Shown: piece after piece, positions 1 through 64,000 of the stretch | How positions within the stretch are numbered: position 1 is the stretch's first letter | Layout of the letters: every line of letters begins with the position of its first letter | Assembly (NCBI GenBank): GCA_900088475.1 | Contig: FLMG01003675.1 | Span: 56,028 to 120,027 of the forward strand | Length of the DNA: 64,000 nucleotides | From: Hyphochytrium catenoides | Taxonomy: Eukaryota > Protista > Hyphochytriomycota | Direction: 5' to 3' | The notes under the pieces: model-generated | Told to the model about the DNA's origin: nothing | The model's input: the letters and a program-made list of their open reading frames with translations, nothing else | Databases searched by the model: none | Translations under genes and position numbers: made by a program

Positions 1-1349
1 ATCATCATCACAGTTGTTGTGCTACCTTTTGAGAGTAGCAGTAGTAGGTAGAAATGGTGGTAGTACTAGTAGTCCCTTTCATAGACCTTTTCTCGGAACT
101 TCCGAGTGTTTTGTCACTTCGTCATCAAAGGATGAGACTCCCCACCACAAGCTGTCTGAAAAAAAGAAGCCTTTTACTTACCCCATAATAAACTTATTAA
201 CTGCTTCCTTTTACTTCTTTGCCGCAGCATCAAATCAACCCACCTTTCTTACAGCGTTTTCTGCTCCCCTCCGTCTCTGTTTCCCCTGCAGTCCGGAGGA
301 GGAGCCTTGTTGCCATCTCACATCACCACTAAGACTCGATGCCGCGCTACTGATAATAATATCCCTATTGATGGCTGTATGGGTGGTGAGGCCTCCAGTG
401 AGGTTAAACTGACACCGCCCCCTTGGAAGCCTTGACCCCACTACTGGTAATAATAACAATATGTAGACCACCAAAAATCCACCACGCTTTCTCCCTCCGC
501 CTTCTTCGAATTATAAGAAAAGAAGGTCACAAAGCAGATACTGACAACGGGGGAGCCTACTATGGACATTAGCTTAGTAAATCAATAGCAAAATTCTCTA
601 GTTCCTACTCTTCTATCATCAAAAAAACTTTGCCCTCCTTCGTTTGTTGAGATCATCATCATCTTCTGTGTTGGGAGTCTGAGAGTGTATGTCCCAGTAC
701 TTTTGTTAAAGAATCAGTTACTGCTCGACGAGAGTGGGTGGGCCTACCGAGACATCACCACCTCGCAGAATCCTGATTACATTGCGATATCCCTTCTGTG
801 TTTATCCTCCCATCCATCCGCTGATTCTTTCTCCCCAATTCTGATGACTGTGGAGGGTAAATGGACATGTCCCACGATGATCCTCCTCCTCCTTTCTCGG
901 CCGCTCTGTCTCACCTTCTCCCTCTCTTTTTGAGTTCTTTCTGTCCCATTCTTCGTCCCCGTTGCACAGTCTAGTCCCTAGTAAAGGGTTCTCTCTGTCT
1001 TTATACGTAGACCTCGTAGTTTCTTTTTGAGGAGGATCTCTCTTCGCTCTCTTATTATTCTTCGGGTCGCTAGGAACTCTGTCATCCTCAGTCATAGTCA
1101 ACACCTGTTCTGTGTCTCCAAGTCTTCAACCTTCGCTCGCTGCAAGCTTCAGAGTGCTTTATTAGCCGTACTTCTAACTACCTGTCGCCAAGTGGTTGCG
1201 TCCGTGTTCATCGTCAGAGCTTCACCAGCGCTTAGTGCGCAGCCAACTAGTCTCTTGACACAAGGTTGCAGATTGAGGATCAAACACCAACGCAGAAAGT
1301 CTAGTTAGCCTATTTTCCAAGCTCTTCCCTTCTTGTCACTTTGCGCAAG

Positions 1350-2426
1350 ATGGGTGGTGAAGCCTGCCATAACTATCGTCTCGATATGACGGGGAGTACT
1401 TACGGGGTTTGCGTCTGTGGCCATGGCAGAGCGGAGCACATAGAAAGGAAAGATGTTGCCGGAAGCAGCTATCGAAATAACCTGCGGCATTCGTCTTCCT
1501 CGCTACCTTCATGGACGGGTCCGCAACGATCATCGTTCTCGGTTGGCAGTAGTGTGAGCAGGCCAAGAGAAGCTTTTAGTGGTGGAGGTGGAGCTTCGAC
1601 TTCTTGGAATCAGCGAAGCAGTGTAGTTGGCCACACGGCGCCCGGAGACATCCATGAGAAGGAAACTCACAGCTGGAATGCAAGGATCTCAGAAGACAAC
1701 GACCGCGAGACTCCTCCTTTTGCACGGCACTCAATGCCAGCCATACGCCCTGCAAACAGCTCAAGCTTCTCAGGATCCACGGAACACATTAGCTCCTACA
1801 GTAATAGAGATGACCACCATGCAGAGAGAGGGCGGAGGGAAGAAAGCCATATTTCCCATGAGATCGAGAATGGCTCAAACTCCAGCGCCGCTCTGGAGGA
1901 GTTCACAGCGCTCTTGACGAGCCGGTGCTACGATCCTGAGAATGTACAGTTCAAAGAGCTCCCACGAAAAGCCCAGGAAGGCATTCGGCTAATTTTTCAG
2001 GCTGCAGAAAGGGACAGCGCGGGCGCTATAACACCACCTCCACCTCCCGCTCATGTCCAGCAACAACCAAAGCACTCTTTGCCTGCACGGCTCCCGACAC
2101 CGCAGCATGCTTCATCCCCAACTTACCGTCCACAACCTGGCGCTGGCGTCCAGAAAGCGGTCTCAGCGGTGGGAGGGGGATACGCCTCTGTTGGCAGACC
2201 GGCCTCTGTTCCTAGACTTCCACAGCAGACTTCATGGTCAGACGAGGAGGAGGAGGATGAGAGCTGGAGCAGTAACCCTTACGGTGGTCGTGCCTCTGCT
2301 CCAGCTGCACCCAAAGGTAAATCTGGCCCCTGCGACCACTATGAGCTCGACATGCTTGGAGCGACATATGGAGTGTGCAAATGTGGCCACAGTCGCGCTG
2401 CGCACATGTTTGCAAGAGGCTTTTAA
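1350..2426 (+). CDS. Intronless hypothetical protein with N- and C-terminal copies of a C-x14-C-x-C-G-H-x4-H putative zinc-binding motif and a disordered Ser/Pro-rich middle
   Basis: Open 358-codon frame from ATG 1350. Repeat CHNYRLDMTGSTYGVCVCGHGRAEH (1365-1439) matches CDHYELDMLGATYGVCKCGHSRAAH (2331-2405). AATAAA-containing AT-rich tract follows the stop. Confidence 0.8.
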   Translation: MGGEACHNYRLDMTGSTYGVCVCGHGRAEHIERKDVAGSSYRNNLRHSSSSLPSWTGPQRSSFSVGSSVSRPREAFSGGGGASTSWNQRSSVVGHTAPGDIHEKETHSWNARISEDNDRETPPFARHSMPAIRPANSSSFSGSTEHISSYSNRDDHHAERGRREESHISHEIENGSNSSAALEEFTALLTSRCYDPENVQFKELPRKAQEGIRLIFQAAERDSAGAITPPPPPAHVQQQPKHSLPARLPTPQHASSPTYRPQPGAGVQKAVSAVGGGYASVGRPASVPRLPQQTSWSDEEEEDESWSSNPYGGRASAPAAPKGKSGPCDHYELDMLGATYGVCKCGHSRAAHMFARGF

Positions 2427-2529
2427 TGTAGAGAGTTAATAAGACACCGCTGTAAAGAAGACGCTATTCTGAAATAAATAGTTTGCTATTATAAACTTGC
2501 AAATGTTTGACCACATCCTCGGCTGGGTC

Positions 2530-4802
2530 TTATCGGCGGTCAGAGTCTAAAGGGTGTGCCCCGGTCTCCGTTGTGACAAACGTGTACAGCTCAATGGCTG
2601 CTTCCACCGCACTTCGGATATCAGTATAGACGACAATCCCTGCAATAAACGAGAAGACTTAGTGACGGTTCACGGTGAAAAGACAGACCACGCAAACCAG
2701 AGGGGCGTACCATGTCGCTGTGCGATGTCCCTTAAATATGCGCGGACCCTGTTCAGGTCGGAGAGTTGATTGCCATAGATCGCTGTACCATCAATAATGG
2801 CTCCAGGCAAGATATCCTGAATTACTATCACTACATTCCTCCCTCTATAGTGATATAGAGTGTTCAGTGAGAAGTTAGCAAGCCAAAAGGCGAGTGTACA
2901 AATCGTCTCCTACCGGCAGATAAGCTCCGTCGCTTCACCCATTGAGACAGTCGCTCTGGTAGCATTATCTATGACGAAGAGTAGTACCTAACAAATAGCG
3001 CTGTAAGAGGCAATGACAACATGCCAAGAAGAAGAAAAGGGAGGAACGGAGCCAAAGGGGCACTATAAAGAACAATCCCCCCAAGACACTATGGAGGATA
3101 AACAAGACAAGAGCTATCGCAAGAGCTATCAAGGAAGGTGACTATCTCCATGATATTCGGTGGGGTCAGAACAAGGGAAATGTCCTTAAGAGGAACGAGT
3201 AAGTACCACTGCTTCTTCCTTCGCCTTCGCCTCTTTAGCTATCAGGTCACTCGTCCATGTAGCCACTTGGGGGTTGTAGTATGTGATGCCAGTAGGGTCT
3301 AGCAGAGGTACCGCCACATCCCTTCGCCATGTAGTCGGATTGCAGGATCCTCCTAAAAAAATGCCTACTGGCTCATCTGGGGGTGTCTCTGTCCTACTTA
3401 GCTGGCGCCTCGGCGGTGCCAGAAAGCTCTCCTTGGCAGAAGGTCGCAGACCCGAATTTGACCTACGGAATAGCCGAACGTCTGCTCGCGTATAATCCGC
3501 TATCAAGCTGTCTTTTGGGGCTTTAGGCCCGGCTCCTGGGACAGAAAAATTTCTCCCCTTCAGGTAGTCTTTCTGCTCGTGGGTCCGGCGCTGGGCACAG
3601 CGCAGGGAGACTCTACGACTAATGTTCATCTTTCGCTTAGGAGAAAGCGGAGTTGGATCTTCCCGATCCTGCAGCGGATCGTCAAAGTCTTTGCCGTTCT
3701 TTGAGCGGTTTGATCTCCGTGTTGGTTCCTTCAGGAGGCGCAATACTGCCTCCAAAGCCGACCCTACGTCACTTAGAACCTTGACACCGTGCCGTCCGGC
3801 ACAGTCTCTTAGGTATGCTCTGGCTCTATTAAGGTCCTCCAACTCTCTGCCAGTTACAATGTCTCCAGCAACATTTGTACCGTCTGATATGTCTTGAATA
3901 ACAAGGACTACCCGCCGACCCCTATGTGTGCAGCGTCCCCGAAGATTAGAACCGTAATACACACCAGATGCCTCATGGTTACTCCTACCTGCAAATATAC
4001 TCAATCACTTCACTCATTGAGGCCAGCGCTCGTGTTGAACCGTCAATGACGAAGAGAAGAACCTTCATGATAGAACCCAATCGTCAGTTGAAGTCATTGG
4101 TCCTTTCTCGGTCTCTCTAGAATATAACCTTACCTCTGCCAACTCCTTAGCTTGAGCCTCCACCTTAACCATTTCTGGAGTCCAATCGTCAACCTGAGGG
4201 TTGTAGTACGTTACCTCTTCCTCTTCTAAAACGGGGATGGCTATGTCCTTTCGCCAAGTAGAGTTGCCACAGGAGCCACCTAAGAAGACCTCTACTTCCT
4301 CTTCCTTGTTTTCACCTGAATCGGGGCTTAGAAGATCTACTTCCAAGCTTGATTTGAATATCGCAAGTGCTTCTGAAAGTGTGATCGGCGATGAATCACT
4401 AGGCTCCATGCTCCACGACTCATCCTCCGGCGAGGATGGAAGGGAGCTGTGCAAGGATGGGTACCGTGATCGCCGTGTACTGGTCCCTAAAGAGCGGTCA
4501 AGTCGGGCATCAGGTTTACGCCAATTCCTATGATTTACACTGCTAGTATTAAGTCCAGAAAAGGAGTGCCGCTGCCGCTCCAAGGGTATCCGCCGCCGGG
4601 GCTTCGACAGCGTCGGGGCAGTTTCTGGGATCCAGGGAAGTCCATCATCTGCCTCACTCCCCTCGTCCCCAGAGGCATCAAGTTCGGCTATTGAGATCTT
4701 CTTCTTGGACGAGAGCGCTTGAAACAGCTTTCTCGGGAAAGAAGTCTTCCTATCTATCTTAGTAGGCCCGGTTGCCACTACTTGCCGATCCATTGAGGGC
4801 AT
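2530..4802 (-). CDS. Raw-like protein with two nucleoside 2-deoxyribosyltransferase-like (Nuc_deoxyri_tr2-type) domains; 6 exons, ~591 aa
   Basis: Exons 4802-4134, 4062-3989, 3921-3207, 2987-2914, 2844-2711 and 2639-2530, all GT-AG and in frame. Two copies of [VI]FLGGSC..TWR.D.A.P.L...[GE].TYYNPQV..W.......EA.AKE.A.VLLFVID..TRA..SM.E..E.ICRGR.VV.VIQD...G.......L.DLNR.RAYLRD.A.RHG, resembling Drosophila Raw repeats. Confidence 0.85.
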
Positions 4803-4973
4803 GACGAGAACAATGAGTTTGTCACTTCTTCGTCGTTAGCTCTTTTCCGCTAAGCAAAAGGACCGCATCTTTGGGCCACATGCAACAGCGAAAGAGCCGA
4901 ATAGACAACTCTAAAAAGAGTCCGACACACGACACAATAGAAAGAGTGATTTCAAGAGAGGCTACCGAGAATT

Positions 4974-5018
4974 CCCAGCAACCTCAAGCAAGTCTGCTAG
5001 ACCCAGCAACCTCAAGCA
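4974..5018. repeat. 17-bp direct repeat CCCAGCAACCTCAAGCA x2 upstream of the Raw-like gene
   Basis: Exact copies at 4974-4990 and 5002-5018. Confidence 0.8.
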
Positions 5019-7314
5019 CCGGTGCTTGTCCCTGCCCTGATAGCTAACTTTCGGCATACAAGTTTGACCAGTTCCGGCGTATCAAGGCTTTGCAAGTGCT
5101 ACACTCAGCGCAACACTGAAGCGAGGCTCTTCTAGGGCGGTGGCTGGGCCCCGTCCTGCTAGTGCTCGACCTTCTATTCTTTCGTCCCTGCCGCTTTTCT
5201 ATTTGTACGCCTCCGGTCAGCTCCTTCTATTGTCCCTATTGCAGTCAAGAAGCACATAACCCTGTCTCCTCGCAGGTTATTATGACGCAGGTTATTATAT
5301 GGGAAGCCTACAGGGCCGACAGAGCGAGCACCCTCATCACAATAAATAAGAGGGTCAAGTCTCTTCCGCTTTGTCCGATAAAAGTAGAGCCAATATTTGA
5401 CAGAGCGCTGTGCATTCCTTACAAATATCTGTGAAACCTGGACCACTAGCTTGTCGCTAATATGACAAAATGTTACCAGGTTCATTGTTGTGAATAATAT
5501 TATCTTCACATGGTGAGGATAAATTGTCGATTTACATCGAGTAAAAGACCCAGTTCGACGCCTTGTGAAAAGTGAAGGTTTGGTTGTCCTGAGAACAGAC
5601 ACAAGCACTCTTCCTTACACCTTTTTATTATCTCTTGCCTCACCTACTGCCCTCTGTGGACGGATGATCACCTGACAGTCAGTTGTCTCTCCTCTGCGTT
5701 CCCTCACATTATTCGATAGTGCCAGACCAGCAAGGATCTGGTCGGCACCCTCGGCGGGCGATGATGGCAGAGCTGCCGCGGCGCCTACCAACATTTTGGT
5801 GCTGCTGCTGCTGTGGCTTGGGCTTTGAAACCAAGGGTCATTTCTTCTTTTGCTGCGGCTGCCGTGTGTTTTGTCGTCTGGATGTTTGGTGGGTGCTGTA
5901 GAGCAAGTACTCTAGTATAGGAGGCTCATCTACTATTCCATGCGGAGTACTAGCTTTCTTTGGTTCTTCGTATTATCCTTCTGCCTTACCACTAATGGCA
6001 GATTGGGTTGTCTCGCAATGCTTTCGCCAAGGAATAGCAGATTGTGAGGATTCTGGGATGATGTGATGCCTGGAAGGCAACCAAGGTGCTTTCGCTCGAC
6101 GGGATGCTAGCCATACGTCTTCATATCTTGGCCCGTGAGAAGTTGCTGGCTTTGTTGCGTCCGCGTGCCTCTCACTAGCACAATAATTAGGATAAGGAGA
6201 GGAGAGTACGATTCGAGTGCGTTGCATGACATTGAGAGCTTCAAACCTTGTTCCCAACGACAAGATCTTTTCGGCGGCGGTTTATCGCGCTTATCAGAGT
6301 AAAAGTCATAAGACGCTGCCTACTCTTTGCGCCTGCCTCTTCCTGCCGCCACTAGCTCACTGAGAGCTGGGGGCTTTCAGATAACTACCCGTCCCGTCCA
6401 CTAGCGATCGCCCTAAGCCAGGCCTTAAGATGGATGTATCTGTCACAGGTATCAGTAGTAGTATGGGAAGCAGGGTCTTTGTAGTCGAAATCGCCATTGT
6501 AAGGTAGGGTTAGGGCTTTATGCCACAATGATAGGCATTGGTTACCGCTCGTGTCGCCTTTCTCCAAATCATTCTTCATGAACCCCTATCGCCAAGGAAG
6601 AAGATGAAGCCATACCGTAAGGGTTGCCGCCATCGGCTTTATTACTCAGTTGCCATAACCCATGAACAGCGGAAGGACGACGAGGCAGTTTATTTACTAT
6701 CCAACTCACAACCATGAGCGAGCCGTGTCGTAGCATAACAGCTGCAATGGCCTGCGTGATACCTAAAACTACCAACAACCCAAGAATGGCGTTGAGAGAG
6801 TGAGTCGTCTACTATGACCGACAAACTCTGCCTCCGCAAGGACCGTCAGTGCTGCCGCTGCTGTCCCTCATCCCCAGATCCTATCATCTTTGTCTACTAC
6901 ATAGATTCTCTTGTAATGAATGTCGCCAGTGGCTGACCAAACCTGCAACCCTGTAAGGTTGTAACCTGTACCCTTAGGATTCCGAATGATTTCCCTCTTA
7001 CTATTCCTTAGCTCGGATCAGTACACCCTCTGTTTAGAATAGATACGTTTGAGTTGAAGTTTCCCCAGAGAACGAAAGGACAGGCGGCGAAGGCGAGAGG
7101 ATGGGATCCTCTGATGTTCCTGCCCACACAGAGTCCTAGCGCCTACTTCCATAACCACTTCCGCAAGTCAGAAGCGAGGACCGTAGCTGAGCTTGGGCCG
7201 GACAGTGCTCGACATCAGGTGGTGGGCTTAGGTATGGCCGCAGGCTCGTTATCAGCTACGTTACATTTGCCAGGGCTGCTGCTTTGTCCGCTGATCCTGG
7301 CCCTGGGAAGCAAG

Positions 7315-10300
7315 ATGGTTCGGAGAGGAGAGAACAGCTGGATGCTCCCTGTTACTCTTCTCTTTCTTCCCATCTTAGCTCTGGCAGACCTAAAGAATGG
7401 CGATCTTCTCAGCTCCCGCCACTTGCCCGTACTAGAGATGTCTGTGGAGGAAAGTCCCGCCCTCGGACTAGATGCTACTGAACTCAGGTCCATCGGGGAC
7501 CCACCATCATGGCTTTTCGAAGAAGAGAATACTACAGATCAGGGTGAACTGGCGCTGGATAGTGTTTGTCGCTACATATTCAATCGCGATAACATCAGTC
7601 TCGAGATGTTGGACAACTATAAGAGCTTCTTTTACTTTACGCCCTTCAACCGGGAAGTTCACGATGTGGAGGTCGAGTTTCGCACAAAAATATGCGCGAG
7701 CTTGCAACTAGAGGCCCACAGCCCCAACTGCCATCATCTAACCTGGTATGTGGGCCAGAACTTTGAGCGCCTGAAGCTCACCGAACTGATGTGCAGGAGA
7801 GACGTCTCGGCTGCCACTCTCATGCGCCTCCCACCGGCACAGGCGATGGAAATCGAGAGCACACGGCACCAAGCCGCAGCAGCCTTAGAGACAGTGCAGC
7901 TGAACCTCGTACGTCTTCTGGGCATCAACGTTTCCACGTACCAAACTACGAAGGGGGCACTGCGCGAGTTTTCCAGTCACCCTGACGATGGCGGTAGGTC
8001 AAGACAGAGCTCTAATGAAGAGAAGCCCAGAGTGTGTCTTGCAACGAGCGGAAAAGGTGCAAATGAGCGGTTCTCTACCCGGCACAAGAAAAAGTTGACA
8101 TATAGGGAAATCAGAAGACTTCCGTCTGCTTACTCCGGCCCTATGGGCCAGAGAAAGGCTGCATTCAGCTACACTGCTATTCTTACTTTCTATCGTCGGC
8201 CGCATACTGTCTACCGCATGCTCCGCGCACTTTGTGATCAATCGCACCCACCAGCAGAGATATGGGTGGTGCTCTGGGCATCACCTTATGAGAAAGAGAT
8301 CTTGAGGGAGGTAAATGACTTCCAAAAGGTAAGGAGAAGCGGGCAACTTGCCTCTTTTTTCAGAGTTGCACACCCGATACTGAGTTTGATTGTCTCACAT
8401 CTCGTCTCTTCGTATCGCTGGGCCCTTCTTGTTCCCGACTTGCGGCTCGTTACATTTATCGATCGTCTCTTTTCCTTGTCTACCTCTTAGGCGTACGTTT
8501 CTTACTCTCCCTTCCACCGCTGCGCTATTTCTAGGTCATCAACTCGTCCGCGGTTGTGAAGGTGGTGCACGGAGACATCAACTTAAAGTACTATGGAAGA
8601 TTTCAAGTGGGACTGCAAGTCTCAACCAAATATGTCGCCTTCCTTGACGATGACTGTGAGATCATAACGAAACCTATCTTTGTCTAACTACTCCGGTGCA
8701 TTCAACCGCATGGCGCAATCATTCCTTCTCTTGCCTAGCCCACTCCTACGACCTATGAAGGATGATTTTTTGGAAGCCCTTTGTGAATGGCTATAACCGC
8801 TTCATCATCCCCTTTCACATTCTTACCGGTATTGCTCTTGCCACTTGCTCTCTGTCAGGTATGCCAGGACAAAAGTTCTTTGAGGGTGCATTGCATATGA
8901 TTAACACAGAAGAATATCACGGCCTGCTGGGGTCCATTGGCTCCTCTTTGCCGTCTCCCTCGACCGTCATGCAAATCCGTCACCCACATCCTCAGCAGAT
9001 TCTCCCTTGGTTCTGTCTCGGTCCGTACTCTGTGAGCTCGATTCAACTCCCCATACCCCTATTCTGACTGTTTCCGGTTTCCACCCTTACTGCTTCCGTG
9101 CATCGCCATATAGCGTCACACTGGTACTCCCCAACTTCATATACAGCTGCTAGCGAGGACCGTCTTCTCTCTACCGTGTCAGTAAGCAGAGAAGTTGACC
9201 ACCTAGGAGGACTTTGGTTCGCAGAAAGCCGTTGGATCAAGACGATCTTTAGAGAGCAGGTGGTGGATTGGTCCACAGCAGAAGATATTACCTTTTGCTA
9301 TGCGCTAAAGAAGTACGCAGGTGAGACGTCACATGCGATGGAGGGCGTGTTGAGGGTTATGTTTGAGCGTTTAATGTCGCTCTCTTGGAAGACAATGCTC
9401 AGATGTACTGCTAAAGTAGTGGCTATGGTGTCATCCTGGGTAGAGGGGAGGAGCGGTCTGGTGATAGGGTGCCTGGAACAGAGACGGAGTACTAGTCACA
9501 AGGCCGCATCTTCAATTGAGAAGTTTCCTTGTTTACCCTTAGTGGGAATGGACGCCTTCCAGACCTCATGTAACGTGGATTTGACTCTAATCATCGAACG
9601 GCTAATGACAATGCGCAGGCATTCCTTGCTACACGATCCCCGCTGACATCTATAAGGTCGAGACCTGGGGCTTTCCTGAGGACTATGAGGCGATTTCTAG
9701 TCATGGGGGCGGAGCACATGACGTCCCAATGAATGAAGTCCGACAGCAGATCTCACATGCTCACTACCGGAGAGGATATGCGCGGTCAACAAAAGAGGAT
9801 GCACAACTCATCCCCTCCATTCTTTATTTTGCGGACGATGAGGAGCAAGCAAAACGCTTAGGAGCAGTGGTATCGGCCCTTGATTCTAGGCTTGATCAAG
9901 CCTCCCGGCCAGGTGAGAAGACTATCAAGAGGTGTACACCCATCCGGAGCGATGGTGCTTCTGGGTAAATAACAGCAAGGCTTTTAGTCGAGCGGGAGAC
10001 AATAGCAGGGAGACAAGTAGAAGGCTTGTAGTGGACATAGTAGCAGGGCGCTCAAGGTGTTCCTGTGTCGGGTGCAGTGAGACTATGTATCTTCGCTGAG
10101 AACCTAGCCTTACGAGTTCTTGTGTTTGGTCGTTTGTAGCGGGCCAAGGCTTCGATCGAAACAAGGTCATGGGTTTCCAGAACCATTTCGTCATCTCGGG
10201 CAGAGCGTCTGAAGGCAATCAGACTGAAATAGCAATGGCCACCGCTTATGGTGCGGAGGCGCAGTACCTTCAAGACACCACTCTCACAAGGGCTGGCTGG

Positions 10301-12484
10301 TACAATTTAGAGGTCGGGCGCCATTCGGCCCGATCCCTGGGCATGGAAGGAGAAGATATTGGGGAGATTATGACCGGTATGAAAGAGGTTGTGAGTGCCA
10401 TACGGCCAGTAGCGCTGGTTCTTGCACTAGGGAATGCCGGTAAGGAGAGACCTCAGATTAGGTGCACGCACTGCTTACTCGCTGCGGCGTTGGCGTCATT
10501 GCGACAAAATGTCAGCGTCTTGCTGGTAGATGAAGAGGGAAGAAGTAGCAGTACCATAGGTGGAGACTTCTACGACCGCTTTCTTCGGGAGGCAGTGACT
10601 TGGACATCTAGTACCCTGCAGAACGGGGCGGATATTCTTCTCTCGCTTCTCGGTCTAAGGATTACTGCGTGTAAGGCTCCTCCGAGTCTCTTCAAAGGGC
10701 TTCAAGAAGTAGAGATGAGAGCACTGGAAGAAGAGGGTATTCCATTGGCCCAGCTATCTCAGATAACTGACAACGCCAAGTGTGTCAATGCGAGAGCGTC
10801 GCTAGAGGCGCTTAAGGCTCCGGGAGAGAAGCGGTCCGTGTTACCTCGTCTTTCGTAATTCACCCCTCTTCACTGTCAGCTGGTTTCTCTTGACAGTCCA
10901 AACGTTGCCTCTTCTCTTGACTAACTGGACTGCTCTCTCGACATCTCATTCCTTTCATTCTCTAATATACCTTCAGATACCAGCTCGATCGAGCATCTCG
11001 GTCTTTGTGAACCCTTCCCTTAACTTATGGTCTTCCTTTGTATAACGGAAGTACTCCTGCGTCCGCCTACTGATTTCATTCTTGTCCTGCAGTGAAACTA
11101 GAGTCAGCACAGCTCTACCGCGTGTACTCTCTTGGCTCTCAATTGGCAATGGGAATAACGTGGTGGATCGCGCTCAATTCGATCGCCTCACATCCTCATT
11201 CACGCCCATACAATATGTATCAGAGTTCAAGCATCGCTGGTGTGATATTGAACGGAAGGAGGTGTCAAAGCAGAAGACTCCCTTTTCATCATCAACCTAC
11301 TGTAAGAATGGGAGTGCTACGGAGGTAGTGGGCATCTCCAAGGTAAAAAGAGAAGGCTTCCTGTCTCCCCTTTTGTCATGTTCCTACCTCAAGAAATCAG
11401 CTCTACGGAGTTTGCTCATCCCCTTCTAGTTTATAGGGGCGGGTGCACTCTCTTTCTCTGTCTACCCTTTCATCTGTCAAGATTACTCATGCCCTTCTCA
11501 TACCTCTTCAGCTCTCCTCTTGGTTTAGGTTCATTCAGACGTTCGAGACCCATTTCCTTCTGTCCAGCCTGCGGCTCTCGCACTGGCTTCTCACTCTAGA
11601 GAAGATGAAGACAATCCAGATGGTGCTCAGAGCTTCACGTTTGCCGGGAGGCAGCCCATTTCCTTTTCTTCTGGCCAGTCATCTGAATGGCACCAACGTC
11701 TTTGTCTTCGGGCCCAATAAAGGGGAACGACAGCGAGTCCGCGAACTCTCTCCCCTCTATGTAGAAAACCCCGTTTTCAAAAATCTGCATAACCCGCTAA
11801 GGTAAGAAAGTGCAATACAGGGAGGAGGTCGATGTAGCAGAATGGTAGATCCTAAGAAAGATTTAGGATCTTGCATGTACGCGGGGAACCATTTGGATGT
11901 CGCACACGTTCTCCTACATCGCACCCACTCTCCTTGCTTCGCTTTACGCGACCTACTTGGCTACTCTGACTCTGACTCTTTCCTCACTCCAATATAATTC
12001 ATGTTACAGGACCCACATGAAGGGAGTCTCTCGGGTGTATGCAGCGGAAAGTGAAACAGAGTCAATCTACTCCTTTCCTTCAGGATACTTTGACATCTAT
12101 ACGCTTGCAACTTCTCTACTGAGGCCAAGAGGAGAATCAGAACAGGAAAGAGGAGCCGGGTCCATGGACGTAGCAGAGTTGGTGAAGGAGGCCAAGTATT
12201 TAGTGAAAAAAGGAGGCTTCCTTGTCGCCTCTCTTTCACTAAGAAGGCAAAAAGAGGACGAATCTGCCCTTCGTGTCGCCTTGAAGGAGCTAAAGGAGGC
12301 AGGATTTCATTGGTTAGGTATAGAGGACAATCCCAAGAGCACCAGGCGCTTTACACAGTGGAATAGCCTCAGCAGAGATGAGGATGTGGACTTGTTCTCT
12401 GGATCGTCTTTGGATTGTGGGGAGCCGAGTTGCGAAGGATATGTACTAGTAACACTTATGATGCGCAGGTGCTCGATTGTATAA
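7315..12484 (+). CDS. Large secreted/membrane multi-exon glycosyltransferase (GT-A/GT2-like, similar to plant 'glycosyltransferase family 2' proteins) with a C-terminal putative SAM-methyltransferase-like domain
   Basis: Signal-like MLPVTLLFLPILALA (alternative starts 7234/7342). Spliced motifs YTAILTFYRRP..LCDQSHPPAEIWV, NLKYYGRFQVGLQVSTKYVAFLDDDCMPG (DxD), GLLGSIG, VDHLGGLWF, TAEDITFCYALKKYAGIPCY..VETWG. Last exon carries YFDIYTL...LVKEAKYLVKKGGFLVASL. Some internal exon borders are uncertain. Confidence 0.75.
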
Positions 12485-12741
12485 GGAACACTTCATTAAT
12501 AACCTAGAATCTACCTTAAACACAGTTCAGGCTCTCGCTTTTCTCGGATCTGTCTCTACTCCGATGTACTGGTGGGCAAAACGACAACGGTAGTGCCTGA
12601 TGGGCAAAAGGAAGCTTCTCTTATGCTCATAAGCGAAGGGAACAATGTGACTAATGCATTCAATTTTAGCTTTAGCCTAACCTGATCCTTGGTTCCCTCC
12701 CAGTAGCTTACCATCCCAAGGCAGTGGGATCACCACTACAT

Positions 12742-15700
12742 CTAGGCATGTTGCCTCTCCTTAATGATGGCCGCAAAGCTCAGTGGTGCAAACTTTGTTC
12801 CGTCTGCCTTATAGAATTTGTTTTGGAACTCCACCCTTTAAAAGACAACACAGAAGCAAGAAAAGGTTAGGTGAAGGCCATTGAATGAGAACAAGTTTGA
12901 GAGCAGTATATGGAAGGTTAGGCTTTGGAGGGAGCAAAGAGAAGTAGTCTTGAGGCTGCTGGGTACGTCTAAATATCGTGGCATACCAGTGTAGACGGAG
13001 CGCATGAAGGAAACACTCTAGCACATCCATGGAGAGAAGAACGCCGAACGTGATGCCCGCAAAGACCGCGAATGCAATAAACACGAAGAGAGGGTTTCCA
13101 GTATTGATGCCAGCAACCATGGCCTTCTCCCAGAATACTGTCGCGAGCTCTGCAAAATATTATAAGAGTAGATGCACGAGGGTTAAGTTTTTTGAGTAAC
13201 TTACTAACCAGCCGGAAAAGTAAGTGTAGAGCTTATCCCCAAGATGAATGGACGCAGGAGCGATCGTGACATTTAGCAAGGAAGCTGGCTGGATAAAGTA
13301 GTCAATAAAGCTCTAGAGGAACTGAGCGCCCAAAAAGTGTCATCCTCAAATCAGCAATCCATGTTCCCCCGCCGCTGGACAGGGTACCACTCAAATGTGG
13401 CGTTGGAAGGGAATCTTACCTGAGTGCGCCAGGCTGAGAGCCCACAGTCTAAGATAGGAGGCGGTATTGGAAACCATGCCCAGTACGAACTCAATTGTCT
13501 CGATGCCTTGATGGATCATCACTTCGCCGAACTCAAACTCGCCATGTCCGTGTCCATGCCCTCCCGAAGCGTGGGAAACGTCATGCTCATCCACCGCAGA
13601 GTCAACAAAGCGGCGCTTCTTCTTTGAATGCTCCCATCGCAGTAGGAAAGGCTGCGAAAGATGGAGGGCCAAGACATTGATTAGTTCATGTTGACAACCC
13701 CAAAAACGCGAGCCCGGTCAATCGGCACCTACCTTAACAAGAAGCATGACTGGGATACACAAAAAGGCAATCGTCAGCAGTCCACGCTGAAGGCGGTCCT
13801 GATTCGCGAACATGGGGTCCGCAACCTGAGGCGGAGGATCAGTATTTTAGACCTTACCGCCCCTGCCCTTCCTCCAGCTTCATCCCAACATCCCCTTATA
13901 GTCACGACATGGCACTAACTCCTTTACTCCACGGGCTTCATGCTTTGGGTTTATCTCACCCTATGTACCTCCTCGCTCATCATACTCTGAGCTCTCTTAC
14001 CTCGCCGGGAGTCAGAACAATGCTGATAAGGGTGTTGATCAGAGAGGGCGGTTGACATCCACCACCACTCACACCTCCATACTCCAGCGGACAAACCGTC
14101 TTGGTAACTCCTTCCTCTGTAACCTTATACGCCAGTCCCATCCGGTAGTTCCAGTCAACGCTCCACTTATAGAAAATCAAGAACACCATGTAGAGAAAGA
14201 GAGCAGCGTCGAACACAAGCTGCAGGGCAGTAGCGAATAGTGCGCGAACATGTGGCAGTTCAGAGCATCGGTCAGCTGAGTCAAGTTGCTCCTCTCAGAA
14301 CCGACTGTAAGTTTGTCCATACCTGCGGGAGGAAATCGAAGAAGAAGTCGTACCACTGGCGGAAATATACGGCGTTCCAGCCTTTGATGATAATGCCGAA
14401 AGTCATCTGCAGAATACCTATGATGACCGACATCTTCATCTTCATAGAGTTGAAAAATAGGAGCTGAAATCGCAAGGTGTTAGCTAGGATCGAAACAGGG
14501 ATAGTAAGGCTTAGCAGCATGGGCCACAAGAGAGGCAGAAACTGACGGTGCAGGCTACGGCCACACTTAGGAAAGAGGATAACACTAACAAACACCAGAA
14601 GAATGGCTCAAAGCTCACACCTCATTCTGAGACGTATGCCAAACTGGATCCGCTCCCACGGGATAGACATTCTGCGGGTTTGAGGCGGGTTCATATTTGG
14701 GCTTTGCCACACAGTCCTTGTGCTCGGCAAGAAGTTCGTGACAGATAACTTCTGCAGAGATCATATTATAGAAACGGAAGAGTGAACTTAGCGAAGAGAG
14801 GACATCACGTAATAGGAAAGCCCTACAATGAACTCATGGCCTGCGGCAAGACGAGACAGAGGAGACAAGCTCCTGGACGAAGAGTGGAAGGTAGTGGATT
14901 CTGAAGGCAGACCCAAGGGCCAACACGGATGGTTGTTTCTCACCTCCTTCCTCGTTGGTCGGATAGAGCCAACGAGATCCAAAAAGATTGAGACCAAGTG
15001 CAAAGCAGTCATTGTAGATCAAACCGCAATACATTGCAAATAGCCCCATAAGGGTCAGCATGTAGCGACCACCGTAGAGCATGCTCTCCATTTCCCCGAG
15101 ATTCCCCTATAAATATGGAAAAGCTGAGTCCAAGTGCACCAAAAGGTCGGGCAACCACCATAGGACACTAGTGCAAGCGTAGAATGACAGGAGTGAACAC
15201 CTATTGCACGTTCTCAGTTGCCTTGTAGGAGCTGATGTTGAACCGCTTAACCAAATCATGGACAGGACAGAGAGCACTTTGCTCCAGGGATCTGCATACA
15301 CGCACTAAAGGACACCCTCTAGCCAAGAGACGTACCGATTCCAATCTCTTCTCAGTTAGCACCAGGTAAAGCCCCTGGATGAAAAGAATGGTCCCATGAC
15401 CCATGTCTCCATACATAATACCAAAGAGGAATGGGAAAGTTACTGCAGTGAAGACTGCAGGGTTAATCTCACGGTAGCGAGGTACACCGTAAGTGTCAAC
15501 AAAGTCCTGGAAGACTTGCGTAAACTTGTTCGTCTGGAAGTGCGTCGGGGCTACGGGCCAAGGTTTGGGGAGCTTCAAGGAACAAGCATCGCGGAAAGAC
15601 GCAAATGTTACAAGAGGCAGAGACATCATTATGGCAACGAGCGAGCGAAACGAAACAGAGTGCCATGAGACACTAGGTTTATTGCACTGAAACGGATGGC

Positions 15701-17579
15701 AGGATAGCCGCACTGAAAAGAGAGATAGACAGCAATGTGTGCAAGGTAGTCATGTGACCGAGCGTTCGAGGACCAAGAATTGAGCGGAAGAGGTGCGGGT
15801 ACCTGGTCCACCAAAGAAGGCATAGACTTATCCGTTGTACTGTGAGCCTTAGAAACCTCGTAGCGCACGTCGTTGAGAGCTGACTTGATGACCCAGCCTT
15901 CACCACGAAGCATCCCGCTGACATCAGCCTTTAGCATATTAAGGGTGTGATATGTAGCCTTCTCTTGGATCACTGTCCACCGCCAATTCTCAAGGTTCTG
16001 AAGGGTTCCAAGAAGAGAGAAGCGAAAGCGGTTAGCTCATGCCACAAGGAAGTACAGTACAAGAGGTTGTTATACAGCTAAGGGAGACGGAGTTGCAGCA
16101 CTGATGCGTTCTATCACCTGAGCAATCTCTCTGCACAGAAGAACGCAGCTCTCTCGGTTTTTTCTTAAGATATGGGATGCCTGGCCCAGCTCGACGTTGT
16201 TATTCTGGATTAGACTTTCGATCTCCGCGCGGTTGTCAATGTCAGGAACAGTGTAAATGCGAGCCTTGAAGGCGTCACAGATCTTCCTAAGCTTAGTCTC
16301 TATCGCCGAAGACTTGTAGAATATGATAAAAATGTCGATCTGCTGCTTCTGGTTGGTCTAAAATGGCTAAACGTCAGGCGACAGCTATGACGAAGATTGC
16401 AAAGAAAGAAGCTAGAGAAGCCAAATGCCCGAAAGACGATCAGAACACGGCTCGAAAATGTCCATCGGCACACCATGGTATAGACCTAGGTCGCACGGAA
16501 AGAGGCTAGATAGTCAACATGGGGGTATATAAGGAATCATACTGTTATGAGCAAATGAAGGATAAGGAATCCATGATCATCTGAATCTTCAACAAGCTTG
16601 TCTCAACGTATGCTACTCACCGTAGGATCTACAATAGGCTCCAACACCTCTGCAAACCTGACGTAGCAGTTGCCCCTTGTGGCTCTGAAAACCATCCTTT
16701 CAAAGCGCACTCTCTCCTCTGCCGCGATAGCACCCATCAAGTTGGAAAAGCGCATTTGTTCCCGTCGCTCAGCATCTGATACGCCCTTGGAGTCCTCTTC
16801 ATCATCCAGCAGACGAGTCCGGACAGCACCACTTGGAGATATCTCCGCAGGGACTGCTAAAGAGATACCATTGGAACTGGTCAAAAACTAGCCAAAAGAT
16901 GGAGAGGTTGCTAGAATAGAGCTGCAAAAGAAGTCCCACGATAAGGAAGTTTGTTTTTACTGCTCCAGCTAGAATACCTTCAGAGCTCATAAAGTCTAAC
17001 GCCTTCGCTAGGACTTCTTGATATTCTTTCTTCTCATTGTACTCGCGGGTGAGCTTTTCATGGAAAGAATCGAGCTGCAGTAGCTCGGTCTCTTTGTCCT
17101 CGAGCATGTGCTCCAGAGTTTCAAGGTACGTGTTTGCGGAGCTCTGACCGCCGCGAAGATCACTCGACTGCTTGACAAAGTTCTCCACTGTACCAGCATT
17201 CTGACAGTGCCAGATGCGCAATGCGCAATAGGGACTCAGTCTACTTGTAGCGCCTTTTGATCACTGACAAAAGATACCTGAACTTTGATGTTGAACTTCT
17301 GGACTTCAGACGTGAAATAGCGGATCTTTCTCTCCAGCTCGTCGCAGCGCTTGATGTTACTAACATATCTTCGCTGGAAGGGAGTTAGCTCCTCGTTAAG
17401 CTGGCAGGTAATCCTTATTAGTGAGCACATAGTCAGTCGGTACGAAAAGGAGCTAAGACGCTTACATCCTTGAACTGAATCACCCCGAGCAAGCCAAGCC
17501 GTTGGATGCAGTTGTGAGCTACATCTTCATTCACGATAAGGGAGACGTACTCCATCTCCTCTGATCGTAGCCACTTCAT
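12742..17579 (-). CDS. ATP6V0A: V-type H+-ATPase V0 subunit a (Vph1/ATP6V0A), multi-exon
   Basis: [14 protein letters not shown] start, [113 protein letters not shown]; TAG at 12742-12744. Confidence 0.97.
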
Positions 17580-18825
17580 CTTGGCTGCTGCAGGAAAGAG
17601 AGGCAACTATGTCGATCGACTATCCGAATCCACTCAGCGAGACTGAGCAAACCTAGTATCCTCGTCTTCTCACTCGGCCCGATCGAAGCACTAGAGTCCT
17701 CTACTTTCTGGTTGAGACAGTCTAGCCTACGGACCGGCCGAGAAGTGGTTGAAGATGCCCAGTGCAACGCGAGCGGGGCAAGGGATAAAAGGACTGTGAG
17801 AGAGCTCTGGCAGTGAATTAGAGTCTCGAGCTGAGCTTTTTCTGCCGCATCTTTGGCGAAACTTCATCATCTCTTCTCTCTCTGTCTCTCGTTTCGTATG
17901 TTTTTAGTCTACTTCATTTCCTCTCTTCCGTTCTCTGTCTCCTGTGCTTAGGCTTCACTGTTACTTTGTTGTCATCGGATGCTTTCCTTCATACTCTGTC
18001 TCTCTTCAAGCGATAACCACACTTCACACCTTTGTATTACTACGGCGCTAAGATGATTATATGTAGTGACTTAGCATGTCTTCCCGGGGGTTACTACTAT
18101 GATAGCCGTTCTATTTCGTCTCTCTGGCAATAGCACAACACATGGTTCTCCCAGAGCTCCTCCAGGTGTTCTCTAGACTTTTTGACAAGACCCTCATTTC
18201 GTACAATTGGTTCTGGCGTCTCTCCCCCGGGTATGTGAAGGTACCATCACTATGAAGCTCTGCAGACAGTCGCCCCTGCACTCCTAAGACGACGAGGCCA
18301 ACCCTACTCGAAAGGAAACTCCTCAACGTCCGTTGCTGGTGAGGATGGAAGGGAACGCAGGCAAAGGAAGAAAGAGCAAAGCAGTCCACACACATCACAT
18401 GCCCTGGCCGCTCACCTGTGCCTGCCTGCCCGCCCGCCCGCCACCTCTTCACCAGCTTACACCGCAGCCTCCACAGCCTGATAAAGCACTTCCTCTCATA
18501 GCAGTACTGAGCAAAGGGCAAGTCTTTCCTTGACCCTTGTGGCTTCTTTGATTCTGCGAGTGCTACATCGGAGTACAACGATAATCAAAGATCTCTTTTT
18601 AGAACGGAAGAAGCATCGGCAAGGCTGCGGGTTCCTCAAAGGCCATACTTGTACAGTGCTAGAGCAGGCACTTACGAGGGCGTAGAGATCTTTCTTTTAT
18701 TCTGGGAGAGCAGGAAGCTTTGTCTTTCGCTTCGGACGGAGCTCATCAAAGCTACCTGTGATAGGTTGAGAAGTGAGACTGCCAACTAGCCGACACGCAG
18801 AACGGTCTCAAAGTCTTTAGACATA

Positions 18826-20020
18826 ATGGAAGGGTTTTCCAAGTTCTTCAAGCCCTTTTATGCGGTACACCTTGCCTGTGTCTGCTCATACATCCCAGTT
18901 CGATTGGCACTTATGAAGAACCACTCCCTTCTACTGGAGCCGTACATAGATAAGGTAATGCCTTCATTTTGTACATCGTAGCACGATCGCCCTCCGCGGT
19001 GCATCCGCTTATTGCTCTGTCTTTGACTATCGGTACTTCTTCCGTCTTTGTACCACTAGGAGTATACACTGTGTATTATGGCAGGCATTGCTTTACTGTT
19101 CAAATTCAAGCAGTCCACTACGTGGGAGGGGTTTATCCATAAGCTCCTCTGGTATCTGAAAGCCATGGTGCTAGGGAGCCTCTGGTATGTAGATCGGAGA
19201 GTAATGACCTGGTATATAATCCTTTTCGCTGGTGAGTCCTGCAACCTGTTTGCTTTCACCCCACGCTCTCCTCAACCTCTTCACCGCTGCTTGGTCACCT
19301 TCACAGCCGCACACATACTCTTTCCCACCCCAAAATACACGGGCAAGGAAAACACGATATCCCTCACGCCCATAGACTTCAAGTGGACGGCCATCAATGG
19401 CACAAAAGCTAATGGTGGGCGCCTCCTGGCCTACTTCTACGCAGACTGGTGCAGTGCCTGTGTTGATTATGACAGCCAGTTTGCTGAGTTGTCGATGGAG
19501 TTTGGAAGCCCTGACTTGAAATTTGCCAAGGTACAGTTCGCTCTATGTGACAGTGGTTCCTTACAGCCATGTCCATTCTCCTCCGTTGTTATCGTGTGCG
19601 TCACCTCTGGATCAAAGAATTATGCGGCTTCAGACTTCGGGTTGGGTCCCACATATTGCCTTCGCACTGCAGGTTGACGCGTCGCATTTTCCGGAGCTTG
19701 CCAAGCAGTACGACATAGACACTTCTGCCACGACGAAGCAACTCCCTACCTTGCTCATGTTTGAGGATGGGAAGCTTGTTTCAAGGCTTCCAGCTTTCAA
19801 GAATGGAAAGGTTGTTTCTTGTGTGCTCGATAAGGTGCGGATTATGCGCCCCCTTCCTTCCCCCCTCCTGGCTCTCTTTCCGTCTCTGATCAACTTCTGC
19901 TTCTGCCATCTTATCCCACAATTCTTGTTGGACGACGTGCCCTCATTGCTGCTAACGAATCCATTCGTGCAGAAAGGAGTGGTTAAATTTTTCGACTTGG
20001 GGAAAGGCAGAGCCGCTTAG
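18826..20020 (+). CDS. TMX2: Thioredoxin-related transmembrane protein (TMX2-like), 5 exons
   Basis: N-terminal TM helices, then PKYTGKENTISL, LAYFYADWCSAC, FAELSMEFGSPDLKFAKVDASHFPELAKQYDIDTSATTKQLPTLLMFEDGKLVSRLP, typical of the TMX2 family; GT-AG introns. Confidence 0.85.
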
Positions 20021-20111
20021 CTGCAGGAAAGCGAGCCCTAGACCGGAAGCTCAATAAGTGAACTCATAATTTATATATGTGGCTCTCAGCCATTAGAGGG
20101 CACAACACCTT

Positions 20112-21872
20112 TTAGAGCCACTTTTGATTGCGATTAACAAGGAACGAGGCCTTGGCCTTCGCTGCATCGCTCATGGAATATGAGGCTGACAAAAGATAGA
20201 GTAGGAATAAGGGAGGAGATGCGCATAAGCCCAAGGTCATAGTCATTGCTAGGCCTAGGGTAGTAACATACCTGGTCCTGGTCCTTCGCGGACCGCGGAG
20301 AATTCTCTTTGAGTTGAAGACCTAAATGCAGCGCTGGGCTTGCTATCTGTCCTAGTCTGAGTCCCATCATTATCATACCATCCGGGACCTGTGCATGCAA
20401 AGTCAGGGACTTGCCAGTAGGTGACTTAGGCAGTTAAAAGCGAAGAGACACATGCGAGGTCCTTAATTTGAGGGACTGGTTGCTTGGTTACCTGGTAAGT
20501 CCTCTGCCACCTTAGGTTTTGGCTTGGAGGCATGAAGGTGAGAGAACTGCGGCACGCGCCTTTCCTTTCCTGGTGCTGGGCTGCGAGGAGTAAGGGAATA
20601 CTTCCCAGGCCCAGGAGCCTAATCGACTATAATAAGTCTCAGTCTACGCTTTGCAACGGCCAGATACGCTCACCTCAGAGTGAATGACGAGATCCGTCTT
20701 CCTTAGGGTTCTTGATCTAAAAACTGCGGCCGCAGTGCTGCCGTGATGGGCCAACAGTGTCTCCGATGCCTGGGCAACCTCGTACGTTCCTGAGGAGCTT
20801 TTTAGTACTTCTGTACTGTGATAACAGCGCCAACAAAAGGATCACCTGGGGCTGGAGTATCGCTGAGCTGTAAGGGTATTCTAGTGCTCGAAGACTTGAA
20901 AGCCGCGGATGGAAGGTTGTGCTCTTCCTTCCGAACACCTATGTCATACGCTCCGGGCCCTGGAACGTTATCCTCAGTGTTCCTTGTTGCAGTCTACAGA
21001 AGAGATTCCTGGCTCAGGACTCGCAAGGTGGATTGTGACAGCAATACGAGCATCACCAAAACTTACCACGGTGGATGCAAAGACTGAGGCATGGCCGGCT
21101 CCACTGGAAGGTCTATTTGCCCTGTCGAAGCGGTGAGCTTCATCAATCCACGCGACAACCACTTTGTAGGGCACTTACCGTTCCGGATCGTACTCACCAG
21201 GCCCAGGAGTCGATGTGACTTCTGCTTCGACGAATCGGTCAACCTAAGGAGCTATCCTAAGCTTTACCACTCACCATAACAACCAACTAAAATGAGTCGT
21301 CCTCACCTTTGATATGAAGCCTTCCCCATAACCTTGTTTCGAGAGAGAGGGATTCTTCTTTAGGTTTCCAGCGTGAGAGATGTTCCTATGGTGAGAGCCG
21401 GGCCCGGGAAGAAAATTCTGAAGCCGCGAGGACGATTGCAACTTAGTAAGGGAGGTATACTACTTGAGACTAACATTGGGGTACCTCGCTGTGGACAAAC
21501 CGTTGATCTCTAGAGCCGAAGCCGGCTTTCTCCTTCTCCTTTACGACGACAGTGCCATAGTACTTCGAAGGAATAGAAGGAGGGATCCTCTGGGAGGAGC
21601 ACGTCGGCAGAGCAGAAGCAGAAGAGGCAAAGCTTAGATAAAACAGGCTTCCACGTTAGATTACAAAGCTTGGCTTACGACGGGCTGAGGACCAGGCTGT
21701 GCCTCTGGAGCTGTGAATCGAAGAGAGCATACAAGCGATTAGTTCTTCTTTATAAAGAGCTTCATTAGCAACTATCACCCGTCTCACCCTTTGCTTTAGG
21801 AAAAGGTCCCTTGTTTGTTCCGATTTGGCGGTAAGAAGACCTTGCCGAGAGCAAGGCGCCCTCCTCCTCCAT
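20112..21872 (-). CDS. STPG1: Sperm-tail PG-rich (SHIPPO/STPGR) repeat protein, STPG1-like; ~10 short exons, missed by the ORF track
   Basis: Manual splicing gives MEEEGALL...RIPPSIPSKYYGTVVVKEKEKAGFGSRDQRF, then repeats PGPGSH, PGPGEYD, PGPGAYD, PAPGTYE, PGPGKYS, PGPGWYD and PGPASYS, with intervening SAAFKSSSTR/SAAFRSSTQR motifs. C-terminus SFLVNRNQKWL* (TAA 20112-20114). Confidence 0.85.
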
Positions 21873-22754
21873 TGTTTCAATGCCCACATGAAAGAGCTCA
21901 AGCCAAAGTATGCACCATGGCAAGGTACTAACAATCTTCACATTGCCGCTTCCCCAGCAGATCCAAACATAAAATCGCGCTCTTCTTGCTCTCGCTCACT
22001 ATTGGACGACAGCCTAGCGCTGAGCGCCAGCCGAGGTGGGGCGTGAATGAGCCTGCCAGCATTCTCCTGCAACACTTTCTGTGGCAGCCGCACTCGAACT
22101 CCAAGGACTGTAACGCCCAAGAGTAGCCGCTAACGAGCCAAAAGGCCCCCAAAGGTTACAGGTGGCGCTGGTGTCTCATGACTGCTGACGTCTGACGCCA
22201 TCGAGACGCAATGACATTGCAGGAGCAATGAAGGGAGAGACAGCATGGCGCTGGCGGGCAATGCACCATGCACATAGACCTTTCCAGACTCCATAGAGCA
22301 CGTGGCTTGGATTAGCTACGGCCCAATTAAAGACGAAAACACGACCAGAAGAGGAACAGGGAAGAGTAGAGATGGGGGACACCCCACGTCGATTGCTGTC
22401 GAGGGTTGATAGCAGACAGGAAGTTATCAAGCAGACTAGGCCCATGTGTCGCCTTAGCGTTATGATGTCATATCTGCGTGACTGTTCTCTAAGAGATCTA
22501 TTGTAAAGCGCCATTCTTTCTGCTATGAATAGCTAGACGTTGCTTGGAGAAGAAGACCTATGTACATGGAGCGCGATAGCAGCTCTTAAATGTGGCCATT
22601 GCGGTACATACCTCTCCTGCTGGCGTCGTCGGATAGCTTCTAACTACCATCAACCTAAATAGGGAAGCCTGTTGCTATCGTCATTTTGACACTCGCTTGG
22701 TCAGTAGTTCAAGGCTTGTAGCTCAAGGGATCAGCGCTGCCTTGCGTCGATTTT

Positions 22755-24987
22755 CTAGAGACTCCCAAGATTATTCTTCATACTATGAATCTCTGGAAGA
22801 GCGAAGCTGTCGTCCTTGTCTAATCTCAGTAGATCAGGCTTGACAGATGACTTGGGAGAGGCGAGTCCCATGCTCGGTAGGGAGGGTAAGGATAAAGCTG
22901 GGAACACAGCAATAGGTGAGTCTTGGAGGAGTTGAAGAAGTTCGTGCTCCGGCAACAGCGTGCTTTGCTGCTCATAGGTGGGTCCTTCTTTCTCGGCCCG
23001 TTCTGTACCTTTGACGCCTGACCTGTCAGTGTACGTGCGTCGTGAGAACTCCAGGAGCAGTTAAAGAGCGGTAAGTCTCGTACCTTATATGGCCAAGAAG
23101 AATGTCCAAGACGCTGCATCCATGGAGCTTGTTCAGTCTTGCCTGCTTCTGGACCTCGCTAACACATTCGAAGAGCCAGAAGAGCAGAAAAGTGCATAAC
23201 GAGCGCAGTATTTGGTTGTTTGGATGGCTGGTGCTCAGAAGTTGCACTATCACTTTGACATTCTCCTCCTGGTCTAATAAGGTTCCGATGGTATGGCCTG
23301 CCCGGACCGCATCTCCCAGAACTATGCAAATGGACTCGGTAATGAAGAGATCCTCGTGAGGCATCAGCCTGAGAAAGCCTAGTAAGACAGAAAGTTCGGT
23401 GGATATTACGCTTCCTTCAGGCGACTCCAGTTCTGGAAGTTTCTCTGCTTCTCCAGGTTTCCCAGACGTCAGATTCTCGATATTATGTGCTGCTTGCGCT
23501 GACTCTTCCATCTGTCTTTGAAGGAGATCCTGGTCTTCCTCATCATCACTATCTCCTTCCTCTACATGTACGACACTATCCCCTAGAACTTTGTCAAGCT
23601 CAGAAAGGTCAACGGGGCTTGGTTTCTTCTCTATTTGGCTAGATTCTTGGGGTGGAGCCGCTCCCGCCGATTTCCCCTTTCGGAAAGTCTTGATCCTACC
23701 CATGCTTCTGCGGGCTAAGTAGTTGTTCATCAAGCACTTCTGTTGGTCCTCTACTACGTAGTCCGACGGTAGGAGAAGTTTCAACGCTGCAAGAGCATTA
23801 TAGAACAGCCGGTGTGCACGAGTGGGAGGGTGTCTTCGAATTGCCCGAAGTTCCACAGCGAGAATTCTGTTTCCATCGTTTGCCCTGGAAGCTTCCTCCG
23901 TTGGAGCTACAGATAAATATTTCCATAAAAGGCGGGATGCAGTTGTCTGAAGTCCGAGGTGGTCGTTGTGTCTGTCCATTGTCTGTATAACCTGAGAGAT
24001 CCCCTCCTTTGCACCAAATGCCCAGACGCACTCAGGAAGGACAAATAGATGCAGGAGGGAGGCGCACGCCTCTTCTTGAAGCTTCACATATTGCTTGTAT
24101 GTCTCCATTGTCCTTAGAAGGAGGTGTACAATCGCCTTCTGTGACCCTTCTTCTACAAGAGCAAGCAGGCGCTTGCGTATAGAGAGCTGCTCGGTCAACT
24201 GCTTGTCCTGTGCTGTCCACAGATCCAGAGACCTCTTCAATCTCTCATTTTTGCTAATTACATACCGTGCGTTTTCTATTTTGTCACGCCGAGCCCTGCT
24301 AGCTAACAGCTCCTTCTTCTCTCCGTTTTGACTTATGCAAGAAGCTAGAGCCTGCTCGCCAACGTCGATGTCCCTACATATGCCGGTGATAAGCCTTCGA
24401 TGCTCGTTTTCAACCTGCAGCTGTCTATAATTCACGCTCCTCAGGTAATCTTTGTTAGTGGCCAGCTGCACCTTCAGATCTTCTACTAACTCGATGTGAT
24501 CTCGAGCAAAGTTTCGCTCCTTCCATTTTAATTCTTTGACTTCCTTCGCCACATTGGTTGCTTCTCTCTCAAGGCAATCAATTTCGTGCTGAAGCTTGAT
24601 CATCACATGCTGAGCATTCTCATCAGACTCCATGACTGACAACAAGTCATTGTCCAGCTCGGGAGGTGGCAGATCTTGGACAGCAGGAGCTTGCGTGGCT
24701 GCACGAGCAGGAGAAACGGTAAACTCCTCAGGGCTTGGTTTCAGTACGAGTGTCATCTCCTTGTCCTCTTTGACCGGTGTGCCTAGAACCTCCTTTGTCC
24801 CTTCGCTGGCAATTATCACTGGTGATTGATTCGACCCTATTGGTACCAAGATGTTTGGTTGCAGGTCAAAGGGGACATTGACTGTATGCGGAGCTGTTGG
24901 AGTGGCAGCTTTAGAAACTTGTTCCTGCTGACCGGGATGGACTAAAGGTCCGAGCGCGTCATCTTTCTTCTGATCAAAGGATTCCAT
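22755..24987 (-). CDS. Coiled-coil plus armadillo-repeat protein of unknown function, 2 exons
   Basis: 653-aa ORF with a long heptad region and ARM-like repeats (LLRTMETYKQYVKLQEEACASL; IQTMDRHNDHLGLQTTASRLLW; RAIRRHP). GT-AG intron 23083-23023 joins in frame to the ...LPEHELLQLLQ...NLGSL* exon. Confidence 0.75.
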
Positions 24988-25266
24988 ATCTAAGTGGGCT
25001 ATAAAGAGGGAGGACCCAGGCGATGCAGCACGAACAGCTTATGCTTGAGAGAGTCCGCCCAGTGGCCACCTAGCGGCCGGCCCCTTCACATTAGGCTCCA
25101 AAGCATCTCGACACAGAGTACTATCTTCTTCCTGTCCCTCCTATTTGGCGACGGTAGACGGCATGGGAAGGAGAGACCAGCCTGCCCGGATGCGGGTGCC
25201 CGCATTCACATTCGGCAGAACGCAGCACAATAGCACCATTGTGAAATGGTCAGATCAGTGCAGCAA

Positions 25267-25305
25267 GAGAAAGAGAGAGAGAGAAAGGGAGAGAGAGAGT
25301 GAGAG
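25267..25305. repeat. Imperfect (GA)n microsatellite in the divergent intergenic region
   Basis: agaaagagagagagagaaagggagagagagagtgagagg. Confidence 0.7.
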
Positions 25306-25823
25306 GAAATCGTACGACTTGGGGTGACTGGAAGGCCTCTGGTGGCAAGTGAAGGCGGAGGGTGCATCTAACATGTCGTTTGACTGAAAAGACTGTCATC
25401 CTCAACACCCTCTAGTCCTCCTCCGAAGCCTGCGATCGGACTGCTGCTCTTCCATCAGCAGGAACTCGCTTCTATCAGCGGAATTCTGTAACCTACAAAC
25501 CTTGCCAGTACCGGCTGCTGGCGTATAACCGCTAACGCCCAATAGCGAAAGGAAAGAACGAAACTTCGAATCATCACCCTTCGTCGTCTCTCCCATCAAC
25601 CTCATCGTGGGTCCGGCTGCCACGGCTTCTCTACGCGCAGGCCACATGCCGTACACTGCAGACCAAAGAGACAGACAGATCAGCTCCGGCTAGAACCACG
25701 ACTGACGTGGCTGACAGGCCAATGTTGTTGGCCATGATTTAAGGCGTCAGAGACCGTAAGTTCACCTGGCTTTGGGGTCGATAGCCGTCCGCAATCTGGC
25801 TTTCATACAGCCGACAAGGTACA

Positions 25824-28800
25824 ATGTCTGGCAGGCACGCAAGATACTACGCCGGTGCATTACTCCTCTTACTTTTGAAAATAGCACATGGTAAGAAGGC
25901 TATTGGCTCAATTGGACACCCACATCTTAGTCTAACATAACTGCTGGCAAAGTGGACTGTTGGAGGAACTGGACTAGTACCAAGGGCCCCGGTGCTCGTA
26001 GAGGCCACACTATTGCTGCTTGGGGCACCAAAGTCCTCCTTTTTGGCGGACGAGGAGATGACACTCTTCGAACCCACGACCCTAAGACATTTGAGATTCA
26101 AGAGATCGATGGAACTTGGTCTTTTAAGTCCTATGAAACTGCTTCCGGTAGGTGTTCGTGACTGTGTCACTACCCGGTCAAAGCTTAACCCCTCCCAGTT
26201 ATTTCTTGCAAGGACGCGACAGATTGCAAAGAGAAGCGATCGGTGCCCGTGGCAACGTTTTACAACGACATTTGGCAGTATGAGTTAGGTAGGGACTTGA
26301 CTACGTCTGGGAGTTCACCAGTACTGTTCTCACATCTCCCGCCTAGCATGCTTCAGATATTCCGACGAGCCCTGTGTTGATAGGCAATGGACCGTTGTTG
26401 ACCCAGGGCAACGGCTTGGGGGTTGCAAGATGTATATGGGGGCGTCTATTTGTACGCATCCAGCGGAACGCTATCTACACGGCGCCAGCATCTACCAGAA
26501 TAAGATGTTTGTTTACGGAGGATATAGTAAACAATGTTCAGACTATTGTGATGATCTTTGGTATGCTTATTTCTCATTGCCTTTGCTAGAGGCTTGGCAC
26601 TAACCGCTTCTATAGGATGTTTGATCTGATCACTAACAAGTGGACAGAGCTCCGAACCCAAGGTGAGCTGTCTCATGGGACGTATCCAGGCAAACGTTTC
26701 CGCTTTTCTACGGTGTACGATAAGGAGAATATGTACATCTTTGGGGGATATCGACTGTGGCATGGCTTCAGCGTATATAATAGGTAAGTAAGTTCTTCCT
26801 GACATCACTTCTCACAACTCCAGCTAGAAGGTTGCTTTCCCTTCATGATGTAGTGAAAAGAACAACTGGACGGACACCTCAGTATACCCTGAAGGAGGCT
26901 ACCTAAAGGATCTCTGGGTGTACTCTTTCGGTGAGACCTGAGAAGGTTCCCATCTAGAATTGAGCGAGTCCGGAAGCACTGCTAATATACGTCTGACAGC
27001 TAACAACACTTGGGAAGCGGTGACAGCAAAGACTGAATGCTATCTCGATCCTGGTCTGGCTTGGGAAGATCGATTTCGTACGTCTTGTACCACAGCTTGG
27101 CCCAGCGAGCGAGCAGGACATGCTGCGGCCTTAGTGGGAAGAAAACTGTAGGAGGACGCCACTAATGAACACGTCTATGCTTTCGTCTAAGCACTTATGC
27201 TGCAGATACGTACATGGAGGATACCGGACATATCTTCCCTACATCCAATCCAACGGAGCCGGTATGGCACGCCCCTCATCTATGGCGGGTACACATAGCT
27301 CACCACGTTTCTCCGATGGGCAGGCTCGGGAGAGGGGTTACTCGTTAATCTCAGTGCACCGGCTTATCAACCGTTCCCCACTTATCCTTTCTTCCTCGAT
27401 GATCTCTGGGAGTATAATCTGGATACAGGCATATGGAGGGAGCTCAATCCTGTCTCAAGCACCAAGCCGCTACCGCGCCAAGGACACACCATGCTCACAT
27501 CCGATAGGAATCTACTTCTCTTTGGCGGTTACCAGAGCAACTTCTACTACGGAGACTTTTGGCAGTACAACATCTGTAAGTTGTAGACAGCTCTTAAATA
27601 AATGGATCACTGCAAAGTAGATGTCATGCGGTCTCATACCTTTCTCATGTCTTTTCAGCGACCAACTCTTGGTCCGAACAGGGGCAATTTCCTCATCCAA
27701 AGTATCCTCCGAACTGCACTGATGACCTTCAGCAGCGGAGGTTGGAACATAGTGGCCTTTATGCGTGAGTCGAGACTTTGAAAGGCTACCCTTTATCCTG
27801 CCTGATATTAGCTCCAAAATAGGCCTTTCATAGATGTACAAGACCCAAGCAACATCCTCTTGGCTGACAGTGGGAATATTTTTGATCCTGTGCAACACTA
27901 CGGTACCAGAAAGGTGAGTGGTTAGTCTTGCTTTCGCAGTCCAGATATCATCTTCTGACCCCTCTTGCAGTTCTCAGTCTTTGCGGAGCCGACCCGCGGT
28001 CGACCCACGGATGGGGTTGCAGGTCGTGCCTCGGCTCCAGTCTTCATTCCACAGGCTAGAAGGCAAGGCCCTGGCTGGGATGGGTGCAGAGACAGAGTGG
28101 ATGGCCGAACAGGTAGGGTGTTTTCATAACTTCCCTGCTACCTCTTGTTTTGATGCTTCTTATCTTCTCAGATCTACCGCAGACGCTACAATATGAGAAA
28201 CCTCCCCAGCGAGCCTACCACAGTGCTGTCTACTCAAAGGTACGTCAGCCTTAGCTAGTCAAAGATTCAAAATATAACTAACCGAGGGCACCCTACAGGA
28301 CTATGATTTGCTTCTGGTGTATGGAGGCTACGGTAGGGCTCCCCTTCAATTAAATTCAAGGCTAGCGCTGACTCCTTTCCGCAGGCAATAATTACGAGAC
28401 GCTTCCTAGCAGAAACATCACATTTCAAGCCTATACCTTGTCAGACTTTTGGGAGTTTAAGCTAACACAATGCCTTAATAACTGCTCCATGAAAGGAGAC
28501 TGCAGAGCCGGGTACTGCTACTGTTATGATGGTTACTACGGCGAGGATTGCTCGAACAGGTACGCCGACAGGAAGGACTCAACGTAGCGTTCCTTATTCT
28601 TAACATCAAAATCTTTGTTGCAGCACTTGTCCAGGGTCATTTTGCTACTATGACTCAATGACCAAGAAGCAGATCTGTAATCATTGCTGTCAGGCTGGTT
28701 ATACCCATCGAGATAATGACACTTATGTGCTTGGAGTGCAGAAACTTGCCTGCTCGCGAGAGAACCCTGGAACATCCAACGGGGTCTGTGACGGCTTTGG

Positions 28801-29331
28801 CATGTGCCAATGTGCCCCGCCATTCATCACTGCTGACTGTTCAGTGAAAGGTACTGTTACAAAACCCAGGATCCTCAATGGACTCCGTCTAACTCCGCTT
28901 GGTCCGCTCCTTGAACAACGGGGCTGCTCTCATTTGGATAAAAAGACTGCAAAAACAATTGTTCTGGAAACGGCTGGTGCAGCGTCGAGTACCCTGTCTC
29001 ACGGTGCATGTGCAATCCTGGCTACATTGGAGACGCCTGTCAAGACCGTAAGCAAGAAATATGACAGCGTCTTATCGATCTCAGACTGACGGCTCTCTTC
29101 ACAGGCGTCTGTCTCAACAATTGCTCCTACCCCAACGGGCAGTGCGTCAACGGCACATGTTACTGTCAGATGCTGTATAGCCCTTACAATCGTACACGCC
29201 AGTACTACCCCTATATGGGAATAGACTGCTCATTTATAATCCCTTATGCAGGGTCACAGATGCTTGGGGGCCTCACCGCTCTAACTGTCCTGCTTCTAGC
29301 TTCGTTGACAGCACTACTTGCCCCTTGCTAA
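25824..29331 (+). CDS. Cell-surface Kelch beta-propeller + EGF/tenascin-like repeat protein (attractin/teneurin-like architecture) with C-terminal TM or GPI segment; many exons
   Basis: Signal peptide MSGRHARYYAGALLLLLLKIAH. Kelch blades ARRGHT..KVLLFGG, ERYLHGA..MFVYGG, MYIFGG, ERAGHAA..YVHGG, LLFGG. EGF units CLNNCSMKGDCRAGYCYCYDGYYGEDCS, CKNNCSGNGWC, CLNNCSYPNGQC. Hydrophobic tail GLTALTVLLLASLTALLAPC*. Confidence 0.85.
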
Positions 29332-29428
29332 CGTCACTATTCCGGAGCATATGCACTTACAATAACTTATTCCGGTTCTATAAACCGTATATATAATACA
29401 TTCGCTTGCTCTGGCCAACGGCAACCTC

Positions 29429-30999
29429 CTACATAGGTGCTCCTTTGGGGCTAGTTTCCCCCCGCAATGCTCTGAGGTGCTCTGCTACTCTGTGATATTG
29501 CTCTTCGGAAATAACCTCTACCTAGTTATAGGAGCGATGAAAGAGACTCAATAAAAGAGACTCGGGAAGACAAGATTGAATTTGAAGTTGAACATGAAGG
29601 GGTGTGAAGAACGGGATAGCCGCACAGTAAGCGCTCCCCCTTCTTCGAACTAAAGCCATCATAAGCGCCAGTGGCAAGACACAACCTTACGTGTGCGAGT
29701 GGCAGCGTTTCTTTGAGAGTTCCTCTAAGCCTTAACGTGGTAACCTCAACGGAGTCTTTAGTTAGCAATAGACGCATGACTCTAGCCACCGGGAAAAGCT
29801 CATGCTTTTTGAGGCTATGGAGCTCTGCCAAGTCACACCAGGTAAGACGGACAGCCTGATTCTCCTATAAAAGCAGACGAGAAGAGAACTCCATTAGCTA
29901 CTGTGAGGACATTGGCTTATGGGGACTACTTACCAGTGCAAGGTCGCCTACGTGAGGTCTATTCAGCATTGGAACCTGAAGCTTAGCTCTAGATGACAAC
30001 CAAGGAATCCAGACCGATGATTCTTCCGAAGAACCGTGAGGAATGATTTGCACCTTTCCCTCTTCATCACTAACGCTCTTTACTGTCCCAGCGTACCACT
30101 TGTCCCTGTAAGAGTAAGAGACATGATTCCCGACAAGATCCACTAATGAGGAGTGCTCTGAAATGAAGTTCGATCTCTGCGGAAGTGTCTGGCAAAGGGC
30201 TGAAAGATGCTCCTGTGCAATAGGAGGATGACCCGTCTCTGGAAAGCTCTTATCAGGGAGTGGCTGTGCGTTGGAAGACGTTCTTGCCCGTTGCTCTTGT
30301 TCTATCGCTTCTTCCTCCGTCTGACAGTGATTAACATATGGACGCCTCTTGATGCTAACACCAGATATGTACTGCCTCTTCTCTCTGTCATCGAGATCTG
30401 AGTAGCCTGCATGCCGTACAGCGTCCGCGAGACCGACCTCCAAGAAGTCTCCGTCTAGACTCTCAAGGCTCATCTTCGCGAAGTCCCCTTTCGACACCAT
30501 TCTAGGAGTTGTTGAGTAAACCAGTCTACACGTCCACCGAGCCTTTCCCTAAGACTTGAAGGGCTGAAATGACCGCGGTTTATAGGACAACAATAATGAG
30601 ACGACATGTGCTTCCTGCTGTAGATCCACCTCTTTTCCGCCATTGCCATTGATGGCTGGGGTCGCTTGTGGAGTCTCCTGGTTGTACGAAGGCTCTGAAC
30701 TCCGGTAACCATACTGCATGAGCCCTGATCCCTGATCAAATCTGAGTGACTCTTGCTGACCTGATCAGCCCAGAACAAGGGGACATAGGGGAATCCTTGA
30801 GAAGCACACTTCCCCAAACTCTGGCCGCACTTCGTTGACTTGACGAAAAGCAGTCCAACGTGGTCCGTTTCGCATCACATTCAGTAACTGAATTTTGATT
30901 ATCTGACAGAAGCGTGTTGAGGTAACCTTGCACTTTGAGGCGTCCGTCCTCGCCCTTCCTCCTTCCCTCCTCCTGCTCCTTTTGAAATCGCGCCATCAT
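29429..30999 (-). CDS. Hypothetical multi-exon protein with Tudor/Agenet-like domain
   Basis: Spliceable exons include VGNHVSYSYRDKWYAGTVKSVSDEEGKVQIIPHGSSEESSVWIP (Tudor-like W-Y-x-G-x-V), followed by a second beta-rich segment and last exon VEVISEEQY...PM*. The 5' exons and start are uncertain. Confidence 0.55.
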
Positions 31000-31421
31000 C
31001 GAGTTCCTACGAATGTTGATCACTCATCTGCAGCTTATCGGGAGGCATCTGCACCTTTACGATGCTGTTCTTGGCTCTACTTGGCTATGTTACTTTCCTG
31101 TCCGCGCTGCTCCTCCACGGTCTCACGTAGGACTCAATGCTCCTGCTCTCTTGATAAAGAGAGCGTTTGGCTTCCTTTGCACGCGTTCTAACTGATCTTG
31201 CGGGGCTTTGCATACAGGCACCTTTAAAGGCAGGGGGGGATTTTATCTTTATGGGTGGCCATCTGAGGCAAGATGGGGCGAGGCATAATAGAAGTAAAAC
31301 ATGAGGCGCGGTGCCAGCGCGACCTAAGTTAGCTATTTTGGCGGATGGCAAAAGTCGGAGCAAAGGCTTTTGATCGAGGACTAGAGGTGGCTGATAACAA
31401 GAAGTCCATCTGCATCAGAGG

Positions 31422-34400
31422 ATGACGGTGGCCTGGTCTTCCCCAATGGAGTTTGTGGTCCAGAATCGCGTGGACAGATATCTCGAATTGAGTTTGTTAG
31501 ATGACGCAACCTTTTTAAGTGAGCTCCTTTTTAATGAGGTGAGGGAGATTGTAGGATGTCAGCGCTCAGTCTGCTGGGTAATAGCTTACCAGAGCTTTAG
31601 TTTCCTTCCGACAGAAACCTCTACGCCCTCGCGAAATGTTACTATCATCAGGGTAAACCCCAAAAGGTTATACAGAGCTTGGAGGGTTGTACTCTACCGG
31701 AGCAATCCTATTTATACAGCTTATGCTGCTATCAGACAGGGAAGCTGATAGAGGCGGAGAAGGCGCTACTCGGGAATCAGCGGTAACTACATCCAGCCAT
31801 ATCTTGTACAATAGTAACGTGATTAAGGTGCCCCTTTCAGAGGAACGGATTTCGAGCAACTTAAGAATGCCATCTTAAAGGACGAGGGGCTTATCCCCGG
31901 CGGCTCAGCTGGAATCCACCTCCTGGGTCTCGTTGCTACAAAAGCAGGAAAGATCAAACAGGCGGTAGAGTACTTCTCTTTAAGGTACACTTGTGTTAGC
32001 TNNNNNNNNNNNNNNNNNNNNNNNNNNNNNNNNNNNNNNNNNNNNNNNNNNNNNNNNNNNNNTTGGATCCGTTCCTTTGGTCGTCCTACGAAATGCTGTG
32101 CAAGTTAGGAGCGGCGAAAGACTCATCCGACTTCTTCCAGCTGAAGCCCCATCATCGTGGTAAGAAAATATCTTGCCCTGAGCAAACTGCGACTGCTAAT
32201 AAATGCAATATTCCCAGACCAGCTACAGCTTAGTGTACATCAGAGTGCACGAGAGGAATCTAGAGATAGCTGTTCGCAGGCCTCTGGACGAGGGAAGCAG
32301 TCAGGCAGTGCAGCACCCCATACTCCTGGATATGTGCTCGCTGGAGGGTCTTCATCTCACGTGACGAACACCCCGTTTGGTCTTGCAACTCCTTCGACTG
32401 CCAGAACCCCTTTCGTGGTGCCAATGGCTTCAACCTCGACCAATCCGTTTGTCTCTCCAATTCCTGCTGCTTCCAATGTACGTTTCCATCCTGCCATTTT
32501 GACCCATCAGAGTTCTTACACTACTAATCCTTTCTTGTCTTTCGAACTTGGTGAAAAGCTGCCCCTCACGCCGATTACAAGCGCCGAACGATACCGAAAG
32601 AATCGTCTTTTTCAGACACCTGCGGACATGGAGGAGAACCATAAAGTAACTGGACCGCTCACTCCCGAAGTCCGAGCCACCGAACAACCAGCTATTGGCA
32701 GGGAACGGAAAAAGGTGTGCTACTATCTTAGGGGAAATAGGCCAGTACGGTTTGTGACTACATGCACTCCACTGCTCAATAGGCCGCCGTACGACTATTC
32801 TCTCCGCACCAGGCTGGCGAAGCCCCAAAGGCAAGTTCTCTTGGAGCTTCTCCGCACCCTCGCTTATGAGTACTAAATTTTGCCCTTTGATTTCTCCAGT
32901 TGAAGCGAGGTGGTTCTCGGCTTTCATTCTCCTCTCCTGCTGAGAAGCCTCTAAGACAGAATAAGGTAAGTCTCGGACGACCACTTTGATAAGGATAAAG
33001 TCCTTCCACTAAGCTTGAGAGGTATAGGCTCCTGAAAATGTCGCACCGTCACGCTCAATGAAACCACCTCGGAGGTGGGTGCACTCTGTTCTGACCTCGC
33101 TATAAGAGTTGGATACCTCGCCCATCCCGTTACTGACTTCTCAGAGAAGCCTGTAGCTCGCACAACCCGTCTTTCTCTCTATTCTCTGTTCATAGTCGAC
33201 CTTACCTTTGCGTATGGGCTCGTGATACTAACAGCTAACCATAGAAAAACAGAGCCTGAACATACCAATATCGTCAAACCTATCTTAGAAGAGCCATCCT
33301 CGCCAACACAGCTCCCTCAAGTTCTGATGCCTGATTTGGAATCAGGGGCAAAGGTGGGTCTCTTATCTTGCAGGTCTGGGCTTCGTTGGCTCAACTCTGA
33401 ATGGGCAGGATCTCTTGAGGTTGCTGTCGATGCTTGGAAGCGCCTATCGCCTCCTGTCACAGGTGTGTTTTAGAAGAGACCGGAGCAGTGGAAAGGGAAT
33501 CAAACTGGCTTAGCAACACGAACGAGTGAAGGTAGTGTCTATGAGGGAAACTAAAAGATGGAGAAAGGGGAAGAGAATATCGGAGTGCACATTAATGCCA
33601 TGTTCTACTGTAAATAGTTCGACCTGCAACAAGCACTGGTTGCCTTCAGAAAGCTACCTGAGCTGCAATACCAAGCACCCTGGGTACAGCAACAGCTTGG
33701 TAGGATCTACTTTGAAATGGCAGACTATAAACAGGTGAGCTAGCAGAGCCCCAGAGGTTTATTGTTCTAAAATAGTGGTGCCCGCTTTGGCATAGAAGGG
33801 AATACAAGACAAAGTGATAAAAGGAGCAATGTTGAACTTAGTGCCAGGTGCGGGGCCAAAGCCATGTGCTGAAATGCTTGACAGGCAAAGAAAGCTTTCC
33901 AAAGCATGCGTAAACTTCAACCTTATCGCGTTGAAGGGTTAGACGTGTATTCGTCTGTTCTCTGGCATCTCAAACTTGAAGTGGACCTCAGCTTCTTAGC
34001 GCAAGAGGTATAAGTCATCCCTCGATCCCCTCATGGCTGTGTAGTACCTTACTGCCTGACCCTATCTTTGCCTTCTGATGTGAAGATGAACGACCTAGAT
34101 CCGCTGTCGCCTGAGTGCTGGGTTGCTCTTGGTAACTGCTTTAGCTTGCAAAAGGACCATGAGACGGCCCTCAAGTTTTTCAAGAGGGTAGGTCCCTTTG
34201 TCAATTCGTCATTGCTGCAGTCGTAACATGCTCTCCTCAAGGCCCTTCAAATTGATCCTACCTTCACCTATGCCCATACTTTGTGTGGCCATGAGTACGC
34301 CGCCAATGAGGACTTTGACAAGGCTATAGCAAGCTATAGGCACGCATTAAGGACTGATAGACGACATTACAACGCCTGGTAGGCAATCATGTGCAGGGCA

Positions 34401-35081
34401 TCATGCAAAGGATTTTTGACGGGAGACCACAGGTTTGGCTTGGGAACCATCTACTATCGGCAGGAGAAATATGAGATAGCGGAATATCACTTCCGGCGCG
34501 CTGTTGAGATCAATAAGCAGAGCTCTGTCCTCTATTGCTATCTTGGCATGGTATGGCTTGAGTGCAATTGAGGCTTAAGGATGACTAACTTTGCAGTCTC
34601 ACACTCTCCAGGTTCTCCATGCTCAGAGCAGATTTTATGAGGCACTCTCTGTCTTGCAGTTTGCAGCCAAAATGCACGACAAAAATCCTCAAGTCCGCTT
34701 CCAAATAGCGACTGTCCTAATGTCGCTTGAAAAATATGAGGAGGTAAGCCGCATATCTCATGGGTTGAGCACGACCATTGAACCCTATCCCACTTTTAGG
34801 CCTATTCGGAACTCACTGCTGTGAGAGAGAGTGCCCCCCGAGAAGCGACTGTACATTTCTTGATGGGGAGGATTAGCAAAAGGACGGTACGTACTAATAG
34901 CCCATCATACCGTCGCGTTGGCCAGCGCCTCATTTTGTTCGTCCTTTCCTAGGGTCATGTTGAGCAGGCAATGCGGCATTACATGACGGCTTTGGATTTG
35001 AACCCGAAGGACAACAACATGATAAAAGCCGCCATTGAGAGACTGGACGAACCAGACGTAGATGATGATGAGAACTTCTGA
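31422..35081 (+). CDS. CDC27: Anaphase-promoting complex subunit CDC27/APC3 (TPR protein), multi-exon
   Basis: LDDATFLSELL, LDPFLWSSYEMLCKLG, TP-rich linker, PYRVEGLDVYSSVLWHL, PECWVALGNCFSLQKDHETALKFFKRALQIDPTFTYAHTLCGHEY, RHYNAWFGLGTIYYRQEKY; TGA at 35079-35081. Confidence 0.95.
32002..32062. other. Assembly gap (61 N) inside a CDC27 intron/acceptor
   Basis: Run of n characters. Confidence 0.99.
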
Positions 35082-35851
35082 TATGCGTAGCTTACCCTCC
35101 ACGGTAGGCCAATGTGAAATAAAAGCCACTGAAACTCTTGGTCTAGTGAGCCATTGTCACTACATGTTTACCCTTCCGGTTTCGTCGGGGCCAGCAGGAT
35201 GACCCAATGACTACGGCTTTGCAGGCTGCAGATTGTCTCAAATGAAGTCGGGCCTCTGCACTTCTATCCTTGCCTCCCGACAAGTGTATCTGGCCTGGGA
35301 GGCCAGGGTCACAGTCTCGGATCATTGATCGTCTCCAAAAGCAATGACGTCCCACTCCTTGGTCCCTACAGTATAAGAAGCCATACACTTGGGGATTATT
35401 GGTTAAAAGGAGAGAAATGGGTGATTGTAACGGCTATATCCCAGATTATACCCGCCGTTTGCCTGGTAATTACCGCTTTAGCCTAGCAAACATCGTTTCG
35501 CGGCTGCTCAAAATCTTTCTTTGAGAAGGATGACGAATCACTTTCGATTGACATCTTTGACAGAAGTGAACGGCGGCACGCCTTGTTCATGAGATAATCC
35601 CTTTCTGTCGGTCATCCGCACTATGTCGCTCGCTTTCTCTCTTCAACACGATCCTCTGGCAACTGTTCAAAGTGAGGATCGCGCACAGGGGATCCGGTCG
35701 GCATGTCTATGATAGGAGAACAGATTGGATGAATGGAGATGTCCCTGAAGCAAAGGGGGATGGCTTTCCACTTTGCGTTACTCTTTGTAAGTTGGGATGC
35801 TGAGACATTGTAGGAGTTGCGCCTCGCGAATAAGTCGCCGCTCCATTGCGC

Positions 35852-38800
35852 ATGATGCATTTGCGGTCAGGTGGGTTGGGGAATGATATACCGGCCCCAC
35901 TGCGCGAGTACCATATCCTGGACAAGATCGGAGAAGGCTCCTTTGGCCAAGTCTACAAAGGAAGAAAACGCTTCAGTAGCCAAGTAGTGGCTTTGAAGTT
36001 CATCTCCAAGGACAGGAAGAGTACCAAGGACCTGTTGTCCCTGCGTAAGGAGATTGAGATCCACAGGAACCTCAGACATGAGAACGTGATTCTCATGCTT
36101 GATGCCTTTGAAACAGAAAGGGAGTTCTGCGTTGTTATAGAATATGGGCAAGGAGAGCTCTTTCAGATACTGGAGAATGACAGGAAGCTCCCGGAAAGCG
36201 AAGTCAGAAAGATTGGCAAGCAACTGGTACACGCGCTCCACTACTTGCACTCCAACAACATCGTTCACAGAGACCTTAAGCCGCAGAATATCCTGATCGG
36301 GGCTCGAGGAACCATAAAAATATGTGATTTCGGTTTTGCCAGAGCAATGTCCTCTCAGACCTCTGTCCTCACATCGGTTAAAGGGACGCCTCTGTACATG
36401 GCCCCGGAACTAGTAAAGGAGCAGAACTATAACCATAGGGCTGATCTCTGGTCTTTGGGCGTCATCCTCTACGAGCTGGCAGTAGGACGGCCGCCGTTCT
36501 ACACCAACAACATCTTTTCGCTCATTGAACTTATAGTCAACCGCACTGTCAACTACCCCGATTCGTTGTCGCCGACTTTTGTGCACTTTCTACAGGGTCT
36601 ACTGCAGAAGGATCCGGACCGCCGCCTATCTTGGCCTCAGTTGCTGGAGCACCCTTTCGTAGTAGAGACGGCTGAGGAAGCACAAGCCAGGGCAGAGAGG
36701 ATGGGTGCGGTTCCACCTTTCTCTCGCTTTGACCTTGTAAATGCCGTGCCCTTCACTTCATCCAGCATACCTTCTGCAGTGGCACCCAAGGCTTGGACAA
36801 GCCCCAGTAAGCTTACTACAATACCTGAGCCTCCGAGGCTAGTCAATGGTTTGCCTAAAGGGGAAAGAGGTGTAATCAGTGGGGATATACCTAAGTGGCC
36901 GCTCTGGGAGAAGTGGTTCCGTATCGCTAAGAAGAAAGCCTGGGAAATTGTGGAGGATGGCACATTCTGGCCACATGTCCGGCGAGTGATCTCCAGTGAC
37001 CTCTTGAGTCCTGAGAGCAGAGAGGAGATAGCGCTGGCGGTTAACACAATCAATCGTACTCTGAAAGGACTCGGATCAGGTAGACCTCCTATCTCTTTCC
37101 TGCTTCGACATGGCCTCTCACTAGCTTCGTCTTGTATGTTTCCTTTCTTTCTCTACTTGGATGCTGGCTGCTATTGGACTACTTCGGCTCACCTTATCAA
37201 GGCATCGAGATATGGAAGTGCTTCAGCCTGCTAATACATCTTGCTATGGGCAGATGAACATACTGGACTATCGTCAGCACAACGCAACCATTTTTTTGTG
37301 ACATGCAGAGAGCTTTATGGCCAATTTCTTGAGATCCTTGCCTCCTGTCTTAAAGTGGNNNNNNNNNNNNNNNNNNNNNNNNNNNNNNNNNNNNNNNNNN
37401 NNNNNNNNNNNNNCCCGCTGCTACTCTGAAGGGAGTCCTAGAATATGGCCAGGACCCAAGCAAGAAGTTACAGATCCGTGGAATAAAGTGGCTCATCGCA
37501 CTCGTCGACTTTCCAATCTCTCCAAAGGAGTTGTTTGGGCAAATCAGCGCCCATGGGCTGGCCTCGATACTCTGTGGGTATATTAGCTCTTGCGACATAT
37601 CTCTCATCGACATGGATGACTTTTTGTACGACCGAGAGGCCATCCCACCACCTTGCCGCCTTCTGACTTGGGCAATCAAAGGTCTAGGGCATTTGGTGGA
37701 TCCCCTAGGGCCAGTATGGGATGTAAACTATCCGTTTCCGCTGATCAAAGCCAAGGCGGCCGAAGGAGATGACGGAAATGCTCTTAATGGGCAAGCTAGT
37801 GGAAGCGGCACGCGAGCGATGGAAACCGGAACCTTAGAGTCGAGGCTGGAAGAGATGTTTTATCTTCGCCTCTCTAGTCCGCGCGATATGGCGCAGACTT
37901 TAAACAGATCAGCTGGGTGGGACGTCCTATTCTTTCTCTTTCAGAGTTTTGCGCGGTATGCCGTGGGCTTGCAGACCCAGAGCTTCGAAGCAGAGAAGGA
38001 CGAGAATGCGCCTAATTCTGTGCAGGCTCATGTCATCAAAATTATACTTCGTTGTCTCCATGTCTCAGAGACAACGGCAAGAAAGTTTATGCAATCCGAG
38101 GGATTCTCGAGAGCTTTTGGAGGTTGGGACGATGGAAAAAGAATTACACCGAACCTTGCTGCTGCAGTAGCGCTCATGAAGGGACGTGTCCCTCTTCTTT
38201 CTGTTACTTCGCAATCCCACATCCTGGAAATAGTGTCAATTCTCATCCGCAGAGCACTTCTATCTGGGGATGAGATCATGATCTGCCTCTCTCACGCTGC
38301 TGAGAGTGTCAAAAATACGAACGATATCCGAATCTGTGGCGCTGGAGCAGGCATCATGACAGAGGTCTTAGGGCTCATTCTTGGGGAGAAGAAGAGCATC
38401 GACTGGCTGAATCAGGCATCAATTGGACAGATCTTGGATCTGATAATTACGGAGAGCATGCAGGAATCTCTTTCTAGGCTTATCTCCATAAGGTTCGGAG
38501 AGCCTTCTGAAATTCAAGCTCGTAGGTACAGCGCCACGTTTGGGGTTCGCGTGAGAGGGATCGTCGATGAGGCCATTCTGCTTCTCCTACGACTATTGAA
38601 TGTTATTTGGGTTTATGGAAGTCTGGAGAAGTTTTACCATTGGTTCTTCAACAACGGATTATGGCCAGCCATCACACAGCAGTTGGCCTCAAATGGTGGC
38701 GCGGCTTCACCTCGAGCACTTTGGAATATGCTCCGGATAGTGAAAATAATCTTCAGCGAGGATTTCCAGGCCCCGTTGGAGCTGATGCTCAGATCAGATA

Positions 38801-39933
38801 AATTGATTCAGTCTGTCTGTCTACTCCTCCGCCCTGCTCATATCAGCATCCTATATCGATGGCCCGAGCCATTGGGAGGACGGAAGAGGGCGCTCGTTGT
38901 GCTTGTCCAGACTCTGGCAGAGATTATTGAGCTACCTATAAGGAGGGAGGCAGACGAAAGGCTCCTAATGGAGTTTCAGGCTATCTATCTCGACTGTGAC
39001 ATTGTGGGAAACTTCGTAAGAGCTTTACAGCTGGACGCTACGGACTCAGCTTCTTGGTTTTCGGTGGAAGAGGCAGAACTTCCAATCCAGGTCGTGACTC
39101 GGCTCCTCCTTTTGTCAGCAGAACGATTTGGTCAGCAATTTCTTGAGGCGGAAGGGATAAGAATGATGAAGGAGCTACACCTTCTACACTGGCAATCCCC
39201 ACACAATCTGCTTGTCAACGCGCTGTCCATTTTGTGTCAGGTGGCCCGGACTTCCCCTCAAGCATATCGAAACATTAGGGATTTAGACTTCAAGTCGGAA
39301 TTGTTCAGCCTGCTGGTGCATTCAGAGGCCTCTGTCGTGGCCGGGAAGATCTGCCACTTGGTGGGCTTGTTGTGCAAGCATTCGGCAATGTTCTATGAGC
39401 AGCTAGTGGAGCCAATGAAGGACGCGTCTGAGGACCCTCCCGTCATGAAGACCTTGTTGGACAAGATTATTGAGTGCTTTTGGGATGGCCAACCCATAAC
39501 CCGCAAATTTGCGTGCTTTGCCATAGGCAATGCTTCTTTCCATAACGCGTTTCTTTACGAGCAGCTCGAGCCAGCGATCCCATTTTTGGTGAGCGCATTG
39601 ACGGACCCGGACGAGCGGACGAGATCGAATGCTGCAGGGGCCCTTGGCAATCTAGTAAGGCACTCCGACGTTCTATGCGGTGCATTAGCTAGGGAAAGGG
39701 CTCCGGCGCAATTACTCCTACTCTCTCTTCAAGATACGGCGATCAGGACACAGAGAATTGCCCTTTTTGCGCTAGGAAATCTATGTGTCTACCAGCGATG
39801 TAGAGAGTCCTTGTCCATGGTTGGACCGGACTGGGGAGAAAGGCTTCAGAGACTGGCGCAGCCTGTGAACGATCCTGAATGTTCGAGGAATATTGCGAGG
39901 CTCTTTCACAAGCTCCAACAACCAGCGCTATGA
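35852..39933 (+). CDS. STK36: Fused-family Ser/Thr kinase (STK36/TIO) with C-terminal ARM/HEAT repeats
   Basis: [93 protein letters not shown]-terminal [20 protein letters not shown] and [21 protein letters not shown] intron at ~37080-37253 removes the TAA at 37232; the gene spans the N-gap. Confidence 0.93.
37359..37413. other. Assembly gap (55 N) inside STK36
   Basis: Run of n characters. The reading frames either side differ, so the gap size is inexact or hides an intron. Confidence 0.99.
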
Positions 39934-40266
39934 AGTGAGAAATAAGCCACCTCTTCCATGTAAGTATTTGTCTACGGGGTTCACATCTGAGAGCCAACGT
40001 ACTAAGCGGGAGGCTGAGGAGCTGAGAAGCGTTGCCGCTTTTGTACTATTAGCCTAAGCTGCTAAGCGATTATGCGCTAAGGAGTTCTTCCAGTCGCAAT
40101 ATTTACCGGTCGTCTTCTCGAATGCTATCTCACATACGAGGCGCATCATCAAAGTTTTGTCACCGTTCCGCTTCTCCCTCCCCATCCGTGCTAGAGTGCG
40201 TTGTCATCTTGAATCTGCTAAAGTGCTAGTAGCTCTTGTGCAGCCCAGACTCCGTATCGTCTGTTA

Positions 40267-40759
40267 TTATTCCTCTTCGTCTTCTGCCTTTCCATTGAAG
40301 CCATGCTTATGGGTAAGAAAGAGTTAAGGGTTCCACAGCGAAATAGTCTACCGACAAGCTGAATATATCAAAGACTCAGACTATTAGCGGATGAGAAGGA
40401 TATTTTTGGAACTGCCAGGCGAACACGATGATGCCGGTGCCTCCGAAAACAGTTAGGAAAGTGCCAATGCCTATCAACAGCGAGTTAGCCACCGCAATAA
40501 ATGTGCATTGAAAGCGGAAGGTAGTGTAACCTTACCTACGAGCTTCTTGCTGAACGGTTTTCCATCAAAGGTGAGATGATGCTGAGATAAGAAGACGCGT
40601 TTAGCACGGTGAAGAGATCAGAAAAACGCCAGTAAAGCTGCAACTCACATCGTGTCCATCGCCTCCAAGACGAGGCTGAGTGCGGCTGACGAAGTTCCGA
40701 GACTGCGTTCTAGGAGCCCCTAAAGGTGCTCTACGAGCAGCGATCCTGAGAGCGTTCAT
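40267..40759 (-). CDS. Small (89 aa) single-TM mitochondrial protein, probable cytochrome c oxidase subunit VIIc (COX7C/yeast Cox8)-like; 4 exons, missed by the ORF track
   Basis: Exons 40759-40649, 40581-40536, 40470-40404 and 40312-40267 give MNALRIAARRAPLGAPRTQSRNFVSRTQPRL (Arg-rich presequence) GGDGHDHHLTFDGKPFSKKLVGIGTFLTVFGGTGIIVFAWQFQNHKHGFNGKAEDEEE*. The family assignment comes from remembered similarity only. Confidence 0.8.
40313..40403 (-). other. U12-type (minor spliceosome) AT-AC intron, 91 nt
   Basis: 5' end ATATCCTTCT (40403-40394); branch sequence CCCTTAAC (40330-40323) about 10-12 nt from the 3' end; terminal AC (40314-40313). Removal restores the frame (AA|C = Asn). Confidence 0.88.
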
Positions 40760-41463
40760 TCTTCTTGATACACTTACGTGATAACCTTGTAGATCTGCAC
40801 CCTTGGAAGCTCAGGAGAAATCTCAACAATAAAAAGCTTCATCTTCCGGACGATGTAATTGATCTCCAGAAGCTGAGCGACAGAGACGCCGGTAGAGGAC
40901 CAATAACTCCGCCTTTATGTACCTAGGAAAATGGTATTGAGGAAGGCAAGAGGCTTATACGAGCAGCGACATAAATACGGAGTTCTGGCTAGGAAATGAC
41001 TGGCTTCATCAACTGGGCGGCTAACGGCTAACATGGCGGCGTACAACACTACAACAAACAACAATTAAACATACAGGGACGCACATCTCTTTGCTGTTCC
41101 AATAGACAGAGCCAAGCGAGGAATATGTGAATCATAAATAAGAATTCAATTCTCGCCAGGATAACCAAAATATGACCGTGATGATCAGGGATAACCTCCG
41201 GTCTTCGCTCCAGCAAATGTTGGATTCTGATGGATTGCTTGATGATGATTTATCTTGATGCGATGCTGCTCTGGACAAACAGAAGTGCATGAGCGGGCCG
41301 AGACCTCGCGGATCAAGAGCTTCAGAGAGCTTCAGATGTCAACTAACAGAGCTCATAGGCTGCCCTACGCTTTATCTTGGGCATCCGCTGCAAGGTTCAA
41401 GTACTTGTGAGGCTGGAAGCCTGGACGAAGGAGGCGCAGCTTCTTCGGAAATCGCTTGTAAAG

Positions 41464-44400
41464 ATGGTAGAGCACCCCAAAGTTATTATCGGCTGGGACA
41501 GCACTTCTGTGGTAGACTTGAACCAGCACCTCTCAACGGTAAGAATAACTTACATCAGCCATAGCCATCATGAATGGTAGCAGTCCTCCTGAGCTTCTCT
41601 GCCTCAACAGGCCCTTCAGCAGAAGTGCGACTTTATCTGCGCGCCCCTATTCCACCCTCGGTAGGTTTTTATGTCTCCTCGTATCTATGTCTAATAGTTC
41701 CTAACTTTATTCGTAGCTATCGCCGTGATGAAGCCGGAGTTTCTAGACAGCGAGAAACACCTCAGACTCGTAAGTCTGCTCATATGCTTGCCCTAGATGA
41801 CCTCTCGCCCTGGCTGCCCTAGAGGTGTCCGGTTTCTCCTGCAATTGCTCATGTCTACGACTGTCTAGGGTCCGACATGGTCACAGACAGCCAGACATGG
41901 ACCACGATGGTGGTTGGAACTGTCTCGGAATGGATCGACATGGACTCACCTTGCAGGAAACTGCGGCAAGATAGTGAATCGGTTGGAAAACGACAGCCCT
42001 GCTTTCGTCTTTTATCCGCTGTAGTGTTAACCAATTCTGACCTATTCAGGCCCTGCTAGCTCCTTCTAACGCTTACCTATTACAGGCCCTTAAACAAGAA
42101 ATTGCCTGGGCATCCCACCTCAGTGTCCCTGCTGTCATGTTGCCTACTCCCAACTATTCCGGTGCAAACTACGCTAGAACCTTGCTTCAGCTAGCAAATG
42201 ATGCAAGCTACATCCAGGTTAGACTGGATAAGTAGTAACGGTGGCGAGGTTGGTGAAGGAGTGGCCCACACTGTGGGACAGAGATAGTGAGCAGCGCCAC
42301 TGGCCGAGTAATTTGGGGGCGGTGCTTCTGATGATGGAAGGAGACTTAGGAGAACCAATTGGTGAATGCAATGCGCTGAAGCGGGGCCGATCGCAGGCTG
42401 TGTTAGATAGAAAAGTAAAGCTCGCTTACATGGTTTATTTAGTTCCAATACGTTTTGTCTTCCCGTCTTCCGACAGTTCTGGGTGAAGATACCAACAAAG
42501 TGGCCAGAAGGGGTCGACGAGGATACCGTCCGTATCGTTGCCACTCGAAGACGGAGCGAGCACCGGTTGGAACAGCATGCTAGAAGAAGTCCGTGGGAGG
42601 TCTGGAACAGACTGCGGACTTTGGCGGACACTGCCTCCTCCATCAGTGTGGCCCTCGAGCTAACGGCGGATCTTCCTTCGGCTGCGGAGATGAAGAGGTG
42701 GATGGGAGAGCCAGTCAAGGTAAACAGCAGCGTTGACGTCTCTTAACCACGCTGCGGAGTAGGGCTCCTCAATGCCCTTAGATGTCCTGATTTACTCTTT
42801 CGTTTACGTGCTGCTCTAGAATGTCCAATCTTTTCCCCCTATCTCCCCGCATTTTTAGGATGACGAAAGCTAGCCTTCCTTAATCAACCTCTCTCCCTGG
42901 TCTATCTATTCCTTTGCTGCAGGCTGTGATTCTACCTGTTTCAATTTTTCTGACAAACGCCAAGGGATATCCCACCCTTTCCCCGGCACATCAGGCCATC
43001 GTGATAGAGTTTATGAAGGTTTGGTACAACAGCTCAATCAGAAATTTTCTTCCTCCAAACACAAAGGCATTCCCCTCCCAAACATAGAGGCATTCTCCTC
43101 CAGGAAGTTGCTTTCTCTTCCCTCCCTTTCCCTCTTGATCCTCTAGTTGTTTGCCTGTATCTTCTTCGCTTTTGACCCATGTAAGAAGGGTTGTGAGTCA
43201 CCTAACCCATTCCCCTTCATGATTAGCTTCTCAGGTACCTTCTATAAACTGACCTATGCATGCCTCCTTCGTCACTGTCTGTACAATCTCCTGCTCACAG
43301 TACAAACCCCAACTCATCATAAAGGGCGTTAGCCAGTATGATAAGGGTGTACTTTTCTACGTTCAATACTTAGAGTACCTTAGCACTAAGCGCCCACCGA
43401 TCACGAAGAAGGACCAGTACGAGAAGCCCTACCTAGATTACCTGCAGGCTCCCCTCCAGCCCCTAATGGATAATCTAGAAAGCCAGACCTATGAGACGTT
43501 TGAAAGGGATCCCGTGAAGTATGAGCAATACGAGGCTGCGGTGACAGCAGCTCTGATGGATACGCCAGAAGAGAAGACCACGGTACTCATGGTGGTAAGT
43601 GCGGCTGTTCAGAGTCATGGAGTTAACTTTCATCACCAGTGGCCTTCCATCCTGAGTCTACTTGGCTAGTACCGAGGACCTCAGAGTCCCCCTTGTTCTG
43701 GCTTACTAGCAGTTCAGATATTCGTTCACTGATATCCTGACCAACGGCTTGTTAAGCAACTCATACTCTAAAATATAGGTCGGAGCCGGTCGTGGACCCC
43801 TAGTAAGAGCTTCTTTGCGTGCCGCCTCGTCGGCAGACAGAAAGATTCGCGTGTATGCAGTGGAAAAGAACCCGAACGCTGTCATAACGTGAGGTTATTT
43901 AACCCTTGATCCTCTAGTAAACACTCTTATTGAGGACTTTTTGACTTGACAGCCTCCGCAACATGAAGATTACAGAGTTGTGGGGAGACACGGTTACCAT
44001 CGTGGCTTCCGATATGAGAACCTGGGTAGCTCCTGAGAAGGTAAGATCGACCTACCACACTTTTCGCCACACTAAAAATCCTTGTGCCTGTTTCCACTTT
44101 TCGTGCCTCGTGAAAGTTTCTGATGTTTATCATTTTGAGTATCTGCTTTGCCGTGAAGGTCTCTAACTCACTCTATGCCATAGGCCGACATCTTGGTTAG
44201 CGAGCTGCTGGGTTCATGGGGAGACAATGAACTCTCTCCAGAATGCCTCGATGGCGCGCAGAAATTTTTGAAGCCTGATGGCATTAGCATCCCAAAGCGC
44301 TACACGTCCTTCGTGTGTCCCATCATGTCCTCAAAACTCTGGAACGATGTAAAGGTACGGTGAATGACATCAATAAGGTTTACATCCAGATTCTAGCTAC

Positions 44401-45141
44401 GAAGAGCCTGTATTGTTTCTAAAGAGTATCACAACGTCTGTGGGATTAATAGGGCTCCTGCCTATCTAGAGCTCTCGTCACCACGAGCTTCTATTTCTCT
44501 TTAGTGTGACATAGTCTGACCCATTGAAATGGAGATGGTGGGTCCCAAAGGCCAGCATCACCAAGACCTAGTATCATCTCCTATGTAGATCAAACCCTTC
44601 GCTACATTGTTTTTAAGCTTGTGTTCGCCCTTCGCTGTTTATGGCATAACTGGTTCCTTCCTGACCCATTTGATGTGCTGTCTAGGCCTACAAAGATCTC
44701 AAGCATTTCGAGACTCCCTACGTCGTTCGGCTGCACAATATCTTTCAACTGGCCGAGCCCCAGGCTTGTTTCACCTTTGAGCATCCGAACTGGAGCGAGA
44801 GAATAGACAACAGACGCCACCTTGCACTTTCTTTTGTTTCACAAGAGAGCGGAGTGGTGCACGGACTAGCTGGTTACTTTGATGCCCAGCTCTATGGCGA
44901 ACATGACATCAGCATCGTTCCCGCCACGCACTCGAGAGGAATGTTTAGCTGGTTTCCTCTATATATACCTATTCAGAGTCCTCTTTATGTCAAGGAAGGG
45001 GAGAGAGTGGAAGTCTTCGTTTGGAGAATGGTTAGCGAAGAGCGCCGGAAGGTATGGTACGAGTGGGCTGTCGAGGTGGAGGGAGGTCAGGCTGGGCCAA
45101 TTCATAATCCTGGAGGACGGTCTTATTGGATTGGGTTATAA
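41464..45141 (+). CDS. PRMT5: Protein arginine N-methyltransferase 5, multi-exon
   Basis: [140 protein letters not shown]. Confidence 0.97.
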
Positions 45142-45493
45142 CATTAGAAGGGTATATCCGGTCAATACATCGATATAAAAGGATAACCCCTTTTCCAAAC
45201 CCGCTTGTCGTCGGCGTTCGGCGGTTAAGCTACGGGTCCCTACAGGTCCAGGTTCTTCCCAGTCCGCGTCTCTGTCTCACCCTTGACGGTGGTTTATGCT
45301 CCACCACCGCCGTTACGGCCATCATTTATGTTCCTACATCCTGTAGGCTCATTGGGGGTCGATGACCCCTTCTTGCCCAAAGTTATTGGCTATGTGCCCA
45401 ACTCCTTACTTTAGATCTCGCTTGGGCGACACTACAGCCTGGAGAAAGTGTTATCTTAGCATTAGTGCGTACGATTCTTTTTCCTGGACCTCC

Positions 45494-48400
45494 CTATATC
45501 TGTCTTTTGTTGGCTCCTTTCCCCATCTTGAGTTGCTGCTTTGCCAGCTCCTGCACCCCAGAAGCCGAAAGCAGGTGCTTGAGCAGGTCGCGGGCTTCAC
45601 TGTCCATGCTCGTTATAACCTCACATAGCAAAGGGAACAACTGCAGGACGATATACGTTCCCACTTCCGCGCTTTCCGCTCTCTGTAGGACGTCCAACAG
45701 ATGGCTCAATACACGGACAAGACGGTGCTTGGGCAGCTCCAGGCCTGAAGGATCGAGGTCGGCCTCGCCGCCAGCTCTGGCTATTTCCTGGTGTGATTCT
45801 TCATTGAGGAAGGCCGAGATGCTGGTCGAGACGCATACAAGAAGCTGATTGGAAGCAGCCTGGGCGAAGCTCTCTTTGAATCGAGAGTTGTATGAGATCT
45901 GAAACAAACGCCTGAGGCACAAGTCGGAGCATTGCTTCCGTTGCGTAGGATCAATTCTCGCTGATGTCTCCGCTCCTCTCGGGACTCCCGACGCTTCAGC
46001 AAGGAATTCAACGACTCTATGTTGTACATCCGGTGGCACTTCTACCTTTTCATTCACAAGCCCTAAGTTGTCAATCAGCTGTTCTATGACCCAAACATCC
46101 CACTCTGGTGGTAGGCTGACAAGGCCGCTGGGCTTCAGTTCTGCCAAGTAGCAAGAACCCAGGATAAAGCAATCTATGGCCTATTAGAGGAGGTTCAGTC
46201 GGAGGCAAAGGCAAAGGTCAATGTAGGCCGTAGCAAAAGAGGGAATATGAGCTGGTCACAATGTCCTGCTGTGTGATGTAGATTAAGTAGGGAAGATAGA
46301 AGTTTTATAGTCGAAGTAAGGGCATATTTAGAGAATCAGAGCCATCGAAAATGCAAAAGCGAAGCATTTCACTGCAGAAAGAGATCTATAGACTCACCTT
46401 GACTATTGATAGAAGTACATCTGCGAGCTCTTTGCTGTTCAAAGACGCAGCTTCTGCGGTCAAAGGCGGCAAACCCACCCTCATCATGTGCACTAGGACT
46501 TCAATGCTACTGGAGTTCTCCCCATTATTGTCGGATTCGAAGGGCACCAGCGAAGAAGCTAACGGACCCAGGACCTGCACTCGGCAGGGCTCAGGAGTTT
46601 GCTCTGAGAAGGATAGGAGAAGTGCACGATTGACATCGCGGGAAAATTGTGCAGAAACACCTGGCTGCGCTTTAACCGCTAGCAGATGTTTGAACGCCTT
46701 GACCCACAGCTCTGGCCCACAAATTGAGGGGGAGAGGTCACGATAGAATTGAAGTGCCTCTTTCTGTATCGCCGTAACGCTGGGAGTGAACCTAGCTGAG
46801 CCTCCTGTCTTATGCTGGCCGTTGCTACTCGTTACGAGTCTGAAGAGGAGGTCCAAAAGAGTATTCATTGTCTCGGTGTTGCTAAACTCATTGAGCTTTG
46901 ATGTGCAGTAGAGCGCTGAAAGAGATCGAACAAGAGCAGCCCTCACTTCTACATCGTCATGGGACTCCAGCTCAGGAGCCACACTCTCGAAAGCTCTCCA
47001 AGTCTTTTGCCACAGTGGAAGGCTTCCACATTCATTTAACTCTTGTGGCTTCACGTCTCTATTACCTCCTGTGTCAGTGGTACTTTCAGAGTTGGCGACT
47101 GTTAGCGCCCCATCCACCACTTTCATTCCGACCGCTGCCCTGGAAGTTTGAGTCTGGGGAACACCTTCTACTGAGACCAGTTGAGCTAAGGTCTGCAAGC
47201 CAGATATACCTGAAATGGCTACTTCTTTCCTTGTGCCAGCTCCTGCAATGGCTCGCTTGCAAATGCTAATTGCCGAGTTCCACGCCGTTTCAAACCATTC
47301 TTGTTTCTGCAGAGCTTTCGTGAAGGCACGGAGTGTGCGAACTACACCTTGAATGCCGAGGACACGTGTTTCACTCCACTGCTTCTCCGCACTATCACGA
47401 CTGTGATGAACCAACATCTTTCCCCCGCCACTCTTACTGCCACTTGCCTTGCCACCCTCCTTTTCCTCCTGTATAGCGGCACTGGCAGTTACCTCAATCC
47501 GCTCGAGGAGCGGGAAGAAGACATTGAGGAAGAACCTCTGCCACTGAGCCGCTTGAAATTGTCCTCCGAGAGCGCAGGCTGTAGAAATGAGGGTATTAAG
47601 CGCACAATTCCTCACCTCTGGCCTTCCATCTAGGGACAGTCGCTGAAGCTCATCGAAGAGCTTTAACCATACATCTTCGACATTTGCTGTAGGGCCTCCA
47701 GTACCCTCCTTAGCCTTACTGTTGAGGAAGTCCGCAGAAGCCCAAAGCATATTGATAGCAGTAAGGCAAACATTAATATCTTCCTCTTGCCCTCCATAGC
47801 TGCCCACACACTCAAGGCAGAGATTGACGTCTTTTGAGGGAATGGTAGGCAGGAAGTCATCAACAATGAGCTGTACGCTCAAGAAGCCAGCTTTGACTCG
47901 TGACCCAGCGCTTCCCAGGCGTTTGCTTCCTCCTGCTGAGCTTGTCCCTGTGGAACCGGCATGCTCCACATTCTCACTGTTGATACCATCTGGTGCTGTG
48001 TTATTTGAGAGATCTGCCTCAGCGCTGCGAGATGGCGAGGCATGTAGAGCAACCTGCTTCAGCACACGAAAGACAATGGGCCACCCGATGTTCAATAGAT
48101 GGCCGCAGGATTGAAGAAAAGTATTAAGGCCCAGCAGAGTATTCTCCTGAACGTCAGAGCAGGAAGATGAGATGAACTTCTCCATCGGATACAGAAGTTG
48201 GTCCTGGAAGGAAGCAGGAACAGCATAGCTTGAAGAGTCTTTAGTGCTAACTGGCCCCGATGAGGAGCCTGACGAGGTCGATGGGACATAGGTCATTGCT
48301 GCAATCAGGAGCTGTGCGAAGGAGTCTGTGACGTATTGCCGAATGGTTGACTCCTTATGGTCCATGATAAGCCCGAAATGATCCGCCACTGTCGGCCAGA

Positions 48401-51397
48401 CAAGACCAATCCGGAAGATGTTGAGCCGAGAAATCTCCACCAGTTTCCTCAAGGCAAAGGGAGGAGAACGCGGTAGGGCCCTAGGTTGACCAAACATCAT
48501 AGACGGCTCGATAGTGAGATAGGTCGGAGTCTTCCAACTGGCGGAAGCGCCCGAGGCGCCAAGCATTGGCTTTGCGGTATTTGCCTTCTTACGCACATCT
48601 CGAGCTGCGGCTGCCGCCGCTGCTGCTGCAACCGCTGCGGCCTCATTAATAGGATTAGCAAGTGTCTGTGGGAGGGAAGAGGCAGACCACTGGATAGCCT
48701 GTATCTCAGTCTGCCCTTTCACTAACTGTGGCGCCTGAATATTTTTTATAACCTTCGATTTTGGGGAGTACTTCTCGATGTAGAGCTCACCAACAACCCC
48801 TAGACTGAAGGCAGAATATCCAGCCAGTGCCAAGGCGCCTTGAACCAGTGCTACATCCGACCAGTTGCGGCTCATCTCGAACAAAAGACGAGCAGACGCA
48901 GCAACCGACGCAAGTTCCCTATCCAGGTCCATTCCGCCTTGACTCTGGGACTGAGCAATAAGAGTTTTAGATAGAGAGAGTGCTTCAAACTCGTCAAGCG
49001 TCTCCAGGACACATCCCCAGGCATTACCGACGTTATAGTCCAGGCCTTTGATAATATCTAGAACGATCCTAAAGCACTGCGTGCTCTTCCACAGGGAAGA
49101 TGGACTAGTCTTGAATCCACTGGGACCTCTAATAGAAAGCGCGAAGCCACAGAGATAGCGAAGTAGCGTGTCTCTAAGTCCCTCTAGTCCAAGGTGACCG
49201 CAAGCAAGCCCAATGGAAAGCGAGGCCCTTAGAATAAGGTCCACAAGATATTGAGAGCTTTCGCAATAGGTTAACACGGCGCAGATCCCGCCCATGATTG
49301 GTTGGAAAATCACCTCCACCATAGTCATTAGGGGACCACAGCTGCTGCTGCTCACGGCGACAACAAATTTACTGGCTGCCTCCATTCCTTCGGCGAGAGA
49401 TAGTAGACATTGTACAGCCTGTCTGAAAGCACCATGGACATCTGGGACAGTGTGCTCCGGGTCGGCACTGAGAAGGGTGTCCAATGGCCTAGCTGGAGGT
49501 GTACCACTCTGGGCAAGCCCCAAGCCTTTCTGGGCTGTCTTCTGAACGTAGTCAACAATGGAGATTACTAAAGCGGTGACCAAGTCAGGTTTCGCCGGCT
49601 CGCTGTCGTAGCTACTAAACAGGGTCTGGAGTAGGTCGAATTTAGAACAGAGACGGAAGACTGTGTCCACTGTAAGTACCACCCGCCACTCGCTGACTGC
49701 AGCCTCTGCTCCACGGCTACTGCTGGAAGGAGTGAGAGGTTTCGCTCGGCTCGCGCTTGAGGACTTCTCCATCGTTGAAACGGATAGGGAAGAGCCTCCC
49801 GGCCCTATGTCCGATTTCCTTTCAGCCTCTTCTTTCTTAGAGAGCGTATTGATTAGGATTGCAAAAAGAGACTCGGCATGCTGGATGATGAGGTCCCCAA
49901 AGCCTGTTAGGACGGTTGAGGCAAGCTTGAACAACCGAAGTACGATACCTAGCTCCTGCTCCCATTCGAGAGTCGCCACTAGTAGTGGACAGATCTAGTG
50001 ACAGATAGCGGTAGTTAAGAAGAAGCAATGAGTGGAGACCGTGAAGACATGGAAGAAGAGGCTTAGCACCTACCTGTTGCTGCAGGAGCTCGGCAAAGGG
50101 CCTACTTCGGCGGAAGAGTTCCGGCTGCTTAGCCAAGATCGTGTCCAGCAATTCCAGGCCCAGTTCCTTGGAGATCATCACCTTCTTCAGCCAACTCGGA
50201 GGCAACCCTCGACTTTGCAGACAGAGATCCTATAATAGCGTGTGAGCAACGGCTATGTTCTCCTCTCCGCGTTAATTTGTTTTGTCCAAGGCCTCCCATG
50301 GTGACGGCCCGCCAAGTGTTCACGTCGTTTAGGGACTTCGCTTTAGAAACCTCGAACTCATCCTCTATACCTGAACCCTCGTTTCTTGCTCCCATATCTC
50401 TTAAGGCTATTTTTTTGTTTACCTGGAAAAGCAGATAAGCACTTCGGCTTGACCCTTCGAGGTTATCCGGATCAACTGTTCCCGAATAGCCAATATCCGC
50501 TGAGGTTAACCCTTCTGCTTTGGGAATGTTTGTTTGAGAGTTTGTCTCTCTTGACAGTTGTACTCGATCGTACAGGATCGTGATGACTTGGCTCAACGTG
50601 GCTGCGGCGGAGTTGTGGATTATCGCCTTGGGCATCATGTGCAGTCGGAAGCAAATCTGTTTGAAGCAATCATTGAGTCCTGTGTTGAGGCAAGGGAATT
50701 GATGAACGCTACAAACAACAATGAGACCCCATGAGCAAAGAAGCGAGGGGGACCAATATGGGTCCTGAACTATCCACGACTTCTAGCTAAAGTATGTTTA
50801 CCTCCAGTGATTGAGACAAGACGTCGTCATCTATGTCGAGTTTCTGATTGGTGGTCATCAAAAGCACCAGTGTTTGCATGACCTTCAGCTGAATGTCACT
50901 GCTTGCGCTTTCGCTCTGGATCACAAGAATACGGACGATGCTGGCGATATCTTCGGGACCAGTATTGTTAGCTGTAATCAACCTTTGAATGCCCCTGGCG
51001 AAGATAAGCAGACTGTCAGGAAACACGGCGCGAGGAGCGATACACAGGACTGGAGGACACCTAAACTCACCCCAGCGAAAGATTAACCACCTTCGAGCTG
51101 GCATCTCCGTGGTTGGCCGCCAAAAGAAACGGGCGGAGAACCTCCGGAGACTTGAACATGTTTACTGAAGGGGCGTGCTCCACACTGAGGGTACAGATGG
51201 AGCTAGAGTTAGCTGATTGGAAAAAGGGGCGTGTTCATTCGACACTGAACTCACCTTAGAGCTTTGGCATATGCTTCTCTCATTGACTTAAGTTTCAGCA
51301 TGGCCTGGTCGCATGAATCTTTCACCTCTGGGTACTTGCGTTTCGACTCGGACGCCAAGGTCTTGAGATCGTCCTCCACCACTCGAAGAAAGTCCAT
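45494..51397 (-). CDS. MON2: MON2 (Sec7-family-related endosome/Golgi scaffold; DCB, HUS, HDS domains), multi-exon
   Basis: Start MDFLRVVEDDLKTLASESKRKYPEVKD, EVLRPFLLA, IQLKVMQTL, IHNSAAATLSQVI, AYLLFQDLC, GFLSVQLIVDDFL, YGGQEEDINVCLTAINMLW, DGRPEVRNCA, MLVHHSRDSAEKQWSETRVL. Confidence 0.93.
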
Positions 51398-52195
51398 GGT
51401 AGCGACGCCAAGGGGTCTCCTGCTATCACTGAGACCTGCTCCGCCTTGGTACGCAAGGATTGCAGCCTAGGCTGGCTTTGCGCTTTTTAGATTACTCGCG
51501 TCCCATGATCGCAGGAATAGCCACCAAACTTGAGGCCCAGAGGACTACAATCTACAACCGCTCTACCTCCAATCCAGAAAACCTCCCAGGCCCAGCTTTA
51601 ACATGCAGCTTGAAGGAGCTTGATGCTAATTTCCGGAGAACAGCAAACACAATGAATGGCAAGTATCCGTTCTGTGGGATCAGACCGAGCAGGAGAGAGA
51701 TTGATAACGATTCTTCTTGCTGGCGGAGCTTCATGAGACATTGTAATGCGGAGATCCTGCCGCCTTGTAACACCCGCCCAGCAGCATAATAAGACGGGAG
51801 ATCCCCATTCCAGAAATCTACGATTTCGAAGCGCACAGCTCTATTGTTTTGTAAAGAACAAATGTCGTAGAAATTGCCTCAATAGCTTTCTGTGCCGCAG
51901 TACATTTGACGCATTTGAAGACGTATATTACGCGTTCTTGGATGTTGACCTGGGGGAGGACAGAGATGGTTTTTAGAATCTTTGCGAGGATTCTGACCTT
52001 CTGATCGCGGTTGTTACTGCCGCGGCGCGGCGCGCTGCTGCTGGGATAGCGCAGTAGAGACAGGAGGTTGGTCCGCAAGTAGAGAGCGATCAGAACATCT
52101 TTAGCCCTCCAGATATAAAGCTTCCTTCTCCAGCTGCAACGGTGACCTCACAGCTTTATTAGAGGCAGGTCCTCCTCTCTCAGATATAAAAAGGA

Positions 52196-55100
52196 ATGAG
52201 TGACCCCAAGGTTACGCGCCAGCAGCGCACAGGAGCCATTATGACTGACAGAAAAAGCAGGTGGGTCATATCTCTTGGACACCCTCTGGCAGTTGGAATC
52301 AAGAGTGATTTTTCCGCAGATACGATATGATCCCCGTCAAAGATGCAATCGAGATTGTCCTGAGGGAGTCCGCCCCGCTGAATGTGGTTACGGCAACATT
52401 GCAGGATGCTCTCGGCCGACGTCTTGCCCAAGACGTGTTAGCGAAGGTGCCACACACCTCAAGAGGTTGCCCCTCAATGGATGGACTCTCACGTAGCGTT
52501 GTAGGACAATCTTCCGCCATTTCCTGCCTCAATCATGGATGGTTATGCTGTAGTTGCCTCTGATGGCACGGGGGAGGTGAGTCTTAGCAGAAGAGGTTGC
52601 ATAGGCAACGTCTGACGTATCAAGTCTAGTTCCCCGTCGTGGGCAGGCTAACCGCTGGCGTGGACGCTGCGCAATCTCTTCAACCTGGCATGGCAGCTTA
52701 CATAACAACCGGAGCTCCCGTACCTTCTGGAGCAGACGCTGTCGTTAAGGTAAGAAAGCCTTAGATGTTCTGGAATGGGCTACGTGGACCGGACTAACGA
52801 CTTTGAATGGTGTGAAGATTGAAGACACCGAGGGCATCGACGATCCAACGACAGGTACTTGTCCCTAATGCAACTAAGTTTATTAGGGCTTCCTAAGAGG
52901 GCTTGTACGTGGGGCACAGGTGTAGAAGCGAAGGTTCGCATTCTCGTTGGCGTGAAAGCTGGGGCGAATATCAGGCCGACCGGGTGTGACATAGCTCGCG
53001 GACAGCTTGTACTTCCAGCCGGGACCATCCTCTCTGCTGCAGACCTTGGCTTGCTTGCTACGGTTGCTCTATTCTGCCTACTGTATTATCTGCTAGATGA
53101 CATTCTGAGTTCACTCTCACATTAGGTGGGTGTAGTGGACGTGCCTGTCTACGCGACTCCTGTCGTGGGTGTGTTGTCCACCGGAAACGAGTTAGTAGAG
53201 CCTCGAGAAGGAAGTCTCCCAGCTGGAAAGATCCGCGATAGTAATCGTGTGATGCTGATGGCTGCAATTCGTGATGCTGGGGCGCAAGTGATCGATTTGG
53301 GTAAGCTTCTTTTTGTGAGCATATGTGTATCCGTGTTGGTGGCTACGGCTGTGAACCGCCCATGTGCAGGTATAGCGGAAGATAACGCTGAGACCCAGGA
53401 GGAATTTCTCAAACAGGCACTGGAGCGTGTCGATATCCTGGTGACATCTGGTGGCGTAAGCATGGTACGCACTTCATCGAGGCTTATTGACATTAGTACC
53501 AATAATAACACGTAGAGGCAGGGGGAGCTCGACCTGATTAAACCTCTTTATGAGAGCTTGGGAACCATACACTTCGGTCGCCTGCTGATGAAGCCAGGAA
53601 AACCGACCACCTTTGCTACAGTGCAGGTTCGCCTTCACCTGATACCTTAGCAGAGCAATATGCAACTCACTTCAAGGCTCATACGTCACCCTTCAGACCG
53701 GCCATGATGACAGAAAGAAGCTTTGCTTTGCTCTTCCAGGAAACCCAGTTTCGTGCTTCGTTTGCTTCCATCTTCTGGTATTACCGGCCATCAAAAAGCT
53801 CAGCGGAGCATCTGATGGCGATTGCCTTCATCCAAAGGTTGATTACTACTCTACCGTACTCTGCCTACGTCTTTCAGTCTAACGTAGCCCACTTAGTCCC
53901 TTAGATCCATACTGTCCGTTTTGTCCTTCATTCTAGAACCCTCCCATTTCTTCAGCCCTACTGGCTCTCGTCCGCCCCCCTCTCGCTCGGAACCGCCATA
54001 ATGTTTATCTTTCTACATGCAGGTGGATGTTACTGTGTTGGATTCTTTGAAGCTTGACCCTGAGCGCCCAGAGTACCACAGAGCGACAGTCTTCTGGGAA
54101 TTGCCAGAAGCTTCTTCTCATGCTGGCCACTTTGTAGCTGCAAGTACGGGAAATCAGGCTAGTAGCCGCCTGTTAAGGTAGGAACGCTGATGGAAAGACT
54201 CTTGGCGGTAGTATGGTCATCACAAATTAACCCCATTTCGTTACGCTGTGCCCCAGTGCACATCGTGCGAACGCCTTACTCTGCCTACCTCAAGCTCACG
54301 GGTATATCCAGCCAGGACAGGTGGTGTCCGCAATGCTAATCAACACATTCTCCACGGTACCCAGAGGGACAGCAGCTCGTTATGCTGAGACTTCCAGTGC
54401 ACAGCCTGTAAGATAGAGAGCATATTTGCCCAAAAGAGACGAGTTTAGAGAATAGCATGGAGAAGGGGATGAAGAGAGCCTTGAAATATTCATGGTGACT
54501 GCAAACGCTGCCGATGTCATCAAGGAATTACTTCCGGATCCATCCTCACAATCATTCCTTGTAGGCTCAGGCTTGGGCCCACTGTCCAAGACAATCTCGG
54601 AGCCACTCACATAGCCACTCCCACACCCAATCAGGCTATGTGTCTCTGCAGAGCAAACCCCATACCCAGGACCATTCATCTACACTATCTATACGTGTTG
54701 GAATCCTTACTGTGAGCGACAGAGCTCATCGAGGGCAGTATGAGGATGAAAGCGGTCCTACACTGAAGAAACATCTTACAGATTCCAGCGCCTCCACTGC
54801 TTCCCGCAACTTCTTAGAGAAGGTCGAATCCCAATTTAACCGCTATCTCCTTGTTATAAGTCTCACGGCCTATGGCTATTCTTGCGTCTTACGGGCTGTA
54901 GGTCAAGATTGCAGAAGTGTTGCAAGAAGTGGTGCCGGACGATCTTGAAGAAATCCAAAAAATAATACGGCGATGGGCAGATGAGGAGCGATTGGACCTG
55001 ATTATATCCACCGGAGGAACGGGCTTTGCCCCCAGGGACGTGACACCTGAAGCAATAAAGGTGACTCTCTCAGAGTTTGATGTCTTGGACTTGTCATCTT

Positions 55101-55499
55101 TGATTCACCTTGTACCTTACTGAACCTCTCTACCTATCTCGTGCAGCCAATGCTGGAGAAAGAAGCGCCCGGAATTGTTTTTGGCCTTCTCAATGCCTCT
55201 ATTATGCATACCCCATTTGCTGTCGGTGAGTACTATATGGGGGAATGTCGACTGCTTCAGAACCTTTTCTTGGTTATCCTGGATATATGCCCGTCCAGGT
55301 TCGCTTACAGTACCTTCTATTCCTAGTTTCCAGGCCTGTGGCCGGAGTGCGAAGGTCTGCCTTTATCGTCACGCTGCCCGGCAGCCCTAGAGCAGTCAGG
55401 GAAAACCTTGAAGCCTTGCTGCCCGTTCTTGCTCACGTTCTAGGACACCTCCGAGAACACACACACGGCAGCCACGTGACGCATCCTCCGACTCAATAG
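52196..55499 (+). CDS. CNX1: Molybdenum cofactor biosynthesis protein CNX1/gephyrin; N-terminal MoeA (E) domain, C-terminal MogA (G) domain; multi-exon
   Basis: E domain: [110 protein letters not shown] domain: [45 protein letters not shown]. Confidence 0.95.
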
Positions 55500-55586
55500 T
55501 CTGTGGTTGGAGCAGATGTGATGAAAGCGATGATCTTACAACCAGAAGACTAGGGATGTGCCAGGTATCTGCCTGTGAACACTCTA

Positions 55587-56844
55587 TTAGTACATTCCCG
55601 CAGGCAAGGCACCGCCTTGATGGCCCCTAGGCGCCTTGATCTTGGTAATGTTTTTCTCTATGATGTCAATGGTGAACATGTAGTGGTCTTGAATGCTTCG
55701 AAGGATAGTCCGAAGGTCAAAATACCTGCAAAGAGCTTCTGTCAGGAGGTCTAAATCTGTTGTACAGGCACTTCGTCTCTCTTGTTCAAGCAAATATAGT
55801 GATGACCCATCCCTGATGCCCACATCCTTTTGCCCATCATGCGATGGACTTTAGTTTGCTTCCTTCCCCCGTCACGCCAAAATGAGGGTTGAAACCTTAC
55901 CACTTAACATCCACGGCCACGATGTATGATAGAAAATCTTGCACAAGGGTAGACCTCGTAATAGAATCCTTGGAGACTTCAGTCGTCATATCCTTTAGCT
56001 TCTCTTCTGCTTTCTGAAAAGGCGCATGGACCCCAGGAAGTAAGCTTCAACAAGATTGTTGCGGCACAAGGGTTGCGCTGGTCAGCAACAGGCAACTCAC
56101 CTCTGAATCTTTTGAACGCTCTGTGCTTCTTGTCGTTACTCGCTCCTCCGAGATCTTCTTGCACAGCTTGTCATAAGCCGTAGCTCGCTTCAAGCAAGTA
56201 GGCCGGCAGGCACCATGACACCGAGAGGTACGAGGGATAATTGGGCGAACCTAAGTCACTCATAACGGTCTGTCACGTTACAGGAGAGGGAAGTTCCTTC
56301 TTACCTGCCAGTGGTACTCTGTAAGTTGGTCAAAGGATTGCTGCAGGGCAGACTTGCTTTGGCTTATTTGTACGATCACGGCACGCTGTACTTCAACCTG
56401 GCCGAAAATTTGTGGCGACATGAGCCAGAAGGATCTTAACCGGAACAGCTTGGCATCGTACCCCAAAGTTGTTGCCATCCTCGATCTTAGGCACAAGTAG
56501 CTGTATCCATCGCTCTAGCTTTTGATGGGCATCAATCGCCAAGACGAGTTCCTCACGCACAATAGACAATAAGCCACAGACTTTTTGGTTTACGGAAGCC
56601 TCCTATTCAGCAAAAGCGGACTAGTGAGAAATGGAGGCCTGCATAAGGACTAAGCAGGTACTGTCGTCACCTCCGTCGACACAGTCTCGGAAAAATGCTT
56701 TGACAGGATGGACGCTGACTCCACGGAGAAGTTTGCTTCAAGCAAGTTTGTAATATGAGAGAGTCTCTCTGGGATGGCTGCCTGGACTCCATTCGCCTGC
56801 ATCTCTAGAGCTTTGCGGAAGGGGTCCATCGATTGAGGCGCCAT
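55587..56844 (-). CDS. PSME3: Proteasome activator PA28/REG (11S) subunit, PSME3-like; 6 exons
   Basis: Spliced MAPQSMDPFRKALEMQ..., LERWIQLLVPKIEDGNNFG|VEVQ (activation loop), YHWQ|RATAYDK, QDFLSYIVAVDVKW|YFDLR, DIIEKNITKIKAPRG...MY*. Confidence 0.93.
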
Positions 56845-57464
56845 CCTGGCACGGCTCTGTACCCCGCCTGCAAAGTCGTCTTCCCTGGGGCCTGGCAAGA
56901 CGTATGATAGTCTAACAAAGCCACCTGGCTTCTGACACTGGTTGGGGACGAGACGACGACAAGCTTGGCGTCATACGACCTGGGGAGCGAGGCAGAAGAT
57001 CACTTTCTGATTGCTACTGTAGTACCGAAAGGAACCGGACGCCACCCAATCCCTTGTCCATAAACCGAATCTAGCAGCAGATGATGAAAGATAGTAGGAT
57101 ATTTACTACCATATACTTTGGCTACACCGAAAGTAGCTCTTCGGAACCATGTATTGGCCGCTGCTCAGATAAAAATGCATCAGCGCCATTTGGCATTGGC
57201 GAGAAAAGCTTCACAAATACAGCTTCTGAGCCAAAGAAAATCTTCGAAGATCTCGCCCTTAAGGCCCGTGGTCAACAACTCCCACTGCTTGAAGATATAG
57301 AGCTAAAGAGCTTCTGTGGGTTAAGCGGGACAGATTACTTCTAGACTTTGTGCTCGGTCTAGTTTAGGTGGATTTAACTGGCGTTCTCCACTGGTGCCTT
57401 TCTTTCTTCGTGTCCTTCCTAAATAAGGGGTGCTTTGTCGGGGGCGCGGCAGGAGCTTTCAGCC

Positions 57465-60463
57465 ATGTCCTTCAACTTTGGCGGTCCAGGGACGGGGGGC
57501 GGTTTCTCCTTCGGAGGTGAGAGTGTCTTTCACGACTCATAAGCAACAATGCCGTACAACGACTTTATTTACTTACTTACCACGTATCATCTACAGCATC
57601 AAGTAGCACTCCAAGCACACCTACTTCTAACACACAGCCTGCTGCAGCCTCAACTCCAGGTTTCAACTTCGGTACGCTTTCTGAAATAAGATTATGTGCA
57701 GAGATCATTTTGTTTACTGTGACCTTGACTGGCCACCCGTCTCTGCCATTTCAGGGTCAACCTCGGCAAGCGGGACAAGCGCTAGCCCTTTCTCTTTTGG
57801 CGGGACCGCTGGAGGTAAAGTTTGACGTGTCTTGTCTTATCATTTTATTAGCTAAAAATCTCTCTAGGGGACTCAAAGCCTTCTGGTGGCTTCAGTTTTG
57901 GTGCCGCCTCAGCATCGGGCGACGCCAAGCCAGCAAGCTCATCTGGATTTAGCTTTGGGGGAACGTCCACCTCTGCCGATAGCAAGCCTGCAGGCCCAAG
58001 TGGATTTAGCTTGGGAGGCTCAGCTGGCACAGACAAGCCTGCAGTCAGCTCTGCCCCGTCATTCTCCTTCGGCGGCGGTGCAACAGGAAGCTCAGGGTCT
58101 ACTGGATTCAGCTTCGGAGGCTCCAGTGGCTCGTCTGACGAAAACAAACCCTTGACAGGTTTTGGCTTTGGAAATTCAAATGCAGCGGAGGCCAAGCCAG
58201 CGACATCAGGCTTCAATTTTGGAAGCACAAGCACTGGAGACAGTAAGCCAGCGGCGGCGTCCGCTTTTGGCTTTGGCACCAGTGGCGGCGACACTAAGGG
58301 AGCCTCAGGTGCGGCAATTCAGCACTAACGATAGTTTGACAGCTCCACTAATGGCCAGTCATCTACACAGAGAGCAAACCTCCCGTAAGTGGAACCAGCT
58401 CAACTACCGGGGGCTCTGGAGGTCTTTTTGCCAGCGCAGGCACGGATCCTAAGCCTGGTGCCTCCAGCGGATTCAGCTTCGGAGGCAGCGGCGCTGCTGC
58501 TAGCTCAGATGCTAAGTCTACAACTGGCTCTGGCACCACAGGTGGCTTCAGCTTTGGCGCCACGTCGGGAAGTAGTACAGAAAGCAAGCCAGCTGGAGCT
58601 TTTAGCTTTGGCAGCACGACTTCCGCAGAATCCCAGCCAAGTTCCGGGGCTGGTTTCAGTTTTGGAGGATCGTCCACTCAAGAGAAGAGCAGCGATCCCA
58701 CCTCTTCAATCAGCGAGACCAAGACCACCGGGGGCTTCAGCTTTGGCAGTGGAGCGTCAGCCTCAGATAGCAAAAGTGGAGAGGCAAAGCCTACATCGGG
58801 AGGCTTCAGTTTTGGGGCTTCTAGCAGCAATGCCAAGAGCAGTGGTGAAGAGAAGGCGAGTGGCACTTCTGCACCAGCCTTCAGTTTCGGAGGGAGTAGC
58901 AAAGACACAGCCAACAGTGCAGAATCAAAAGCCGATTCTAAAAACACTGAGTCCTTGTTTGGAGCCAGCAGTTTAGATGGCAAGTCATCAGCTTTGGTGA
59001 GCACGGGAGGTTCCGGAGAAGCTGGTGACAAGGACAAAGCCCCAGCTCCAGGTGAGCCGCTAAGCCATGCTATCATGTATGTTAGGTCTTACCTTTGACG
59101 TCGCCGTGCGCAGTTTCGCAGGACCTTCCTCCTGCGCAATATAATCAAAAGACTCTTGAGGTTAGTGCTCTACCATCCCTGTCAGGGCACGATGAAACAC
59201 AGCTCCCTATTCTCTCCTGACTTCTGCCTCCCCAAGCCTTGGTACCTCCCTACTCTTATCTGGCTGCCTGTGGATTGTTATCTTTCTGGGGAGTTGGTTG
59301 TTTTCCTCTGATTCTGATCCTAGCAGGATAGAGTGCTTTCTCATCTTCTCTGCGGTGGCTAGGCCTCCATTTGCCTCTTGGATTGGATGTGCCTGGCGCT
59401 CTGGTGATGCGTCAGCTTCTAACATAGTCGTAGCTAAGCCCACATTCTATCTGTATCGTTTCAACTCTACTTTCCTCGTATCCTCATTATCAATCAGCAA
59501 ATCATCAATATGTGGGGCGAAGAGCTTGAAAGGCATGCTACTTCCTTTACTAATGAAGCAGTGAAAGGTCGGTTCAATTTTGCTTTTAGCTCGCTATTTA
59601 CAAGCTGACTTCATGGCAGTGAGCAATTGGGATTTGGAGTTGATGGATAACCAACGGAAGATTGGAGACTTGGCTGAGGATATCCAAAGGCTCCAGGTGG
59701 GAAAAGCGAGAGATATTCAGAGAGGCCATCCGGGCCAAGAGTCCTGACTAACCCATATCTCCCTTCAAGGTGTCCCAAAGAGAGCTTGACGCTTCCTTGG
59801 ACTCTATCTCAGCCTATCAGATGGAGCTTCGGAGCACTTTGGAGGTACATTTTCGCGTCATATAATTTCTTATCGGTAGCTTCTAGCTGCAAGTATGGTT
59901 CTTTGAGGTCTTATCTGTGAGACTGCATGTCGAGTTGATACTGACAATCGCTCCTTTACGGGATTGGACTGAATGCCCGGTGTACCTCCAGCAATTGGAA
60001 GACGACGTGGACAAGATGTTTGAGACACAGGGCCAAGCACCGGACTCCGCGGATATCGAGCGTGAGCAAACCTTTCAACTAGCCATAGAAATAGGTAATG
60101 GCTTGGAAGTTCTGTGGGCTTATGCCTGTCCTACTGTTAATCTCTCGGTCTACCATTGCTTCTAATTACCTGTTATGCAGATGAACAACTGAACAGCATG
60201 CGGCAAACACTCAAGGAGACTATTAACAAGTTAAATAATAGCTCAGCGACTGGGGATGGACAGAATCCGGTAGGGACAGTGACTATTCGGCGTACCTAGC
60301 TTCTTCTGAATTCCGATTACTTCCCAACTCTTCAATACAGGTATTGCAGATCATGAAGATACTTAACGTCCATCATAACTCGCTTGAGTGGCTGGAAAAG
60401 TCCGCGCGTAACCTCAACAAAGAGGTTAGTGATGTCGCACGGCGCTTGCCTCAGATGCGGTGA
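57465..60463 (+). CDS. NUP62: FG-repeat nucleoporin Nup62/Nsp1, multi-exon
   Basis: MSFNFGG start, many GFSFG/GFNFG repeats with K-P-A spacers, then the Nsp1_C coiled coil YNQKTLEQIINMWGEELERHATSF..VSNWD, ADIEREQTFQLA, QIMKILNVHHNSLEWLE; TGA at 60461-60463. Confidence 0.93.
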
Positions 60464-60614
60464 TGTATCAGCCAACCTCACTTATTAGTGCTCCCGTATC
60501 CGATGTTAATTGAATGCAAGTACAATCTGATCGCCCGCTTTCCAAAAGAGGTAATAGGTTTATTTTTATAATAGGAAAAGGAAGGAGAACACTGCGGTCC
60601 TGATTGCCGTCTCC

Positions 60615-62576
60615 CTACATAACGCGACCTAGGGCAATAAATAATGAGAACAGAACTGCAAAAACACCAGTCTTGAGGGCATCATCCCGGCCTGGAAGAT
60701 ACGCAGAGGATTTCTTTGTCCCTTCGTCGTCGTCTGCCGGCATCGGCTTCCCTTGGCTAACTAGTTCCAATGACTTCACAGGGTTGCCTCCTAGATCAAT
60801 GCCAACATAGCCGCTTAACTTGTTCACAATATCTGAGCACTTGTATTCGGGAGTGTCAACACAAGGTTTGTCGCAGGCATTTGCGTAGTCCTGGACCTTT
60901 GACAGGTCTTTGGGGAGGTATCCTAAGCGGTGTGCGTTAAAAAAGTCCCAGTAGGGGTCCATGCTTTCAGTCTTGAAGTTCCAAAACATGTAGCCATCGC
61001 CCTTAGACCAGGCGCTAAGCTGTCTCCTAGTCAGCTCCTTGACAAGCCCGTCTGGGAGCAGCCTTGTAGTTGAACAGAAGCAGTCCTTTGTGGCACCTCG
61101 ACCACCGGAGATCACTGCATCCAATACTTCGGGGACAGCAGGGCTGCAACCTTGGCATTTCCTGACTGAACACTCGTGTAGCTCGGCGTTCTTCCCTACC
61201 CCGTGCCATCCTGCTAGCCACATGTTGCAAGAGTCCATAGCGAGGGACCACTCTCCAATCAGATTGCGAATACCTGCCTTTCTAAACTTCGCGATCTTCT
61301 CTCCTGCCTCGCAGATCAACTGGAAAGTCTTGTTGACCGTATCAAAAGGCTCACTGAAGCCGAAGTAGATGTGTGAATCCAATGTGACTTGGCTAGGAGG
61401 TCCAGGTAATCCGTTGGCACCACCCCAAACATCGACGTATCCTTGGAAAGAGTCATGGTATGCGCGTTTCCATTTTGGCGCCACAGTTGTCAATACCTTC
61501 TCTGCTTTTGCATAGAATTCCTTGAGTGCAGGAATAGGGGTAGTCCATATAGGTTCGTTGATTACATCCATAATGCCAACGACTCCAGGGTTCGACCCGT
61601 GGCGCTTACCCATGGCTTCAAGAACGTCTAGCGTGTGCTGTACGTTCTCCTCGGACGGCTTGCCAACCTTGTAGTGCTCCGCCCTTGGCCATTGCGTAGC
61701 ACTAGTGTTGCTGTATAGCATGTACATTTCTTCTGGACTGTCATCTGCAACCAATAACCAAGATGGATTGGCAACTTTCTCATAGAGGCCTACGCCAACC
61801 CACTTTACGTCCCTGGCCTGTCCGGAGTGATCCCAACCATTCTGTCCGCCCTTCGTGGAGTGCAAGTCCATCCAAACACCAATCTTATACTTGGCAGCCC
61901 ACTTGATTAGCTGATCTACCATGTCCAAGCTGCCATCAAAGCAGCCCCCCTCGAAGGCCCCATGGGGAATGTACATCCAGTCCCCAACCACCAGCCGCAC
62001 GGAATTGATCCCGGTCTCGGCCAGCTTCTTGAAGTCCTTCTCGCTAACAAATCGCTTCCAAAACGCCCTCAGTTGCTTATTGGCCTCCTTTGGACCTAGG
62101 ACCTGACAGAAAGTGTATGTGTCAATGGCAGTCTTTTCCGGTGGCTTGTTCTCAAACTGCCAGAAAAGGCTTGGATTAACCCATGGCTCCAGCACGAACA
62201 AGCCCCCTAGATTCACTCCGCGAACGTTCCAGCTGTCTGTTATTGGCGGCGCGGGAACAACACCTGCGTTTGGTGTTGGAGCCGGTGTCACGGGTTGCCC
62301 TGGGACGTCCTGACCGGGAGGAATGGCGGGAGGAACAGCTGGGTTTTTTTGAACAGGATTCGGAGTAGGGGCTGCAGTTGGCAGCTTGGGGGCGGGTGTT
62401 GGCTGACCAGGAACTGGGGTTGGCACTGCTGGTACCGCCGGTACTTGTGGTGGCGAGGGCGCAGGTACTTGTGGTGGCGATGGCGCAGGAGGCAGTACTT
62501 GACCTAATGCGCCAGGAGGATAGAGAATGGCCGTAAGACCAAGTGTAAGGACTGGTAGGAACTGAGACCCCACCAT
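60615..62576 (-). CDS. Secreted, probably GPI/membrane-anchored glycoside hydrolase family 5 exo-beta-1,3-glucanase with Pro-rich N-terminal linker; intronless
   Basis: Signal peptide, PAPSPPQV repeats, VRGVNLGGLFVLEPWVNPSLF, GINSVRL, DLHSTKGGQNGWDHSG, acid/base VINEP, DSHIY, nucleophile IGEWS, FWNFKTE, hydrophobic C-terminus. Confidence 0.93.
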   Translation of the reverse strand: MVGSQFLPVLTLGLTAILYPPGALGQVLPPAPSPPQVPAPSPPQVPAVPAVPTPVPGQPTPAPKLPTAAPTPNPVQKNPAVPPAIPPGQDVPGQPVTPAPTPNAGVVPAPPITDSWNVRGVNLGGLFVLEPWVNPSLFWQFENKPPEKTAIDTYTFCQVLGPKEANKQLRAFWKRFVSEKDFKKLAETGINSVRLVVGDWMYIPHGAFEGGCFDGSLDMVDQLIKWAAKYKIGVWMDLHSTKGGQNGWDHSGQARDVKWVGVGLYEKVANPSWLLVADDSPEEMYMLYSNTSATQWPRAEHYKVGKPSEENVQHTLDVLEAMGKRHGSNPGVVGIMDVINEPIWTTPIPALKEFYAKAEKVLTTVAPKWKRAYHDSFQGYVDVWGGANGLPGPPSQVTLDSHIYFGFSEPFDTVNKTFQLICEAGEKIAKFRKAGIRNLIGEWSLAMDSCNMWLAGWHGVGKNAELHECSVRKCQGCSPAVPEVLDAVISGGRGATKDCFCSTTRLLPDGLVKELTRRQLSAWSKGDGYMFWNFKTESMDPYWDFFNAHRLGYLPKDLSKVQDYANACDKPCVDTPEYKCSDIVNKLSGYVGIDLGGNPVKSLELVSQGKPMPADDDEGTKKSSAYLPGRDDALKTGVFAVLFSLFIALGRVM

Positions 62577-64000
62577 GTTGCTGTCAAGAGCTACGCAAGA
62601 GAGTTGTAACCAAGGTCTGCACTACTTTCTCTAAGTGCGGGTTCAGAGCAGCGCAGATTAAAAAGTGTACCGCTGTCTCGCCCTGGGGATCAAAGAAAAA
62701 ATGCTTTCCAGCTCAAGAATGCGCTCTCCCAAGGTCTCAAGACATGAAGATCTTCGATCACGCATCCACCAACGTCGCCATTGAGAGAAAGCCTTGATGC
62801 TGTCTAGAGCTTTGTACACGTCAGAGGGACGGTGAGGGAAAGAAGATCTCTCTGTCCAACGCTCCTCTTCCAAAATGCAGCCTTTGCCCTTCCTTCCTTG
62901 AACAACAGAAGTGGAGGGCCCTCCGATCCTCTATCTTTTATGAAAGTCCAATGAAGTCTAAGAAAGAGTAGGAAACGTCGTCGGTGGGTCAACAAGGGGC
63001 GGTGGTCACTTGTCACTCAGCAACAGCAAGAGAGAGAGGAGAGAGACGTGAAGCAAGTCTTGGGAGGAGGAGAAAGCGCCAAAATGAGATGAGCGAGAGA
63101 GACAGCCACCCATTTCTTTCCTATTAGGCAGGAGAGGTCGTCATCAGGAGCGCGAGACAGAGAGGGAGAGAGAGGAAGGTGGCCGGGACAGAAGGATGAC
63201 GACAGACAGAGTTTCACACAGAGATCTCGGAGGTGATACAAAAGTGAGGGTGAGAAAACAACAAGAGAGATGACAAACATGCAGGGAAGAAGGGAAAGAC
63301 AAAGAGCCTTATCTTTTTATGCTTCAGCACCCTTTCTACAGCCTCAGAATCTGGTTCTGTCTGATCCATCTCAGCCCCAGCTGTGCCCAGTCTAGGCAGC
63401 CTATTTTTAGGTCTATCAAGAACAGGTTCTAAACTGTTCAGGCAAGTTGCCCAGTGTTCAGGTCCCTAAGATTTCTAGATGGTGCGTCCTAAAGCCCCCA
63501 CCTGTCCTATCCTCTGGTACAAGTCGCTGCACACCACGAACAGACCGCCATTGTTGCCATCAAAAGATCACAAAGTTCATACCAGTATAGTAGTAGTAGA
63601 CTCCTGCTGCCCTTTACTACCTGTCTAGGTATTACTACTTCTACTTGATCATGGAAGGCTTAGCACAGGCCTCTTTTCGGGAACCAGAAAAGCCGCACGC
63701 CCCAACAGCACACACAGCCTAAGGTACAAACAGTGGAACCTTTGTGTTGGAGGCGGGGCAGGTTCTACTGTTTCTTGTTATGATGATTCTGGCAACGGAA
63801 TGACCCTGGCCACACGCGCGCTGCACGCGCTGCTGGTATTTCTTGGTCCAGAATCAGAGATAAATTTTAGTGGTTGAAAGGGTGACAGCGTCACGACTTG
63901 CTCTGGAATTTCACATTCTTTCCAGGTCATCAGAAGACAGAAGAGGTTTAGAATATTGCACAGACCGGATGAGTAAAGCTATGAGTTAACTCGAGTAGAA

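Follow-up and report, generated by a model that had tools for sequence, protein, structure and literature searches.

A very probable U12-dependent AT-AC intron in a small nuclear gene of Hyphochytrium catenoides

The classical AT-AC class of minor introns in animals and plants was defined by Hall & Padgett and by Tarn & Steitz (both as cited in PMC10639083), and introns of the U12 type follow the consensus /RTATCCTTT at the 5' splice site and UCCUUAACU at the branch site (PMC2846911). Eukaryotes have repeatedly lost the minor spliceosome; diatoms, other Ochrophyta and alveolates are examples (PMC2846911; PMC10639083), and no minor introns have been found in Ochrophyta or alveolates (PMC10639083). 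In Phytophthora, a handful of minor introns as well as the minor snRNAs are established (PMC2846911), and minor introns are reported to number dozens in Saprolegnia and hundreds in Blastocystis, where 77% of them are of the AT-AC kind (PMC10639083).

The locus described here lies in a 64-kb stretch of the genome of the protist H. catenoides; the whole stretch is referred to as the window, and positions are counted from its first nucleotide. It contains a small nuclear gene whose third and last intron, at 40403-40313 on the minus strand, is very likely a genuine U12-dependent AT-AC intron. This reading draws on the following observations: the intron carries the expected signals, its excision restores the frame, the gene is expressed with introns 1 and 2 spliced, and the 91-nt stretch is missing from the mRNA of a relative.

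Gene model and signals of the third intron

Logan contigs of four RNA runs (X1, X2, X3 and X5) were aligned on positions 39600-41400, and the features of the gene are collected in Table 1. Reading from the sequence, the start codon is the first in-frame ATG downstream of a TGA, and the mRNA reaches at least as far as 40822 at its 5' end, as seen in the X1 contig.

Table 1. Features of the four-exon gene and of its third intron, in the order of transcription.
Feature	Position	Strand	Description and basis
Coding region, four exons	40267..40759	(-)	270-nt spliced CDS, in frame, 89 aa; read from the minus strand
Exon 1	40649..40759	(-)	begins at ATG 40759
Intron 1, U2-type GT-AG, 67 nt	40582..40648	(-)	GTGAGT...CTAAA...CAG; joint 40581/40649 in RNA contigs of X1, X2, X5
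Exon 2	40536..40581	(-)	sequence assembly and RNA contigs
Intron 2, U2-type GT-AG, 65 nt	40471..40535	(-)	GTAAGG...CTAAC...TAG; 65-nt skip in X2, X3, X5
Exon 3	40404..40470	(-)	codes for the transmembrane segment; 3' end TTC CAA AA
Intron 3, very likely U12-type AT-AC, 91 nt	40313..40403	(-)	signals, and a relative's RNA contig without exactly 91 nt
5' splice site of intron 3, ATATCCTTC	40395..40403	(-)	8/9 match to consensus
Branch-site box of intron 3, CCCTTAACT	40322..40330	(-)	consensus TCCTTAACT; 8/9 match
3' terminal AC of intron 3	40313..40314	(-)	read from sequence
Exon 4, stop included	40267..40312	(-)	(AA)C CAT AAG CAT GGC TTC ... GAA TAA; codes for NHKHGFNGKAEDEEE and a stop

The 3' end of exon 3 places intron 3 in phase 2, between AA and C of one codon. 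Splicing in silico yields an 89-aa ORF that ends in FQNHKHGFNGKAEDEEE and a stop, whereas with intron 3 kept the frame reads FQKYPSHPLIV and meets a stop after 10 codons. This switch of frame by excision had been proposed in an initial annotation of the DNA and was reproduced at the same coordinates, and all of the U12-type signals which that annotation had described for an AT-AC intron at 40313-40403 were found where it had placed them, with the exon join backed by the RNA contig of a relative. Its further claim that other introns are GT-AG agrees with both upstream introns of the gene, the splicing of which is seen in RNA contigs. Gene finders limited to GT-AG will truncate the gene or miss it, ending it at the read-through stop with the last 15 residues lost.

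Intron 3 begins with AT at 40403-40402 and thus has AT-AC termini. The likely branch A, the second A of CCCTTAACT, is at 40324 and precedes the first base of exon 4 by 12 nt; the distance from the box to the end of the intron is 10 nt. In U12-type introns, the branch A usually lies about 10-15 nt from the 3' splice site. The donor, the branch box, the branch-to-3' distance and the AT-AC termini of intron 3 are all those of a U12-type intron.

AT-AC introns of the U2 type exist in other eukaryotes, with U1-like (ATAAGT-like) donors and no TCCTTAAC box. Intron 3 could be one of these rare cases, real but removed by the major spliceosome and hence of no bearing on the minor one, a reading that would fit the fact that no minor snRNA was seen in the window: Rfam searches of these 64 kb returned no family of any kind, U11, U12, U4atac and U6atac included, either with the gathering thresholds or with a cut-off of E <= 1. 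It is nevertheless highly improbable, as both U12 boxes are near-perfect, the branch-to-3' distance is short as is typical of U12 introns, and the donor is sharply unlike the GTGAGT and GTAAGG of the U2 introns in the same gene. Minor-specific spliceosomal proteins were not found within the 64-kb window either. If intron 3 is U12-dependent, as we prefer to read it, its consensus sequence makes a working minor spliceosome in this genome a reasonable expectation, and each well-supported U12 intron strengthens the case that this protist has kept one.

Chance expectation and the RNA evidence for the exon join

The octamer RTATCCTT occurs four times on the two strands of the window, against about 3.9 expected by a uniform-base estimate (128,000 sites / 32,768), so that by itself the octamer carries no significance. 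Only the copy at 40403 is accompanied at the right spacing by a branch-site motif and AC; the three others, at 12442 (-), 55988 (+) and 61437 (+), lack both a neighbouring branch-site box and a coding context, and are chance occurrences. The composite pattern (donor, CCTTAAC within 500 nt, and AC or AG 8-14 nt further on) is present once in the real window and in 4% of 400 Markov-1 random windows if AT-AC or GT-AG is allowed, or 1% if strict AT-AC is required, figures that count the motif alone and ask for neither coding context nor RNA support. A relaxed motif scan of the 64-kb window gave no convincing further U12-type intron.

These numbers bear on the possibility that the motifs co-occur by chance, the gene ending at FQKYPSHPLIV and "exon 4" being 3' UTR or non-coding. 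The octamer by itself stands at its chance rate, the C-terminus has no homologue support from Pfam or from a word-indexed protein search, and the frequency of the composite in random windows means that a scan of more than 1000 windows would meet a few such cases by chance, so that coding context and RNA evidence decide the case. Both argue against coincidence: the motif is placed exactly at the break and restoration of the frame, the RNA contig of a relative passes straight from exon 3 to sequence resembling exon 4 with the 91 nt gone, and the differences within exon 4 show a codon-position pattern which points to coding sequence. Chance co-occurrence is therefore very unlikely, and the genuine U12-type intron remains the preferred reading.

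The X1 contig is near-identical to the genomic sequence (1 mismatch in 215 nt, 99.5%); it has intron 1 spliced exactly, and its coverage stops short of exons 3-4. The contigs of X2, X3 and X5, runs of which two are plant metatranscriptomes and one is from another organism, are about 91-95% identical and hence represent a close relative. Across them, introns 1 and 2 are spliced as modelled, the plus-strand ends CT..AC corresponding to GT..AG on the minus strand. Together, the contigs of the four runs cover exons 1-3, and the gene is thus expressed. One X3 contig (record 6) has a loose end that is made up of the beginning of exon 2. Transcripts of about 91-95% identity were seen at 39645-39855 and 40400-40822 in RNA runs of at least three separate studies, two of them plant metatranscriptomic, and their presence in plant metatranscriptomes suggests that a close relative lives on or in plants.

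The join of exons 3 and 4 is spanned by a single 60-nt contig (X3 record 4) of low depth (3.7), which comes from a plant metatranscriptome, belongs to a relative about 92% identical and carries no formal aligner joint. In this contig, 34 nt align at 40433-40400 and the other 26 nt, at the low-coordinate side, are unaligned; the reverse complement of the latter, AAGCATGGATTTACCGGAAAGGCAGA, has its sole good match in the window at 40283-40308, within exon 4, with 4 mismatches as compared with 9 for the next best. The contig thus extends across the border of exons 3 and 4, and what it skips is exactly 91 nt, as much as the proposed intron measures. The aligner extended it by 4 nt into the intron (40403-40400), an overrun that is expected if the mRNA has CCAT where the genome has ATAT. 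The cut could fall in five registers; read from the sequence, none of them would leave GT-AG or GC-AG, and recognised termini (AT-AC) result only from a cut at 40404^40312. The 4 differences from the relative in the 26 nt of exon 4 consist of two synonymous third-position changes and two that form one N-to-T change, the peptide being HKHGFNGKA here and HKHGFTGKA in the relative; as they follow codon positions, they argue for coding constraint in the predicted frame. In relatives' DNA or cDNA, two metagenome-contig scans with degenerate patterns from exons 3 and 4 gave no match.

In X3, the contig of exons 2-3 (depth 9.7) ends exactly at the border of exon 3 and intron 3, at 40404, and the spliced continuation is the separate contig of depth 3.7, with a 30-nt overlap between the two. 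The pattern looks like a fork in the assembly graph, which may stem from intron-retaining transcripts or from strain variation. In animals, the splicing of minor introns is often slow, and the fork-like contig ends would suit a regulated switch in which many transcripts keep intron 3 and either encode an 84-aa isoform with the tail KYPSHPLIV or decay, such that minor splicing tunes the output of the protein. We regard such a switch as unlikely, given that the fork could equally reflect strain variation or low coverage, that no intron-carrying contig is among those aligned and that contig depths are no measure of isoform ratios. The idea that slow minor splicing limits the output of the protein, being thereby rate-limiting, is speculation.

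The host protein and the neighbouring genes

The first 33 aa of the spliced product include 7 R/K, no D/E and 4 S/T and have no hydrophobic signal-peptide core, and this Arg-rich, acid-free N-terminus, rich in hydroxylated residues, has the composition of a mitochondrial presequence. A single, strongly hydrophobic segment spans residues 51-69 (Kyte-Doolittle maximum 2.0), and the tail is acidic. Judged from composition only, the 89-aa product is in all likelihood a small protein of the mitochondrial inner membrane.

The more specific label of a respiratory-chain subunit, given in the initial annotation, found no support in the searches. Neither the spliced 89-aa protein (E <= 1) nor its exon pieces matched Pfam, no homologues turned up among 5.8 billion proteins in a word-indexed search, and all that the PDB yielded was noise from aquaporin transmembrane segments and one weak match to an 'AGGG' protein, the Chlamydomonas complex I chain 9f5x_a (E 0.43, over the N-terminal stretch). 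Three families were considered and rejected. For COX7C/Cox8 (PF02935), suspected from the motifs H..DG.PF and Q..K.G.F, the real protein scored -0.5 bits, at about rank 240 among 1000 shuffles, with an HMM made locally from three PDB-verified chains (1occ_L, 6t0b_h and 8ucj_h). For COX7A (PF02238), z was 0.5 against bovine COX7A1 (1occ_J), with no Pfam match, and for NDUFB2/AGGG of complex I, z was -0.7 against the NDUFB2 chain 5lnk_u, next to the insignificant E value of 9f5x_a. In all, pairwise shuffle tests against COX7C, Cox8, NDUFB2 and COX7A1 gave z from -0.9 to 2.0, the reference chains 1occ_L, 6t0b_h, 5lnk_u and 1occ_J having been confirmed as exact PDB matches; none of the tests for these subunits was significant.

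The 3' end of the small gene faces a convergent gene on the plus strand. At 35846-39933 (+), an ORF with a protein-kinase domain (Pkinase, 270 bits) lies about 300 nt ahead of a second one, 800 aa long, that carries HEAT/Armadillo repeats, and the two probably make up one gene for a kinase-plus-HEAT protein; its sole database match is from Capitella teleta, at 31% identity and with the same domain combination. On the other side, a single-exon ORF of 1197 aa at 46386-49979 (-) has Mon2_C and Sec7-like HDS domains and is a Mon2 homologue. Among 1.84 billion representative proteins, its best relative is 35% identical, and its best named matches are from Phytophthora kernoviae and the dinoflagellate Durusdinium. 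These matches hint at a SAR-like or oomycete-like host and would fit a protist whose near relatives are missing from the protein libraries searched. Further along, a 653-aa ORF at 60615-62576 (-) has a weak match to the GH5 cellulase domain, at E 7e-6.

Proposed splicing and comparison with known systems

By the accepted scheme of minor splicing, ATATCCTT at the start of intron 3 would base-pair first with U11 snRNA and then with U6atac, and CCTTAAC would base-pair with U12 snRNA, which would bulge out the branch adenosine. The exons would then be joined at 40404^40312, restoring the codon AAC, and the mature mRNA would be translated into the 89-aa protein with its Arg-rich presequence, one transmembrane helix and short acidic tail. 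Intron 3 would in this way depend on the minor spliceosome and be spliced in H. catenoides itself, as the RNA contig suggests for the relative, and the product would presumably be located in mitochondria.

A more far-reaching proposal, prompted by the absence of any relative of the Mon2 gene above 35% identity, is that the intron belongs to a deep-branching SAR-type host beyond the oomycete genera in which minor introns are known, perhaps with an AT-AC-biased set of them as in Blastocystis. It would further make the product of the host gene a small membrane protein of mitochondria that is specific to the lineage and has its C-terminus switched by intron retention. The proposal is doubtful; if the part on a deep-branching host were true, the known range of the minor spliceosome would be extended.

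In its size, its predicted cleavable, Arg-rich presequence, its single C-terminal transmembrane helix and its short charged tail, the host protein resembles the small single-pass OXPHOS subunits (COX7C/Cox8, COX7A and NDUFB2/AGGG), from which it differs in that profile, pairwise and Pfam comparisons give no significant sequence similarity. In contrast to the classical AT-AC minor introns of animals and plants, the intron described here is much shorter, with 91 nt. It shares the AT-AC terminal dinucleotides with U2-type AT-AC introns; however, these have neither the TATCCTT donor nor the branch box TCCTTAAC, both of which are present in intron 3. The closest likeness is to the AT-AC introns of oomycetes and other stramenopiles, with which it has in common /ATATCCTT at the 5' splice site, CCTTAAC, a short branch-to-3' distance and the AC terminus, as well as its rarity among mostly short GT-AG introns, and the lineage is apparently related. 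Unlike in those cases, the host gene here encodes a small orphan-like membrane protein for which no orthologue was detected, and the distance of the neighbouring Mon2 gene from its best relative indicates that the host is not a standard oomycete. As minor introns have been described before in Phytophthora, Saprolegnia and Blastocystis, the intron of H. catenoides is confirmatory rather than surprising; it is of use for annotation and adds to the data on minor splicing in its lineage.
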